A stretch of 63,811 nucleotides of DNA, the filler included. It is 14 parts of 14 records of this genome, joined end to end, with 100 filler letters (N's around TTAATTAATTAA, not from the genome) between each part and the next. Parts side by side here need not be neighbours in the genome. Positions count along the whole stretch, not along the records: positions 11,082 to 17,395 come from SRR15195285_4858; 13 more parts are not named here. One strand, given 5' to 3'. This document shows positions 1 to 63,811 of the stretch, piece by piece. The position numbers and the translations under genes were made by a program. Within the stretch, counting starts at the first letter, position 1, and each line of letters starts with the position of its first letter. A model generated the notes under the pieces. It was not told the DNA's origin. It made no database searches and saw only the letters and a list, made by a program, of their open reading frames with translations.

Positions 1-30
1 AGCAAGCGAGCAAGCGAGCAAGCGAGCAAG
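1..30. repeat. Tandem repeat (AGCAAGCG)n at window start
   Basis: About 3.7 copies of the 8-mer are directly visible. Confidence 0.9.
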
Positions 31-166
31 TGGGCGAGCGCGCGAGCGCGCGTCTGTGCTTGATGCTGCGCAGGGCTGCGCGGGGCCCTGCGTCCGCCGA
101 GGGGCTTTTGCGCGTCCTCACCTGAGCGCACCCAGTGCACTGACTATGCGTCCGCCGCGTCCGCAG

Positions 167-1314
167 GGCAAGACTGTGCGAGTGTCGATGAAGAACGGTG
201 TCGTGTTCGAGGGCGTTTTCCACACCGCCAACGTCCAAGCGAAGACCGAGGCCGAGTTCGGTGTCGCGCTAGCGTTTGCGCGAAAGGTCGAGGACCCGAA
301 AGCCAGCAAGAAAGACCGCACCATCCACAACATGCTTGTCATCAACGCGGCGGACTTCATAGAGATTGAGGCACGCGACCTACCGATGGCGACAGGTAAA
401 TCTGGTGCTCTCGGTGGCTTCACCGACACGGAGATTAGCGGGTCCAGGGTCAAGCACGGCGAGGAACGGGAGCTCACAAAATGGGAGGGCGGCGACGACA
501 GCCCTTCGCTGTCCCTGGACGCGCCTGGCACCGAGTGGGATCAGTTTGCGACGAACGAGAAAAAGTTCGGTGTTACTACCACATACAACGAGCGGATGTA
601 CACTACCGATCTCAACAAGTCGACGCTGACGCCGGCACAGATCGCGCACGCGGAGAAGATGGCGAGGGAGATTGAGGGCGATACATCTATGAACGACAAT
701 ATCCACGTGCGCGAGGACCGAGGCCAGGAGACAGAGAAGGACAAAGGGATGGACGAGGAGGATCGCCACAGCAGCGTGCTGACGAAGGACCTGAACCAGC
801 GTCACGACAGCGGCGCAGGCAAGAAGGAGCCAGCTAAGAAGCCATTCAAGCTCAACGCTAATGCCCAAACCTTCCAATTCAACCCAGGCGCAACTGCCTT
901 CCAGCCCGGCGGCACCTCTTTTCAGGCGCGTGAACCTGCCGCCTTACCGTCTTGCTGTATGCGCTGCACGCACTGACCGTGCCCTTTGTTTCTCCGCAGC
1001 CGGCGCAGCCGACAATGCCTGGGCAGATGCCCTTCGGCGGTCCAATGGGCAACCCGTACCTCAATCCGCAAATGGGCTTTCAGCCGGGCTTTCAGCCGGG
1101 CAGTTACCCTGGCAATACGCGGCCGATGGGCATGCCGGCAGCCGGCTACCCAATGCAGGGATTCGCGCAACCTGGCATGCAGATGATGCGGCCGGCGATG
1201 CCTCAGGCGCCGTATGGCCAGATGCAGCCCGCCATGGGCATGCCGCCAGGCGCGGGAGGTGTGATGCAGCCGCAGCCAGGCGCGCCGGCACCGGCGCCGC
1301 AGGGCCAAGGCTAA
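167..1314 (+). CDS. ATXN2: Ataxin-2/Pbp1 homolog (LSm + LsmAD + PAM2 + P/Q/M/G-rich tail), 5' partial
   Basis: LSm GKTVRVSMKNGVVFEGVF, FTDTEIS, LsmAD WDQFATNEKKFGVTTTYNERMYTTDL...HVREDRG and PAM2 KLNANAQTFQFNPGATAFQP. Exons 167-925 and 1000-1314; upstream acceptor ccgcag at 161-166. Confidence 0.9.
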
Positions 1315-1803
1315 CCGCGCACTCGGTATTGTAGATCGAATAGTGGGATGAGAATAGAGGGACAGACGGGGCCGAGGGTCCGACCCGTGCTTGGAAAGGC
1401 AGCGATCGGCGGCTATTGGACGATGGGCGTTGGGCGTTGGGCAGAAGGTAGATGAGTTTCGGCAGGAAGGGCGACGGGGAGCTCGAGCGAGAACAACAAG
1501 AAGCCAAGCGCTATCAATACGACGCTACGAGTAGCGAACGGTGGGTGATGACAGCTGTAGGCACAGCACCGAGGAGTGTGGCGTGCAGAGCAGAGATGAG
1601 GAGGCCGTTAGGATCTAGTACTGACGGTAGTGTGACACCGCCGGCTAGCGGCCAGTGGTTTGTGTTGTAGCAGCCGTGTGTTGCAAAATGGACCATCCGA
1701 ATCTCACTCTGACTTTGTCTTTGTCGCACTCACTCTCCACACCGGAAACGCTTCACAAGGAGGCAGCATACTGAGTAGTCAACTTGAGTCACCCACAATT
1801 GTG

Positions 1804-2994
1804 TCAAAGCTTCGCCGCTGCTGCGGTGTCCCCCAGTTTCTGTTTTTCAGCGACTACCTCAGCGATCCCCGGCCACTCTGACCACATGTCCCTCAATGCT
1901 GCTGGGTGGATCCGCTCGTGACCTGGCGGGCGACGGGGCTGGGTGATGCGAAAGTAGACCATACACCGGGGATCAGGGCCATCGACACGCGTGGAGGAGT
2001 GTAGTGTGTGATACAGCACAAGCACAGCGTCGCCTGGCTTGCACTTCACCAATGTCGGGCGTGGCCAGCAATGCCCCTGCAAGTGTGCCACACGACACCC
2101 AGAAGCCAAATGAACTAAACCGCAGCTCAATCCAAACAACTCGACGCAACTTTCTGTCTGGCTCACGTCTTCTGTTGTGGCGACACCTTCTCGGTCGCAG
2201 GCCTTGTCCCTCACCTCGGGCGGATAATGGCAGAGGCCATGACCATTGCGGGCGTTCAGGTACTCACGTGGCCAATCGGGTCCATCTGGCCCCATGGGAC
2301 CTCCATGGGAGTGCTGTTTGCAGAGAAATTCCTGCATGTCATGATGCGAGCCCCGCATCAGACCGACATTCCCCGAACCTTCTTCGCTCATGTCACTTAA
2401 TGGAATCCCGACCAACACCGTAAAGTTCGTCATGCAGCAGTCCTCCCCGTGGCCAAGCTCCGCTGGGTAGCAGCGTGTGCCTCCATTTGTGGACGGATCA
2501 CTGTACCACGCCGACAGATCCTCCGTAGAGAGGTCCGCGCTCTGCGGAATTTTGATGCCCCCGTTCCAGACGCCATCGACGTGCCCACCCCAGCCGTACC
2601 ACGGTGTTTCGTCGTCACGCCAGCCAGTTTCGTTGATTCCGCTTCCAGCGTCGGTCGGGAAGTTGAAGGCCATTTGTCCACCCGATGGGGACACGAGGGG
2701 CGCGCCGAGCGCCTGCTCCAGGATTGGCTGCACGCTGCCAAACAAACTGCATACCTCGGGCGAGGACCCTACTGTTCGCATGGCGTCCACCGCATCCTCG
2801 AGCCCTCCCGTTCCAGTGAGCCCAGCCGGCCGCGCTGGCGAGTACCCCATCGCACCACCATGCAGCTCGCCGAGCTTCATGATCAGCTTGCGTCGCGCAG
2901 GCTTCCACACGCTCTCGGGCACGATCCCCTTCAGGACAACGAAGCCGTCATCGTACAGCGCCTCGATGGACTGCCTGTCCAGCGCTAAAGCCAT
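1804..2994 (-). CDS. Phytanoyl-CoA dioxygenase (PhyH)-like Fe(II)/2OG dioxygenase
   Basis: N-terminal YDDGFVVLKG, HxD motif (GHVDG) and distal His (KPGDAVLVLYHTLHS). Probable in-frame intron 2077-2166 (gtgagc...ttgcag). Protein ends in AKL. Confidence 0.8.
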   Translation of the reverse strand: MALALDRQSIEALYDDGFVVLKGIVPESVWKPARRKLIMKLGELHGGAMGYSPARPAGLTGTGGLEDAVDAMRTVGSSPEVCSLFGSVQPILEQALGAPLVSPSGGQMAFNFPTDAGSGINETGWRDDETPWYGWGGHVDGVWNGGIKIPQSADLSTEDLSAWYSDPSTNGGTRCYPAELGHGEDCCMTNFTVLVGIPLSDMSEEGSGNVGLMRGSHHDMQEFLCKQHSHGGPMGPDGPDWPREYLNARNGHGLCHYPPEVRDKACDREGVATTEDVSQTESCVELFGLSCGLVHLASGCRVAHLQGHCWPRPTLVKCKPGDAVLVLYHTLHSSTRVDGPDPRCMVYFRITQPRRPPGHERIHPAALRDMWSEWPGIAEVVAEKQKLGDTAAAAKL

Positions 2995-3183
2995 CCCAAG
3001 GGCAGCCACACAGCCTGTGCTGCTGTGAACGAACAATGCCAGTCGGTGGCCAGCACGACGGAGCGATGCCAGTGAGGGAGCGCGCGAGCATGTAGCGCGC
3101 GGCCGCGCGGGAGCAAGATCGCGTATCACGGTATCAGGCGGCGCGCGCGGGGTCATCACAATGTGATTCTGAGGTCGGGGTGC

Positions 3184-3283
3184 NNNNNNNNNNNNNNNNN
3201 NNNNNNNNNNNNNNNNNNNNNNNNNNNTTAATTAATTAANNNNNNNNNNNNNNNNNNNNNNNNNNNNNNNNNNNNNNNNNNNN
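3184..3283. other. Artificial contig linker
   Basis: N44-TTAATTAATTAA-N44, giving stops in all six frames. Confidence 0.99.
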
Positions 3284-3590
3284 ACAGACAGACGGTGAGA
3301 CGGAGCTGGCGGCCACTCACCCAGGCTACAGCCCGCTCATTCTCCGCCGCCCCCACCAGCGCCCCCAGCCCCAGGGCTACACCATCCCACCACTCATTTC
3401 CATGAGAAAGAAGAAACAGGGCGACCTCTTTTCATCAATCCACAGGCGGGGGCCCGGACCAGTCTAATATCAATACTGGTACGCGAAGAAAAACAGCGGC
3501 TCCGGGCGGTCCGCGGCGGCCGCTGGATTACCTAGCTAGTGAGTTCTACGTACTGCACTGCAAAAGGAACCCTGTGATTCAGGGCGTCGC

Positions 3591-3623
3591 CATGTACATA
3601 GGACATGTACATAGGACATGTAC
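3591..3623. repeat. 13-bp tandem repeat (CATGTACATAGGA), about 2.5 copies
   Basis: catgtacatagga catgtacatagga catgtac. Confidence 0.85.
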
Positions 3624-3991
3624 TATTGATAGATCTAGTAGAGTACTGAGAATCGACCTGGAACGTGGAAGAGGCGGGATTTGCCAGTACAGACTGAGTC
3701 CAAGCGCCGGACTCTATTTTGATTTTACACAGAGGGGCGCAACCTACTGTTCATGACGAGTTCGTGAGCGGTGACCAGTCGTCTCCAATTTTCAACGCCC
3801 GGACCGTCTCGCGCACCGCGCGTGTGCGTCCGCGCGCCATCCGAACCGGCGGCGCAAATTCATCCCGGCAGTACGGAATTCGAGTACTCAGAGTTCAATC
3901 CACGAGTGATTGCACCAAGGCGCTGAAGTGAAGTTCTTCAAACAGTACTGAATTCCAGGACTGCCACAAACCTGGCAGTTTTGGCGTGAAA

Positions 3992-4732
3992 ATGGCGGCC
4001 ATGGCTGCGTCAATGGCCCCGCGGGAGAGGCGCTCCTTCAAGGGGATGCCACCCTGGCTGACGGACGTGCCACTGGACGAGAGAGCGGGTTCGGATGATC
4101 TCCTACTAGGGAGCCCACTGTTCGGGGAGGAGCCGCGGCTCGGCGCGCACGCCGGGTCGTCACGAGAGGAGAGAGAGGAGAGCATGCTGGAGAGGCTGGC
4201 GTCAACGTTTACGTCGCTGCTGGTGGCCGAGCCAGACAGCAACAATCGCATCGGATGCCACAACGAGGTGGTGGCCAAGGAATACCCGACGCGCTGTGCA
4301 TACGAGAAGCCATCCCGACCAGCAGTTCTCTCGCCTCCGCCGCAGGTGCGAGACCCGCCGAGAGCCACGTGGAGAGTGCTGCCGAGCGCACCCGAAGGCT
4401 GTCCAGTCGCCGGGCAGCCAATACCACCCCAACACAGCTGCGCGTGGTGCCACACATGCGAACACCCTGGACCTGGGGTATATCTTCACCTCGAGAACTC
4501 TGCGAGGTCAGATGCTGACTCCTCTGAGCTGCGGGAGGACAACTTGAGACTGCGTAAGGAGCTGCGCGAAGCCAGAACAGTGGCCGAGAGAGCAGCACAG
4601 CATGTGAAACAGCTGAAGCGGCAGCTTGAAGGGGAAGAGTGTGCTCGCAGGCAGATGGAGTCGGTGATCAGACGACTGAAGCACCGAGAGGCCAGCTTAG
4701 AGCGGCGGCTGCGATTGCACGAGGGATACTGA
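3992..4732 (+). CDS. Hypothetical protein with C-terminal coiled coil
   Basis: ATG in aaaATGG context and a heptad-rich E/R/L C-terminus. No family recognised; introns possible. Confidence 0.6.
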   Translation: MAAMAASMAPRERRSFKGMPPWLTDVPLDERAGSDDLLLGSPLFGEEPRLGAHAGSSREEREESMLERLASTFTSLLVAEPDSNNRIGCHNEVVAKEYPTRCAYEKPSRPAVLSPPPQVRDPPRATWRVLPSAPEGCPVAGQPIPPQHSCAWCHTCEHPGPGVYLHLENSARSDADSSELREDNLRLRKELREARTVAERAAQHVKQLKRQLEGEECARRQMESVIRRLKHREASLERRLRLHEGY

Positions 4733-4927
4733 CAGTATGGCGACAAGCATGGGTTGCTATATCGCGCCGCGCGCGTGTATGGACTAGTGGCCACAAGATG
4801 GAATGGCCATTTCATTTTTTGTGCGGAGCTCCTGCCAACCCGCCCACCCACTGGTGAAGCCCAGTACACAGCCCCTGTGCCCTGTGTGGTGGCGGCAGCG
4901 GGGGCGGCGGCTTCCCAATTGCCGGGA

Positions 4928-7246
4928 CTAGATGCTCTCGCCTGAGTCGATGGACATCGTAAGCTCGATCTCCATTCCCTCTTCCGCTCCCTGTAGTGGG
5001 AGTTGCACCGACACGACAGCGTCCTCCTCATCGCCTTGCCACACGGAGGCAAATTCCCGCGCGAGGTCGAGGTCGAGTTCACCGAGAATATCACCTCCAT
5101 CGTCGAGCACGAGCTTCACGTGGGCAATCGATCGGCTCTTCTTGTTGCCGCCGTTGCTGTTGGGTTGAGGGCTGCGCACATAGAGCTCCAGGGTGTCCTG
5201 CGCCTCATCTCCCCAGTATGCCATCCCGTCCTCGCCAGAAGTCACAGCCCGGGTACTCTGTGGCTCACCTGATCCACTAGATATTTCCACTCGTACGTCT
5301 GCAACCACCTTCGTGTTCACCTCGACGACGGTAAAATTGACTTCGACATACTCAGCCGTCTCATCTGCGTCCTCATCCTCCAGCTCACGCTCATCATCTG
5401 CAACCATCGAGTAGCCCTGCCCAATTCCGGTCTCCGTGCGGGCGGCAGCAGCCTCGTTAGGCATGGCCTGCTCGAGCGCTGCGAAGCCGGCAATCTCGAA
5501 CACTCGCTCCACGCCTGTGCCGTCCGACGCTGATACTCCATCTACGAAAGCACAGCAGCCGTATGATTCTGCGGCATTGTCCCCGGCTTCATGCGACACT
5601 ACCGCGCTGTCAGCGTCGCCATTCAGCGCCACAAGCACTGCCGGGCAGCGATCACGTCCAGGGGCCAGGCTACGGAGCTCCTCGATCCAGGTCCCGACCG
5701 CCTCAAAACTCTCTGGTGCGGTTGCATCGTACACGACAACGCCACACGCAGCCTTCTTGTAGTAGGCAGAAGTGACAGCCCCATACGTGTCTGCACCCGA
5801 CCGATCCCAGACCACCACATTCAAGAGTCGATTCATGGTGGTTACAGTCCGCTTACTGTGACTCATACCAACTGTTGGGGTGTAGTCGGCGGTGCTGGAC
5901 TTGTCTCTGGGATTTAAGAACCGACTGAGCAAAGCCGTCTTGCCGCAGCCTGAGTGTCCAATAAGCACCAGCTTCAGCTCCTTGGACACCTGCGTCAAAG
6001 GAGCGTCGGCTGATCCATCACCACTGCCCAAGCGCGCCGGGCTCTCTGACTCGGACCTTTCAAGAAACGAAAGAAGCTCCGCGTCGCTGTCGTCGCTCGC
6101 TTCCTCCTTGGCTTCACCCTCTTGTGGCTGTAGGTCGATTTCGAAAGTGTCTCCAGCTTGAAGACCCTCGGGAACCTCGACCTCGACCTCTCGACCGTCT
6201 GGCAGCTCGATGCTGATCATATCACCAGAGCCTACACCATCGGGTACTGTAACGATAGTGGGCTCTGCACCCGTCTGCTCAGACTGGCCTTCTTCCTCAT
6301 CTGGTGGGTCTCCAACCTGTACCAGATCACCTGGCCCGACACCTTCAGGAATGATGAGTTCAATTTCTCTGCCGAGCGGTGTTGTAACGTACAGCAGCTG
6401 CCCTGGCTCTACACCTTCAGGGCACGTGACCTGGAAGCTTTCTTCTTCGCACTCCTCTTCCTGTGCAGCCTCGTCGTTCTCGCCCTCCGCAGCGAGAGAT
6501 CGCCTGTCTGGCACAATTTGAACGAAATCATCTGTGCCACTGCTTAGCGATACAGAGTACGTCAAGGTGCTACCGGCTAGCACAGCAAACTCCTCGAGCA
6601 GCTGCGAATCTTCCGGCCCGAACCCATTGCTGTCTTGCAGCTTGTTGATCGCCTGCAACACACCTACGATGGCGCCGGTTTCATCGCGAATTGCAGTGGC
6701 CATCAGCTGCATTGTTCTGTACCCGGTCTGCGAATCGACAGCTGGGTCGAATCTTGGGTCGTTGTAGGTGTCATTGATGACCAGATGCTCACCTGTTGCA
6801 GCGCTAATTCCTGCAATGCCCATCGTGCGTGGGATGCGGATATTCCGAGCGTCATCCTCCCGGCTCCCATGGATGACTAGCTCGTCAGTCTTTTGATCGA
6901 TCAGGAAGATTGAAGCGCGATCGCAGTTCATGACAGAACATATCTGCTCCACTAACCGTTCTTGGGCATCTTGCCTACCAAGTGCAAACCGGACGGCAGA
7001 TAGTGTCTCCGTCTTAAGTCGGTCGCCTATCGAGGGAGGGGTCAACATGTCTGCATCGAGCTCGGAATTGGAACTCCAGTTGCGATCGCGTGCGCCAGGA
7101 GGGGTGTGCTCTGACTGTGACTCGGCCTCGTCGTCATCATCTGACGAGTCCATACCGGTAAGTGCGTCGAGTTCTTTCTGTAGTTTGGCTTCCTCTGCTT
7201 CTCTGCGAGCAGCTGCCTCTTCTTGCTCGCGCGAAGCTTGCGCGGC
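4928..7246 (-). CDS. GAF + tandem VPEG-type beta repeats + Rab-like GTPase + NT-C2-like protein, 5' partial
   Basis: GAF (CDRASIFLID...GIAG...NDTYNDPRFDPAVDSQTGYRT...GVLQAINK), P-loop GHSGCGKT, YTPTVG, WDRSG, and C-terminal ILGELDLDLA. The frame is open to the contig edge. Confidence 0.85.
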   Translation of the reverse strand, partial: AAQASREQEEAAARREAEEAKLQKELDALTGMDSSDDDDEAESQSEHTPPGARDRNWSSNSELDADMLTPPSIGDRLKTETLSAVRFALGRQDAQERLVEQICSVMNCDRASIFLIDQKTDELVIHGSREDDARNIRIPRTMGIAGISAATGEHLVINDTYNDPRFDPAVDSQTGYRTMQLMATAIRDETGAIVGVLQAINKLQDSNGFGPEDSQLLEEFAVLAGSTLTYSVSLSSGTDDFVQIVPDRRSLAAEGENDEAAQEEECEEESFQVTCPEGVEPGQLLYVTTPLGREIELIIPEGVGPGDLVQVGDPPDEEEGQSEQTGAEPTIVTVPDGVGSGDMISIELPDGREVEVEVPEGLQAGDTFEIDLQPQEGEAKEEASDDSDAELLSFLERSESESPARLGSGDGSADAPLTQVSKELKLVLIGHSGCGKTALLSRFLNPRDKSSTADYTPTVGMSHSKRTVTTMNRLLNVVVWDRSGADTYGAVTSAYYKKAACGVVVYDATAPESFEAVGTWIEELRSLAPGRDRCPAVLVALNGDADSAVVSHEAGDNAAESYGCCAFVDGVSASDGTGVERVFEIAGFAALEQAMPNEAAAARTETGIGQGYSMVADDERELEDEDADETAEYVEVNFTVVEVNTKVVADVRVEISSGSGEPQSTRAVTSGEDGMAYWGDEAQDTLELYVRSPQPNSNGGNKKSRSIAHVKLVLDDGGDILGELDLDLAREFASVWQGDEEDAVVSVQLPLQGAEEGMEIELTMSIDSGESI

Positions 7247-7346
7247 NNNNNNNNNNNNNNNNNNNNNNNNNNNNNNNNNNNNNNNNNNNNTTAATTAATT
7301 AANNNNNNNNNNNNNNNNNNNNNNNNNNNNNNNNNNNNNNNNNNNN
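7247..7346. other. Artificial contig linker
   Basis: N44-TTAATTAATTAA-N44. Confidence 0.99.
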
Positions 7347-7425
7347 CAGTGAGTTTTACGTACTCCACACGATTCCGACCCAGCCTGTGACCGCGCTGCA
7401 GCAGGACGTCGGCCCTGAGGAGGCC

Positions 7426-8745
7426 ATGGAGGCGCTGAAGGCGGAGATCGAGCGGAAGCGGAAGACGCATACGAAGCTGCGGCCTGATACTGGTGGGAAG
7501 GTAAGGCGCTATCTTTGTGCTGGGCGGCCAGCGGAGCGGAGCAGAGCAGAGCAGAGCGCCGCCCTGACTGCTGCATCGATCGTGCCGTCGCAGAAGTACT
7601 TCAAGCGGGGTGACCTGGAGGCGAGGCGTAAGGCGGATTACTTCGCGTCGCAGCGTGACGCGGCGCGGGGCGGGCAGAATCAGACAGCGGAGAGCGCGTC
7701 GGCAGCTAGTAAAGCGACGAGTGCGGAAGCGGCGACGGTGGCGCCAGCGGCGCAAGCGCCAGCGGCGCAAGCGCCAGCGGCGGCCGCAGCAGCGAGCACC
7801 GAGGGCGACGGTGATGGGGCATCGTCGTCGACTGCAGCTGTGGCAGGACACATGCAGCCGGCAGAGGTAAAGAAGCGGCTGCGGCAGCTCGGTGAGGTGG
7901 TAACCTTCTTCGGGGAGGGGGACGATTCGCGCGAGGCGCGCCTGCGTAAGATCCAGACGACACTCGGTGACGAGGGGACTGAGGGGCGGATTAATCTGGT
8001 GCAGCAGATCCTGAAGCAGCAAGAGGCACAAGGTGCTAGCCTACTAGGGGCACCTGGCAGCCTCCTGACTGATGAAGAAGCAAAGGCGCAAAAGGAGAAG
8101 GACGCGGCCAAGATGCCCGCACCGGTGCTGCATCGCAAGATGAGCTCGGAGCGGTCGATCTTGAGCTTCATTGAGCGGCTGCTGAAGGAGTACGGAGAGG
8201 AGATGGAGAAGCGACCAGCCGACAGTAAGAAAAGCAGCCAGGGCAAGCAGGACTACGCTTATTATGGTGAGGCATCGATCAACATCAAGCCGCTGCTTGA
8301 CTTATTGAAGAAGGAGCAGCTGGAGAAGGATATTGTCGCGCACCTGGAAATCATCATGCAGTGCATGCTCATGCGCGACTATGTGAAGGCCATGGAGCAG
8401 TACGTTGTTCTCACCATCGGCAACGCCCCCTGGCCGATGGGTGTGACGTCTGTCGGCATTCACGAGCGCGCGGGCCGCGAAAAGATTTTCGAGCAGAAGA
8501 CAGCCCACATCTTGAACGACGAGCAGAAGCGCAAGTACATCCACGCCTTCAAGCGGTTAATGATGTTCTGCCAGGCGCAATACCCTACGGATCCAAGCCG
8601 AACGTACGACCCGGGCGCAGTGAAGAACACCACTATCTTTACGGAACAAAAAGTTCAATCCGGTCTCAGCGAAGAGAGACCGGAAAATGTCCACGTCGCA
8701 TACGATTCAAAGGGTGCGCAGCTCAACTTTCTTCTCTGTGCGTAG
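7426..8745 (+). CDS. PRP18: Pre-mRNA splicing factor 18
   Basis: KYFKRGDLE, PRP4-like motif EVKKRLRQLGEVVTFFGE, and Prp18 signature IGNAPWPMGVTSVGIHERAGREKI...AHILNDE...KRLM..CQ..YPTDPS. In-frame intron 7501-7593. Confidence 0.95.
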   Translation: MEALKAEIERKRKTHTKLRPDTGGKVRRYLCAGRPAERSRAEQSAALTAASIVPSQKYFKRGDLEARRKADYFASQRDAARGGQNQTAESASAASKATSAEAATVAPAAQAPAAQAPAAAAAASTEGDGDGASSSTAAVAGHMQPAEVKKRLRQLGEVVTFFGEGDDSREARLRKIQTTLGDEGTEGRINLVQQILKQQEAQGASLLGAPGSLLTDEEAKAQKEKDAAKMPAPVLHRKMSSERSILSFIERLLKEYGEEMEKRPADSKKSSQGKQDYAYYGEASINIKPLLDLLKKEQLEKDIVAHLEIIMQCMLMRDYVKAMEQYVVLTIGNAPWPMGVTSVGIHERAGREKIFEQKTAHILNDEQKRKYIHAFKRLMMFCQAQYPTDPSRTYDPGAVKNTTIFTEQKVQSGLSEERPENVHVAYDSKGAQLNFLLCA

Positions 8746-9105
8746 CCTTTCGGCCTGTGCAGTGACGTGCCATTTGATCCACTTGTGCATTGCTTAGGAT
8801 TGGCGCCACCGACCAACATTTGGATCCAGAAAGCTCCGCACCCGCACGTCGCTGCGTACCAAAGAGGCGGAGGTTGGGGAGGCGTCGACCGATAATGTAG
8901 CCTACAGTTAACCATCCGAGTGACACAGCTTCCTTGCCTACACCCATTGAGTAGCCACCAAGCAACACACTGCAGCCACACTGTTCATAGATCTGGAATC
9001 GGTGCCTGACGAGCATTATGTTGCAAGACCGCGGAAGACTTAGTAAAATGGAATTGCATTGGGCCAACGCCCGGGTCACTCTTGCTGCACCGTCGTTCCC
9101 GCTAA

Positions 9106-10817
9106 TCACGACTTGCCCTGGATGGTGTCGTTGATGGTTTTGTTGGCCTCGGTCGCTGCAGCATACTGCTTGCTGAAGGTAGAAAGGGTGCGCAGCACCC
9201 AAGCTGCATTATCCGACTCCTCACCGAACATCCGTGCCAAACTCGCGAGCGCCGCTGTGTTTCAGCACCAGCGGCAGGCACACACAATCGCGTATGTCGT
9301 AACTTGGCTGCCACCAACGACAAACATCTGGAAAACTAACGAAGCAGCTACGCGTGGGGTTCGCCGAGCACTGCACTACAGTATTAAAGGTGGTACGGAC
9401 CGTCCATGGCTACTTTGCGTGCGTGTAGTGCAGCAGCCTTCTCTTTCATCTCGGCCTCGAAAGCACTCAATCTGACAACAAATGGTGACCTAGCGACGGC
9501 GCACTCTCCCGAAGACAACTCTTCGGCCAAACCCTCCGCCCCCCCCAGCTGCATCTTTTGCTGCAGCGATTGCAGCGGCCGTCTCGCCGTCCTGACATTG
9601 CCGGATAGTAGGTAAGTTGGATCAATACACACAGTGAACCTAACCGTGGTGCAAAGCAGTCAAAAGTGATGCCGACGATTGCACAAGTACGCACGGTAAT
9701 GAGCCCCAATTGCTTCTCTAGCTCAACGACCCCTTCACTGATCCGCTCCATGTCCAGCTTGATCGATGATAGGTCAACACTGCATGCCTCTTCGAGGGAG
9801 CCAACTTCGCTGGTCCAAGCGTCGGTCTTCGGTGCGTGCTCCGAAATCTGCAGCTGCATCAGCTGCAAAAACGTGATGATTTTCTTCATCTTCGGGTGCC
9901 CCCGCGTGGTTGTCTTTTGCAGCTCCAGAAGAAAGTCTAGCTTCACACCACGCGCGTTCTTCCGGTGCGAGGCAAGCGTGCCTGAGTTGAGATAATTCCC
10001 AGCGGAAAGGATGTAGCGCATCAGCACCGGCAATGAAGCCGACTCTTGCACCTCCGTGCATGCGGTAATCGCGACCTCCATGCTGGTCTCACAGTGTGTG
10101 CTCCACTCATCAAAGTGCTGCTGCAGATGCAAGCAGCGCAACCGTCCCTCGAGACCATCGATCTTGCTGAGTTCGAAAAGATACCTCTCCGCACGGTCGA
10201 GTTTATCCAGCCCCACCTTGAGAAGATCGTCGCTGCTGCTGTCGAGTGAGGCAGCATACTCTCGGCAGCTGACGAGCTCTGACTTCGCGATTGGACACAG
10301 CGTCATCAAACGTTCGACTACCTCTGGAGTCAGTACGGTGGTGTCCGCGACCTCAAGCGCTTCGCGCAGCTGAGCAGCGCTCGACTTGATACTGCTCGCG
10401 ATGATCGAGATGTTTTGCGAGCGCTTTGGATCGAGGAATTTCACCTTCTCGTCAGCCTTTTTTCCGTCGGCCTTGTTTGCCGCTGAGGCCACATCGCCAA
10501 GCTTTTTCTCTTGCTCCTTGATCTTCGGAAAGTCGGTGAAGAAGTGGTCCAGAAGCTCAGTGTCGAGCTTGATTGACTCAGCGCTCTCCGGAATGTCCTG
10601 AGTCCAGATCGACTTCCCCAGCTTCCGCATTGGCAGCTTGTTCCAGTTCACACCCTTCATCGGCTTCGATGCCACCGGCCCAGCGACAAACGGCGCCCGG
10701 AGCATCCCCTGCCCCGGTGGCGGCGGGGGCCCTTTCCCACCCATGCCCGGTGGCGGCGGCGGCGGCGGTCCCTTCCCAGCCATCCCAGGCGGTGGTGGCG
10801 GCGGCGGTCCTCCTTGC
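9106..10817 (-). CDS. Formin (FH1 poly-Pro + FH2), 5' partial
   Basis: Poly-Pro FH1, then MKGVNWNKL, FLDPKRSQNISI, ILSAGNYLN and GVKLDFL. Last exon 9106-9254 (LARMFGEE...FSKQY) follows intron 9255-9400. A further intron starts at 9694 with an ambiguous acceptor. Confidence 0.92.
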
Positions 10818-10954
10818 CTGCGGTACGAGCGGACGGCACGCAGGCTGTCAGCTTGCGTCATCCCCCACTATGCATGGTATTCTAATGGAGATCTCCACAC
10901 TGTCTATCTCTAGCGGGAGAAAGCGCATTAAACAAACATGGTGAGACAAGAAGG

Positions 10955-10981
10955 CAGACAGACAGACAGACAGACAGACAG
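10955..10981. repeat. (CAGA)n microsatellite at contig end
   Basis: About 6.5 copies of cagacagacaga. Confidence 0.9.
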
Positions 10982-11081
10982 NNNNNNNNNNNNNNNNNNN
11001 NNNNNNNNNNNNNNNNNNNNNNNNNTTAATTAATTAANNNNNNNNNNNNNNNNNNNNNNNNNNNNNNNNNNNNNNNNNNNN
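10982..11081. other. Artificial contig linker
   Basis: N44-TTAATTAATTAA-N44. Confidence 0.99.
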
Positions 11082-11549
11082 CCCAGACAATAGATGCGAT
11101 CAGAATCAAAATCATAATGAACCTCAATCGGGACGTGACGCGACGGCGGTCGCGCGGGCGGCCCAGTCGATCGATTCGTCGCGCGACGACACAATCATTG
11201 TTGTATACCCGCCGCTACGTGTACCCGATCGGTACGCTACAGTCGACTGTACCGATGTACGGTACATGTCGATGCATCCGGCACGCGTGCGCGCGCACAC
11301 CGCCGCGTCGCGCGGTCCCGCGCGGCGCGACGCGTACCGGCCGCGGCCGCGGTATGTACCGCAGGAACTCGCTGCACTGCCTGTGCACCACCCGCACCCC
11401 ACCGCTCTAGACTATAGTGGCTGTGAGCATTGGCTGCTGGCGAGTAGGGCGATGTTTATCAGAGCGAGGGCGGTTGCTGTGTACATTGGAGGAAACACAT
11501 GATTGCATTTTGTATAGGTAGAGGACACAGCGTCAATCGGTATTGAAAT

Positions 11550-13101
11550 ATGAACAACCGCCCCACAGCCAACGAATTTGAGGATCTGCTGGACGATATT
11601 CTGCCAGAGACTCCACGTGGTGGAGCCGAGGCGGACACCTTGCCAGGTGGCGTTGCGTACCGAGCGCCGGGTGATGGTGACGGAAGCGCTTCAGAGGTTC
11701 CTGCAGAGCACGCTCTAGAACCTTTCCAGCTGGCACCACCGAACGAACATGCCGCATCATCGCACAGCGATGCAAAGCAGGTGTTTATCTACGTGAACGT
11801 CTTTGCTGTCTCAGACATCGATACGGTGAATCAGACATTCAGAGCTAATTTCTTTATGCGGGCTTGCTGGGTGGAGTCGGAGCTGGGGAAATCGATCCAT
11901 CCCGAGAAAGCGTGGTCTGCACACCAGCAGGGCGACGACCTGGAGCAGTTCTGCATGGCGGAAGACGTATGGGAGCCGCGGCTGATGTTCGTAAATGCAG
12001 TAGAACCGGTTGAAAAGACCCAAGTGGAACTACGACCATGCCCATGGCGTCAGAGCCCACGTGGCGAACCAGTCCTGGAGTGGCGTGCGCATTGTCGCGG
12101 CATATTCCGCGAACGTTTCGAGTTGAAGTCGTTCCCATTCGACGTTCAGTCGCTGACTATCATGTTGTCGACACATCGTAGTCGTAGCCAGGTGTGGCTG
12201 CGAGAGGACAGCTTTAACAACACAAAAGGTGTCGTGCGAAAAGAGTTTACGGTCATGGCCGAGTTTGAGCTGGACGATCGCCCATACTTCGAGACATTGA
12301 TTGAGAATGACGTCGTACACGGTGCAGGCGCCGCCGGACGCTTTTCGTTGCTCCGCATGTATTTCGTGGCGGAAAGGCGGCACCAGTACTACCTCGTCAA
12401 TATCTGCCTTCCAATCTTCATGATCACTGCCATGGTTGCGTCAACGTTTGCTGTTCCACCTTCTCAGATCGCATCACGCCTCGGTGCGTGCGAGTATTTT
12501 CGTTTGCGTGCCGCTACGTACTCTGAACACGCGACAGCTTTCCTTGTGGCCAAGACAATTTGTGTTCAAGCAAGACAGTCTACTTGCAAATGGACTGGCA
12601 TTCCATGAAGCATACGCATTTTTCCAGTTGTCTCTGTGTGTGACAATATTGTTCTGTTCCGCTATTCTGCGTTTTGGCTGTTGATAATTATGTGCGTGGG
12701 TCTCATTGTTGTCAATCGCAGGGCTATCATTTACGCTCGTCCTCTCCTCTGTTGCCTTTAAGTTTATGGTGGCGCAAGATCTGCCACGTGTCAACTACAT
12801 GACGCTGTGTGACGTGTACTCGCTTGCAAATTTCGTCTTTCTTGCTTTTGTGGTTTTTCAAACTTTGGCGCTGGGGATACTGTGTGCTACGCAACCCAAC
12901 GAACTAAGGAGTAGTGCAGGAGACTGTCCAGCAACGGGCGATATTGGTGGTTTGGACGCGTTCGATCGAGAGAGCCAAAAGGTGTTGGGCATTGGCTTTG
13001 CACTGCTCAACACGGTGATGGTGTTGCGCGCGCTATTTGCTTTCGTTCGCGAGCAAGAGAAGGCTGAGCGGCTGAGGGAAGGCTACTGGCAGCAGAAGTA
13101 G
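11550..13101 (+). CDS. Cys-less (Pro-loop, GLIC/ELIC-like) pentameric ligand-gated ion channel subunit
   Basis: SDIDTVNQTFRANF, WEPRLMFVN, Pro-loop ELKSFPFDVQSL, pre-M1 ERRHQYY, M2 RLGLSFTLVLSSVAF and LPRVNYMTLCD. Exons 11550-12483 and 12722-13101 (intron gtgcgt...cgcag). Confidence 0.92.
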
Positions 13102-13327
13102 TGCTCTTTGGAATGCATGCTCATTAGAATGCATGCTCAGCTTTGCTCTGAGCATCACCACAGAAAGAGCTAGCATTGGGCGAGATTTTGATGTACTGCA
13201 CGCTCATCTGCACGGTGCATCTCAACGTTTCGATGCGGGTATAATGATATATGTCAGTTCAAGGGCCAGACCCGTCATTTGTCTGCCGCAAGAACGCAGG
13301 TGAGCAGGAGTCATCTGTTTGTGGCCT

Positions 13328-16300
13328 CTATATTCGACCACCAGCTAGCAATTGCTGTACAGCATCCTTTGAAGAGGCCAGTCGTCCAAACAGCGCCACT
13401 GCGCGCTGCTGTCCTTCACGGCTACGCCCCGCCGGCGTCAACACGTGCGTATTCAGATCATGCACGGCTAGCAGCTCGAGCATGTGATACTGTCCTTGGC
13501 GCGACACCTTCACTGCTGACTCGAAGGCCTCCTCCGCATCAGAAACTGACCCCTGCGTGGCTAGAATGCGGCCACGGCAGCGGTAAGCAAGTGAATTAAC
13601 CCATAGATTAGAGTCACCACCGATAGACGAGTCTGGGTCGAGGCCTTTCTTCACATATGTGAGCGCTTTCTTCGGCTGGCCGAGCAGCTCCAGCATTAAA
13701 GCGCCCCAGGTGGGCGAACAATGCGCGCAGAAGTTGCCGTGGTGATGACCACGGCCGCCATCGTGGCCTGGAGTCAGCTGCCCAAAGGATGACAACGTAT
13801 CAGCGTCTGGCATGTCGTCCACGTTGCCACCTGAAGGCAGGCCTTTAGACAACAGCACCCACATCTCCTTGAAGTGCCACTCAAGGCTCTTCACCTCGCA
13901 GAAGCCTCCTTCCGCATCTTCAGCACGTGCCCGGAGCCACGGCATCTTCTCAGCCCACCGGTCTAGAGTATCTCCGACTCGCGACCAGTCGCACCCAAGA
14001 CTACGCAGGAGCTCAAGACCCTCCTCGTGTCGGTTGCAGAGGTATAGGCCTTGCGGGAGGTGGCAGGCTGCCCACACCATATCCATTGAGCCGTCTGCAC
14101 TTGGGGCTTGAATGAATCCTTGCAGGCATTCTAGCGTCTTGTCCATTGTTTTGCCTGCAGCTGAGAGGTTGCCCCAGTGTGCGAAAAGCGGAAATCCATG
14201 ACCCCATCCACTTAGCATTGGGTCAAATTGGATGCATTCGTAGATTCTTTCATGCATCGACAATTCGTACGTCTCGGCCGCCTCGATGAGCAGCGCACCT
14301 TTTTCGCCAAATATTCCCTCGTAATTGAAGTCTGGACACCGCGCGCAGCAATCTAGCATAACCCAATTGAAACATACGGCCATATTCAGATAAATCGCAC
14401 GATTTTCAGTCCCAGGAAGTTCGTTGCTAGCGACATCATTGCAGAAGTTGGCCATTTTTATACACTGTTTGCCAAGAGCGATCTCCGAGCCCGAGACTCC
14501 GTTGTGCTCGACGAGCAGCTTGGGGTAGAACTCGATCATGATCATGACCGTGAACACAGCCTCGGCACTCGTGGAAGCTGCACCACTTTCAATCAAAGCA
14601 TCCAGTCTTGGCTTGTAGACCGGTAGATCAACGGGATTGAACATTTTGATGATTAAGATGATGTTGGAACACATCACCTGGTCACGTTCGAACGTGTTCT
14701 CGGCCTGCTCGAGCGCTGCCACACAAGCTATCAACTGCTCGCGCCCCGAGCCCGTCCCCGACGTGCCACGCAGAGACTTAGCAGCTGCAGACCAGCGTAA
14801 ACCAGCTGCCCACCAGTCACCATTTTCCTGCGCGCGCTCTGCAAGCTGCTGTACACGCTCAGGGCCCAGAAAGCGCGCGCAAGCCACTGGCAGCGCGTCC
14901 TGCTGTCCTGTGAAGTCGTCTAGCCAAGTAATTGCTTGCTCATCTTCGTCCCATTCGTCTGTAGCCCAGGCACAGCGGACATGGTGTTCCATTTCAGTGA
15001 AGACATATTTGCTCAACTTGTCCACCGTCGCCATCTCCCGGTCCCATCCACACAGCCCGTCAATCGAGATTCCTGACGCTCTTAGTGTTGCTTCATGCTT
15101 CCGAATCATTGTACTCGGAACTCTGGCTTGTTTTGGGTTTGTTAAATCGGTTGACGAGCACACTAGGCCCTGCGCCTGCAATTTCTCTGCTTCTTCTGAT
15201 CCAGTCCCTAGCGCACGAAAGGAGATGTTTGAGCTCGTGAACGTTATTAACGCCAAAGTTTTTGATAACGTCACTCCAACGACACAGGATACTCGCGAGC
15301 TCGTGCCGCACTTTTCGAACAGAGCTCTGAGCTCATCAACTCCCAAGGTGCCACCTCGATTGTAGCCACTGACATCGCACAAAACCGTTGCATCTCTCAT
15401 AGCCACATCGCGAACCGGTCGCTGCTCCCGGAACAGTTCAATCATGTTCCGGTGAGCTGCTTGCAGCTCTTCGACTGTATGCATGGACATGCTGAAGTCG
15501 AGCAAGATATCGTGTAAAGAAGGTTGGTCCAGGGGTGGAAGCACGAGGTTACGATCAATCAGCATTTTTAGCCAACGGCGAATCTGTTTGAGTGCTATTG
15601 GTTTACCACTCCCGTGTTGTGCTTGAAACATGAATGCGAGAGCCTCCAGTGGCACGGACGAGTCCTCAGGTGCAAGTCCGAAGCACTTGAACAGGCTTCG
15701 TGCTCCTTCTGCGTGCGGGCCCTGAATCGATCTCAAGCTCGTTTTGATTAGGTTGTCCTCTGCCGATCGCATCTCGCCGCCAGCATCGAATTCGTCTCGA
15801 ATCATCTCCAGCACTCCGTCCCAATCTCCTTGCAACGACATATCCTTCAGTAGGCGGCCTGCGATGTTGACTGTCAAAGGAAGCCGTTTGCAGAGCCGAA
15901 CAATTTCGACCGCGGCCTGTGGAACTTCATCAGTCGTCTCTAAGCCAGCTGAAGCAAGCAACATCTTTTGCGCGTCTTCTTCAGATGGCATGCCTATCTC
16001 AACCAGCTCACAGGAATCAATGGAACCCTTCACTCGGCTAGAAATGAGCACGCGAGAGGTCGTGTCTGCATCTATGAAATTGAACGGCGTCTCGTGCGCT
16101 GGATCCCACAGGTCGTCTAGTACAAGTATGATCTCTTTACCCGCCATCGCCTCGGTCAGCATCTTTTGAGTTTCTTCTTCGCTACTCGTACCTAGTACAC
16201 TGCCAGTAAGCTGCATATACAGGCTTCTCTGACACTTTTCGAGCAAGGGTGCGTGGCCTAATGTCACCCAGACTACATAATTGAAGCGCGAGCGGATGTC

Positions 16301-17395
16301 GGGAGTGCGACATAACCAAGCACTCGTAGTTGTCTTTCCAACGCCACCTGTGCCACCAAAAACACATTGTCAACGTCACGCGTCAGTAGTGGCTGAGCTC
16401 TCTGCGTTGCAAAACCGCAGATTAGTGTTTGGGAAGCGCTCACCTATGCCGTAAAACCCCACTTTCGGAGACGAAGTCTTGCAAACAACATCCACGAGAG
16501 TCTTCATGGAGTCAGAGACTCGGATTTCAGTCGGAATTTGAGGAACAGCTGACGGTAGTTTGGCCTGCCCATCGCTGGGTGCGTCAGCTGCTGGCTGATC
16601 AGTAGGCTCCTCTTTGCGCAATCTCTCCAGCTCTTCACGCATAGAGTCGACTGAGAACAGCCCATCTTCGTCTTCTTCAATTTCTTCCTCTTCAGTGGGC
16701 ACAGCTAATTTAATTTGCGCAAGGACATTTTTGACGTTGGCAGAAAACGAATCGTCATTCAGAAGGGGAGTCCACAATGCTCCAGCTGTGAGGATTCCAA
16801 GCCATCCTGTCGCTCGCCAGCCAGATCGTGGATCTTCCAACATGATTGGAATCACAGGTACGCCTGACTGTTTAGCAAATTTCAGTTCCAGCCTGCAATT
16901 TTCACTGTCTTGATAAGCACTGGACATGAAACAGAGCACCACTGCAGCGCCTTGAACCCCTTCAGCCATGCTATCATAGATATCGCGCTGCATACCACCG
17001 TCGATATCCATCCAGCATTTCACTCCAGCAGCTTGCAGATCCTTGCGAGCCCTCGAGACGAGGTCCTGGTGATCCCACTGGTACGATAGCATGGCCCACT
17101 TGTCTCCAACAATGACTGTCTTCTTTACCGCGCCGGAGCTATTTTTCGCACGCCCCCGCTTTTTCTTGAGCAATGCTTCCAGATCCTCTTGAGGCTCTTC
17201 AAGCTCTTCTGCACCGCCGAAATGTGGACGGCCTTTGTGCGACTTCTGCGCAGTGGACGCTTGAACCACGTTCTTAGTTGTACCTGTTGGCGCTGTACGC
17301 GTCGGTCCACGACGGAAGGGGCTCGATACTGGAGGCTGACCAGGATCCATATGCGCTGACTCCATCGCAGACGAAGCGCCGACAATCAGCTCGAT
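13328..17395 (-). CDS. TIR - NB-ARC (STAND) - TPR-like NLR-type protein, possibly 5' partial
   Basis: TIR (AMLSYQWDHQ...CWMDI...SENCRLELKFA). Removing intron 16348-16443 restores P-loop GIGGVGKTT. Walker B LVLDDLWD, RNBS-B VLISSR, CKRLPL, LHD and a helical TPR-like C-terminus follow. An ATG is at 17365 but the frame is open to the contig edge. Confidence 0.9.
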
Positions 17396-17495
17396 NNNNN
17401 NNNNNNNNNNNNNNNNNNNNNNNNNNNNNNNNNNNNNNNTTAATTAATTAANNNNNNNNNNNNNNNNNNNNNNNNNNNNNNNNNNNNNNNNNNNN
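17396..17495. other. Artificial contig linker
   Basis: N44-TTAATTAATTAA-N44. Confidence 0.99.
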
Positions 17496-17659
17496 CAACC
17501 TGGGTACATGCATTCGAAGACCGCGGATCGTTTCTGGGGCGCCCTCGCGTGTGGCGGGTCTATGCGCGCGCGCCGCGGCGCGCGCGCCGGCGCATCGCAC
17601 GCAGGCCTAAAGGGCGTCGACGGCGCCGGGCGCCGACAGTTCGCTCGTGCTGGTGCAGC

Positions 17660-20474
17660 ATGGAGCACCACGACCAGATGCGTGTTCGCGCGCGCCTCGC
17701 GGGGCTGCTGGACCATCTGTCATTGACTCACTCACCGTCAGTTTCCTGCTCTGCCGCCGGGGCTGTCACTACTGAGCTGCTGGACGAGACCATCGCACTG
17801 TCGATCCCTCCGAGAGGCGTCGACCTGGCGGAGGACGAGCAGGCGGTGCTCCGCGCGCGGTGCGCCGCAGTAGAGGCGCGCCTGAAGGCTTTCCAGGAGC
17901 ATGATTTGCATGCTGATATCGCTATTGTGCCAAAGGCGATCAAACTTGCGCTGAAGTACCACGAATTCTACGACCAGCGCCCGGTGGTCCAGCGCTGGAT
18001 CGATACCAACATTGAAGGCCCCTCTGGGAAGGCCCTCACGCCTGAGCGCAAAGCAGAGCTCGAAGCCATGATCGCCAAGATGCCGAGCGCAACCGCATCC
18101 GCTGACGACTGCCTCGCAATGGCGGAAGCACGGCTCACCGAACTCGAAACAAATGTGCAGTCCGTGAGCTGGACTGCAGGCACTGCAGCTGCCTCCGCGC
18201 CATACAGTCATGGCTGCGTAGTTCGTGGGTACACCAGTGTGGTCGATGGGAGCCCGCAGCCGTACGGTCTAGAGCTCCCGCCAGAACTTCCGCCACACGG
18301 CCAGACCGTCCCGCTTTACGTGTGGCTCCATGGGCGCGGGGCACAGTCTACTGATATACACTTCATCCGCGAGCGTATGCGATCGCGTGGCAACATGTCG
18401 CCGTCTGACGGTGGTATTGTTCTTCATCCGTTTGGACGGCAATGCATTGGGTACAAAAGCGCTGGTGCAATCGATGTTCTTCATGCTATCGAGGATGTGA
18501 AGGCCAAGTACCCAATCGACCCCGACCGGGTTGTGCTGTACACTCTCCGGCGCAAAAGATCGGATTCTAGGTTGTCGGCATCCTGTTTGGTGAGAACTAA
18601 ACGCGTGGAATGTGCCGCGATTGCAGGTACGGCTTTTCCATGGGTGGTGCAGGATCGTGGTCGATTGGTGCACACTATCCGGGGCTCTGGGCTGCAGTGC
18701 AGCCGGGTGCTGGATTTGCCGAGACCTACCACTTCTATGATGACGAGTCTCGCCCACAGGATGGGCCCTCAGGGGAATTCGGGGAACCTTCCCTGATGCC
18801 GCCGGAAGGACCAATACATGGCAGCGTCCATGTCCGCGATCTACCCAGTTACGAGGTGGCTTTGTGTAAGTTTGTCTCCTCGGAACAGTGATTGGAAACT
18901 TGTTGTCGGTGGACATCGCATGCTGACTCGTCTATCCACAGGGGGAGAGGGCGACGCAACTGCGTACGTGCGCAATCTGTTCAACGTTCCGGTCATTGCG
19001 TACAGCGGCGAAAACGATCGCCAGCTCCAGGCGTCGCGCGTGATGGAAGAGGCCTACGCTCGAGAGGGCATGCACCTTCCACACCTCATCGGACCGGGTA
19101 TGGGCCACGCGGTACGCATAGCATCCTTGTGCAGTGTGAGATCACCAGTCGAGGACAACTAGCGTGCTCAGCTGCTGTCACCTGAGTACACCGTTCTCTG
19201 CAACCTTTGCTGCCATTAGATTCATCCAGACACCAAAGAGGAGCTGCTGAGGCGACTAGAGGCAGAAGTGCGGAAGGGTAGGGACACAGACCCCGATTCG
19301 ATCAGCCTGCAAACTCGTACCCTTCGATACAACAGTTGTCACTGGCTCTCGATTGATGCGCTCGGAGAGCACTGGGTTGATGCGAGACTCGATGCGGAGC
19401 GAGTGGACTACACATACGCCACAGAACTATCTGCCAAAACCCAGCTCGTGGTGACTGCCAGCAACATCCGCGCGTTCAGCGCTTCGCCGTTCCTGGACAT
19501 GGATGGGGCAACCATTTCAATCAATGGCCAAACGGTCTTGCAGCCGACGGGCCTGGAGTGTCCGATTAAGAAGGCCATGTTTGTGCTGGACGACGCCGGG
19601 AACTGGTTGTGGATCGAACCAACAGCGTCAGGTCTGCCACCACCACCTCTGGGGCTAGGCCAGCTCCAAAAGTCTCACCTGCTGCAAGGCCCGATTGATG
19701 ACGCTTTCTACGAACCCTTTATTGTGGTCACGCCCACTGGCACCACTCCGGGCTGCCCTGCCGTCGACGTGTACCTTCTCCGGCCAATCCACATTTATCG
19801 CAACGCACCTTTCGTCCACCCCACACCCACTTCCCCTTCCCATCGTCGACTCTGAATCGTTTTTCATACTCGGCGGATCGGAGCAGGTATATTGAGTTTG
19901 AGCTGGCTCATTTCATCCGTCGCTGGGAGGCGGTGTTTCGTGGTCATCTTCGGATCATGAAAGACACAGAGATCAATCAAGACCAGCTGCGTCGGTTCAA
20001 CCTGATCCTGTTTGGGACTCCTGAGTCTAACGCTCATGTCGCAAACGTGTTCAATCGGACTGGGCGCATGGCGCTGCCTATCGGATGGTCTGAGGGGACA
20101 GTCCGTGTCGGAAACGAGAGTTATGATGCCGGTGCGCCCGCTGCTTGCTCACCAGTACTTGGCCTGACCCAGCAACAGCCATTCTGACAACTCCGTGCAT
20201 TGTTGTCGACCGTGTGTTGTGCGCGTGCGCAGCGACGCACGTCCCTAGCCTAGTCTACCCGTCGTGCTTTTCCGACTACGATGTGCTTGGGCACTACGTG
20301 GTTGTCAACTCTGGGGTCACTTCACGCGAGGGACATGACCACAATAATTCCCTGCAGAATCCGCATTTGCCTGACTGGGCGGTCGTTGACATCACCTGTC
20401 CACCAACGCGACTTAGCCCAGGGCGCGTTGTGGCCGCAGATTTCTTTGACGAAAGCTGGAAAATCAAACAGTAG
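17660..20474 (+). CDS. Bacterial-type alpha/beta hydrolase (peptidase S9/esterase-like), 6 exons
   Basis: [18 protein letters not shown], nucleophile GFSMGG, YSGEND and GPGMGH. Introns 18538-18626, 18866-18941, 19112-19219, 19771-19886 and 20132-20232 all join in frame. Confidence 0.88.
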
Positions 20475-20614
20475 AAACGGCACGAGTGCCTAGAAGTAGT
20501 ACATGTACCCACGCGTCGATCCTACTACTAGTAGAATGCATTCAATCGGCTCGCATACGGCCATAGCGGTGCCCACATGTCTCACCTCGATTGTCAGTGG
20601 CAATGCATTGTCAT

Positions 20615-20660
20615 CATTCACCGACATCTTGTTGGTTCATTCACCGACATCTTGTTGGTT
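20615..20660. repeat. Perfect 23-bp tandem duplication
   Basis: cattcaccgacatcttgttggtt x2. Confidence 0.9.
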
Positions 20661-21255
20661 GGTTGTGTCAAGCTTTTCGTGAAGTTGCCTACAACCGCAA
20701 AGCACTGCGCGAAAGGGCTGTCCGCGAAGACGTTCCTTGTCAGAGATCGAAGCGCTCACAAGCTAGACGACTTTGCGCTGTCGTGGGGCCGTTTGTGGGC
20801 ATTGCGGTTTTCCCGGGTGCATTTTGCATGTAAAGTTGTATGTAAATTTGCGCACAGCGTACGGTACGTGTCGTCCATGGTGTCGGACCCGTCGCGCTCG
20901 TCGTCAATCTGGGCACTGCCCAAGATACCGAAAAGTCGTACTGATTATGGAGCGGCGAAGGGTTGAAATTCACTGTCCAGTATGACAAAGTTACATTCTC
21001 AGAAAAACAATAGTCAATACGAGTTGCTTCTATTCATATATCGTATACAGTATATGTTCAATCATTTCACAAATGCGAATTTCTTTGGAAGTGCAAAATC
21101 ATCATTTATATGGGCGAGCCGCGACGACGACGCGCGCGACGCGTTTATACGTACACGCATATCGCAGCGCGCCGGTCCCGCGGCGGGCGTCGGACAGCTT
21201 GTAGGGCTTGCGCCAGCGCAACCGACGAACACTCAGGGTGCCTCGCGAGCTCGCG

Positions 21256-22281
21256 ATGATGAGACTGATTCTTGCCGGCTCTGCGCTTCTCGGCAGCGTG
21301 GCCGCTATGCCGCACGCTCTCAACGCGAGCGTGCCGAACATGCCCACCACCTGCCCGACGACTTTGCCAGCTGGCAAGCACACCATTCCGCTGACTGTGA
21401 CAGACCCAGGGGGCGCGCAGTGGGCGCGGAGCTTTGAAGTATATGTGCCCGAAGAGATCGATCCCGCTGAGGCGCGTCCGGCGATCGTCAACTGGCATGG
21501 CTGCGGCAGCGACCCGGAGAAGTTTGAAGAGGAGAGCGAGCTGGATCAGCGGGTGGGTCGGTTCGGGTTTTACTCCATCTACCCGCGTGGGACGAGCCGT
21601 AATCTCGAGCCGAGCGATCAGCCCACGTGCAACTCCGACGACCCTGGGATCAGCTGCGGGTGGAATGCAGGGACAAGCCCGGGTGGGTGCCAGACACCGA
21701 CCAACCCCGCTCCGGATGACGTCAACTTCGCGCAGCAGATCGTTTTGTGGATGCGCAACAACCTCTGTGTCGACATGGATCGAATCTTCATCAGTGGTTT
21801 CTCCAACGGCGGGCAAATGGCCTACCGCCTAAATTGCGAGCTCAGCCAGCTCTTTGCGGGGGTGGCCACGAACGGCATGAACTCAGGCGTGTGGACACCT
21901 GGGCTTCCGAACTGCCAGCCACAGAGGCCGATCCCGGCGATTAACTTCTGCGGCTCCACCGACTTTGTCAATTGCTTTGGACCGGAGGGCGCCACACTGC
22001 TGCTGCAGACCGAGGCGTTTGCCCTCCACGCCGGGTGCACTGGTCTACCCGTCCGCAACGAGCTCTCCTCGACTTCGTTCTGCTTTGCGGCTACGGACTG
22101 CCCGGCAGGACTGCCCGTGCAAGGCTGCGGGATCGTCGGACTTGGTCACTGCTGGCCAAACTTTCCGGGTGCAGGTAATCCAGAATGCCAGAACCAGAAT
22201 CCAGCAAACATGGACGCGTCGCTGCACCTGCTTGATTTCTTCAACTCGCTGCCCCCAGGCTCCTCGTGGGACAAGAAATGA
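21256..22281 (+). CDS. Secreted PHB-depolymerase/feruloyl-esterase (LpqC-like) alpha/beta hydrolase
   Basis: Signal peptide, NWHGCG, YPRG, DDVNF, CVDMDRIFISGFSNGG and GLGHCWP. Intronless. Confidence 0.88.
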   Translation: MMRLILAGSALLGSVAAMPHALNASVPNMPTTCPTTLPAGKHTIPLTVTDPGGAQWARSFEVYVPEEIDPAEARPAIVNWHGCGSDPEKFEEESELDQRVGRFGFYSIYPRGTSRNLEPSDQPTCNSDDPGISCGWNAGTSPGGCQTPTNPAPDDVNFAQQIVLWMRNNLCVDMDRIFISGFSNGGQMAYRLNCELSQLFAGVATNGMNSGVWTPGLPNCQPQRPIPAINFCGSTDFVNCFGPEGATLLLQTEAFALHAGCTGLPVRNELSSTSFCFAATDCPAGLPVQGCGIVGLGHCWPNFPGAGNPECQNQNPANMDASLHLLDFFNSLPPGSSWDKK

Positions 22282-22555
22282 GTCACTTGACGGGCATGAG
22301 CTTGGTCTTGTCTCCAACTGAGGTAGCTACGTGGCTTCAATTGCCAGATGGGATGTACTTGAGCTTTTTGTGTATACGCGGATTGAATGGACGTGGGTGC
22401 ATAGGGTTTGATCATTCACGAGCAGTTTGTGTTGACATTTGCTAAGCAGTCAGCGGAGCTCGTCGTCGTATCGTGTTCTGAACTGCGACAGTTCGAGTAC
22501 AGGGCGAGACTAGGCTGCAACGCTGTGTCCACATTCGTAGTGAGCTGTGCTGGCA

Positions 22556-24345
22556 CTAGTACGTCAGCAGCAGCAACGAGCTGCACGGACTCTCTGAGCT
22601 GGTTGAGCACGGACTCAGCTGCTTGCTGACTGTGTCGCCAGTCAGCGGTTGGCTGGCACCACCTTTCCAGGTATCTTGGACCAGTACACTAGAACTGGCA
22701 GGAATGCCCAGCTCTGCCAACGTGACACTCACAGCTCCGGGCGCGCCCGTCAACTTGAACAGCGCAACATGCAGACCCTTTTTGCCAGCGTCCGCGGTGC
22801 TCGCAGCGGCCTCTGCGGACCACACAGCCATAGTCGTGTCGCGCTTGACCTGCTTATTCTTGGTGGAGTTGTCTGAAATCGCGAGCACGCGCGGATTCGT
22901 CATGATTGCGATGTGCGGGTTGGCAGGGGAGATCTACGCAGCAATTCATAAAGTTAGTGTTGCCACCAAATCACAGGAGGAGCTGATGAAGTGTAGCCAC
23001 TTACATCCTCGACCTTCCCCCCGTAAATGAGAGGCGAGCGTGCCATAGCCCACAATGTCTGCTGCATGATCATGGACTCGTGGTCTTTGAAAGGATTCAG
23101 CATATCTAGGTCGGGCCACGAAAGCCCGTGAGCCCCAGCGGCCCCAATATACTGCGAATACGTCCCGGCCAGCTCAAAGTGATTTGGCCAGCCTGGTTTC
23201 CCATCCGCGCCATGCCAACCGTGCCAGTCACTGGTCATCCGGTACATGTTTACCAGCGGCGAGGTGATCTTCAGCGCGTTCTTCGGTCCGTTTACTCCCG
23301 CTCCTGATTTGTCCGTCTCAGGGCCGTTGACATCTGCCGGAAAACCCGGGGACAGCGAATACACGAAGGTGTGGCCGGTCTTGTCCATGGCTTTGCGAGC
23401 GGCCTCGATATTTGTGTAAGTGCCAGTGATATTCATGTTCTGGCCAAAGACGCAGTCGTTCTTGATGAAATCGACTCCCCACTCGGCGTACTGGGCATAG
23501 ATGGAGTCGAAGTACTCCTGGGCGCCCGGCTTCGACATGTCTACGCGGCCCCAACCAGAGTTCCATGGGCACCATGTACCGTCGCTCAAGTCAGCTACCT
23601 TAGCGCCAGGGACGCCAAGGACAGTGTACGACCCGTTCATCGCCGCTTTCGGGACTCCGTGCATCACGTGAATACCAAGCTTGAGGCCTAGCGCGTGAAT
23701 GCTCTTCGCGACCGTCTTGAACCCATTGCCACCCTTCGCGGACGGCCACTTGGTCTCGTCGACGACGGCGCGTCCGTGTGCGTCCAGCGAGCTTGCGCTC
23801 TCGCCATCGTTCGGATACCAGAACTCGTCGATCGTGACCGTGTCGTACCCAGACGGCAACATTAGCTTGGCCCACTGAGGTGCCAGCTTCATGAGCTCCG
23901 CCTCATTCAGGTTACCGGCGTATCCATCCCACCTGCATGCGATAGTGTCGTCGACCAGGGCGCGGAGGGCAGCTCAGACGTGCACTACATACAGTGGAGA
24001 CAGACGATGGCTGCAGCGCTGCCGACTCTGGCGCTGGCGCTGTGTACAGGCTCGCTCGTGGACCCCCGCTGTCCACAACTTTTTGTCGCGGTGGACGGAG
24101 GCTAGTTGGGTTCGTGGCCATGCAGTGAAAGTTGGAACTGATGTGTCGGAATCGGCGGCGGGGGGTGAGTAGCTCCTCCAGCAACTCCTCTAACATGATT
24201 GTGTACGATAGTTGTAGACTCACGAGTTCCATCCTTTGGGTGGCTTGCTTGCCACGATAGTCGTCTGCGCGCTGGCAGCTGTAGGAAGCTCTGTGCTTAC
24301 GAGCAGGGTCGCCAGTAGCGCAGTTGCAGCCCTCGCGCCGGCCAT
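22556..24345 (-). CDS. Secreted glycoside hydrolase family 27 (alpha-galactosidase-like)
   Basis: Signal peptide, PPKGWNSWD across intron 23933-24223, IDEFW, WGVDFIKND, WPDLDML and a C-terminal beta-sandwich after intron 22934-23004. Confidence 0.92.
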
Positions 24346-24597
24346 CAAAATCACTAGCTAGCCTACGTGCTGCGCGCCGGCGAGCGCCTGTACGTGTACG
24401 TGCTCGAGGAAGCTTACGCTTGATGAGGCAGCTCGTCCCGCACAGCTATCGCAGCCCGCCGGGGCGGGGCGGCGCCGGGCGCGAGCGCGAGCGCGCGCTC
24501 CGGCGGCGCGTCGCGCGCGCCGGCGCGAGGTCGTCGCGCGCGCGGACACAGCGGCACAACATGCACAATTTCAGATCCAGTCACAGTCAAATGTCCC

Positions 24598-24697
24598 NNN
24601 NNNNNNNNNNNNNNNNNNNNNNNNNNNNNNNNNNNNNNNNNTTAATTAATTAANNNNNNNNNNNNNNNNNNNNNNNNNNNNNNNNNNNNNNNNNNNN
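24598..24697. other. Artificial contig linker
   Basis: N44-TTAATTAATTAA-N44. Confidence 0.99.
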
Positions 24698-24933
24698 CTG
24701 GGAATCGATTCTGGGTGGTGCTCTATATGTCATTGGTATATGAGGTCATGGGCAATAATCGAATGCAATTTCCTAACGCTGTGGGCGCCCTCGCTCGCGG
24801 CGCCGGCGCGGCGCCGCGGCGGCGGCAGCAGCGCACCAGCCACCACCGCCGCCACCAACACTGCCACCAGGAGGAGGAGAAGGAGAAGCAGAAGGAGGGG
24901 GCTACACACGCGCGTTCCCTGTGGTTCCATACA

Positions 24934-27005
24934 ATGGTTGGCTGGGTGGGGCTGTTGCTGCTGGTGGTCACACCAACCGTGTGTGCGCAGCCTACGCCGT
25001 CTATGCCACACCCGAAGGTGCCCACGCCGTGCCTACTCCGGGCAATGGTACTCTTGACAAACTGAGGACGATCAATTATTCATTAGATTCAGTACTGTTT
25101 TTGACTGGTGTGTCGAGGCTAATGGTGCGCGGAGCAGATTCTGGCCGACGGAGAAGATCCCCATCGCCCTGCACGCAGCGAACGAGACCGGAATGTACAG
25201 CGCAGAGGCCATCGAGCAGCTGGCCAAGTATGACATGGTCACCATCGAAAAGTTTGTGCCAACAACCGCAGACTTTCACTGCTTTCAGTCCGGGCCGCTG
25301 ACGATTGTCGCTGCTTCCTGGGCTGGGCTGCTTGCTGCAGGTGGTACACCTTGTGTGGAGCTAAACATCCCCAGCAAGGGACTCCGGAGTGCAACGTCGA
25401 GTCTAAATTCTACGAAACGTTCAATCAGATAGCCGAGCTCAACCCGAAGGGGACTAACATCATGTATCTCAACTCGATGTTCGACTTCGTAAGCTGCCAT
25501 CCCTTGCTTACTTTTTTTTCGTTGAGGCATCCTTCACTTTTCGCGTGTGTTGCAGGCGGCATACAATATACATGGACGAATGATGGAGTTAGAGGCCGCT
25601 GGCAAGCCAGCATTCTTGCGAGATGACAAGGGTGACATCGTCATCCTATGCAACGACGGCAACTTTTACTGCAACATGTGAGAGCCTCACAAACCGCTGT
25701 TGCCTTCGCATTGTAAATTCGAGCTGCATGAACGGTTTGCATGTTCGCACCCACGCCATTGTGTCATCGCAGCACGACGTTTGACCACACCAAGCCGTAC
25801 GTCCGCGAACTGTGGCTGAACACGATGCTCAATGCGACCAAACTCGGGTCGGTCGGAGGCGTGTGAGTCACACTTGTCATCTGAGTGTACTCGTTCGATG
25901 CGCTCTGCTGATGCTGCTACGGCCGGTATGATTGGACCAGCTTTGCCGATCACGGATGGGGAACCAATATCGGGAAGTCAAATGGAGACGGGACGTCTAC
26001 GCTGTGCAACGGGGGAGGAGCACTCCGTTCGTGTTGGAACTTCACCGCGTCGTTTAGTGCTGAGTTCAACGAAGCTCATCGATGGCTGCTGAACACCTCT
26101 CAGAACATGCTGGCGGGGCTTCCAAAGCACGGGCCAACTGTCAACGGACCGTACTCACAGTGGGGTGGGAGAGCTGGTGACCCATGTGACTTTGATACGA
26201 TGCGCGAAGTTTCCACGAAGGTGGTCGAGCATGCGGTGGTTGAGTGCTCTGCTGGTGCCTGCGAGATCGATCCAGAGGATGGAGGCGGTGTGTCCTCCTG
26301 CATGGCTGCCTTCATGATGTGGATGCGTCCAGGGATGTATATGAGCTGTGTGGATCCACATGAAAGTCGCTGGGGTGGTCTCCCGCCGTTTTACGACGAG
26401 TGGAACAAGAAGCTTGGGCCATCAACGGTAACACGTTATAGTCTTAGCAGAATTCATATCAGGATAGTTTTGCTTGTCCAACAGTCGTGCTGGAGCGTAG
26501 AACTGTGCATGAAGTGGGATATGATTGCGTGGTGCCTTGTCACTCTCAATTTATGCGTTGGGCCGGCCTGCAACAGGGACCGGCGTCAGAGACCAGTCCC
26601 GGGGTGTGGACGCGTACTTTCCAGCACGCAGAGCTTGTGAAGCCGACTACTGTCACATACTACACAGCGAATAAGACAGGCACGATCGAGTGGGCAGATG
26701 GACCAGCAGGCCCGCCCAAGATCTGGCCGGGAAACCCAGATCCGCCGCCGCCGCCATCGCCGCCCGCGCCACCAGCACCTGCGTCTTGCGGTGCCGTTCT
26801 AGCTAACACCGGCGTTGCGAACTTTGATATCGTGGCGCCCATAGAAGCAGTAAGCGTGGACGAATGCTGCGCTCTCTGTCAGAATCATACAGGCTGTTCG
26901 ATCTGGGCATGGCATGCGGAACAGCCAGGTAGCCCGTGTCACCTTCACTCTAAGAAGGGAGAGATCAACCACCACCGCGGATGCTACGCTGGAGTGCTGA
27001 AGTAG
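24934..27005 (+). CDS. Secreted putative glycoside hydrolase (GHL15-like) + Pro linker + PAN/Apple domain, 7 exons
   Basis: Signal peptide, LAKYDMVTIEKW, GGVFADH, EWNKKLGPSTGPA...VWTRTF and PAN ECCALCQNHTGCSIWAW...CHL. Introns 25029-25137, 25252-25340, 25489-25555, 25678-25772, 25863-25940 and 26428-26576. The family assignment is from motif recall only. Confidence 0.75.
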
Positions 27006-27232
27006 ATGAGAGGAGCGATGTTCTGATGTGTCTGCGCACCAATGTGCACAGAGACGGCGCCTGGAGCTCTCTATAGGTGAATCGTGGATTCGATCCATTC
27101 AAAAAAACAAGTGGCGATGCTACTGGTAGGCGAATGAACAGAATCGTCCGCACGATCCCTTGTACCTGCAACCGCTGGTAGAGAAGTGAACATCTTTCCG
27201 CATTCCAGCTCCCGTGTGCAGTTCTGATCTAG

Positions 27233-29057
27233 TCAAATCATTGAGCGATGCAGAGACTTAATCGCTCCAGAACCGTCAGGAAAGAAAAGCTTTTGCGCGG
27301 TCTTCCCGAGATACCACTCAACCTCGTCTTCACTTAGCTCCCATGCGTTCTGCGCATGCAGCCAGTTATGATTAGCATCGGTCAATGTCCACGGTCTCGA
27401 TGAGCAAGTCATGAGCGTTGGCAACTTTACTGCTTTGACGTCACACAATGTGGACTGCGAAAACCAAAATGACATGTGAACGAATGCAACGAGTCAACGC
27501 GTACACGGGCAATCTTGAGTTCGTCCTCGAGTGTGGGCCAACCAGCAGCAACGCGGTGAGCCGTGTCTGGATCTGCGCAGCAATACGTGTCAATACAATC
27601 ATGCCGTAGAGCCAAGCACAGCAGGCGAAAGAGGCGGGCAAACGGTCGCATACAACCAGTTCCCCACATGACTCGCTCCTTCCCAAAGCAGCCAACAGCC
27701 AACTGAACGCATTTTTTCATGTCATTGTGCGGATACCTGTCCCAATCAAAGCAATCGATGAGCATCAGTCTGTGCTTCGAACTTCCTTCTCGCAGCAGGA
27801 TTTATCATTAGTCTTGGATGTACGTGAGTTGAATGGAATAGCCACGAGTCGTTTGACCGATTGTGCACGTCACTGATCTTCATCATGATGTTTGGATGCC
27901 GTGCGAGGTCAAGAATAGGGCGATACCCGGCCCAGTCGTCTTTTCCGAGGTCGGCGCCTGATGACATGTCCCCCGCTGGGTACGGGTACGACCTGACAGC
28001 GGCGGTGAAGCACCCACGTGTCAGAGAATTGTATGTGCGTGGGCAAACATGGTTGGGTGGGGGGGGTTCAGCAAAGCGGCTTTGGTGTCCCCCGATCGCG
28101 AGTGAATTCCTGTCCCCTAAGTCATGTTACGCTCAATTGTAGAGTATGCAAGCACGCACATGTGGTCAAGCAGCCAGGTGATACCTGGCCATTTGCGGGC
28201 TGCATATTCTACTTGCAGGATCTCCGGCTGTGGCGAGTGCAACTGCACAATCCCGCCTCGCACTTGAATTGCGTCAAACAGTGCCTCGTTGTGTGGAAGC
28301 TTGAGAATTTCGCCGTGCACAGTGCTGCTACTGGCGTGGATACTGCGATCCATCCCTGGGCGTGCAGAAGGGACTCCGGTGTGATCTGGAACAGGCACGC
28401 AGTGACGGCAGCAACGGTGACTAGTGTCAGATTGGACCAAGGCGTCAGACGCTGCCAAACTGTGCCACTTGACGGACAATATGACGGATGGAACCGAAAT
28501 CCCGACATGCCACGGTGATCCATCCAGTAGATTGCGTGTTTGACTGCCTCCGGGTCCAGGGGGTCGACCATCCCCATCGATCGACATCGGCTCGGGAAGC
28601 GAAGCGCTGCCGCTGCCACGTACTCGTTATTCCAGGTTGAGAAGCTCGTTTGGACCAATACTGCGCCGTCGACGCCGCAGCGCTCCATGTCTTCGAGAAG
28701 GAGTTCCACTCGGCCAGAGTCTGTCGGCTCGCTGGACCAGAAGGGTGGGGCGGATCTCAGCCCTGGTGTCGCATGTGGCGTGTCCTTGTCCACTCCACTG
28801 TGCGCACTCATGATACCATCCACCTCCCACACATGTACCTGCAGCTCCATGGAATCACCATATAATGATCAGCAGCCACAGCAGCACTGCAACCTGCAGT
28901 AGATCTAAACATGGTACACTGAATGCGTCCCCAGCTCTAAGCGATGCAGGCTCGTCGTCGGTTCGGCGGCAGAGTGTGCGTATCGTACGTGTGTGTCAAT
29001 AACTTTGTAGTCGACCGGCTCTGCGTACTCCCAACCCGTCGAGCGCGAGGTGTTCAT
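27233..29057 (-). CDS. Amidohydrolase_2 family metal-dependent hydrolase (lactonase-like), 7 exons
   Basis: IDTHVHVW, GVDGAVLVQ, GFRFHP, LLDHM, MKISD and FGKERVMWGTGYP. Introns 28839-28988, 28386-28477, 27993-28159, 27737-27845, 27573-27653 and 27350-27504. Confidence 0.88.
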
Positions 29058-29229
29058 CGCCGTGTGTACACACGTACCCGAGTGAAGCCGTTTCGTCGGT
29101 CTTCTCCAACGCACGAAGGAGCGAGCGTTTGCTGTTTCGCCTTCGTCGCCGGTCCGCCGGACGCGGCGCGCGCGACCGCGCGCGTTCACTGCATCCAGTG
29201 GTTGCTACGCCTAGATCTAGGCCCCAGAT

Positions 29230-29329
29230 NNNNNNNNNNNNNNNNNNNNNNNNNNNNNNNNNNNNNNNNNNNNTTAATTAATTAANNNNNNNNNNNNNNN
29301 NNNNNNNNNNNNNNNNNNNNNNNNNNNNN
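29230..29329. other. Artificial contig linker
   Basis: N44-TTAATTAATTAA-N44. Confidence 0.99.
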
Positions 29330-29330
29330 T

Positions 29331-30605
29331 GCTACGTTTGAGAAGCAGATGAAAGAATTGCAGGATATGGCAGAAAGCGAGACCCAGGGACGTAGACAGG
29401 CGCAAGATGCAGAGCGTCAGGCCAGGGAAGAGGCAGAAGCGGCCAAGGCAAAGGTGGATATCTTAGAAACAGCTGCTCAACGTACAGCTACAATAGTGGA
29501 AGAAGCTGCTGAGGCCAAGGCACAAGCGAAGAAAGATGCGGATGCGCGTTCTGCTGCAGAGCAAGCGATGGCTGCTGCCAAAATAGAGGCAGCTGAGGCA
29601 GATGAGCGGCATCGAGCTGTGCTTGAGGCTGAAATGGCAACACAGGCGAAGCTAGTTGCACAGGCCGAGCAGCTGGCAGAGGAGCGAGAAAAGGCCATTG
29701 AGCTTCAGAGGTCACGCTCTGCGATGCAAGAGGAGGCCCGCACTGCGACAGCACAAGCTGCAAAACATTCTGAGACGATAGACACAGTCCAAGAGCGCTG
29801 GCAAGAAGCAGCGATTCGTCGTATGCGACACGGTCTTTTATCACGGTGTTTCCGAGCTTGGAGCGATGTCACGGTCGACATAAAGTTCGACCTGCAGATT
29901 GATGAGTTGCAAAAGCTTGCTGATGAAGAGACGGAGAAGTGTAGGGCAGCGCAGGCGGCCGAACGGCTGGCACGTGAGCAGGCCGAAGTTGCATCGCGTA
30001 AAGCTCTCCATCAAGAAGCTTCGATGGCAAAAGAGACCCGACGTCGCCAAGAAGCTGAAGCTCGCCTCGAGGCTCTTGGAGATGCACAGCTGAAGCAACC
30101 CTCTGCACGAGCGGCAGCCCTACCACCTACACTGTCGACTCACGAACCGAGCACGCCGACAAGATCCACCTCAGCCGTTGAACCAGTGACGCCATCCGCT
30201 GGAATAGCGACGGGAGCAGCTACACCACAACGACAAGGAGTGATGCCAGACTCAACCTCCGTCACTCCCTCTCAAAAGACCCCAGTACAAATGGTGTCCA
30301 CACCATCGACGCCGGGGAGCGCGTTTCGTGGAAGGCAGGGAGCCGCATACTTCAAAGTCCTGCAACGTTCAGTGGTCCGGGCTGGGGTTGAGATGGACTC
30401 TCCGAAAAAGAAAGAAATGGAGGTGGGCGATGTGATTGAGGTCGAGGAGACGGCACATAATTCGAAAGGGACGTTGCGGGTTCGGTTTTCAGAAGGATGG
30501 ACGTCGGTACAGTCGGGTTCTGGTGTGCAGATACTACAGCGCTGCGACGCAGATGGAAGCCCGCTTGTCGGAACGGTTCAGCCATTACATAATCCTGAGC
30601 TGTAA
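29331..30605 (+). CDS. Coiled-coil protein with C-terminal SH3-like domain, 5' partial
   Basis: Long E/A/K/Q coiled coil, a P/T/S linker, then YFKVLQRSVVRAGVEMDS...GDVIEV...RVRFSEGWTS. Confidence 0.75.
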   Translation, partial: ATFEKQMKELQDMAESETQGRRQAQDAERQAREEAEAAKAKVDILETAAQRTATIVEEAAEAKAQAKKDADARSAAEQAMAAAKIEAAEADERHRAVLEAEMATQAKLVAQAEQLAEEREKAIELQRSRSAMQEEARTATAQAAKHSETIDTVQERWQEAAIRRMRHGLLSRCFRAWSDVTVDIKFDLQIDELQKLADEETEKCRAAQAAERLAREQAEVASRKALHQEASMAKETRRRQEAEARLEALGDAQLKQPSARAAALPPTLSTHEPSTPTRSTSAVEPVTPSAGIATGAATPQRQGVMPDSTSVTPSQKTPVQMVSTPSTPGSAFRGRQGAAYFKVLQRSVVRAGVEMDSPKKKEMEVGDVIEVEETAHNSKGTLRVRFSEGWTSVQSGSGVQILQRCDADGSPLVGTVQPLHNPEL

Positions 30606-30785
30606 ATGCGGATGGTCGCTGTGAGCACAAGTGCTGGTGCTGCAAGAGTTTCATTTGCAATAATTCGAATGAAGATAATTCACGGATTGTGCTTATTCGG
30701 ACCCTTTGGAGTTCCAGCGATGCCTGCAGTCCCCTCCGTTTGCAGCTCGTTTGCAGCTGCGACTCGCTTTTGTCTTTGCACGAGC

Positions 30786-32723
30786 TCAATCAGAACCTAC
30801 GAAAGCGGTAGATCCAGTCCCACTTATGAGCTGTGGTCTCATCCCCTCTGCGTGCTTGTCGCCAGCAGTGCAGGGCTCGGGCGAGAGTTCTTGCGCAACT
30901 GTCTGCTCCACCGTCAAAGCATCGCGGAATCGTGCTTTCAGGTACTCTTTTGCAAGCTTACGCACCAAAACTTGCTGGACACCTGCAATATCCGCCGCAG
31001 TTGTGGCGCCCAACCCTTCTGCTAAATGAATGCCACGCTGCGCGGATTTTTCCGCTGAGGGGTCAAACACGAACTCGCCTGGGAAGAGCAAAGCAGCACA
31101 GCCACGGATGACGGACTCAGACGTCAAGTCGAGCTGACCACGTTGATCCAAGAGGTGCGCAGAGATCTGTCCGTCCTCCCCGCGTGGCCGAGGGAACAAC
31201 ACGTCACCGCCACCGCTGGCGGCTTCACTTCTCTGACCTCTCTGCCGCGGCGAGTCCCTGGTTTGGCCTTCCTCCTGTGCTCGCTCCAGCCTTTTCATCA
31301 GGCCTTCCCCACTAGCACATGTGCTGCTACCATTTGTACCCGCCACAACGCCGCTCGGCCCCCCATTCGAGCTAGCCGCAGCCGGTAGCAAGGGGCTGCT
31401 GCTTGGCACTGTTCCAGGTGGTAGCAGCATCGCAAGGCCAAGATCGTGAAAACGCATGGGATCACGCATCTCCCCCGCCGTCGGAGGTGCACCTCTACGT
31501 GACGGGGTGGAACCCTTGTTGGCCCGCATCTGTGAGAGCCTCTTAGCCGCTGCCTTTTTTTCTTTAGCCTCGGCCATCACATCCACGAGCCCGGAGCCAA
31601 TGATACCGGAGGGCAATGCCACGACTGCCACACCGAAAAAACCCCAGACGACTGCGATCATCTGGCCCGTCGGCGTGCACGGATGCATATCGCCGTAACC
31701 CTGAGCGACCACGGGGACACGAGTGAGTGAAAAAGGTGTAGTGCGTGCACAGCTATCGGTCTAGCAAGACGTACGACTGTGGTGATTGTCATCGCAGACC
31801 AGTAGATGCAGCGGCTGAGCGACTTGAAGCGGGCCCGCATCAGGCCTTCATCTGCACCACACTCGTCAAACTGATTATTGTCGCCATAACCAAGCACCTG
31901 CTCAACGCCCGACAAAACAGATATCAGAGCTGACTCCACAGTCTGACTCGTCCGATGTCATCAGGGAGTCCATCGCACCTGCTGATATTCGACAAAGAAG
32001 ATAAGCACGGCGCCAAGCACCATGAGCACCCCTGCCAAGAAAAAGCACAGCAGTAGCTCCGAAGCGCTCGAGGTAAGCACCTTGGCCACCCGACGAAAGG
32101 CGGGGGATTGGGTCTCCAGGCGAAGGATGGTGATCGCGAATTGAAAGATGCGGAACATTCGCAGCGTAGAGCCGACACCCTTCATCTGCTCAGTCGCCCA
32201 GTACTCTAGCAGCAGATCAACCCAAAAAGCGACGCACACCACTGCGTCAAAGATCGCGGTCGGATTGGTGGCCCAGCGTAGCCGCATCATCCACAACATT
32301 GCGCGCCCGTTCTGCCGATCGCTCACTCGCTGCTTTGCGCACTCGCCCACGAGCCACGGTGGCCAGAACGAATCGATCCCACCAGGCGTTTCAACACAGG
32401 ACCAGAACCGCAGCAGGTACTCGACTGTGAACAGGATGGTTGAGACGGCCTCAAACACATTGTAGAAAGCGGCGAAGGTCGGGTCGTCGGGCACACCGTC
32501 CTCGTCGTCATCCGTCATGAAGGCCGCGAACGCGACGTTCAGCAGGATCAGCCCGGAGATCCCGTACATGAACACTCGGCTGTGCGTCGTCACGTTGTAG
32601 GCTGCGAGGCGCGAACATCGCTTCGGTCTGCCGGGTGGCGCCGCCACGAGCGACTCCTCCATCTCATACAGCGACATCTTTCCTTCCCGTACTTCAGCAG
32701 GCACGCTCCCTCGGCGCCCCGCG
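30786..32723 (-). CDS. 6TM voltage-gated-type potassium channel, probably 5' partial
   Basis: S2 FEAVSTILFTVEYLLRFWS, S4 LRMFRIF, pore YWSAMTITTV|GYGDMHP split by intron 31701-31774, and S6 VALPSGIIGSG. Another intron at 31898-31978. Confidence 0.92.
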
Positions 32724-32823
32724 NNNNNNNNNNNNNNNNNNNNNNNNNNNNNNNNNNNNNNNNNNNNTTAATTAATTAANNNNNNNNNNNNNNNNNNNNN
32801 NNNNNNNNNNNNNNNNNNNNNNN
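32724..32823. other. Artificial contig linker
   Basis: N44-TTAATTAATTAA-N44. Confidence 0.99.
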
Positions 32824-35800
32824 TGCAAGACCATTCAAATTCGAACTCACTAGACGAATCCTGTTGCAAATCATCAGGATCGTAGGTATCAGTACCGTCC
32901 AGCACAAGACTAGATCCCACAGCAACCGTGCGGCTGCCTCCTTTTACCACTGCAACTATGTTTGAGGGCTCTACGTGCACCCGAACAGATGCCTGGACGA
33001 ACAAAGTGCTGTTGTCGCTAGGCGTTGCTCGAACGGATACTGTGAAATTTGCGCCTGCTGGTAGCACATATGGTGCAATGTACAGGTCTTGAGCCGTGTC
33101 AGTTCCTCGCGCGACTGAAAATGCAGAAAGGTCTGGCAAACACCTGCTGACTACACATGCGTCTCCGCACTGTACAAAATCTGGTCGACCTGTCGCATCT
33201 CGTACACTGGAGCATTGGTCAACGAACATAATATCAACAGCATCGTTGATGGACCACTCGTATTGCATGCCTTTGACGGTGTCAAAGCAGCTTGCCATAT
33301 CAACAAGAGTATACAGCCGCAGGGCATCGCTGCGCTTGATGTATAGCGTATCTGGGCCAGTGATGATGACAGACGGGTGTGCATCGTACGTCTTTTCGAT
33401 CGTCTTTCTGACGGTAGCAGCCCCGCCCATGTAGTTTGTCACAGTTGCTTCGAAAACATACGCGTAGCCAGATAATAAATCCTCTGGACCAAACGTAAAC
33501 CCTTGGCCGAAGTCAGGAGCACTAGAAATGGCAGCAGACAGGAAATATTGGTACTCTATCTCGTATGCAGTGGCGTTAACGGGTGCGATATAATGACAGT
33601 AAGCAGGCGCATACAAGCAGTTGACCATCCCAGTAGGATAATAGTCTCCCTCGATGAAGGTCAGGCCTTCGACTATGTCAACAGCTGCGCATATGTCTGC
33701 ATCGTCTGTGCCCCAGCACCGCTCTGTCACAGGTGCAACATATACGTGCTGACATCCTGGTTGGTCAGTGCAGTAGTTGTCAGGCATGTCAACAGTCCAA
33801 AGATTGCACCCATTCGCTTCATCCCCTTCGCAAGTCTCGCTTTCGACCACTTCAGCGATGTACCCACAGTCTCCAGCATCCAAGCAAGCGGCTGCGCTCT
33901 GTGCAGCATCCCCGCTGAGGTCCACAGCTGCACATCGTTCGACATCGTTTGTGCCAACACAATTTTCCGCTACATCGACAACTGCCGGGTCGATCGCAAT
34001 TATGTCGAGTGACCATTCCACGCTGCTGATCGGCCTACCGCCAAGATTCAGTGTACTTGACAGGTCCAGAGACAAAGCTTCACACTCAGCCACACGCGTC
34101 GGCACTTGCAGAACCGGAATCGGAGCTCTGGGTTGCGATGAATATACCACGGTGGCCAATGTGTCGCTTGCGTATGAATTCTCTGCAATGTTGAGAATCA
34201 GACTGTTGCGCAACTGTATTTCATCACCCTGATCGAGCATCCGCACAAGCGAGGAATCGTTGTATGCACCGAAAAAGACGTCCAGCGTAGCATCGTTCTT
34301 CCATGTGCAACGCGGATCGATGCCCAACGAGTACGATGTGTTCATATCCAGCACGCGACCGCAGGGAAAAAATCCAATTAGGTTGCCACGGTTTGTGGGT
34401 ACATCGAAGATCAGCCGCACATGTGTGCCCGTATCTGCGATCTCTGCTGATAAAAGCTGTGGCGAGGGACGCTGAAGCGCCACAGGCCCAATCGCAGGAC
34501 TCCCAGACACATGGCCAACCGTTTTACCTTCTTCATCACAGAAAAGCACATGAACACTGTAGTCACCAGCAGGCAATGTCGGTGCCTCAAACGTGTAGTA
34601 GAAGCGATAGAACGCAGCAGTTTTTCCTCCCGGGCGAGACTCTTCAGTCCAAATCTGTTCGCTCGTTACCAGTTTGCTGCCGGCCTGGTAACCAGAAAAC
34701 GTTGTTCGCGATGGAAGCCACGGATACAACTCTTCGTCACTACTACTGTTGTGGAAAACCATAGATCGCAACGTCTTCGGCGCAAGGATTGTGGGATTGC
34801 AGTATCGGTCGTATGACTCGACAACGTATGTGAACGCGTCTTGTGCCATGAGAGGCGAAGCCAACGTGTCTGCATGCACAGTTAGCTGAGTGCACGACTG
34901 GTGTGCAATTGCCGGCAGCACGGTCAAGTAAGTTTTTTGCATGACCATGTTCCTGGGCAGCATTGGCACGACCCTGAAATCATTGTCGACGAAAACCTCT
35001 ACATAAGAGTCGCCAGCAACAGTTTCGATGTACGTTGCTCGGAATATGCCAGCAGATACGTGTGTGAAAACCATCGTAGACACCGGGCATGAAACCATCC
35101 CCATAGCTTCCAGCCAAGCATACAAATCGCCACTAAGCTCTCTGCATATGTGTAAGTCGGATCGAACTTTGAAATGATCCACAGTGTACTCGTCATCGCC
35201 TTCTGGTGCCCTCGTGAGTAAGTTTCCGTATTGATCTCTGAGCTCGACAACATACGATGCCTGTTCACCAGCCACAGTCTCTTGCAGCCCCATGCCATAC
35301 AGAGTGGAGTGCACCGGTGAAAGCGAAGCAGGGTCGACCGCAAACACAAACGGGTTCGACTGCCGGTGCCCAATCAGCTGTCTAGGTTCGTTGGTAGCGG
35401 TTACCCACACTGTGGCCTGAAATGTCCCAGTTTTGGTCAGCCACCCATCCAGTTGATATATTCCAGATGTCTCGATCGTCGGCACGATCGGCACAGCATA
35501 CGGCTGTGGTATGTGCCAGCGATGATCTGGCACGGTCTGGTACAGTTGCGCTGTAAAGTTCAAATGATCTGCAACTAAGTTGCCATAGCTGTCTACAGCA
35601 TGGACAAAAATGCGAATCGATCCAGCCGGCATGGAGTTGCGCTCGCAACGCACAGCGACGGAAGTAGGAGTCAGCGCGCAATCAAACGCAGAGTCGCTCT
35701 CGCTCTTATACCCGATGTACGTGTTTTGAACGCTAAAGGCAGCAGCGACCACAACCACCGAAGTTAATGCCTCCGTGCCATCTGTCGGGCTGAGCAGTGG

Positions 35801-38688
35801 GAATCCAGCGACAAGTACCCGCAGGTAGTATTGCGCAGCGGTAAGGACAGAGTAGCTAAACTTGTACGCTTCGGTACAAGCTTGCCGCGGTACACATTTT
35901 CCATCACATGCAACTAACCGCAATGGTGCCGTGTCGATGCCACTGCAGATATCTGTATTGGGTGGGACCACACTTGGCACCCCAGATAAGTTCGGCATGT
36001 TGGCCCATGTGGCTGAGTCGTACAAATCAACCTGGATTAGCTGGACAGCCACCGAGTCACCTACGGTTGGTGCTAGGGCAGTCGCGTTCTCGTCTCTAGT
36101 GTGCACGAAGAACTCTGTGACCTCGGCTGCCACCAGCTGCGCCTTCACTTCCCCAAGAATCGAAAACGAAGCATTCGGTGACACTAGACCAGTAGCGACA
36201 GGCAAGCATTTGTACTCTGACGGCGAGCAAGCACCGGCGGTGCAAACGTATTTGCTAGCTGTACACGTGCCGTTGAAGCAAATCGCCAAGCAGTCAGCTA
36301 GAAGATCAACCACTGGCTCTGGCTCTGGCTCAGGCTCAGGTTCGGGCTCGGGCTCGGGCTCGGGTTCTGGGAACACCTGTAGGGAGCAGTCTGTGGTGCC
36401 CCATGGTTCATCGCAGGTACACTGCCCAGTGACCATGTCACACGACCCACGCCCGCTGCATGTGTTGTTGGCGCCACCAGGACATTCCTCGCCACAATCG
36501 AGGCCCCAGCGACCTTCAGTGCAGTTGCACAGTGTGTATTCTAGACAAGTTCCAAACGAAGCGTTGCAGCTTTCATAACCCAAGACGATCTGCAAATTTT
36601 CTGCTGCCCATGTGCCGTTGCAGGGCAGCGGACACTCTACAATTTCTTCAGCGTAGCCGATACCTGAGTCAAATCCTACACATTGGTACGACTCTGAGGT
36701 TTCGATGCACGCATCTGTGTCGCTCGTCATGCCAGGACAAAATCCGCACTGGCGCTTTGCGCGTTCAGCGACACCATCGGAGGACTGCCTCGGAGTATCA
36801 TTCAAGCAGTCGTCGCAGCCGTTGTAGTCCTCACACGGGCATGAATCATACGCCCAAGCATTATTGTCGGTGGAGCACATTGCGGGGAAGAAGCTGTATG
36901 CCGAGTTTCCGTCGATGCACTGTGCCCCACTCCATAAGCCGGTCTCAGAATATCGTGCATCGTCGCACCACCCGCATCCTGGGACGCTATTGCAGTCTGC
37001 GCAGCTATCCAGAGCTGAGCAAGCTGTTCGTACGTACACAACACCAGCTGTGCTATCGCCATCTGTGTCGAGACATTCGCATACACTTTCAGTCGGACTT
37101 GCTGACACTATGGCACATGTACTGTTGACCACAGAGCCTGAGTTTCCAGTGATATCAAACTGAATCGCAGCGTCGATGATTCCAGAAACGCATCGAGGTG
37201 TTTCTGACGAGAAAAGACTGTTCGCAGACGACTGACGCGGTAAATGCAGACGTACAGTTGGGAGCACAAGGCGAGTTTGTGCTCCGTTTACATAAGAGAC
37301 GAGAGAAAACATTATATGGTCAGATGCGAAATGCTCTGCTGCAACAGTCAGCTGGTGGCTATAACTGACTGCCATCAGGTCGTAGAACTGCACTGTACCA
37401 GATTGGCTGACGTCCGATGGTAAAACGAGGGCTGCGCCCGACAAGAAACTCAGAGTCACGTCGTTGATCATCTCTGGGCACAGCCGAGAAACAAGTAGCT
37501 GAAAATACGCAGATGACAGGCTTGTCCGGTATGTGGGCGCATTGCACACTTGCCCGAACAGAATGGCGTTTGATAGACTTGTCACAAGCTCTCGAGTTTG
37601 CGCGGCGACTTCATCCGAGTCGGGAGTGCTGACACTTGCAACCAAGACGGCACTCACAACACGTGCAGCTGCCCTGTATGCAGAATCATCTAAATGATGC
37701 ACCAGCTCAAGCACTGAGCTGCCAAGCAGAATCTCAGTCATGTCCAGGATCGCCTGCAGGGACACCTTTGTCATTTCAGATGTCAACGCGCTGTCAACCA
37801 GCAGACCAAGTCGACCAATATGTGAAGATACGGTACTGCTGTCAGCCAAAATGCCGTTCCGCACCGCCGTTTTCATGTGCATGGTAAGAGACTCCCACAG
37901 CAGCTGTGTGTTTTCTACTGCCGGGCTCGCCGCTTGGCCAAGTGCTGTGGCAACCACATCAATCACACGCATGCTCCGTCCGTAGTCACGAAGACTTGCT
38001 GCTGCAACAGCCTCGCCAGCAAGCAGTTCTTCCACAGCTGCTACGTGCGAGTCCGCAGAAGGATTCCTGAAGTTGAAGCAACGTGAGTGCGTCGTCGACA
38101 CCCCGTTGCTATCCATCACTCGCAGTGACATGCCGACGTGGTATTCTTCTTCCATACGACCCATCGGAATTTTGACTCGCAATTCAGAGTGCAGTGTCCG
38201 AGCCACACGCAACGATCCGAGTCCCTCGGTCGCAGATGCGCAACCAAAGTGTAGCTCGTAATCGTAAAGCAAGGCACCCGGCCCGTACAAGCTGTCCCAG
38301 TTGACTGCAAAAAGACGTACATCCAAATATATCTGAGTGCTGCCCAAGACGAGCGCGGCGCCGTCCGACAAGAACCTGCTCGTTTCCACCTGGACTTGGC
38401 AGTAATTCTGATCGCTGCATGTGATCGGGCAGGCATTGCTAAGCGTCCCGTCTCCGCCTGGATCGATCAAGCCAACGCCGGAGCCCGGCCGAAGATCAAG
38501 CGTACAAACAGTGGTAGACGCTGGCAGCCCAATGGAATAAAAATACGGCATGTAGTCTGCTATAAGATTGTACACATATGAACACGACCGTTGCTTCCAG
38601 CCGAAGTCGCGACTATTTTGTGTGAGCGATCCGAGGAATTCATTATCATCGTAGCAGCCTTCGCTTGTCACAAGCGGCGGACTAAGGT
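32824..38688 (-). CDS. Giant polycystin/REJ-like extracellular protein fragment (REJ-end, GAIN/GPS-like, PSI, EGF, filamin-Ig, PKD/REJ), both ends truncated
   Basis: One open frame across the whole contig. PSI (CADCNSVPGCGWC), EGF (CPGGANNTCSGRGSC...CTCDEPWGTTDC), filamin (GLQETVAGEQASYVVELRDQYGN) and REJ (LVLDGTDTYDPD...FEWSC). Confidence 0.82.
36313..36370 (-). repeat. Coding (PE)n hexanucleotide repeat
   Basis: PEPEPEPEPEPEPEPEPEP linker inside the large ORF. Confidence 0.9.
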
Positions 38689-38788
38689 NNNNNNNNNNNN
38701 NNNNNNNNNNNNNNNNNNNNNNNNNNNNNNNNTTAATTAATTAANNNNNNNNNNNNNNNNNNNNNNNNNNNNNNNNNNNNNNNNNNNN
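38689..38788. other. Artificial contig linker
   Basis: N44-TTAATTAATTAA-N44. Confidence 0.99.
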
Positions 38789-38843
38789 CCCCCCCCCCCC
38801 CCCCCCCTCCCCCCGCCCTTGCCTTCCAGACGCTGAGCACCCG

Positions 38844-41167
38844 ATGATGCGTATTCTTGCGGCTGGCGCCCTCGCCACGCTTGTCTCCGCGAACCAGTAC
38901 GACGTGCTGTTCCCGAAGTACAACGCACCGGCAGAGTGCACGGATGGCTGTGCAAAGTGGGCGGACGTCGCCGGCGACGGGGTGACGGGCGTCAAGCAGG
39001 CTGCAGTTGCGGCACTGTTCGCCAACAACACCGTGCCCGCCGATGCTGGATCTTCCTGTGCTATGCCAGGCTCTGCCCCAGTCCACGGCGAGGGGCGCCG
39101 GATGCTGACGAGCGGAGATGCCGAGGACTCTTGGATGTGGAGCCTGTCGAAGGCCGCCGCCGAGACCGGCTCGGTTCCGATCTGCTTCTGCAAAAACAGC
39201 AAAGGTGCCGCAAATGAAACGCTCATCGGTGGCGTGGTCGGCTACTGCAGCCCTCCCATGAGCGTCCCTGAGCAGATCAACCTCCAGTACGCCGCCGCAG
39301 ACATCGTCGTTGCGGCATTCGTCACGTATGAAGACCAGCTGCCTTCGAACGCACCGACTGCGATGTTCGGCGAGGAGAGCGCCAAAGCGAAGCAGCTGAC
39401 CGGTGTCTCGCACTGGTACGTCAACGGCGACCGCAACTACACGCTCAACTTCGTGAGTGTCTAGGCTCCACGTGTTCTATCCCATCCTGACTTGCAGCGC
39501 GTATGCTGACGCACACGAACACTCGCCACGTGCAACCAGGTCAAGTTTGACGGACTCAAGCCTGGCACTCGCTACTCGTACAAGGTTAAATCTGGCGCTA
39601 GCAATGGCGCCTGGTCTGACACGTTCACCTTCCGCTCACTCCGCGCTGGGCCAGAGACTCGCATTGGCATGTAGTAAGTCTCCCAGTTCGTCGCCGCCTC
39701 CCCTGAATGCCACATTCCACGTGTACCAACGCGCATGCACGTGCTGCAGTGGGGACATGGGTGTGTCGGAGTACAACAACATGCAGAATCTCTTGACGGA
39801 CTGCCAGTCAGGAAAGATCGATGTCTTCGCCCACAGTAAGTCTAACCGCTCGCTAACTCCTCCCTGAACGGTGCATTTCACGTCCACCAACGCGCGTTGG
39901 TTCACATGTGACCGTACGTGAACAACGTGGTGTCACGTGCTACAGTGGGCGACCATTGCTACAACCTCGGCATGCAGGATGATCGCAAGGGTGACGCTTA
40001 CATGAACGCTCTGCAGCCACTGACAGCCACCTGCCCGTGGATTCCTATCATTGGCAACGTAAGTCGTCTGTTTCCTTACCCCAAATGGCACTGTACATCA
40101 TCTGCTGCTGATGCGCCCTACGTGGTCTGTAGCACGAGAGCGCCGACGGTGATAAGACCCACCGGTAAGTGAATCGCAACTGCTTGCTCACACACGCGCA
40201 GTGCTCCCCCAGAGGCGCTGTGCTCGGCGTCCTCTCGCTCACTTGGTTCTGATGGGTCAGGTACCTCAACCTGACTTGGGGCGAAGCTTACGCCAACCCG
40301 CTGGAACACTCAACCTCCACTGCCACCTCTGCACTTGGGCACGTTCTGACCAAGGGGACCTTCCTTGGTGCTGGTCTACATGGAACAACACCCTCTGGCA
40401 CGAGCAACTACTTTTCTGTTGATGTAGGGATGGTCCACATTGCAGCACTCTCGACAATCACTCCATCCGGCGACGAGCTTGCATGGTTGCACAAGGACCT
40501 TGCTGCGGCAAACGCGAACCGCAAGAACGTGCCCTGGGTGATCGTCACTTCGCACTACCAAATCTATCTCGCCTCCAAGATGGAACGTGACATGTCTGCG
40601 TCCGCTGCCTATTACAACGGCGAAAGTGGAGAATTCTCCCCCGATCCACTCGATGCATTCCGTAGCTGCTCCGCCGCGGGTGAGCCAGAGGACTGCCGTA
40701 CCGTCGGTGAAGAACTAGATGATGCTGCTCAGCTTCTCGACCCAATCTTCACCAGGTATGGCGTAGATGTTTACAACGCTGGACATGCACATGAGTACGG
40801 AGTGACGTGGCCAATGGTCAACGGCTCTTCGGTCCAGCACGACTACAACGATCCGAAAGGCACTGTTTACATCACCGAAGGCAACGGTGGAGTCCCTGGT
40901 GTCACGTCTGCTCACAAATTCAACAATGTATCGGCCGAGTGGGGGCGAATTCATGGCACAGGCGGCGCCTACGGCCGACTTCTGTGGACGAACCGTACAG
41001 TGATGACGTATGAGCATGTGAGTCATGTGGCGCACACGCGGACCACATACAGCACCTTGTGTACACATTCTGGGCTCACTGTTGGCATGTCACAGGTGTG
41101 GAACAACGGCAACAACGGTACCGGCGAAGTCATGGAGACCTGGGCTATTACCAACTCGAAGAAATAA
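38844..41167 (+). CDS. Secreted purple acid phosphatase (Cys-rich N-terminus + FN3-like + metallophosphoesterase), 7 exons
   Basis: After splicing, all five metal motifs are present: GDMG, GDHCY, GNHE, VTSH and GHAH. Introns 39453-39539, 39674-39749, 39836-39945, 40059-40132, 40165-40260 and 41018-41095. Confidence 0.92.
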
Positions 41168-41400
41168 GTCACGCACGCTCAAAACTGCTGAGCGGCAGCC
41201 ATGATGTTGAAATTTTGTCGTGGTCTACATGTATGCAATCACATGGTCTATACAACACATGTTGATGTTATGAATTACACCCTTGCCCATCATTGCGGAA
41301 CAAATGAACGTCTACATCCACACCGGTGGGCCTTCCGTCCCAGTTATCTCTGACGCTGCGCTACCCTACAAACTCTACGCGCTGGATCGATGTCTGCTGC

Positions 41401-42198
41401 TCAGTTATGCGATGTCTCGGCACTGAACAATGATTGGATGACGACGTCATCTGGAGACCAGAAAGCCTCTGGAACAACGCAAGCCTCGGATGACTCCTTG
41501 AAACGAACGCCCTCTGCTCTTAGCAAACAGAGCTGCCTGTTGCCGCCAGAGTCTGCAGGCAGCGAGATCTTCCCTGCTGCATTGATGACGCGCTGCCATG
41601 GCACCACACCACCAGACAGTGCCGTGGCGAGCAGCTTGCCGACCTGTCGAGCGTTGCGTGGAGCCCCAGCATATCGTGCAACTTGGCCATAGGCAGCTAC
41701 CTTTCCCCGTGGAATCGCTGCAACTACCCGTAGCACACGCCACGCGAAGTCATGCTGCACAGCCGACGGGACAATACGAAATGTAGCTGGGCGCGTCACA
41801 GCGGTGCCATTTGGATCGATCGGTCGACAGTTCTGTGGTGCACCAGTGCCGTCGTCCGCTCGCCGCCGTCGTTTCAAGCGGTTGGTGGGATGCGTGGGCC
41901 TTCCAGGTGACCCTCCGTCGGGCGGCGAATTCACTGCCGCGGCCTGCCTGAAGTCACACCCGCGTGGTAAAATAGCTGACATCACCTCGTCAGGACCCGG
42001 TTCCACTGTGTCACCCTGGCACACCACCCGGCCTCTGTGCACCAGTCGCAGCTGCTCTGCAAGATCGGCGGGGAGTCCAAGCTGCTCCGTGATGCGCTGG
42101 CGTAGCTCTGCAGCCGTGATGGGCTCCGCGGGAAGCCCACTCACACTACCGGCTACCCCACTGCCACCACGCCGAAGCAGGTTGACGGTCAAGCCCAT
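41401..42198 (-). CDS. Ubiquitin-like domain + alkyltransferase-like (ATL, MGMT family) protein
   Basis: UBL (ITAAELRQRI...QLRLVHRGRVV) and MGMT-type domain (VAAIPRGKVAAYGQVA...ARQVG...VPWQRVINAAG...LLRAEGV). Trp replaces the active-site Cys. Confidence 0.88.
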   Translation of the reverse strand: MGLTVNLLRRGGSGVAGSVSGLPAEPITAAELRQRITEQLGLPADLAEQLRLVHRGRVVCQGDTVEPGPDEVMSAILPRGCDFRQAAAVNSPPDGGSPGRPTHPTNRLKRRRRADDGTGAPQNCRPIDPNGTAVTRPATFRIVPSAVQHDFAWRVLRVVAAIPRGKVAAYGQVARYAGAPRNARQVGKLLATALSGGVVPWQRVINAAGKISLPADSGGNRQLCLLRAEGVRFKESSEACVVPEAFWSPDDVVIQSLFSAETSHN

Positions 42199-42759
42199 TC
42201 AGAACGCTCTGGATGCTGCGTGCCCCCGTGCGCCGCCTGCCAAATTGAAATTCGAGGCGGGAGGTGGACCCACGCACCCACCCGGCACCCAGCGACGGCA
42301 GCGTTCCAGAATTACACGGAATTCCAATCCAGCGGAGGGCTGATGCAACAGGCTCGGCTCGCGAGAGCCGGAAAGCTCCGCCCACCAACCTTTTTAGCCG
42401 TGTGTACACAGCTGTACGGCTCTACCCGTCTACGCTCTACCGGTGCGCTACGTGTGTAGATCTAGGATTCTGCAGTATTGCGTACTATTGTTGGATTGCG
42501 TTTGCGACTTGAATACAATTTTTTCACCGAACCAGACGGCCCGCGCTCTCTGAGTCTCTCGCGGTCTCGCGCGCGAGCCGCGAGGCGGACTCTCGCGGGC
42601 GGTCCGCGATGGCGGTTGGCGCGGACGTTGGCCACGAGCACGCGCGAAACAGCGAGTGACGATCGACCACCAGCTTCAGATACCTGGACTGCTTACTGAG
42701 CGCCGAAGCGAAGGCAGCGCCGCCACGCTGGCTGGCGCTGGCTCGGAACGGGCGGTGGG

Positions 42760-43917
42760 ATGCGTTCGCGTCCGCTGGACGCCGTGCGGACGCCCTCGCC
42801 GCACCTGCAGGTGCGGCATGCGGACGATCCGCGTCCGTACCTCGTGATGCCTGCGCGGGCGGATCGTGAGGCCTTATTTACGCGTTGGTGCGCGACGGGT
42901 GATGATTTCCTCTCACAGCCCGAGGTGGAGCGCGCGATCGATGAGCTGTGGCCACAGCTCAATCACCGCAAGATTATCGCGCTGGCGTTCCGCGCGGCGG
43001 ACACGGGAGGCGACCAGCTGATCGACCGACGGGCCTTCAAGCGGGTCCTGCAGCATGCGGTATTCTTCAACGATCGGTCCCAGGTGCTGGAAACCGTAAA
43101 CAGCCGAACCAGTGGGCGGGTTACTCGCAGCGAGTTCCGTAAGGTGCTACCGCTGCTGGGGATTTCCATCCGCCCGGCGCAGGCTAACGATGAGTTCGAT
43201 GCACTCGATGAGGACGACGCGGGGTTCGTCTTGTTCGAGGAGCTGTGTGAGTGGGCTGCACGGTACCACGCGCACGAGCACGCGGGTGCTAGCAGCTCGC
43301 CGCGCAGCCGCTCGTCGCGTAGCCGTTCGCGTTCTCTTTCGCCGGCTAGTTCGCCAATGCGCGCGGTCAGCCCGCGCCGGTCCCGCTCACGATCTCCAAG
43401 CTCCAGGTCGCGCTCGAGGAGTCCGGAGGAGTCGCGGGTGCGCCGGCCACCGGGACTCCGGCTAGAGCCTGCCCAATCTACACTACATGAGGCAGAAGGC
43501 ACCACCACGCTGACTTCAGAGGAGCTGCGTGAACGGCGCCGAATACAGCGGCTGAGTGACAGGCGCAGGGGGCGCACCAGACGTGCGCGAGAGCATCAGC
43601 GGACCGCAGCGCGGGGCAGCACGCCGTTGCTCGCAGGGCATGAACACTCGATAGCGAGAACTGAGAGTCTCTCTTCTTCTGCGTCGTCATTTTCGTCATC
43701 CCCCTCTGGTTCTGACGAGGAGCCGTTCTTGGTGTTTTATGAGGATACCAACAGTCAACGTGAGGGAATGTCGCGTTCGGCTGCGGCCGAGGCACGGCGT
43801 TCTGCTCGGCGATCTCACCCTTCGGTGCAGTGGAAAGGCGCAGATTTTAGCGACTGGCCACCGAGTGGCCGAGTTGACCCCGTTGCAGCAACGGAGCGTT
43901 GGCAACCTTGCACGTAA
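42760..43917 (+). CDS. Calflagin-like EF-hand protein with RS-rich tail, 3' probably partial
   Basis: LSQPEVERAIDELWPQLNH...AFRAADTGGDQLIDRRAF...EFDALDEDDAGFVLFEELCEW. A gtaagt donor at 43914 suggests further exons; the start is uncertain. Confidence 0.72.
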   Translation: MRSRPLDAVRTPSPHLQVRHADDPRPYLVMPARADREALFTRWCATGDDFLSQPEVERAIDELWPQLNHRKIIALAFRAADTGGDQLIDRRAFKRVLQHAVFFNDRSQVLETVNSRTSGRVTRSEFRKVLPLLGISIRPAQANDEFDALDEDDAGFVLFEELCEWAARYHAHEHAGASSSPRSRSSRSRSRSLSPASSPMRAVSPRRSRSRSPSSRSRSRSPEESRVRRPPGLRLEPAQSTLHEAEGTTTLTSEELRERRRIQRLSDRRRGRTRRAREHQRTAARGSTPLLAGHEHSIARTESLSSSASSFSSSPSGSDEEPFLVFYEDTNSQREGMSRSAAAEARRSARRSHPSVQWKGADFSDWPPSGRVDPVAATERWQPCT

Positions 43918-44159
43918 GTTTTGCCGACCGACAGCAAGCACTCGGTTGCCTCGGATCGGTTTGTTCATGTAGCGCCGGAGCTGCACTACTCGAATAGTTT
44001 GCTGCTGCCTGAGCGCCGACTTTGTGCGCTGCGCAGCTTCTACAGCTCATGTCTCAACTGCTGGGCACTACACTGGGATCCGAGCGGGCAATTTGACCCC
44101 GCTGAAGTCGCATCGACAGTATTCTCCATCCTCTCCGTACGTCTGGTGACGAATTCCGC

Positions 44160-44185
44160 CTGCTGCTGCTGCTGCTGCTGCTGCT
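44160..44185. repeat. (CTG)n microsatellite at contig end
   Basis: About 8.7 copies. Confidence 0.9.
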
Positions 44186-44285
44186 NNNNNNNNNNNNNNN
44201 NNNNNNNNNNNNNNNNNNNNNNNNNNNNNTTAATTAATTAANNNNNNNNNNNNNNNNNNNNNNNNNNNNNNNNNNNNNNNNNNNN
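44186..44285. other. Artificial contig linker
   Basis: N44-TTAATTAATTAA-N44. Confidence 0.99.
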
Positions 44286-44323
44286 CCCCCCCCCCCCCCC
44301 CCCCCTCTCTCTCTTATACACTA

Positions 44324-46102
44324 ATGTTGACCGGAGTAGGCATCACCGCGGACAACGCGAGGATTGTCGCGGCGACGCTGTTCTCGGCGGGCGTCGCGAC
44401 CGCCGCGCTCTCGTGCTGCGGGCGGCTGTGCGCCGCGCCTCCGAGGCGCAGGCCGAGGCGACATGCCGGCGCAGATAATGTCAAAGCGAACAAGGACGGC
44501 GGACTGCAGATGGAAATCGATCGTCTGGAGGCCAAGCTCAAGCAGCGCGGCGAGGAGGCTGCGTCATCCCCCGGCAGCGTGCGGCGAGCCGCTCTGCACG
44601 CCGAAACGGGCGAGGATCTCGGGCTGTTGCGGGGTGCATTGAAGCACGACGCCACAATATCTGCCGTGGCTGCACTACCAGCCACAGGGCAGCTGGCGGT
44701 GGGACTAGATAGTGGCACTGTCGTGGTCTGGGACGCAAGCTCCCGCGCCCGCCTCCACACAATCGAAACTGCTGGCGCACCGGGAAGCCCTGTCGCAGCG
44801 ATGGCGCACGAAGCTTCGCTGCAACTGACGGCGACCGCCCGCGAGGACGGTACAGTGCAACTATGGGACGCCCGATGGGAAGAGTTCGGGCGCATTACGA
44901 CGGCGAAGGGCGGCGACGACCGCGCTCCGTCGTCGGTTGAAGTGCTTCCACCACATGTCGGGTCGGCGCACGGGTCGGTGTGCGTTGGCTACACTGACGG
45001 CACAATCATGGTGTGGCCACTGACTGCTGATGCAAATTCCGCAAGCGCCGATGCTGCGTCCGAGAATCCAGGCCTGCTGCTCGAGCAGGCGACGCAGGCT
45101 TTGCATCGTGGGCGCACGACGGTCTCGTCTGCCGTCACGCGACGGAACGGCGCAGATGTCGCCAGCCTTAGCGAGGACATGGTTGCGCTGCGGTCGTCAG
45201 TGGACGCACTTCTCGATGCGGCTGACCAGCTGATGCCCCTGATCGGTCTCGCGGCAGGCGTTGGTGGAGAGACGCCACGACGCCGTGCAGACCGCAAGAG
45301 TGCAGGGGGAGTTGACCTGCAAGCACTGGCGTGTGCTTGCGGCGAGGTAGCCACGCTAACTGGAGAGCATGAAGAAGCCGTAGCGACGCTTCTCTGGGTG
45401 GAACAGTCCGAGACGCTCATTTCAGGTTCGTATGATACGACGATGTGTGTCTGGAAACCACGTGTTGCTGCGCGCCCACCACCACGCAGCGTGGGCAGCA
45501 GGCTGTCCGTTGCCAGCAGTGTCAGCAGTGGACCGAGTGGTGGTGGCACCAGTGTCATCTGGGATTGCATAGAACAGCTCGGCGTCGAGGACAACGATGT
45601 TCTCACGCAGTCAGTGCGCTCGCTGTGCTGCATCAACGTTGCATCGCACGCTGAGGGTGGGCGCAACTTGCCTGGTGCTGATACTGGGCGTGTTATCGCG
45701 AGTGGGCACGGGGATGGCCGCCTGAAGATGTGGCAGGTCGGAGTCTCATCTCCTATCACCCAAGCTGATGGGCACTTTGACGATGAGCGAGACAGCGCTG
45801 TCACATGCGTGCTCAGCGTTGAAAATGCGGCTTCTGCGGCTGCATCGTACGTCGCGAGCGCCTCTGAAGACGGCACGGTGAAGCTCTGGACAGTGGCATC
45901 CTTGCTTGACACCCGCGCGCGGGGCAAAGGTAATGCTCGACCGGTGACGACACTGTGCCGCGAGCAGGCATCCGCAGGCGTGGGACTTGATGGCCAGATG
46001 CTCTCAGTGAATGCGCTTGCGCTAGTGCACGCTGGAACAGTGCCAATTTTGGCAGTCGCAGCTGGTGAATCGATCGACCTTTGGCAGATCGTGGGTGTTT
46101 AG
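44324..46102 (+). CDS. WD40-repeat protein with N-terminal hydrophobic anchor and short coiled coil
   Basis: About 7 WD units, including SGTVVVWD, DGTVQLWD, SGSYDTTMCVW, SGHGDGRLKMW and SASEDGTVKLW. Confidence 0.88.
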   Translation: MLTGVGITADNARIVAATLFSAGVATAALSCCGRLCAAPPRRRPRRHAGADNVKANKDGGLQMEIDRLEAKLKQRGEEAASSPGSVRRAALHAETGEDLGLLRGALKHDATISAVAALPATGQLAVGLDSGTVVVWDASSRARLHTIETAGAPGSPVAAMAHEASLQLTATAREDGTVQLWDARWEEFGRITTAKGGDDRAPSSVEVLPPHVGSAHGSVCVGYTDGTIMVWPLTADANSASADAASENPGLLLEQATQALHRGRTTVSSAVTRRNGADVASLSEDMVALRSSVDALLDAADQLMPLIGLAAGVGGETPRRRADRKSAGGVDLQALACACGEVATLTGEHEEAVATLLWVEQSETLISGSYDTTMCVWKPRVAARPPPRSVGSRLSVASSVSSGPSGGGTSVIWDCIEQLGVEDNDVLTQSVRSLCCINVASHAEGGRNLPGADTGRVIASGHGDGRLKMWQVGVSSPITQADGHFDDERDSAVTCVLSVENAASAAASYVASASEDGTVKLWTVASLLDTRARGKGNARPVTTLCREQASAGVGLDGQMLSVNALALVHAGTVPILAVAAGESIDLWQIVGV

Positions 46103-46276
46103 CTGCTGCCCAGGTGTGCAGCGCAAGGACTATGGTGCATTCGGCATGTGCATTAAACACATGGCAGTCCGAGCAATTCAGTTCCACAACCGAAAGGACT
46201 CCTGCTCCTCTTCCCAACCAAACCGCCGAGAGGCAGCCTAGAAACAAATGCTAGCGAGGCACATGATGGCAACCGG

Positions 46277-48043
46277 TTACTCGTCACTCAGCTGAAGCCA
46301 CGCATAGCATCAAGCGTTAAACAGGGCAGAAAGTGAAAAACTGTAGGCTCATATACGTACTGCGTTCCACAACGTGCCACCTTTTCGCAGCCTTACAAGC
46401 TCATGTTCCTGCACCAGGGACCACGGCAAGTCTGAACGTGTGCGTTCTCGTGCACGTGCGCGCAAAAAACAGAGGAAGGAGGGATTCTGGAGAGCGACAG
46501 AGGGACCCAGCACGCGGGGAGAGAGTGTGTCTCGGACCATATCGCGCTGTGTCTGCAGCTCTCGCTCCAACGCTTGCTCAGCCTGGGAATGGACAGGGTC
46601 GGAAGGACGATAACACCATTAGTGGCAGCGCGTAACGGTGTGGACTGAGATCATCGATGATAGTCGATCATCGGTCGCACCTGTTCTCGTCTCCGCCGTT
46701 CCGCCTGCAGCTGTTGTCTAACTTTCGACATTGCGGCCTGGACGGTGTGCTCCCTGTCCGCTGCGCTTGTGGGGTCTGGTGACGCAGAGCCGTCGGCGAC
46801 GTTCACAGGTTCGGACGCGGCATCCGCATCTCTGTCAGGGACCTCCCACTGACTCTTGCCGTTCTGCAGTTGGCACGGCGATGTACTCAGAACCACCGCG
46901 GAGCCAGGAACGAGCCTGACAAGGTTGCAAGGTGTATGGACCGACCAGTCCTGTCGCAGGGAGCTTTGTGATACGCACCAAGGTGTTGAAGTAGTAGACC
47001 TGGCTGGTCGAGCGAGACACTTTCCTCTCCCAGCCAGCAGGCAAGCTGCGCCCCAGTGCCCCGCCGGCCTGCACCTCGGTCACCGAAAAGTCAGACGGTG
47101 CTGCGACCCAGTCATTCCCGTTATAAATCTGCCACTGCGCCCGCGGTATTCGCCACGGTTCCGGTTCCGTAGTCTCGGCAAACGCCCAGCACTTGCGCTG
47201 GTCCTCGATTAGCGCCACGGTCCACGCCCCCTGTAGCAAACGGCCATCCTCTCGTCAGACAAACCGCACGCTGCCACACCGAATCGCACGGAACACGCCG
47301 TCCCCCATACGCCACGCGTTGTGCGTCAGGCGCCCCATCTCGTGCGACAGCTCGTGGCCTCTCGCATTCGACGTCACACGCTGCACGCAATAGAATGTGG
47401 CACTGCACTGCCGGATTGCCCCATGCTATATGCGAGTATCTGCCCAATCGTATCTAGGAGAGTGCGGGACAGTGCAGTGCGGGGCTGGACGGTCCGTAGC
47501 GCTCAGTTCACGCAGCGAGGCGGAGCGAGGACAGCCTCGAACGATTCTCGGCGGAGGAGGGCGAGCGCCGGCTAAGAAAACCGGTGTACCCGCCGCGGCT
47601 GGGTGGTGACGGAAAGGCAGACAGGACGACGCAGAGCAGCGAGCAGCCGCGAAGCGGTCACACACATAGAATACATCGCCCTTTCCCTCTACCCGTTGCC
47701 CGCTACCCGAGGGCGGAAGGACGACAGCTTAGCACCGTGTGTGGGCACTCCTCCGCTAATTGGCCGCTGCGCGCCACCGAGCGAGGGCGCGATCGAGCCG
47801 CAACAAGCATAGGTCCGATCCCCAGGTAGGACAGGGCGCGCTGCAGTGAGCAGTGGGCAGTGGGCAGTGGGCAGTGCAAACTGTACCCACCCCGTCGTGG
47901 CTGAGCTCGTGGCCTCGCGCATCGCCTTCCTCCTGCGTGTAGATCGCGTGGCCCTCGCGGCGCTGTCCGCTCAGCGTGTAGCTCCCGGAGGCATTCTCCG
48001 CCTTGCCGGTCAGCCCGCGAACCTCCAGCGTCGTCACCGCCAT
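46277..48043 (-). CDS. WW-domain protein with unknown N-terminal domain and coiled-coil tail, multi-exon
   Basis: WW LPAGWERKVSRSTSQVYYFNTL|NGKSQWEVP across intron 46864-46978. Further introns at 46583-46680, 46409-46537 and 46292-46360. Exon 1 is 47891-48043; structure between 47231 and 47890 is uncertain. Confidence 0.75.
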
Positions 48044-48046
48044 ACG

Positions 48047-48088
48047 CCCCAGTCAATAGTACGGTGCAGACAACAGTGGGGCGACCAC
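48047..48088 (-). promoter_or_regulatory. Bipartite upstream element GTGGTCGCCCC-N16-TACTATTGACTGGGG, copy 1
   Basis: Identical blocks and spacing recur at 60110-60151. This copy ends 3 nt before the ATG at 48043. Function is inferred. Confidence 0.5.
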
Positions 48089-48095
48089 TCCCCCA

Positions 48096-48195
48096 NNNNN
48101 NNNNNNNNNNNNNNNNNNNNNNNNNNNNNNNNNNNNNNNTTAATTAATTAANNNNNNNNNNNNNNNNNNNNNNNNNNNNNNNNNNNNNNNNNNNN
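48096..48195. other. Artificial contig linker
   Basis: N44-TTAATTAATTAA-N44. Confidence 0.99.
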
Positions 48196-48670
48196 ATGTA
48201 CACAGTATGAAAAAGTCAAACATACACAGCAAACAAGTACGACTCGCGCCGGGCTCATTGCACGTTGCAGACACCCCGCGAGATTGCGGTCCAGACATCA
48301 TCGATCATGCAGGAGCACGGCAGCACGCGAACGAGCTCGCACGAGTCAGTCAGCAGTGAATCTCGTACTTGCTAGACTGATGATTCGCATTTATTCTTAT
48401 ACAAACAAATGTGAATGAATTCGAGCGAGTATTCAGTAGACTTCGAGATTTCATTTTCAATTTGCAAACATTTCATCCCAGATTTCGAGTCGACACGATT
48501 GTGTCATAGATTACCTACTTGAGTACTGTACCGGCCGGCGCGCGCGCGATACCAAGGCAAGCTGCTGCTGTTCACGCCCTCCATCTCGGGTAGGATTGGC
48601 CAGTGTCTGGTTCTAGGTAACGACGCATCTCCTTTCTTCTCACGGACATCGACACTCTCCATCCCGGAGG

Positions 48671-49873
48671 ATGAGAAGTGCGGCGAGCCGTCGCAGCAGC
48701 GGACGTGCGTCTGGCACCAGCGCCAACACCGGCGCCGCCGTGCAGGAGTCGCTGCAGCCTCGTTCGTCGCTTGAGGCGGAGGTCAGCGTGGCGTCCACGA
48801 CGGAGACGCATGTGCTGCGACTGCGTGACTTTGGGAAGCTGGATGCCACGATCGGGTCGAAAATCAACGGTCCCGTCTTCGAGGTGGGTGACGAGAAGTT
48901 CCGGCTGCAGGTGTACCCGGGAGGACACCCTTCATCTAAATCGGAAGGACATGTTTCGGTGTTCCTGGTGTACGAAGGCAAGAATGACGGCGTACGTGTA
49001 TCCTACTGCATCAAGACCAGTGGCATCGCAGGAATGGAACGGAGAGGGGTATCAGCAACCAAGCTTTTTGCCCCTGTAACGAACGAGGAAAAGGATTGGG
49101 TCAGAAACTTTGGTTACGGTAAATTGATCAAGCGGTTGTGCAATCCCACACAGATGACAGGCTGCCTGACAATAACCGCCGAGGTGACGGTGTGCGGTGC
49201 GCTGACGACATCGGCGCTGCAGCGTACAGGCAAGCCGCAAGTGGTCCTGCCGCCGCGGGCGCTCGGGAGCAACCTGCTCGCCATGTACGAGAGTGGCGTG
49301 CTGTCGGATGTGACACTGAAGCCGGCGTCCGGGCAGCGGGCGGCTCGAATTGCGGACACTGGGGTCCGTGCGCACAAAGTCGTGCTGGCAGCGGGCTCGC
49401 CAGTCTTTGCCGCGATGTTTACCCAAGGGATGGCCGAGGCGGGCAGTGATGTGGTGACGTTGGACGGCATCACCAGCGAGCTGCTGAATCAGCTCGTTCA
49501 CTTTTTGTACACTGACGAGCTCCACCCTGACGCGTTCGACGACCCTGAGGGTCTGTTGGAAGCGGCAGATCAGTACCAGGTTCCACGGCTGGCTGCCGTG
49601 TGTGAAGGAAAGCTGTGTGAAGGCGTCGAGGTTGAGACGGTTGCGCAGCTGCTAGTGCTGGCGGACCGCCATCATGCGATGCAGCTGAAGGAGCACTGCC
49701 TTAAGTTCATAGGAGCCAAGCCGGCAGAAGTCATGGCGACGGAGGGCTGGCAGCTATTAGGCACCGAACCGAACCTGCTGCAGGAGCTGTTTGCTCACGG
49801 TATGGGTGTGCGCGAGCGGCCGTCTGGGGACAGTGATGACAGCTCCAAGAAGGCGAAGAAGGCCCGAACATGA
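48671..49873 (+). CDS. MATH-BTB-BACK protein (SPOP/BPM-like Cullin3 adaptor)
   Basis: MATH (FEVGDEKFRLQVYPGG...GHVSVFL), BTB (SDVTL...AHKVVLAAGSPVFAAMF...FLYTD), BACK-like (LLEAADQYQVPRL...LKEHCLKFI) and a basic C-terminal NLS-like motif KKAKKAR. Confidence 0.93.
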   Translation: MRSAASRRSSGRASGTSANTGAAVQESLQPRSSLEAEVSVASTTETHVLRLRDFGKLDATIGSKINGPVFEVGDEKFRLQVYPGGHPSSKSEGHVSVFLVYEGKNDGVRVSYCIKTSGIAGMERRGVSATKLFAPVTNEEKDWVRNFGYGKLIKRLCNPTQMTGCLTITAEVTVCGALTTSALQRTGKPQVVLPPRALGSNLLAMYESGVLSDVTLKPASGQRAARIADTGVRAHKVVLAAGSPVFAAMFTQGMAEAGSDVVTLDGITSELLNQLVHFLYTDELHPDAFDDPEGLLEAADQYQVPRLAAVCEGKLCEGVEVETVAQLLVLADRHHAMQLKEHCLKFIGAKPAEVMATEGWQLLGTEPNLLQELFAHGMGVRERPSGDSDDSSKKAKKART

Positions 49874-50598
49874 AGAACCTGCGAAAATGTGTGCACGATA
49901 GTGACATGCCTCGTCATACGCACGCGTGCCGCTTCTTCCTGCTCCTCTACCTATCCATCTACGTCCAATTTATCCATCCATTTGCGTTTGTCTCGGAACC
50001 CGCCAACATAGCGACAAGAAGATTGTAAATGGGACAGCGGTAATAGAGTACATGTACAAACAGCACGTCGTAGACTAACATTCATCAACTACTTGACCAG
50101 TTTGTGCGTATACTCGCAGCCCCCGCATTATGCCCGGGGGCAGTTCATTGAAATTCCCACAGCCTGTTTGTCTTGGCTTGCTGCCCTACGACACCACGCG
50201 GTCGCTACAGCTCGTCGTCATGCTAGATGCCAATTCTCGCGTTACGGCAGGAATCGATAATTTAGTGCCTGGGGCGCAGGGGCGGCAGCAACTGGTTGCC
50301 GAACCGAAGTTGCCGTCATCTAAGATTTGCTGAGTTACACCCCGACGAGAAGCGGCTGTAATCTCCGTTATCGCCTCATCAACTGCGGCAAATACTTGCA
50401 CGCGTTCCCTTCGTTCGTGCTCATACTGCCACCTACGCTGTTGTCTTCAAAGTGAAAATCCCGGACTGGAAGGGCAACTCAACGTAGATTTGTACATCAA
50501 CCCTGGTCAACTGCGCCCAGCGAACGCCAAGTACAGCCGCAACTACGACAGACACAACAAGCACTACCAGTTCTTTCAAGATGGGATCTACCACATCG

Positions 50599-52692
50599 TC
50601 ACCACGATGGCCCACAAAGTGAGACGTCGACGGACTCGATACCCATAGCAAGTGCTGGCGAGCCCTCTTTCAGTCGATAGTCATCGTTCTCCGCATCGAC
50701 GAACAATGGGTCGGCGACGATGCTATCCCTATCGTAGCCTAACGCACGCCACTCATGCCACGACGTGTTGGAGCATTCGAGGCACCGACCTGGGAACGTG
50801 TCAGTCAGACTGCCAGTCTGTACATTGGCCATGTAGTAGACGTTGCTGCTAAAGTTGTCAAACTCAAATGAATCCAAATAAGAATCGCTGCACGTCGGGT
50901 CGCACGGAGGTGCTTCTGGGTCGACGGACGGTGGCTCACAGTGTCGGTTAGTGCGCCTCGCGCATGCTTGTCCAACAAACAGCGAGGTTGAGGTGGCGAG
51001 CACGCCGTGCGTTGGTAGCGTAACGACGAGATTTCGCCGAAACGTGGTCGGTGTATAGCCGAGCCAGCCCAGGTTTCCATCTGGCAAGGTGGGCAGCAGC
51101 TGGCCGTTGGGGCCGGTCGACTTGTTGTCGAAACTGTTGGCGCGATTCTTGATGAGGACATTGTTCTCAAACCTGCTCTGTGAGATCCGCTGCTCGCGGA
51201 AGTGCCCCTTGTTGGTGAACGGTGGACCGAAGCCATTCCAATTGATGGTGTGTTGCACTACATCATGTACGACATTATTTGTCCACCGCAGCCCACTCCC
51301 GCCACTGTCATAGTAGAGGCCACAGCCCCCGTGTTGAAACGTACTCACGTGGTGAACATAGTTCTGATGCACGAGGAAATTCCCTCCTTCAGTACAGTTC
51401 GCGCAGCACATGTGTAGCCCACCACCATCGCACAGCCCGGTATCGTCCTCCCTACCCACATGATGGATATGATTGAAAGCCACAGTAGTATCGCGACAGG
51501 TATCGTTAAAACAGTCAGCATTGATGGCGTGATTGTGCCGCCCCCAAGCAATCTCATTGTGCTCCACAGTGGCATTGACCGACGGTGGTGCGGTCGTATC
51601 GTACGTGCCGTTGTTCGGTGTGCCAGGTAGATACGCAAACCGATATCCCGAGAGCTCAACACCGTTGCCGGAAGCCACCTCTTGTCCGAAGCGAAGCATC
51701 TTGTTCTCGGCGACAGAGACATGGGAACTGCCCTGCACCTCCACTGCAGTGAACCCACAGTCCTCGAACAGGCTATTGCGCACTACCGCACCATCGCTGT
51801 TCTTCACACTGAGAGCGTTACCACCTGTGTGACGAATCTCGGCGTCGATCAGCGAGAACTCTGTGGTGGATTCATTTAGCCAGATCACAGCGGCAGGCCC
51901 CATAAGGTATCCGCCACCGCCTTCGCCTGCGTCGCAGGTGGGCGTGAGATGTGGGTTTGCCTCACGTGGCTGGTGGTTTGGGCAATCGATGAATGTGTGT
52001 GCCAAAGCCACTCCGCGTATTGTCACGCCAGCAGCACCATTGGCGACTAGCAGCTGCCGTAGTGATGGAAGCGCCGCAGACCACCGACCAGCGGATGGTG
52101 GGCCGTCTGCAGCCGTCGGTGCAAACTGAACTTTGTCCGCCCACTCACCGTCGTCGCTCGACGTCAACCTGAATGCCCCTGATCCAGGTGTGAGCGCCAG
52201 CTCGGGCACATTCTCAGCATACCAGCGCTGATTGCAGCCCGTGTTCTTCCACGGCGGTATCGGTCGGCCCGCGTAGGCCGGTCCGGTGGCGGACTCGCCG
52301 AACATGATCACCGCTTTCGTGATTTCCTCGCCAGACCCTCGGCTTATGCTGCGCACCGAGTGATACGAGCTATCCCACGAGTGGTAGGCGAAGACACGCC
52401 ACTTCGACAGGGCAGGTGGCGAGAGGTCCCAGTGGGCCGGAATGTCGGAGCTGTTGAACACGAAGCCAAGGCCATTCACCGGATTGCTGCTGTTTTTAGG
52501 GTCGATGCCGGACACCCACCTGAGTTGCTTCGTGCGCACGCGGTAGCGACGCGACGGCAGGTTGGGCCCGACATTCGGATCGTGGGCAGCCTGCTGGCTG
52601 TCAGTGGTCGCTGTCCGATTGCCCACAGCTGAGAGGTACAAGCTGGTCGTGTTCGTCAGTACGTGGGCTATGGGCGGCAGCTCCGCCTCCCA
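50599..52692 (-). CDS. Right-handed parallel beta-helix (pectin-lyase fold) protein, 5' partial
   Basis: YHSWD, RWYAEN, Asn-ladder repeats (HNEI, FNHIHH, QNYVHH, GLYYDSG, NNVVHD) and C-terminal SIVADPLFVDAENDDYRLKEGSPA...G...D...GP. Confidence 0.88.
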   Translation of the reverse strand, partial: WEAELPPIAHVLTNTTSLYLSAVGNRTATTDSQQAAHDPNVGPNLPSRRYRVRTKQLRWVSGIDPKNSSNPVNGLGFVFNSSDIPAHWDLSPPALSKWRVFAYHSWDSSYHSVRSISRGSGEEITKAVIMFGESATGPAYAGRPIPPWKNTGCNQRWYAENVPELALTPGSGAFRLTSSDDGEWADKVQFAPTAADGPPSAGRWSAALPSLRQLLVANGAAGVTIRGVALAHTFIDCPNHQPREANPHLTPTCDAGEGGGGYLMGPAAVIWLNESTTEFSLIDAEIRHTGGNALSVKNSDGAVVRNSLFEDCGFTAVEVQGSSHVSVAENKMLRFGQEVASGNGVELSGYRFAYLPGTPNNGTYDTTAPPSVNATVEHNEIAWGRHNHAINADCFNDTCRDTTVAFNHIHHVGREDDTGLCDGGGLHMCCANCTEGGNFLVHQNYVHHVSTFQHGGCGLYYDSGGSGLRWTNNVVHDVVQHTINWNGFGPPFTNKGHFREQRISQSRFENNVLIKNRANSFDNKSTGPNGQLLPTLPDGNLGWLGYTPTTFRRNLVVTLPTHGVLATSTSLFVGQACARRTNRHCEPPSVDPEAPPCDPTCSDSYLDSFEFDNFSSNVYYMANVQTGSLTDTFPGRCLECSNTSWHEWRALGYDRDSIVADPLFVDAENDDYRLKEGSPALAMGIESVDVSLCGPSW

Positions 52693-52792
52693 NNNNNNNN
52701 NNNNNNNNNNNNNNNNNNNNNNNNNNNNNNNNNNNNTTAATTAATTAANNNNNNNNNNNNNNNNNNNNNNNNNNNNNNNNNNNNNNNNNNNN
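52693..52792. other. Artificial contig linker
   Basis: N44-TTAATTAATTAA-N44. Confidence 0.99.
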
Positions 52793-52817
52793 GGGGGGGC
52801 TCTGTGTGTACGCGACG

Positions 52818-52968
52818 ACACACACACACACACACGCTCGACATACTTCTCTCTTGTCTCTCTGCGTGTGTGCCGTCTGCCTGCCTGGCTCTCTGTGGGG
52901 GTTCGGGTGTGTGTGTGGGGGTGGTGGTGGTGTGTGTGTGTGTGTGGGTGGTGGGTGGTGGTGGGGGG
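52818..52968. repeat. Intronic (CA)n, (GT)n and (GGT)n low-complexity tracts
   Basis: Directly visible. Confidence 0.85.
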
Positions 52969-53054
52969 GCACGGGAACGCTCCGTCCGGGGCAGCGCTAC
53001 TCAAGAAGCTGAGCGTCGCGTGCTGACACGCCGTGGCGTCGCTCGCTCCGGCAG

Positions 53055-53877
53055 GCCTATGTGGACCATCTGATTGCCGAGGAGATGAAGACCTTCGCGC
53101 CGAGAGACTATCTGAGCCACCTGCCGGAGCCGGTAAGAGTTGTTTCCTTTCTTCGTTTTTTGTGTGTGTGTCTGTCTGTCTGCCTGTCTGTCTGCCTGTC
53201 TTGGGCGGTGGCTGCTTGCGTGCGCGAGTCTGTCTGGCGCTGCTGCAATGCAGTCGCGGGGTCCCGCGGGCTAGAGAGCGTTCGCTGGGACGGGCCGGCT
53301 GGAGGATCCGCTCACTGCGCATCGCACTGCGCGCGCACACGCGCTCGGCCGCCCTCCCCCACAGCGCTCCTCACTTGCTCCGCTGCGGTGGCGTTAGGAG
53401 CTGAAGTTCCTCGAGCGGCCGATGCTCAAGGCGGAGCTCGAGAGGGTGCAGGGCGGGGGCGAGATGGCGAAGATGGACACGGTGCGATACGCTGTCGCGC
53501 CGCCCGCGGAGGAGCGGGCCGCCGACCCCGCGGCGTGGAGGGCCGCCATCGGCAACGCGAAGGCGCAGCTGGAGCACAACGTGCTGCGCGCGGAAAACCT
53601 GGAGCTGCTGCGCGACTACGGGCCGTCGAACTACCAGGGCTACACCAAGTACCTGGACGCGGTGCAGCACGGGATGGAGGGGCAGCGGGACGACCTGAAG
53701 CGCAAGATCGACGAGATCAACCGCGAGCGGAAAGCGGAGCAGGTGGGTGCGGCGGAGCGCCTGCACGGCCTCGACCAGAAGTGGAAGACGCTGGTGTTCG
53801 GCAACCGGCAGATCGAGGAGGCGTGCATCGCGATGGAAGCGGACATCAAGCGGATCAAGGGCGACGAGCCCAGCTGA
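53055..53877 (+). CDS. BCAS2: Pre-mRNA splicing factor SPF27/BCAS2, 5' partial
   Basis: VDHLIAEEMKTF...DYL, AWRAAIGNAKAQLEH...NLELLRDYG and EINRERKAEQ...LDQKWKTLV..N.QIE.AC. Intron 53133-53397. Confidence 0.92.
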
Positions 53878-54260
53878 ACCATCCGCCCGCCCGGCCGCGC
53901 CCGCCGGCTGCAGCTGTGCTGCGCGCGCCTCTGGCTAGAGAGGGGGGCACGAACAAAAGTAATGGATGCGCCACCGATGGCTGTGCGAGCGACTGCGGGG
54001 AGCCTACTGTTGGGGAGCGGCAGCGGGGCGCAGCGGCCACGTCCAGTGCCGCTCGCGAGAGGCGCTGCGCGTGCGAATGGCACACGAAAGGCACCCGCCG
54101 GAGTCACACACGCGCGGCCGCTGCATTGGATACCTCCCGGCGCCGCATCGTCGAGCATCTCTGGGCGCTCGCGGCCTCGAGAGCTCCGGCCGGTACGCGG
54201 TGCATCCGCAAGCTTGCCGGTTGGCCCAGCCAGCGCGGGCCATGCAGAGCGCGCCCCTAG

Positions 54261-55913
54261 CTAGTACTCCTCGTGCGGCTCCGCTGGAGACAGCGCCACG
54301 CTGCTGGGATGGCAGTTGAGGTTGGCGTGGACGCGCAGGCCTCCCGCGCCGTTGGTCGGGATGGTGAAGGTCCGGCCGAGCCGCTGGTGGCGCATGGAGA
54401 GCTGGTGCGCCTCGAGCTTGAAGATCACCACGTCGCCCCCCGCCTTGTTGAAGCCAGCCTTGGGCCAGCCGCCGTGGCCTTTGGTATGTTGTCCCGCAAT
54501 CGTTGCATAGCTTCCACCATCGTGGCTGATCCAGCCAAAGGCGGTCGGATCGCCGTAACCGTTTGCCTGGGGCTGCGCGTTGCCGATGACGCCTAGGAAC
54601 ACCCACCCATTGCGGTCGATCGGGCCGATCGGGCCGATCGTCGCCTTCCAGAACACGGGACCCGCGCTCGGGTCCAGCGCCTCGCCGCCGACCGCCGCGG
54701 CCTGGCCTTGCTGGCTCGTGGCGCACCGACCCGTGCCTTGGCCTTGCATGCCGCCGTTGCAGTGCGTGAAGGTCAGCGCCTGCGCCGAGATGCCACCGGC
54801 CCGCGCCAGCGCCCCAACGAGGCGGGCATCCTCGGCGTTCAGCCCGAGCCGAGCCGCCGCCGCCTCGTCCAGCTCCACCAGCGAGCGAGTGTGCGTGCGG
54901 CCTGCGCCGACCAGTGTACGCAGCCCGGCCTCGCTCAGCTCCACCTCGCAGCGTCGTAGCTCTGCGCGCAGGGCCTCACGGGCGCGCTCCACCTCCGCCT
55001 GAGCTGCGAGTCGGGCGGCCTCGGCCTCGGCTTCGGCCTTGATGCGCACGTGCTCCGTTGCCACAGCGGTGCGGATCTGCTGGGCCTGCAGCACGTTGAT
55101 GCCTTGCTGTTGCATCAGCTCCGTGATCTGCACGTCCGACAGCGCTGCCACATCCTTGGCGGTGAAGCCCGCCCCGCACGCAGCCGCGAGGGTGGGCAAC
55201 GGAGCGAGATTGCCCGCGGCCTCGGCGAGCTCGTTCAGCCCGTAGAAGCGGGCTTCAATCGCCAGCAGGCGCACCTCCGCGTAGGTCTGGGGAAGCGAGA
55301 TGGAGGTCGGCGTGTGCACGGGCGCTTCCTCCGCCCCTTCTTCGGGCTCGGGCTCCGCCTGCAGCTCAGCATTGTAATCACAGGCGGCGGCGGCGGCGGC
55401 ATTGCCCGCGGCGGCATCATACTCCCGCAGGTAGTCCAGCACGTACTGGAACAGCGTGCCGTTGCGGTCGATCACGGCCGGGGGTCCGTCCGCTGCTCGT
55501 GGCAGCAGCACGGTGGACTGTCCCCGGGGCACGCCCTCTGGCAGCGCCGCCCCCGCTCCCGCCCCGTGCTCGTGCTCTCGCCCGTCGAACATCGCAGCCA
55601 GGTGCGAGCCCTTGACCTTGCGAAGCGTCGCCAGCGACGTCTGGTACGGCACCCCGCCGACGTTGAGCTTGATCGCGCGCGGCTCGGGCAGCGCCCTGAG
55701 CCGCAGCACGTCATCGATGCCGATGCCGTACTCGCCCACTGTCTTGTCCTTGTCCTCGAGCTTCACGCCACCGAACACGAGCTGCTGCAGCGACGCGTGC
55801 ACGCCAGTGAGCTCGGCGACCTCACCGTGGACGGTCGCGACGGAGTTGGCCAGGCCGATGTCGACAACCCCCGCGTCGTTTCCCACATCCAGCCACTTGA
55901 CGAACACACGCAT
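54261..55913 (-). CDS. UBL + KCTD-type BTB(T1) + SAM-like + SPRY-like protein
   Basis: UBL (MRVFVK...QQLVFGGVKLED..TVGEYGI), T1/BTB (IKLNVGG..YQTSLATL...LAAMF...IDRNGTLFQYVLDYLR...EARFYGL) and SPRY-like (FWK...WVFLGVIG...GDVVIFKL). Confidence 0.85.
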   Translation of the reverse strand: MRVFVKWLDVGNDAGVVDIGLANSVATVHGEVAELTGVHASLQQLVFGGVKLEDKDKTVGEYGIGIDDVLRLRALPEPRAIKLNVGGVPYQTSLATLRKVKGSHLAAMFDGREHEHGAGAGAALPEGVPRGQSTVLLPRAADGPPAVIDRNGTLFQYVLDYLREYDAAAGNAAAAAACDYNAELQAEPEPEEGAEEAPVHTPTSISLPQTYAEVRLLAIEARFYGLNELAEAAGNLAPLPTLAAACGAGFTAKDVAALSDVQITELMQQQGINVLQAQQIRTAVATEHVRIKAEAEAEAARLAAQAEVERAREALRAELRRCEVELSEAGLRTLVGAGRTHTRSLVELDEAAAARLGLNAEDARLVGALARAGGISAQALTFTHCNGGMQGQGTGRCATSQQGQAAAVGGEALDPSAGPVFWKATIGPIGPIDRNGWVFLGVIGNAQPQANGYGDPTAFGWISHDGGSYATIAGQHTKGHGGWPKAGFNKAGGDVVIFKLEAHQLSMRHQRLGRTFTIPTNGAGGLRVHANLNCHPSSVALSPAEPHEEY

Positions 55914-56224
55914 CGCACAGCACTCTCGTCCAAACCCCCCTACGCGCCCACGCCCTGCTGTCCCTGCCGCCACTCTACTATGTCTCTATGATTTCCTACT
56001 GTATTGGGAATTCCTGATGTCGAGTTGTCGACACTCACGACAGCCGCTCCGCGCTCCCTCGGCCGCCGTGCGCCAACCGCCATGCAAATCCAAATGGCGA
56101 TCCTTCGTTTGGAACCACCAACCAGGCTCCGATACCGTAAAAATCCGGTTCCCGGTGAATAGCTCAACAGTAGGATCGATCGATGATTCACCAGAAAAGG
56201 ATCGATTCTCAGGATTTCACCACC

Positions 56225-56324
56225 NNNNNNNNNNNNNNNNNNNNNNNNNNNNNNNNNNNNNNNNNNNNTTAATTAATTAANNNNNNNNNNNNNNNNNNNN
56301 NNNNNNNNNNNNNNNNNNNNNNNN
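56225..56324. other. Artificial contig linker
   Basis: N44-TTAATTAATTAA-N44. Confidence 0.99.
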
Positions 56325-56401
56325 TAGACCTTGGGCAGGATGCTGTCCAGCTCGTGGGATGCGGCAAACGCCCGCTCGCTGACAACTCTCAGAGGTAGCA
56401 T
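56325..56401 (-). CDS. Possible 5' end of an unidentified gene
   Basis: ATG-initiated frame MLPLRVVSERAFAASHELDSILPKV runs off the contig. Confidence 0.3.
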
Positions 56402-56782
56402 GCCACGCTGCTGCGTGGCACGTGGCACCCCTGGTGGCGCCCCACTCCGGTGTGGATAGCACCTCGCGCGCGTCACAACGCGATTTTAGGGTCGTGAAGA
56501 CGGCGAACGTTGAGGAGCAGAGGCGTGCGTGGCCACGCCGGTGTTCCGGTTAGGGATCCCTACCCACCCACGACCCACATTCACTACGAGATCCCTCGCG
56601 CGCGGTCTGCCGATCCCCCACTCGCGATTTCCCAACGCGTAAACACAGTACCCGTCGCGACACCCGTGGTCGCGAACCCGTTTTGCACCCTTACATTCGG
56701 GTACACACTTTGTGCGCGCGCAAGTGAGTGTAGCTGGCAAGTGTTGTGCACGGCAAGACCATTCATTATTCTACAGCTGTCC

Positions 56783-59700
56783 TTAGGAGCCGTAGTCGTG
56801 GATAGACGACAGTCGTGGGTCGTTCCTCAATTTCGTGTCCAGCTCGGCGAACTTCTGCAGCGCCTGGTCCTCATGCCTCGCGAGGCGCTGCTCCAAAATT
56901 TGGATGCGGAACCACGCCTCGGCACAGAACTCCTCGTATTCTTCCTCCTGCTCCGGCGTAGCATGATCTCGTGTGCGCTGGAAGGCTGCCTGTCGCCGCG
57001 CAAGAATTGCGTTCTCGTCGTCGAGACGGGACTGGATGATATTCGCGCGGTCGATGAGACGGTTTTTGAGCGCGAGCAGAGCCTTGTCCTTGCAATCGAT
57101 GGCCTCGTCCTTGACCAACCGCACCGACATATCTTGTGGGGCGTAGCCTTGCGGCAGGTAGGGCTTTAGGTAGTCGCGCTCTTCCAGTAGCTCCTGCTTG
57201 TCATCCTGCCCGGCATCGTCGCCTCCTTCAGCGATGCGCTTGCGGATAGTGTCATACATGTCTGCTTCGAGCTGGATGTCGTCCTCGTCCTTCTTCCGCG
57301 CCTCCATGATGGCGTCAGCATCCTGCTCCTGCTCTTTGGCGATCGTCAGGCACTGTTTCATTTCGTCTTCGAGCACCTTTGGCATCTTATGACGGTCGTC
57401 ATATGCTTTCACGTCCAGCGGCTTGCCGTTGGCATCCAAAGCATTGACACTGTTCTCCTCTGCCTTGGAAAACAGCCGAACGCGCCGTGTAACCCGTCCG
57501 GGCTCGTGGTGGTAGTCGTAACGTACTGTTAAGTCCTTGTAGACAAACGTCTTCTTGTACACATCCTGTTCCACCGGTTTAGACTCGTTGCGATCGTACT
57601 TTTCCGTCATTTTCCGGATCTTCAGGTCCGGGTCTGTAATCCTCGAGCCAGGCACGTTCTTCTTCTCTCGAAGTACCTCCTTCGGCTGTCCATCTGTCTC
57701 GAAGCACATGCTCCGGAAAGCCAGCTTGTCGTCGCGATTGACGAACTTTTCCACCACCTTTACACCCCATTCCTCGTATCGCTCTGCTAGTCCTTCCTTA
57801 TGCGCGGACGGATAGAATAACATTCGCCTGTAGTCTGCACACTCGATCACATCCTTCAGCCCTGTGATTCTCCCGGTCGCCTGCCCGCCGTAGTTGGTCT
57901 GGCCCGTCAACTCGCGATGTCCCTGGGCAAACTTCTCATGTGTCTTACCGTCTGCGTAAGTAACCCTCTCAGCCAGCTTGTCCATGCGGTGCTCGAAGGT
58001 CATCGTGCTCTCAACAAACTGCTCGCACGCGTCATCGGCGTAAGTGGTGAGTATCGAGGTGCAGCCATCCTCTCGGTGATACTCTGCGAAAATCTCCAGC
58101 TTCGTACGCGAATAAGCACGCGCCTTCTGGCCTCCGAGGGCTCGCTGGTTGAAATCGTCGTGCGATATTTCGATCTTGCGGCACCACGAAGGTGGCACCT
58201 CCAAGTGGTCCTTCGCAGATTCTGCAGCATCAGCTGCTTCACCGGCTTCATCACCCACAGACTCAGGTGCATCAGCTTCCATCCCGAGGAGGTCCGAATC
58301 GGCCATGTCCAGGCCGACGTCAAAGCCGCCTGATGGTGACTCATAAAAGACAAACTCCCACAGAGCTGGGTTCTGGAGCTTCCATGAAAACTTCGCGTCG
58401 AGTGCGAGATTGGACTCCTGCATGTTCACGAAGTAGTTCTGGTGATTCCAGACAGACTCAACTCCGAGGAACGGCGACTCAGCCACCGGGTACACGCGCC
58501 CACTAACTGGCTCAATGAACATCGGGTGAGAGACCTGGCGCTTGCCGACACGTAGCAAGATCCAGTAGTGCACGCGCATGCCCTTGTAATCGTCAACAGG
58601 CTCGGGCTTCGGGGCGACTTTCGCAGCCTCAGCTGCCGCAGCAGCCTCAGCTGCTGCTGCCTTCGCCGCCTGGGCAGCCTCGTAGCCGCTCTCCAGCTTG
58701 GCTGGTGGAGTGTACTTGTAAGGATTTTTGCGAGTAGCAGCGGGTGCATCTTTGTTCGGCTTCGGAGACATCCCGAAGCCGTCTAGGTCCGCGGCCGACG
58801 CTTCTGCTCCTTCCTCCTGACCGAAGGTGGCCGAATATCCCAAGTCGCTCTCGTTGCCGTTGCAGACCCACTCAGGCGCGTACCCGGCGACGATGTAAGC
58901 ATCGTAACCGACACCTAGCAGCAGCGAGCAGAGGGCATTGGCGAAGTCCAGCGTGTCGCCGCGCTGCCACTTCAGCACCGAGTGCGGCGACGGCGCGTGA
59001 CTCGGGTGAGTGAGCGGATCACCCAGAGGCTCGTGGAGCAGGTAGTTTGACACGAACTTCGCGCAGCTGTGATACTCGTACACCTCCTTGAACTCGAGCT
59101 TCGTCGGGCGCAGCGTCTGGGACACAAACTTGCGGATGCCACACTCGTTGCGCGGGCAGAGCAGCAGCGGGCGGCGCTCGGGGTAGAGCTGCGTGAACTG
59201 CTTGTTGAAGTCCTCTACGTACGCGAGGACCAGCTTCTCCTTCGTGTCGTTCGTGTTGTATGTAACGGACTGTGCGACGAAGTCCTGGACACGGATCTGC
59301 TTGAAGCTCGCGCGGTCGATTGGCGGATCTGGGTTGACCGGCGGCGGCTCCACATAGTTCACGATCTCTGCGAACTCCTCAAGCTGGGGCCGTGCGACGA
59401 GAGAAAGCGACCGGTCAGGCAAGGCGACCCTGCGCAGGCGCGGCGGCGGGAGCGGGGCGAGCGATGGATGGCGGGGCGCGCACCGTGATGTCGGCCTCGG
59501 GATCGGCGTCGAGCTGTTCGACGAACCCCTCCACGTCCTTCTCGTGATCTTGGAGCAGCTCGATCAGGTCCTGGGCGGCATTGAACTTCTCCTTGAGGGC
59601 CCCTCGCGTCAGCACCACAGTCTGGTCCGGGTCGACCTCATCCCTGAACAGCGCCTGCCCCACCACGCCGCGCCCACACACATACACGTCAGAGAACGGC

Positions 59701-60079
59701 CTCCCGCGACAACCAACGGCGCCACACAGGACCCCGCACAACGCGGAAACCTCCACCCAGCACGCCCAAGACAGGCCGCTCCAGCCCCGCTAGCCCTCGA
59801 AAACGCCCCAGCCGTGCACGGCAGCCCCAGCGCAACCCTCCACACCCACCCACACCCACAACAACAACAACCATGGCCGCCCCCAAACGGACAACAATCT
59901 CCGCCTCCACACAGCGCAGCTCCGCCCTCTCCCGGATGCCCGGCTGGCCGGCTGGACTCGACGGACTAGACGGCTCCCCCGCGCACCTCGATCCTCTCAG
60001 TCCAGGGCGGCAGCTCGAGCTCCTCCTCCTCCTCCGAACCGTCGCTCATGTACCCCTCCTCATCCTCGGAGGACCCCAT
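56783..60079 (-). CDS. DRC7: Dynein regulatory complex subunit 7 (CCDC135) with N-terminal EF-hand-like extension
   Basis: KEKLVLAYVEDF..QF..LYPERRPLLLCPRNECGIRKFV..TLRPT, transglutaminase-like LCSLLLGVGYDAYIVAGYA, RVHYWIL, FLGVESVWN..NY.VNMQ and FRIQILEQRL.RHE...L..DPRL. Exons 59987-60079, 59484-59654 and 56783-59383. Confidence 0.95.
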
Positions 60080-60109
60080 CGTCCGCCCAGGGCGCCTTGT
60101 TCGCCCTCT

Positions 60110-60151
60110 CCCCAGTCAATAGTATGGGGTGGTGGAAAAGGGGGCGACCAC
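60110..60151 (-). promoter_or_regulatory. Bipartite upstream element GTGGTCGCCCC-N16-TACTATTGACTGGGG, copy 2
   Basis: Lies 30 nt upstream of the DRC7 ATG and matches 48047-48088. Confidence 0.5.
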
Positions 60152-60251
60152 NNNNNNNNNNNNNNNNNNNNNNNNNNNNNNNNNNNNNNNNNNNNTTAAT
60201 TAATTAANNNNNNNNNNNNNNNNNNNNNNNNNNNNNNNNNNNNNNNNNNNN
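60152..60251. other. Artificial contig linker
   Basis: N44-TTAATTAATTAA-N44. Confidence 0.99.
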
Positions 60252-60710
60252 TGAATTTCTGTGCAGTCTGTATTGGAAAATAGCTTTTGAATGAAGAGGC
60301 GTTTTACGTCTCTTCATCAGGGCGTCGTAGCCGCTATATGAGAATCGACCTGGTATTTCCCTCCTCCCGTGCTGATTTCTCAGTGAATTTCAGGGATCAA
60401 AATGTTTAATAACTCGTCTTCATTTCATTGAATTATATGGTTTCAATTCTGACGAAATCAAATCAGTGTGTACACGGCGTTCTGAACATCGCCTTTGGCG
60501 GCCGCGGCGGCGCATCGCACCGCGCGGCGCCCGCGCGCATGCACTGCTGGCCGCGGCGCCAGGCAGTGGCATTTACGCATGCAGGCGTCGCACGCGCGGC
60601 GCCGGCGCGGCGCCGGCACGCTCGTCGTCGCTGCCAGCGGCCGGGCGGCGGGCACCTGGGTCGGCAGTGCGTGGGCACCGACGCACCTGGGTGGGCAGCC
60701 GTTGCGTGGC

Positions 60711-63476
60711 ATGAACATGGCTATGGCTGGCGCGCTGATAGTCGTGGCAGCTGCATCCGCCAGGCATCGTGGGGGCAGGGCAGGCGTTGACCCATGTGCA
60801 GCAGGCACAGCGGACTTCCCCGCCTGCCTCGCGTCTACTCGTGACCAAGTGCAGGCGCTTGAGGCTGCGATGCAGCTTGCACGCGACGCTGGGGTTCGCA
60901 CAGCCGAGGAGCAAACGACATTGGCGATGGGGAATTTTTTCATCGGGGCTGCCGAGTATGACCACTCCCACAACAACACCGGCTACTATGCCGAAACACT
61001 GGGCTGGCAGTGCCAGGGTCGGTGCCCCCCCGGACTCGCTAGTAAAGCCGCGCAGCTACTGCCGTACAAGGAGCTCAAGATGGCGTCGACGCTGATGGGT
61101 GCGAGGACCATAGAACTGCAGAGCCTAGCCAACGCCACCACCACCCGGCACCCAGGCCGCACTGTGGATTGGTCCAGCGTCGGCCCTTGCCCTGACGACT
61201 CTGGCTGGTGGTGCGAGGTCGTCAGCGACCAAGCTCACGAACCAGCTTTTTTTGGATCGTGGACATGGGTGCCGCAAGGTTCCTCTAGTGGCGCATCGGT
61301 CGCCCGAGAGCTCGGTACTAGCATCGCAGACGTCTACCTGAACGTTGCCGCGCTGGCCAGCCGGCCAGGTGCCCCGCCCAACCGCCAGTACCTCGCCACG
61401 GTGCGGGCCACTCTTGACCAGCTGCATGCCAGCAACACCAAGGCAGAGCTTTTCGTGGGCTCAAACTTGCCGCAATGGGCGGATGCTGCCTACCCTGGGA
61501 TCAGCAACAGCTCTCTTTTTGACCAGCATGATTGGGGCTTCGATATCGACCACCCAGCTTCTCGTGCAATCTTGGGGCCCGCCTATACTGCCGCTGCCCA
61601 GGAGCTGGGGGATCACCCAGCAGTGGTATCATGGATGTTCGCCAACGAGCCCGCTTTCATCTCCACGCAATCGAACTGGACGCAGACAAAATTTCGCAAG
61701 TGGTTGCGCACTGAATATGATGGCGACTTAGCCGAGCTCAATCGCCTGTGGAATGCCACCTTCAGTAGCTTTGCGACAGTACCACTACGTCAGTACAAGA
61801 GCGCCATGGTAGATCCGATTTGCACGCTTGCGGAGTGGCACGATTGGTGTGCGTTCAACGCCTGGCGTGTGACAGATTGGTTCACCTTCATGCACGACAC
61901 GATCGTCGCAGGCGCACCCAGATCCGCCTCTGCCCCGCCGCGCTGCCATGCAAAGATCATGAACGGTGACCTCTGGCAAGTCTCATCCGTACCTGGTATG
62001 TGGCAGACCCACGCGATCGGGATCGACCGTGAGGCATTGATTGACCTATTTGAGGTGAACGGCTGTGATACGACCATAGGCCAATCCGAGCCGACGACAC
62101 TGCTCCGCACCTGGCCACCGTGGCCAACTAACCACCCACAAAACATGACATTTGCAGTGAATTGGCTAGTGCTGGCTATGGGCTATGACTTCATGCGATC
62201 TCTCGCCCCACACAAGCCGTTGTTTGACTCAGAATGGCACGCCCTGTCTGGAATGGCTGGCCGGTACAGCGACCTCAATTTGCCCGAGGCAGTGCTCACG
62301 CCGGATTACGCCAGCTTTGCGGCTTGGCATTCGCACATACATGGCCAAGCAGGTAATATCGCCTGGTACAGGGGGCGCGGGAGCGCCAACAACACGTTTG
62401 CGGTTAACCCCGAGGCGAGCGGCAGCGCCTTCGCGGACCAAGCGCTCACGCAGCCCGCAGCGGTAGAGGGCTATGCGTACGAACAGGTACGCATGAACAC
62501 GCACGCAAGGGCAATTCGTACAGTCGCGACAGCGCCAAGGGAGCTGTGCTTTCTCTACTCGGAAGCCGCAGCCATGGCGAATGGTATGGATACTGGCCCT
62601 GACTCATACCTCACCACGACCATGCGAGTGTTTGAGGCAGCGAACTTTCTTTCCGTTCCACTAGGCTTTGTGACCGAGCGGCAACTGCAACGGGGGCAGC
62701 AGGCAGACTGCAAGCTGCTGCTGCTGCCATCCGTGGGGTATATAGAGAATCGCACGCTGACGGCACTGGCGCAGCTAGAGGCACGAGCGACAGGCACCGT
62801 ACGATTGCTTGGCGCAGGAATGGCAGGGGCGGGGATGCAGTTGGACCCACGTGGGCGACCACACGACGCAGATGCCTTGCACTTTGTGAGTGGGCTGCAT
62901 CCGATGGTTCTGGTGAGTGGCAACGAGACGGCGCAGGAGCTGCACAAACGGCTGGATGCGGCCCTACCTTTCACTGACAAACCAAGTGCCGCCATCGATA
63001 CTGGTGCTTCTGCCACTGATGGTGCAGTGGTTTCGCGGGTTCTGGGGTGCTTTCAGCCAGGCTCCACCTCACTCTCTGCGTTTGGTGTGGAGTGCCGTGC
63101 TGCTATTGGCCCTGTCGATCGGCCCAATGGCCCGGGAGTACCAGCAGGGACGCGTACTATGTTGTTATGGGCTGCAAATTTCCTGAAGGTCACCACTGCA
63201 ATTGAGATTCGAGCGCAGTCTGGCTGGACCATTACGCGTGTTACCGACGTGCTCTCCAATGCGAGCGTGCCCGTGGTGTCGGCTCCTGATCTCACCGGCG
63301 ATAGTGGGCAAGTGGCTGTCAACCTCAAGACGCTACAATGGAGACTGCTGGCAGTGCAGTGTCGAGTTGTGGCAGCGCCAATCAAAAGGACGACAGCGAC
63401 ACGAGCCATATCAGTGGCACAAGCCGACGTGCCTCACATCGAGACCAACGTTACGCTTCCACGTGCGCTGGAGTGA
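60711..63476 (+). CDS. Secreted clan GH-A glycosidase, GH42 beta-galactosidase-like
   Basis: Signal peptide, LPQWA...YP, acid/base WMFANEP, FRKWLRTEY.GDLAELNRLWNATFSSF, probable nucleophile KPLFDSEWH and a trimerisation-like domain. Intronless. Confidence 0.85.
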   Translation: MNMAMAGALIVVAAASARHRGGRAGVDPCAAGTADFPACLASTRDQVQALEAAMQLARDAGVRTAEEQTTLAMGNFFIGAAEYDHSHNNTGYYAETLGWQCQGRCPPGLASKAAQLLPYKELKMASTLMGARTIELQSLANATTTRHPGRTVDWSSVGPCPDDSGWWCEVVSDQAHEPAFFGSWTWVPQGSSSGASVARELGTSIADVYLNVAALASRPGAPPNRQYLATVRATLDQLHASNTKAELFVGSNLPQWADAAYPGISNSSLFDQHDWGFDIDHPASRAILGPAYTAAAQELGDHPAVVSWMFANEPAFISTQSNWTQTKFRKWLRTEYDGDLAELNRLWNATFSSFATVPLRQYKSAMVDPICTLAEWHDWCAFNAWRVTDWFTFMHDTIVAGAPRSASAPPRCHAKIMNGDLWQVSSVPGMWQTHAIGIDREALIDLFEVNGCDTTIGQSEPTTLLRTWPPWPTNHPQNMTFAVNWLVLAMGYDFMRSLAPHKPLFDSEWHALSGMAGRYSDLNLPEAVLTPDYASFAAWHSHIHGQAGNIAWYRGRGSANNTFAVNPEASGSAFADQALTQPAAVEGYAYEQVRMNTHARAIRTVATAPRELCFLYSEAAAMANGMDTGPDSYLTTTMRVFEAANFLSVPLGFVTERQLQRGQQADCKLLLLPSVGYIENRTLTALAQLEARATGTVRLLGAGMAGAGMQLDPRGRPHDADALHFVSGLHPMVLVSGNETAQELHKRLDAALPFTDKPSAAIDTGASATDGAVVSRVLGCFQPGSTSLSAFGVECRAAIGPVDRPNGPGVPAGTRTMLLWAANFLKVTTAIEIRAQSGWTITRVTDVLSNASVPVVSAPDLTGDSGQVAVNLKTLQWRLLAVQCRVVAAPIKRTTATRAISVAQADVPHIETNVTLPRALE

Positions 63477-63811
63477 CGACAAGCGGGCAAACTTGTCGGC
63501 CGTCCACGCGATCCGGATCTCGTACTAGGCGGACTCTGGACGAGCCGAGGGCAGCCCGTCACAATCGTTTCTGGTAGAGCACAGCATAGGCCAGAGTGTT
63601 GTGAACATCTTGAAATGAAACCATGCAGTTCACAAAATAATACTGATCGCTGCATAATGTAAGGCGATCAATGCTAGGCCACGACAACATAATACGCGTC
63701 CCGCTAGGTTTTACATTTCTGTCTGCTCGATCAGGGTATGCCTTGATGAGTTGATGCGACGGGCATAAGGCCCTGGCTCTACATACATAGTACATGTACT
63801 GTACGGAATTC

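Follow-up and report, generated by a model that had tools for sequence, protein, structure and literature searches.

A picozoan-type TIR-NB-ARC-solenoid gene, truncated at its 5' end and carrying a spliceosomal intron within its P-loop

The window, that is, the whole 63,811-nt stretch of DNA that was analysed, is a chain of contigs with N linkers between them. One of these contigs carries, on the minus strand, two ORFs that share a single frame, the translation of which is broken by two TGA codons only. As the preliminary description had proposed, removal of a 96-nt intron joins both ORFs into one reading and restores GFYGIG|GVGKTT. In a tblastn search of both exons against the window, the gene itself was the sole match. 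Its features are the following.

17366..17395, minus strand: open frame above the ATG, reaching the contig end and encoding IELIVGASSA
16376..17365, minus strand: ORF of 329 aa (ORF listing)
13328..16267, minus strand: ORF of 979 aa (ORF listing)
16444..17365, minus strand: exon 1, counted from the first ATG in frame, 307 codons and one further base, which begins a Gly codon
16700..17104, minus strand: TIR domain (P0002 residues 88-222; Pfam, model, Foldseek)
16886..16888, minus strand: codon of the putative catalytic residue, Glu160 of NCRLEL (alignments)
16348..16443, minus strand: spliceosomal intron, 96 nt, GT..AG, phase 1, with two in-frame TGA codons
13328..16347, minus strand: exon 2, 1005 codons and, at 13328-13330, the stop codon TAG
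15416..16347, minus strand: NB-ARC (NBD-HD1-WHD; P0001 residues 1-310)
16328-16347 (+16444), minus strand: P-loop (motif position)
16103-16126, minus strand: Walker B, LVLDDLWD (P0001 residues 74-81)
16034-16057, minus strand: RNBS-B-like SRVLISSR (P0001 residues 97-104)
15875-15892, minus strand: GLPL-like CKRLPL, RLPL here (P0001 residues 152-157)
15509-15520, minus strand: MHD-like SLHD (P0001 residues 276-279)
15050..15415, minus strand: 122-residue insertion at the boundary of WHD and helical domain, present only here and in P0067
13331..15049, minus strand: C-terminal all-helical TPR-like solenoid, 573 residues (model, structure matches)
13505-13591, minus strand: weak TPR motif (TPR_14 0.0025, below cutoff)

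The locus is a genuine two-exon stretch of a nuclear gene whose 5' end is missing. Its product comprises at least 1,323 residues, arranged as N-terminal repeats of about 50 aa (of which the final 10 residues are present), a TIR_2-type TIR, an acidic helical linker, the NB-ARC, the 122-aa insertion and a TPR-like helical solenoid of about 570 aa. Exon 1 contributes a spacer, the TIR domain and the acidic/helical linker, and ends in ...VGFYGI(G). The receptor had been called complete, with 17395 as its end. This description has to be corrected, as 17395 is the final contig base, adjoining the N44-TTAATTAATTAA-N44 linker, and the contig end truncates the gene. The open frame above the ATG runs up to that end. 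Its product, IELIVGASSA, is the tail of a repeat that paralogues carry at the N-terminus, which is why the 5' end is considered missing: among 363 fetched proteins, IELIV stands at the end of the repeat S.LRKRA..GV...DA..PK..LIELIV in 18 of 18 occurrences. No orthologous first-exon ORF with a longer N-terminus was found, the best TIR-ORF match having 76% identity over 47% of the query, so that the missing 5' end is deduced from paralogues only. The N-terminal repeat had a Pfam match at E<=0.1 in none of the 6 relatives scanned. The gene was rightly described as hidden, since the public protein call (P0003, 962 aa) begins at Met44 of exon 2, without P-loop and without TIR.

The intron interrupts the codon for the first Gly in GG(V)GKT. 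Exon 1 ends with ...GGC ATA G at 16444, exon 2 starts with GT GGC GTT GGA AAG at 16347, and the sequence between them (16443..16348) runs GTGAGC...CACAG, giving the joined reading G F Y G I G G V G K T T. Among the RNA contigs, one alone is spliced: record 21 of X7 (376 nt, from a poly(A) metatranscriptome), which joins 16347|16444 exactly. With its 16 differences (~96% identity), it represents a population that diverges by about 4%. The motif GFxGxGG(I/V)GKT is uninterrupted in 18 of 18 relatives (alignment A1), and this, together with the splice seen in RNA, bears out the intron that had been predicted. In the 90%-identical relative P0067, non-family residues directly precede GVGKTT, which indicates the same P-loop interruption. 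Two contigs of 100% identity from RNA libraries (X1 record 6 and X2 record 12) continue into the intron, for 80 and 89 nt respectively; what these two samples show is unspliced RNA or contaminating DNA only. In runs X1, X2 and X4 the exon junction is spanned by no contig, an uncovered part not being evidence of absence. Poly(A) RNA contigs cover 13363-16344 without any further joint, with uncovered gaps at 14824-14901 and 15405-15465. A reading in which TGA is read through in place of splicing is ruled out by the spliced contig and by the uninterrupted P-loop of the relatives. The gene's own stop is TAG, so the gene itself is silent on the reading of TGA.

When the X7 contigs are set against the window, 23 of the 39 differences shown fall at third codon positions and 19 of 37 changed codons are synonymous, and this excess at third positions with its synonymous share argues for purifying selection. 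About half of the changed codons being non-synonymous, the comparison suggests a constraint that is only moderate.

The TIR domain was identified by Pfam as TIR_2 (PF13676; residues 92-179; 65.9 bits vs a cutoff of 28, E 6.3e-18), while the plant-type TIR profile PF01582 stayed at 13.6 bits, below its cutoff of 21.3. The model has a pLDDT of 85-96 over residues 88-222 and, by Foldseek, the flavodoxin-like TIR fold: SARM1 is the top match (E 1.1e-5), followed by RPS4, RPP1 and AbTir (1.3e-4), there are 87 matches at E<=0.001, and the probability is 1.00 to the TIRs of SARM1, RPS4, RPP1, AbTir and PdTIR. Searching the TIR exon against PDB sequences with phmmer gave 0 matches at E<=1, a TIR-only profile being needed; the full-length family profile matched PDB entries through its NB-ARC and TPR parts, none through the TIR; and PADLOC returned for the TIR part only a weak SAVED_TIR match (2.9e-4). 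The Glu of C..EL is retained, as had been noted: E160, in NCRLEL, is shared by all 19 sequences of the family alignment and by all 10 of the TIR alignment. Its aligned counterpart in the Cat1 TIR, the best profile match in the PDB (E 1.3e-4), is the E of WCWDEL, and in a plant TIR, by a non-significant match (E 0.92), the E of WCLDEL. We take this position (C..EL / W.x.E, after strand C) to be that of the catalytic Glu of TIR NADases, and regard the TIR head as a probable NAD-cleaving domain. The same sequence pool also holds short TIR-only predicted proteins (87 at E<=1e-20), many of which are gene fragments.

For the NB-ARC module, Pfam PF00931 scored 65.5 bits vs a cutoff of 23.5 (E 5.8e-18). 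The Walker A signature GxxxxGK[TS] is intact only once intron 16348-16443 is removed (GIGGVGKTT). All elements of the motif series announced for this gene, namely the P-loop, LVLDDLWD, SRVLISSR, CKRLPL and SLHD, could be located, and D78 (the second Asp of the Walker B DD), the sensor R104, P156, L157, H278 and D279 are invariant in alignment A2. The model superposes on Apaf-1 (Z 21.3, rmsd 5.7, 396 residues aligned) and on the NB-ARC of NRC1 (Z 19.5, rmsd 3.9, 279 aligned), and the family profile finds ZAR1 in the PDB (7e-17).

The NB-ARC is followed by the insertion, for which the model has a pLDDT <50. Compared with P0067, 105 of its 122 residues are identical, without gaps, and records 18 and 19 of X7 (RNA contigs) cover it without a joint. 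That it could be an unspliced in-frame intron is ruled out by this joint-free poly(A) RNA cover and by the open, indel-free sequence of P0067. The C-terminal part is modelled as helices throughout, with pLDDT mostly 80-97. Its structure matches are the TPRs of APPBP2 (Z 14.1), the STAND-TPR protein 6mfv (Z 13.6), Rap (Z 13.0) and LGN (Z 12.9), a Z range of 12-14 that unrelated helical repeats also reach. In Pfam, TPR_14, TPR_2 and TPR_1 all remained below cutoff and on a single motif (residues 919-947); of the HMM hits expected for the gene product, TIR_2 and NB-ARC were thus obtained above cutoff, and TPR was not. The ESM Atlas neighbours are TPR_12 / NB-ARC clusters (0.92-0.93), and no LRR family was found in Pfam at E<=1, the C-terminus being modelled as all-helical. 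The architecture put forward earlier, a TIR, an NB-ARC and a helical (TPR-like) part, therefore stands on Pfam domains, the Foldseek TIR and all-helical structure matches. The solenoid is presumed to be the sensor and autoinhibitory domain.

The gene belongs to a marine picoeukaryote, most probably a picozoan. Its named relatives come from the Picozoa single-cell assemblies SAG11, SAG22 and SAG31 (two proteins) and from one haptophyte, in agreement with the protist source suggested at the outset; 40 of the 79 matches listed have E<=3.7e-50, Picozoa SAG11, SAG22 and SAG31 among them. At least 40 clusters (90% identity) fall into one clade (SH-aLRT 99), apart from plant and bacterial NB-ARCs. 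The two SAG31 proteins belong to different subclades, and are therefore paralogues within one genome. A quick unrooted tree placed 12 plant NB-ARC rows in a clade of their own that excludes this NB-ARC (SH-aLRT 96) and separated the picozoan-like clade plus the haptophyte row (support 96); in the same tree the NB-ARC is not nested among bacterial-like rows, the deep branching having a support of 45. The solenoid has 380 relatives, with 168 (50% clusters) at E<=1e-10, and TIR_2 plus NB-ARC were present in 7 of 7 long solenoid relatives tested. The same layout recurs in independent assemblies, and short GT..AG introns are also found in the related loci L007-L009. A large, diversified family thus shares the layout TIR - NB-ARC - solenoid.

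TIR-headed effector-STAND-repeat receptors are well studied in plants and bacteria. With the plant TNLs (RPP1, ROQ1, RPS4) the gene shares an N-terminal TIR followed by NB-ARC, as well as the P-loop, Walker B, RNBS-B Arg, (G)LPL, (M/L)HD and the TIR Glu in C..EL, and the family profile matches ROQ1 (1e-8) and RPP1 (2e-6) via the NB-ARC. By contrast, its TIR is of the TIR_2 type (PF01582 remaining below cutoff), a helical solenoid takes the place of the LRR/post-LRR domain, N-terminal repeats precede the TIR in the picozoan-type family, and the NB-ARC lies outside the plant clade of the unrooted tree. In the comparison with Apaf-1/CED-4, model residues 1-577 align with Apaf-1 157-594 (Z 21.3), a stretch that takes in NBD-HD1-WHD and some of HD2, and the resemblance extends to LHD instead of MHD; Apaf-1, however, combines a CARD head with a WD40 sensor, whereas here the head is a TIR and the sensor TPR-like. 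Bacterial TIR-NB-ARC-repeat STANDs and Avs have the same effector - STAND - repeat arrangement, a likeness of layout only. Metagenomic/bacterial TIR_2 + NB-ARC + WD40 proteins were matched at 5e-15 to 5e-9, no PADLOC family matched the STAND part (P0001) at E<=0.01, and the structural match to Avs3 is poor (E 1.2e-4, TM 0.13); spliceosomal introns and poly(A) RNA set the gene apart from bacterial STANDs. Of the NADase TIRs of SARM1, Cat1 and AbTir, those of SARM1 and AbTir are top fold matches, and Cat1, the best PDB profile match, has its Glu aligned, but sequence identity is 12-20% and these TIRs stand in other contexts (SAM/ARM, CRISPR CARF).

The reading that we favour, and consider probable, is that of a picozoan-type TIR-NB-ARC-solenoid gene encoding a ligand-triggered STAND switch, which gathers NADase TIRs for defence or cell death; of its parts, ligand triggering, NADase activity and a defence role are what we infer only. 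The protein would act as an NLR/apoptosome-type STAND switch. In the resting state, the solenoid and the LHD/WHD would keep the NB-ARC closed and ADP-bound. Sensing of a ligand or perturbation by the solenoid would lead to nucleotide exchange at the P-loop and then to oligomerisation, which would gather the N-terminal TIRs so that composite active sites form around Glu160. NAD+ may be cleaved there, with NAD+ depletion or a nucleotide signal as the result, and the infected cell would arrest its growth or die.

Other readings have to be set against this one. A pathogen-unrelated STAND protein of cell fate or signalling, a stress- or life-cycle-triggered switch comparable to Apaf-1 or to AfsR/MalT-type regulators, appears unlikely. 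Apaf-1 is indeed the best structural match, NCBIfam gives weak matches to regulators of the AfsR and TPR types, the STAND part has no PADLOC defence-family match, and the C-terminal solenoid is kept as one domain family, not swapped between paralogues. However, wide diversification of paralogues and orthologues, here at least 40 clusters at 90%, 168 clusters at 50% and at least two subclades in one SAG, typifies immune repertoires and not single-copy housekeeping switches. TIR heads with a conserved catalytic Glu mostly belong to conflict systems, and the head found here has a conserved Glu at the catalytic position. The same residue weighs against a second proposal, distinctly unlikely in our estimate, that within the same architecture the TIR has no enzymatic role and serves for assembly or as an adaptor (like the TIRs of animal TLR/MyD88 signalling), recruiting other TIR proteins without NAD+ cleavage. 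Non-enzymatic TIRs match about equally in Foldseek (MyD88 7beq 1.6e-4, TLR1 1fyv 2.4e-4, Hydra TRR-2), and some of the short TIR-only proteins (87 at E<=1e-20) could be partners, many of them being gene fragments. Scaffold TIRs generally lack the catalytic Glu, whereas all 19 family members compared have Glu at this position, and the best PDB profile match is to an NADase TIR, Cat1 (1.3e-4).

A non-functional or artefactual locus, whether a retained-intron pseudogene, an assembly chimera or bacterial contamination, is very improbable and already largely refuted. The 100%-identity contigs from two RNA libraries do contain intron sequence, the contig is short (6.3 kb), and the first exon is absent from the public gene call. 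Yet each exon is one long open frame, of 307 codons and 1005 codons respectively, substitutions are in excess at third positions, a poly(A) contig is spliced, and the layout is found again in independent assemblies. A bacterial origin is excluded by the short GT..AG introns, which occur both here and in L007-L009.

Picozoa, a lineage near the base of Archaeplastida made up mostly of uncultured members, lack plastids and are related to red algae. In the main texts of the literature searched, 'Picozoa' and 'NB-ARC' were not found together, and 'Picozoa' together with 'TIR' led only to phycobiliprotein work. For protists, the search found only NB-ARC-TPR candidates of brown algae (Ectocarpus) and Acanthamoeba, which are NB-ARC proteins with a C-terminal helical-repeat sensor proposed as immune receptors (PMC3341825, PMC11378527, PMC4053784). 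In neither PMC3341825 nor PMC4053784 does the main text contain the word TIR (0 occurrences), and the TPRs are canonical exon-shuffled repeats, descriptions that set them apart from the family presented here.

The picozoan TIR-NB-ARC family is large and, within the literature searched, unreported, and the locus adds a diversified TIR-NB-ARC-solenoid family in Picozoa. With its P-loop and TIR split by short introns, it is hidden from prokaryote-style or naive gene calling. Its members are candidate immune or cell-death switches, which would be the first from marine heterotrophic picoeukaryotes, and a data point on the origin of eukaryotic TIR-NB-ARC fusions. A bolder and unlikely view is that Picozoa and at least one haptophyte use a large, diversifying TIR-NB-ARC repertoire as a working intracellular immunity, which would go back to one ancestral eukaryotic TIR-NB-ARC fusion shared with plant TNLs. 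If so, it would tell how heterotrophic marine picoeukaryotes defend themselves, for example against giant viruses, and the TIR-NB-ARC fusion would predate the green lineage, being neither a plant invention nor a recent bacterial import.

The 63.8-kb window strings together separate contigs, each some 4–6 kb long, and is not a single molecule: at 13 points a pair of 44-N runs encloses TTAATTAATTAA, a linker with stops in all six frames. Flanking contigs are not physically adjacent, and gene neighbourhoods spanning linkers are meaningless. The relevant features are as follows.

3184–3283, 7247–7346, 10982–11081, 17396–17495 and nine further sites: N44-TTAATTAATTAA-N44 linkers
11082–17395: contig carrying the receptor gene
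17365–16444, minus strand: exon 1, ending ...GGC ATA G, last base 16444
16443–16348, minus strand: 96-nt intron, GTGAGC...CACAG (GT..AG)
16347–13328, minus strand: exon 2, opening GT GGC GTT GGA AAG after the intron
Residues 88–222 of P0002, the exon 1 protein: TIR domain (model pLDDT 85–96)
15050–15415, minus strand: 122-residue insertion (residues 311–432), directly after the winged helix and before the helical domain
L007 210–280 and 458–542, L008 620–683 (related genomic loci): other short introns

The same contig carries, in convergent orientation, a Cys-loop ligand-gated ion-channel homologue (11550–13101, plus strand; Neur_chan_LBD 1.2e-6, Neur_chan_memb match weak). An RNA contig from sample X1 links 11895 to 12462 within it, skipping 566 nt with the non-canonical ends TC..CT, a skip that would take out much of the Neur_chan_LBD match.

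The preliminary description had joined two minus-strand ORFs into one complete receptor. Both ORFs reappear at unchanged coordinates in the ORF listing, two TGA codons are the sole interruptions in the single-frame translation of 13328–17395, and cutting the 96-nt intron 16348–16443 restores the P-loop as proposed, the joined protein reading GFYGIGGVGKTT. Counted from the ATG (17365), the spliced product has 307 + 1 + 1005 = 1313 residues. The gene is not complete: position 17395, taken as its upper coordinate, is the final base of the contig, and the frame is open from the ATG to that end, where it encodes the repeat tail IELIVGASSA. In most full-length relatives, one to several copies of a roughly 50-residue repeat, S.L(R/Q)KRA..GV....E.A.DA..PK..LIELIV, stand N-terminal of the TIR, and among 363 proteins every occurrence of IELIV (18 of 18) falls at the end of this repeat. 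Since the open frame reaches the contig end and IELIV marks the repeat end in paralogous proteins, the 5' end is cut off by the contig break; a longer orthologous first exon was sought and not found.

The number of repeat copies before the TIR ranges from 1 to 6 or more in the relatives P0009, P0014, P0021, P0022, P0024, P0031, P0032, P0035, and P0193 (the tail in the window is at 17366–17395), and the repeat is also C-terminal in P0009, P0014, and P0024. It has no Pfam match at E<=0.1 in 6 of 6 relatives scanned. An X1 RNA contig matches the 30 bases 17366–17395 and continues past the contig end; 107 letters diverge exactly on the ATG side and are found nowhere in the window. Either a paralogue that has this tail too or an alternative exon may be the source of the contig.

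Splicing across 16347/16444, as predicted earlier, is seen in the RNA of a relative. Record 21 of sample X7, a seawater metatranscriptome prepared with poly(A) selection, is a 376-nt contig that aligns to 16094–16344 and 16441–16565 with 96 nt skipped; once the cut is shifted by 3, the skipped stretch is exactly 16348–16443, with GT..AG on the minus strand. Its 16 differences from the window assign it, on sequence grounds, to a close relative and not to the same strain. By contrast, two contigs 100% identical to the window run 80 nt (X1 record 6, 16153–16427) and 89 nt (X2 record 12, 16177–16436) into the intron; their libraries are RNA, with poly(A) selection not stated, and samples X1 and X2 yielded no contig over the junction, only unspliced RNA or DNA. 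The P-loop is uninterrupted, (V/I)GFxGxGG(I/V)GKT, in 18 of 18 aligned relatives. The 90%-identical relative P0067 has non-family residues immediately ahead of GVGKTT, which means that its contig is broken at this same point. In locus L009 a 73-nt GT..AG intron (1529–1601) falls at GFCGM^GGIGKT; it sits one base upstream of where the window's intron lies and is in phase 0, unlike the window's, and L001–L003 and L007 have no intron at the P-loop site. Short introns also lie within the TIR in L007–L009. The introns of these loci measure about 65–85 nt, and their positions vary. Gene-breaking short introns are thus a family trait, and because of them the public protein call for the receptor gene, P0003 (962 aa), begins at Met44 of exon 2, without P-loop or TIR.

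The NB-ARC assignment held on exon 2 (Pfam NB-ARC 5.8e-18, over the curated cutoff), with the later motifs LVLDDLWD, SRVLISSR, CKRLPL, and SLHD present. The family profile matches ZAR1 (7e-17), Apaf-1 (5e-9), ROQ1 (1e-8), RPP1 (2e-6), and bacterial AfsR (3e-5). In the predicted model of the NB-ARC/solenoid part (pLDDT 80.5, pTM 0.75), residues 1–577 superpose on Apaf-1 157–594 (Z 21.3), and comparison with the NRC1 NB-ARC gives Z 19.5. The 122-residue insertion is common only to the receptor gene and P0067 (105 of 122 residues identical, 0 gaps) and is spanned by RNA contigs without a joint; in the model (pLDDT <50) it forms, at low confidence, a small alpha/beta unit, and no family matches it.

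The last 573 residues of P0001, the exon 2 protein, are confidently modelled as all-helical. The model resembles TPR-type solenoids (APPBP2 Z 14.1, STAND-TPR 6mfv 13.6, Rap 13.0, LGN 12.9), a range that helical repeats easily reach, and the only TPR profile matches, at residues 919–947, are under cutoff. A search of 1.84 billion representatives turned up 380 relatives of the solenoid (168 at E<=1e-10, 22 at E<=1e-30). TIR_2 and NB-ARC lie upstream of it in 7 of 7 long relatives tested, one with three TIR stretches and another with two. Two or three TIR_2 stretches precede the NB-ARC in some relatives (P0166, P0199).

Among the family-profile matches listed, 40 of 79 reach E<=3.7e-50. The named ones are Picozoa sp. 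SAG11, SAG22, and SAG31, with further records labelled SAG31, COSAG04, and COSAG05, and a separate search added COSAG01, COSAG03, and SAG22; we take the COSAG labels also to denote Picozoa. A protein of the haptophyte Prymnesium polylepis is among the matches (3.7e-50); next after the family come plant NLRs (2e-16), then metagenome/bacterial TIR-NB-ARC-WD40 proteins (5e-15). A quick unrooted maximum-likelihood tree comprised 51 NB-ARC domains: 31 were from the family, picked because their domains were near-complete, 12 were from plants, 1 was from a haptophyte, and 7 were bacterial-like going by name or architecture. All family members group in one clade (SH-aLRT 99), whose sister is the haptophyte (96); the plant rows group apart in a clade of their own (96), and support for the deep branching is only 45. 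Given the named matches and this placement, the source organism is most probably a picozoan. Two SAG31 proteins sit in different subclades, and thus represent paralogues within single genomes. A bacterial contaminant is ruled out by the GT..AG introns and poly(A) RNA.

The TIR was likewise borne out (Pfam TIR_2 6.3e-18 on exon 1, over the curated cutoff). Each residue class that a STAND switch needs is present and conserved: the Lys of Walker A, the acidic pair of Walker B, whose second Asp, D78, does not vary in the NB-ARC-side alignment, the sensor Arg, and the His-Asp of the LHD motif. So is the Glu required by catalytic TIRs, E160, which is kept in 19 of 19 sequences. In its order of effector, NB-ARC, and helical sensor the protein follows NLRs, apoptosomes, and bacterial antiviral STANDs. 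The best reading is a ligand-released STAND switch with NAD+-cleaving TIRs: a ligand would release nucleotide exchange, oligomerisation would follow, and the TIRs, activated by proximity, would cleave NAD+, with arrest or death as the outcome. A less probable rival is that the TIR serves as a scaffold. The Foldseek matches of its model include the non-enzymatic MyD88 and TLR1; the best are the SARM1 TIR (E 1.1e-5), RPS4, RPP1, AbTir, and PdTIR. In the PDB, the profile built from the family's TIRs alone hits the NADase Cat1 (E 1.3e-4), where the NCxLEL Glu pairs with that of WCWDEL; a plant TIR pairs the same Glu in a match that is not significant (E 0.92).

A non-immune cell-fate switch is another, less probable rival. 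The earlier comparison with Avs survives for layout and not for family, because none of the PADLOC defence families is matched by the STAND part. Least probable is a dead locus. Of the 39 differences listed between the window and X7 contigs (171 further rows besides), 23 fall at third, 11 at first, and 5 at second codon positions, and 19 of the 37 codons that changed still encode the same amino acid, a pattern that fits coding sequence under moderate purifying selection.

Published accounts describe NB-ARC-TPR candidate receptors in Ectocarpus and note them in Acanthamoeba (PMC3341825, PMC11378527, PMC4053784), and a 2026 preprint reports TIR-like heads on animal NACHT STANDs, with a few protists mentioned (10.64898/2026.09.21.753143). 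Among the publications searched, none joins Picozoa and NB-ARC, and a single one, on an unrelated topic, joins Picozoa and TIR. The architecture and its logic are already known; the novelty lies in the lineage, in the N-terminal repeats, and in the solenoid, which is specific to the family.

Follow-up and report, generated by a model that had tools for sequence, protein, structure and literature searches.

A lineage-specific in-frame insert, probably translated, next to the winged helix of an NLR-like TIR-NB-ARC protein from a marine protist

Results

Organization of the locus

The DNA stretch analyzed in this work (the window; 63,811 nucleotides including filler letters) was composed of separate contigs joined by linkers. 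One of these contigs, with its limit at 17395 set by a linker at 17396, carries on the minus strand a gene consisting of a TIR exon, an intron and a long second exon (Table 1). The sole neighbour of this gene on the contig is a Cys-loop channel gene. The TIR exon is still open where the contig stops, so the gene lacks its 5′ end here. A Glu residue in the CRLEL context of the TIR domain is predicted from the sequence to occupy the catalytic position. The two exons are separated by a 96-nt spliceosomal intron, whose splicing we infer from the sequence: the intron splits the P-loop and contains a stop codon in frame, and the product of its removal aligns without gaps with the homologs, e.g. with P0027 (...CGFWGSGGIGKTTTSAWLCR).

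Table 1 Features of the TIR-NB-ARC gene and its insert (positions in the window)
Feature	Position	Strand	Remarks
TIR exon and N-terminal region	16443-17395	-	ORF; ends ...KVGFYGIG; open to contig end at 17395
TIR_2 (PF13676)	16829-17092	-	residues 102-189 of the translation; Pfam E-value 7.7e-18, 65.6 bits (cut-off 28)
Spliceosomal intron, 96 nt (predicted splicing)	16347-16442	-	GTGAGC...CACAG; in-frame TGA; splits the P-loop; excision gives KVGFYGIGGVGKTTTSAWLCR
NB-ARC module (nucleotide-binding domain, helical domain, winged helix)	15416-16346	-	ends ...NMIELFREQRP
In-frame insert, 357 nt (119 aa)	15059-15415	-	VRDVAMRD...GISID, residues 319-437; site empty in relatives
RRM_1 sub-threshold match	15227-15337	-	DELRALFEKCGTSSRVSCVVGVTLSKTLALITFTSSN; profile positions 13-50 of 70
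C-terminal helical domain, family-conserved	13331-15058	-	starts GLCGWDRE; stop codon 13328-13330

The second exon lies within an open reading frame of 13328-16369, translated from stop to stop as P0001 (1013 amino acids). The NB-ARC domain (PF00931) was matched at residues 5-193 with a Pfam E-value of 4.2e-20 (72.5 bits, cut-off 23.5), and its motifs comprise Walker A (GIGGVGKTT, after splicing), Walker B (ILVLDDLWD) and an LHD motif of the MHD type at residues 285-287. Sequence matches in PDB included ZAR1 (3.9e-11), ADR2, NRG1-type proteins, MLA13, NRC1 and Apaf-1 (2.7e-5). Homology is regained in the C-terminal domain at residues 433-453 and extends to about residue 1010; one weak TPR-like repeat was detected near its end (window ~13502-13591; TPR_2, TPR_14 and TPR_1 at 15-19 bits, sub-threshold), and a PDB sequence search with the domain gave no match at E ≤ 1. 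These matches support an NLR-like STAND protein composed of TIR, NB-ARC and a helical C-terminal domain; a host of NLR type had been proposed for this locus in an initial sequence-only reading, and the TIR_2 and NB-ARC scores together with the PDB matches to NLRs and Apaf-1 bear it out.

The insert and its absence from relatives

In P0001 the conserved end of the winged helix ('...FRxxRP'), which reads ELFREQRP up to residue 318, is followed by VRDVAMRDATVLCDVSGYNRGG...ISID (residues 319-437), and then by the C-terminal domain, which begins with a conserved 'GWD' (GLCGWDRE...KYV...EHHV). The sequence-only reading had noticed the residues between ELFREQRP and GWDRE of an NLR-like ORF and placed them right after the winged helix/MHD region; both statements hold for the minus-strand ORF, in which the LHD motif lies upstream and the match to the NBD-HD1-WHD core of Apaf-1 stops about five residues before the insert (profile position 317 in P0152 numbering, approximately residue 314 of P0001). 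The limits then given, 15110-15410, fall inside the segment but leave out about 50 bases at its 3′ side.

The site was compared in the best 149 non-self matches of an exhaustive phmmer search with the whole protein, 74 of which match on both flanks. Stretches of homology upstream of the insert end at residues 314-325. In 71 of the 74 spanning homologs at most 26 residues (mostly 0-15) are present where the query has 98-157, and in two others (P0059 and P0076) the site is crossed directly in a MAFFT alignment, so that 73 of 74 lack the insert. In the closest homolog among the phmmer matches (P0003, 41% identity) residue 318 of the query is joined to residue 438 with no gap. The single exception is P0132, a paralog-like protein in which RPVRD is likewise present but is followed at the site by about 55 unrelated residues of low complexity. 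The segment is therefore not a constant part of all homologs, a case that the sequence-only reading had also considered.

The same insert was found in the same place in P0152 (1016 amino acids, 90% identical overall), which is encoded on a separate metagenome contig. It is thus barely credible that the insert is an assembly or amplification chimera absent from the organism, although the window is made of 14 short contigs, several of which end in homopolymer or ACAG-repeat runs typical of amplified single-cell or binned assemblies: P0152 comes from a separate assembly and carries the insert at the identical site, seven public runs contain at least half of the sampled words of 13300-16400, and one RNA-library contig (15066-15216) runs within the insert. 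Neither a second copy of the insert in the window nor flanking direct or inverted repeats of note were found as signs of a mobile element.

Coding character of the insert

The reading frame of the host is free of stop codons throughout the 357 nt, and the five other frames contain 9, 4, 11, 1 and 4 stops. In 20000 shuffles such an open frame arose with a probability of 0.0014, and the length of the insert is a multiple of three. In P0152 the insert is likewise open and free of indels, and differs at 17 of 119 residues, as compared with 81 of 887 in the rest of the protein (Fisher p 0.097); 17 or more changes were found in 6.1% of 651 other windows of 119 amino acids. Conservative changes (BLOSUM62 ≥ 0) make up 13 of the 17 in the insert and 58 of the 81 elsewhere, while 49.5% is expected for random single-base non-synonymous changes (binomial p 0.022 for the insert). 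In contrast, the few intron-derived codons at the starts of both ORFs (P0001 and P0152) differ strongly and include a 3-codon indel. The pattern of substitutions and the open frame suggest that the insert is probably translated.

The codon composition of the insert is atypical. Its GC content at the three codon positions is flat (0.50/0.52/0.48, versus 0.61/0.43/0.58 in the rest of the ORF), and its codon-usage score is 0.07 per codon. Of 658 other windows of the gene 99.4% score higher, as do 97.5% of 239 windows taken from 12 further long ORFs, and the insert does no better than the two verified introns of the contig when these are read in their best frame (0.08 and 0.035). Because of this composition we have weighed whether the insert, in whole or in some in-frame part, could be an intron left unspliced, or an exitron, that is open by chance, with a mature protein that lacks it as the homologs do. 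Exitrons are introns inside coding exons, with a length that is a multiple of three and with coding potential, and the insert is similar in being in-frame, stop-free and of 3n length, in having homologs without it, and in differing in composition from the surrounding exon. Its excision would give a seamless alignment with the homologs, as does that of the 96-nt intron; the break in homology begins exactly at a GT (15415); the verified introns, of 96 and 237 nt, bring a length of 240-357 nt within range; the residues of P0132 at the site may represent a read-through intron; and P0153 has an ORF whose first Met lies within the insert.

Splice signals were judged by the two verified introns of the contig only, whose donors are G|GTGAGC and G|GTGCGT. 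By this standard, in no case among 94 in-frame GT/GC...AG pairs around the insert is a donor like those of the verified introns combined with a pyrimidine-rich acceptor: the donor at the break is GTTCGC, with T at +3, the 3′ break lacks an AG, and the 3′ part of the insert is purine-rich and has no pyrimidine tract. RNA-library contigs from four runs cover 13200-17390 thinly and cross 15066-15216 without a joint; they decide nothing on the splicing of the insert, because the sure intron at 16347-16442 is covered unspliced as well. A search of JGI metagenome contigs with an alignment of the segment yielded 530 pattern matches, of which 0 were confirmed. The poor splice signals, the low joint chance of an open frame and a length divisible by three (~0.0014 x 1/3), and the open, indel-free state with mostly conservative changes in the 90%-identical P0152 make an intron or exitron an improbable explanation.

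Resemblance to the RNA recognition motif

At E ≤ 10 Pfam yielded a single family, RRM_1 (PF00076), for the insert and for its P0152 variant alike, with scores of 13.3-14.2 bits (E 0.042-0.081) that do not reach the gathering score of 20.7. The match covers helix 1, strand 2 and strand 3 only, that is 38 of the 70 profile positions. Set against the RRM consensus, DELRALFEKCG fits helix 1 and RVSCVV fits strand 2; KTLALITF fits RNP1, with K, A, I and the last F kept and both central aromatics replaced by Leu; and SEEAEKLQAQG could be helix 2, although about 11 extra residues separate it from the RNP1 candidate. RNP2 and strand 1 are not aligned, and no convincing RNP2 was recognized by reading the insert sequence, TVLCDV being a candidate.

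Structure prediction followed by a Foldseek comparison had been proposed in the sequence-only reading as a check of an RRM. AlphaFold2 gave no usable model (pLDDT 36.9 for a construct of 235 amino acids and 41.0 for one of 125 amino acids with a 2-row alignment). DSSP assigned to these low-confidence models a helix, three strands and then helices. A Foldseek search of PDB with the model of pLDDT 41.0 had no match at E ≤ 0.001. The matches listed, which include no RRM, all had E > 0.3 (kinases, ribosomal proteins and others) and are meaningless at such model confidence. A PDB sequence search with the insert gave one spurious match at E 1.2, a profile search gave none at E ≤ 10, and the ESM Atlas gave no usable match. 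Word-index protein searches with the insert alone found only the protein itself among longer proteins and nothing among proteins of similar length; the exhaustive library was searched with the whole protein only, so weak relatives of the insert could be missed.

The insert thus weakly resembles the helix 1-strand 2-strand 3 part of an RRM. The RRM-like domain of the sequence-only reading was not confirmed, as the RRM_1 score stays below the cut-off, no fold is predicted with confidence and neither RNP2 nor strand 1 is aligned. We regard it as rather unlikely that the insert is a genuine RRM-derived integrated domain of the ferredoxin-like beta-alpha-beta-beta-alpha-beta fold, whose role would be to sense or bait either RNA or those factors of pathogens or viruses that have RNA-binding proteins as their targets. 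Such a domain would agree with the sole Pfam family, the fit of the individual elements, the order of predicted helices and strands, and the lineage-specific occurrence, which integrated domains share; the partial sub-threshold match, the low pLDDT values, the empty PDB profile search, the lack of an independent host protein related to the insert in the word-index searches, and the atypical codon composition argue against it.

Comparison with the NB-ARC start

Residues 339-412 of the insert are colinear with residues 5-90 of the same protein (GGTLGV/GGTGGV, VVGVTL/VVWVTL, LGTGSEE/LGTSSEE, DLTNP/DLWDP), with 26 identities in 86 columns and a BLASTP E-value of 0.009 in 894 residues. The Smith-Waterman score of 49 for the insert against the NB-ARC start was matched by 3 of 1000 shuffles. 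This would be expected if the insert had arisen long ago as a copy of the NB-ARC start of the same gene, from P-loop to Walker B, that was placed in the hinge and has since degenerated. Yet one of ten control windows of P0001 (with the reciprocal window left out) scores 45 against the remainder, an HMM of the NB-ARC start built from 114 family sequences gives the insert -1.2 bits, a score equalled by 54% of 2000 shuffles, and the Pfam NB-ARC profile does not match the insert. At the DNA level the two segments gave a Smith-Waterman p of 0.79 and a third-position identity of 0.32. We hold an origin from the NB-ARC start to be highly improbable. A recent internal duplication was rejected on the absence of DNA similarity and the family HMM score.

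Discussion

We lean towards the view that the insert is a translated, lineage-specific, in-frame segment of about 119 residues, and that it occupies the hinge of a marine-protist TIR-NB-ARC STAND protein, where the winged helix meets a C-terminal sensor domain that is helical and TPR-like. Judging from its family, the host would switch like other NLR/Apaf-1-type proteins: the C-terminal domain would keep the ADP-bound NB-ARC closed, a trigger would lead to nucleotide exchange and oligomerisation, and the clustered TIR domains would signal. The insert would sit on the loop that serves as a pivot when the winged helix and the sensor domain move against each other, and because of this location it is likely to be surface-exposed and tolerated. 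It appears to consist of a small alpha/beta core (residues ~340-405) followed by a less structured tail.

The core of the host is that of the Apaf-1/CED-4 STAND ATPases, with the NBD-HD1-WHD part of Apaf-1 (1z6t, E 2.7e-5, chain 154-465) matched up to where the insert begins. In Apaf-1 the winged helix is followed by a second helical domain, HD2, to which the C-terminal helical domain described here may be likened. The host differs from Apaf-1 in having TIR in place of CARD, a C-terminal domain unrelated in sequence, and 119 extra residues at the hinge. The order of modules is the same as in the plant TNP proteins (TIR-NBARC-TPR, formerly XTNX), in which helical, TPR-like repeats replace LRRs (PMC9806590). 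The likeness concerns the module order. The TPR matches are sub-threshold here, and the parts of PMC9806590 consulted report no TNP orthologs in the algae examined and mention no hinge insert in TNPs.

The HMA fold, like that of the RRM, is beta-alpha-beta-beta-alpha-beta. Receptors of the integrated-decoy type often occur in a pair with a helper NLR. In plant NLRs with integrated domains, such as RGA5 and Pik-1 with HMA and RRS1 with WRKY, the extra modules bind effectors, according to the parts of PMC9528084 and PMC7747998 consulted. The host resembles them as an NB-ARC receptor with an extra module that is missing from related receptors (here from 73 of 74 spanning homologs). It differs from them in the position of the module, which is preceded by the winged helix and followed by a helical domain that is not an LRR, and the plant modules are clear homologs of free-standing host proteins, whereas the protist insert has no detectable relative. 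The mention of RRM in the consulted part of PMC7747998 is a cited title on RRM transcription factors that interact with NLRs and concerns no integrated RRM. As the organism is a marine protist and not a plant, the integrated-decoy model from plants serves as an analogy only, and an integrated decoy in the protein described here would be possible but unsupported. In its most far-reaching form, which we consider distinctly unlikely, a heterotrophic marine protist related to Picozoa would have independently evolved an integrated-domain NLR, with a degenerate RRM-like module that has lost its stacking aromatics placed at the winged-helix/sensor hinge of a TIR-NB-ARC-TPR-like receptor as bait for viral or parasite factors targeting RNA-binding proteins.

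Conclusions

An exitron, or a loop that has expanded neutrally, would make the case an ordinary one and mainly a warning about intron-like segments in ORF-based eukaryotic protein sets derived from single-cell or metagenome assemblies. NLR-like STAND receptors are widespread, but the documented cases of integrated bait domains come for the most part from land plants. A lineage-specific module at the hinge of a receptor from a protist would offer a natural experiment on the ways in which switches of this kind put up with insertions or make use of them, and it would be a hint that receptor evolution in general makes use of decoy integration. Should the insert prove to be an integrated decoy, the principle would extend beyond land plants, with the bait placed at the mechanical hinge of the switch.

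Organization of the host gene

The 14 short contigs making up the 63,811-base window are joined by linkers of the form N44-TTAATTAATTAA-N44, and no feature is valid across them. Several contig ends carry homopolymer C or G runs, CTG repeats or ACAG repeats. The gene of interest comprises two open reading frames, encoding TIR and NB-ARC modules. The Walker A motif of NB-ARC is split by a 96-nt GT-AG intron, removal of which restores GIGGVGKTT; the intron-free product KVGFYGIGGVGKTTTSAWLCR aligns gap-free to homologs, e.g. ...CGFWGSGGIGKTTTSAWLCR, and from this alignment of the joined product we infer that the intron is spliced. The NB-ARC orf (P0001) also contains the Walker B motif ILVLDDLWD and an MHD-type LHD motif (residues 285-287).

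The nearest solved structures by sequence are plant NLRs (ZAR1, 3.9e-11; ADR2, MLA13 and NRC1) and Apaf-1 (2.7e-5), the Apaf-1 match stopping about five residues ahead of the insertion analyzed here. The C-terminal 570 residues of P0001 are conserved in the family; all their TPR matches are sub-threshold and a PDB sequence search with them found no relative. By module order, not by orthology, the architecture matches plant TNP (TIR-NBARC-TPR) as outlined in an excerpt of PMC9806590. Family members P0004, P0010 and P0055 have TIR_2 and NB-ARC in common, with three TIR_2 stretches ahead of NB-ARC in P0010; homologs reach 1791 aa and their N-terminal architecture varies.

Some of the region 13300-16400 is present in 19 of the 23 listed marine or seawater metagenome rows, with at least half of its sampled words in seven of them, and the cluster of the closest homolog includes a EukProt entry labelled Picozoa sp. 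Together these matches point to a small marine protist of the Picozoa kind as the probable host organism.

Features of the contig carrying the gene of interest, and linkers of the window
Feature	Position in window	Strand	Description
Linkers	3184-3283, 7247-7346, 10982-11081, 17396-17495 and nine further sites
Contig carrying the gene of interest	11082-17395
Cys-loop (pentameric ligand-gated) channel gene	11547-13101	+	convergent neighbour; Neur_chan_LBD 29 bits (E 9e-07), weak Neur_chan_memb
Intron of Cys-loop channel gene	about 12485-12721	+	237 nt, GTGCGT...CGCAG
NB-ARC ORF (P0001)	13328-16369	-	1013 aa stop-to-stop; NB-ARC 72.5 bits
Intron	16347-16442	-	96 nt, GTGAGC...CACAG; joins TIR and NB-ARC ORFs
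TIR ORF	16376-17395	-	open to contig end; TIR_2 65.6 bits

A lineage-specific insertion behind the winged helix

The sequence-only reading had placed an apparently inserted domain after the winged helix of this protein; the strings that it quoted are all present in P0001, and the insertion, hereafter the segment, proved real, with limits at 15059-15415. With phmmer, run exhaustively against 1.84 billion representatives, we obtained 6309 hits at E ≤ 0.001 (214 at E ≤ 1e-30), of which the best 149 non-self hits were analyzed. Matched stretches flank the segment on both sides in 74 of these 149, and 71 of the 74 have at most 26 residues (mostly 0-15) opposite 98-157 of the query. Alignment by MAFFT of 18 chosen homologs and P0152, a homolog 90% identical overall from a separate metagenome contig, gave the family pattern ...LHDI..D....AHRR.V..FR..RP, followed by 0-16 residues and GGWD, with 119 residues between RP and GLCGWD in the query. 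P0059 and P0076 cross the site directly in this alignment, and the extra residues behind their larger gaps sit further on. In P0003, the closest homolog among those analyzed (41% identity, 897 aa), query residue 318 joins 438 with zero gap. Since homologs cross the site directly, the insertion is, on sequence comparison, real and lineage-specific. The presence of the same insertion in P0152 makes an assembly chimera unlikely. Neither repeats of the segment within the window nor terminal repeats or a target-site duplication were found.

P0132 is the only spanning homolog with a long filler at the site, about 55 residues unrelated to the segment by BLASTP. It is a 318-aa protein in which the K/R/S-rich filler lies within residues about 45-108, likewise after RPVRD, and it has non-homologous sequence at both ORF ends.

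Coding character of the segment

The main alternative is that the segment is an untranslated intron or exitron, since its removal makes the alignment to homologs seamless, as with the verified intron; we regard this as very improbable. In favour of an intron, the segment begins with GT and its GC content is flat over the codon positions (0.50/0.52/0.48 vs 0.61/0.43/0.58 in the rest). In codon-usage log-odds, with 12 other long ORFs as the training set, it scores 0.07 per codon, under 99.4% of the gene's 658 other windows and 97.5% of 239 training windows, near the best frame of the two verified introns (0.08 and 0.035). The filler of P0132 looks like translated non-coding sequence and may mark an intron position at the same junction in a paralog. 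Against an intron, frame 0 has zero stops over 119 codons (9, 4, 11, 1 and 4 in the other five; P = 0.0014 by shuffling), the length is divisible by three, AG is missing at the 3′ break and the 3′ third is purine-rich; inspection of the 94 in-frame GT/GC...AG pairs in and near it revealed none that combines a verified-like donor with a pyrimidine tract.

The strongest point against an intron is that P0152 reads through the segment with no indel. The two proteins differ at 17 of 119 positions in the segment and 81 of 887 elsewhere (Fisher p 0.097), a count matched or exceeded by 6.1% of 651 other windows. Conservative changes make up 13 of the 17, similar to 58 of the 81; non-synonymous single-base changes placed at random in this DNA would be conservative in 49.5% of cases (binomial p 0.022). 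The few codons of intron origin with which the two ORFs begin (QCVF---GG vs MTIFFFVCG) are far more divergent and contain an indel. Given the general indel:substitution ratio, neutral DNA with so many substitutions is expected to gain indels, and the comparison of the pair thus favours constraint on the segment. RNA-library contigs span 15066-15216 without a joint, in runs that also cover the certain 96-nt intron unspliced (contigs from two runs), so this coverage counts neither for nor against splicing of the segment. In P0153, a third haplotype (92% identical), the ORF begins at a Met inside the segment (MIRKHEATL..., window about 15101).

Possible origins of the segment

Pfam searches with the segment, a shorter cut and the P0152 variant each gave RRM_1 as the sole family at E ≤ 10, with a sub-threshold match (13.3-14.2 bits vs a cut-off of 20.7; E 0.042-0.081) spanning only profile positions 13-50 of 70; at 86% identity, the segment and the P0152 variant do not give independent matches. 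By eye, DELRALFEKCG, RVSCVV and KTLALITF resemble the pattern of helix 1, strand 2 and RNP1, with Leu in place of the RNP1 aromatics, and SEEAEKLQAQG could be helix 2 after about 11 extra residues; strand 1/RNP2 is absent from the alignment. AlphaFold2 models had pLDDT of 36.9 (235-aa construct) and 41.0 (125-aa segment with a single relative), and Foldseek with the latter returned nothing meaningful. No relative of the segment was found by PDB sequence and profile searches, in the ESM Atlas, by two word-index protein searches or in JGI metagenome contigs.

An unexplained lead is a weak resemblance to the gene's own P-loop-to-Walker B region. Residues 339-412 (15137-15358) align weakly but colinearly with residues 5-90 (16100-16357, minus strand), with 26 identities in 86 columns (BLASTP E 0.009 in 894 residues) and a Smith-Waterman score of 49, reached by 3 of 1000 shuffles. 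However, a score of 45 is attained by one of ten control windows, an HMM built from the family for this region gives the segment -1.2 bits (equalled by 54% of 2000 shuffles), and DNA similarity is lacking (p 0.79; third-position identity 0.32). This borderline self-match shows how easily beta-alpha-beta patterns match, which tempers the RRM hit. That the segment derives from an RRM and acts as a sensor or bait, as proposed from the sequence, is in our view unlikely.

Discussion

Proteins of this kind are ADP/ATP switches in which the C-terminal domain restrains NB-ARC, and TIR domains signal once oligomerised. By analogy the host protein would be such a switch, its NB-ARC held by the C-terminal domain and its TIR output following oligomerisation. 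The segment lies in the linker between the LHD-bearing winged helix and the sensor domain, a hinge that shifts when Apaf-1 and ZAR1 are activated. It is read most economically as a surface insertion tolerated at this hinge, which would be under purifying selection comparable to that on the rest of the protein. It may conceivably provide an extra surface for recognition.

Among plant NLRs, integrated domains are amply documented. They sit at or near the C-terminus in the cases covered by excerpts of PMC9528084 and PMC7747998; the RRM mention checked, in the latter excerpt, is a cited title on RRM transcription factors interacting with NLRs, not an integrated RRM. A search for integrated domains of protist NB-ARC/NLR proteins gave plant work only, among the matches listed, which hints weakly that protist cases are undescribed. 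Proof of an exitron or of a loop expansion would make the segment ordinary, and proof of a true integrated domain would make it notable.
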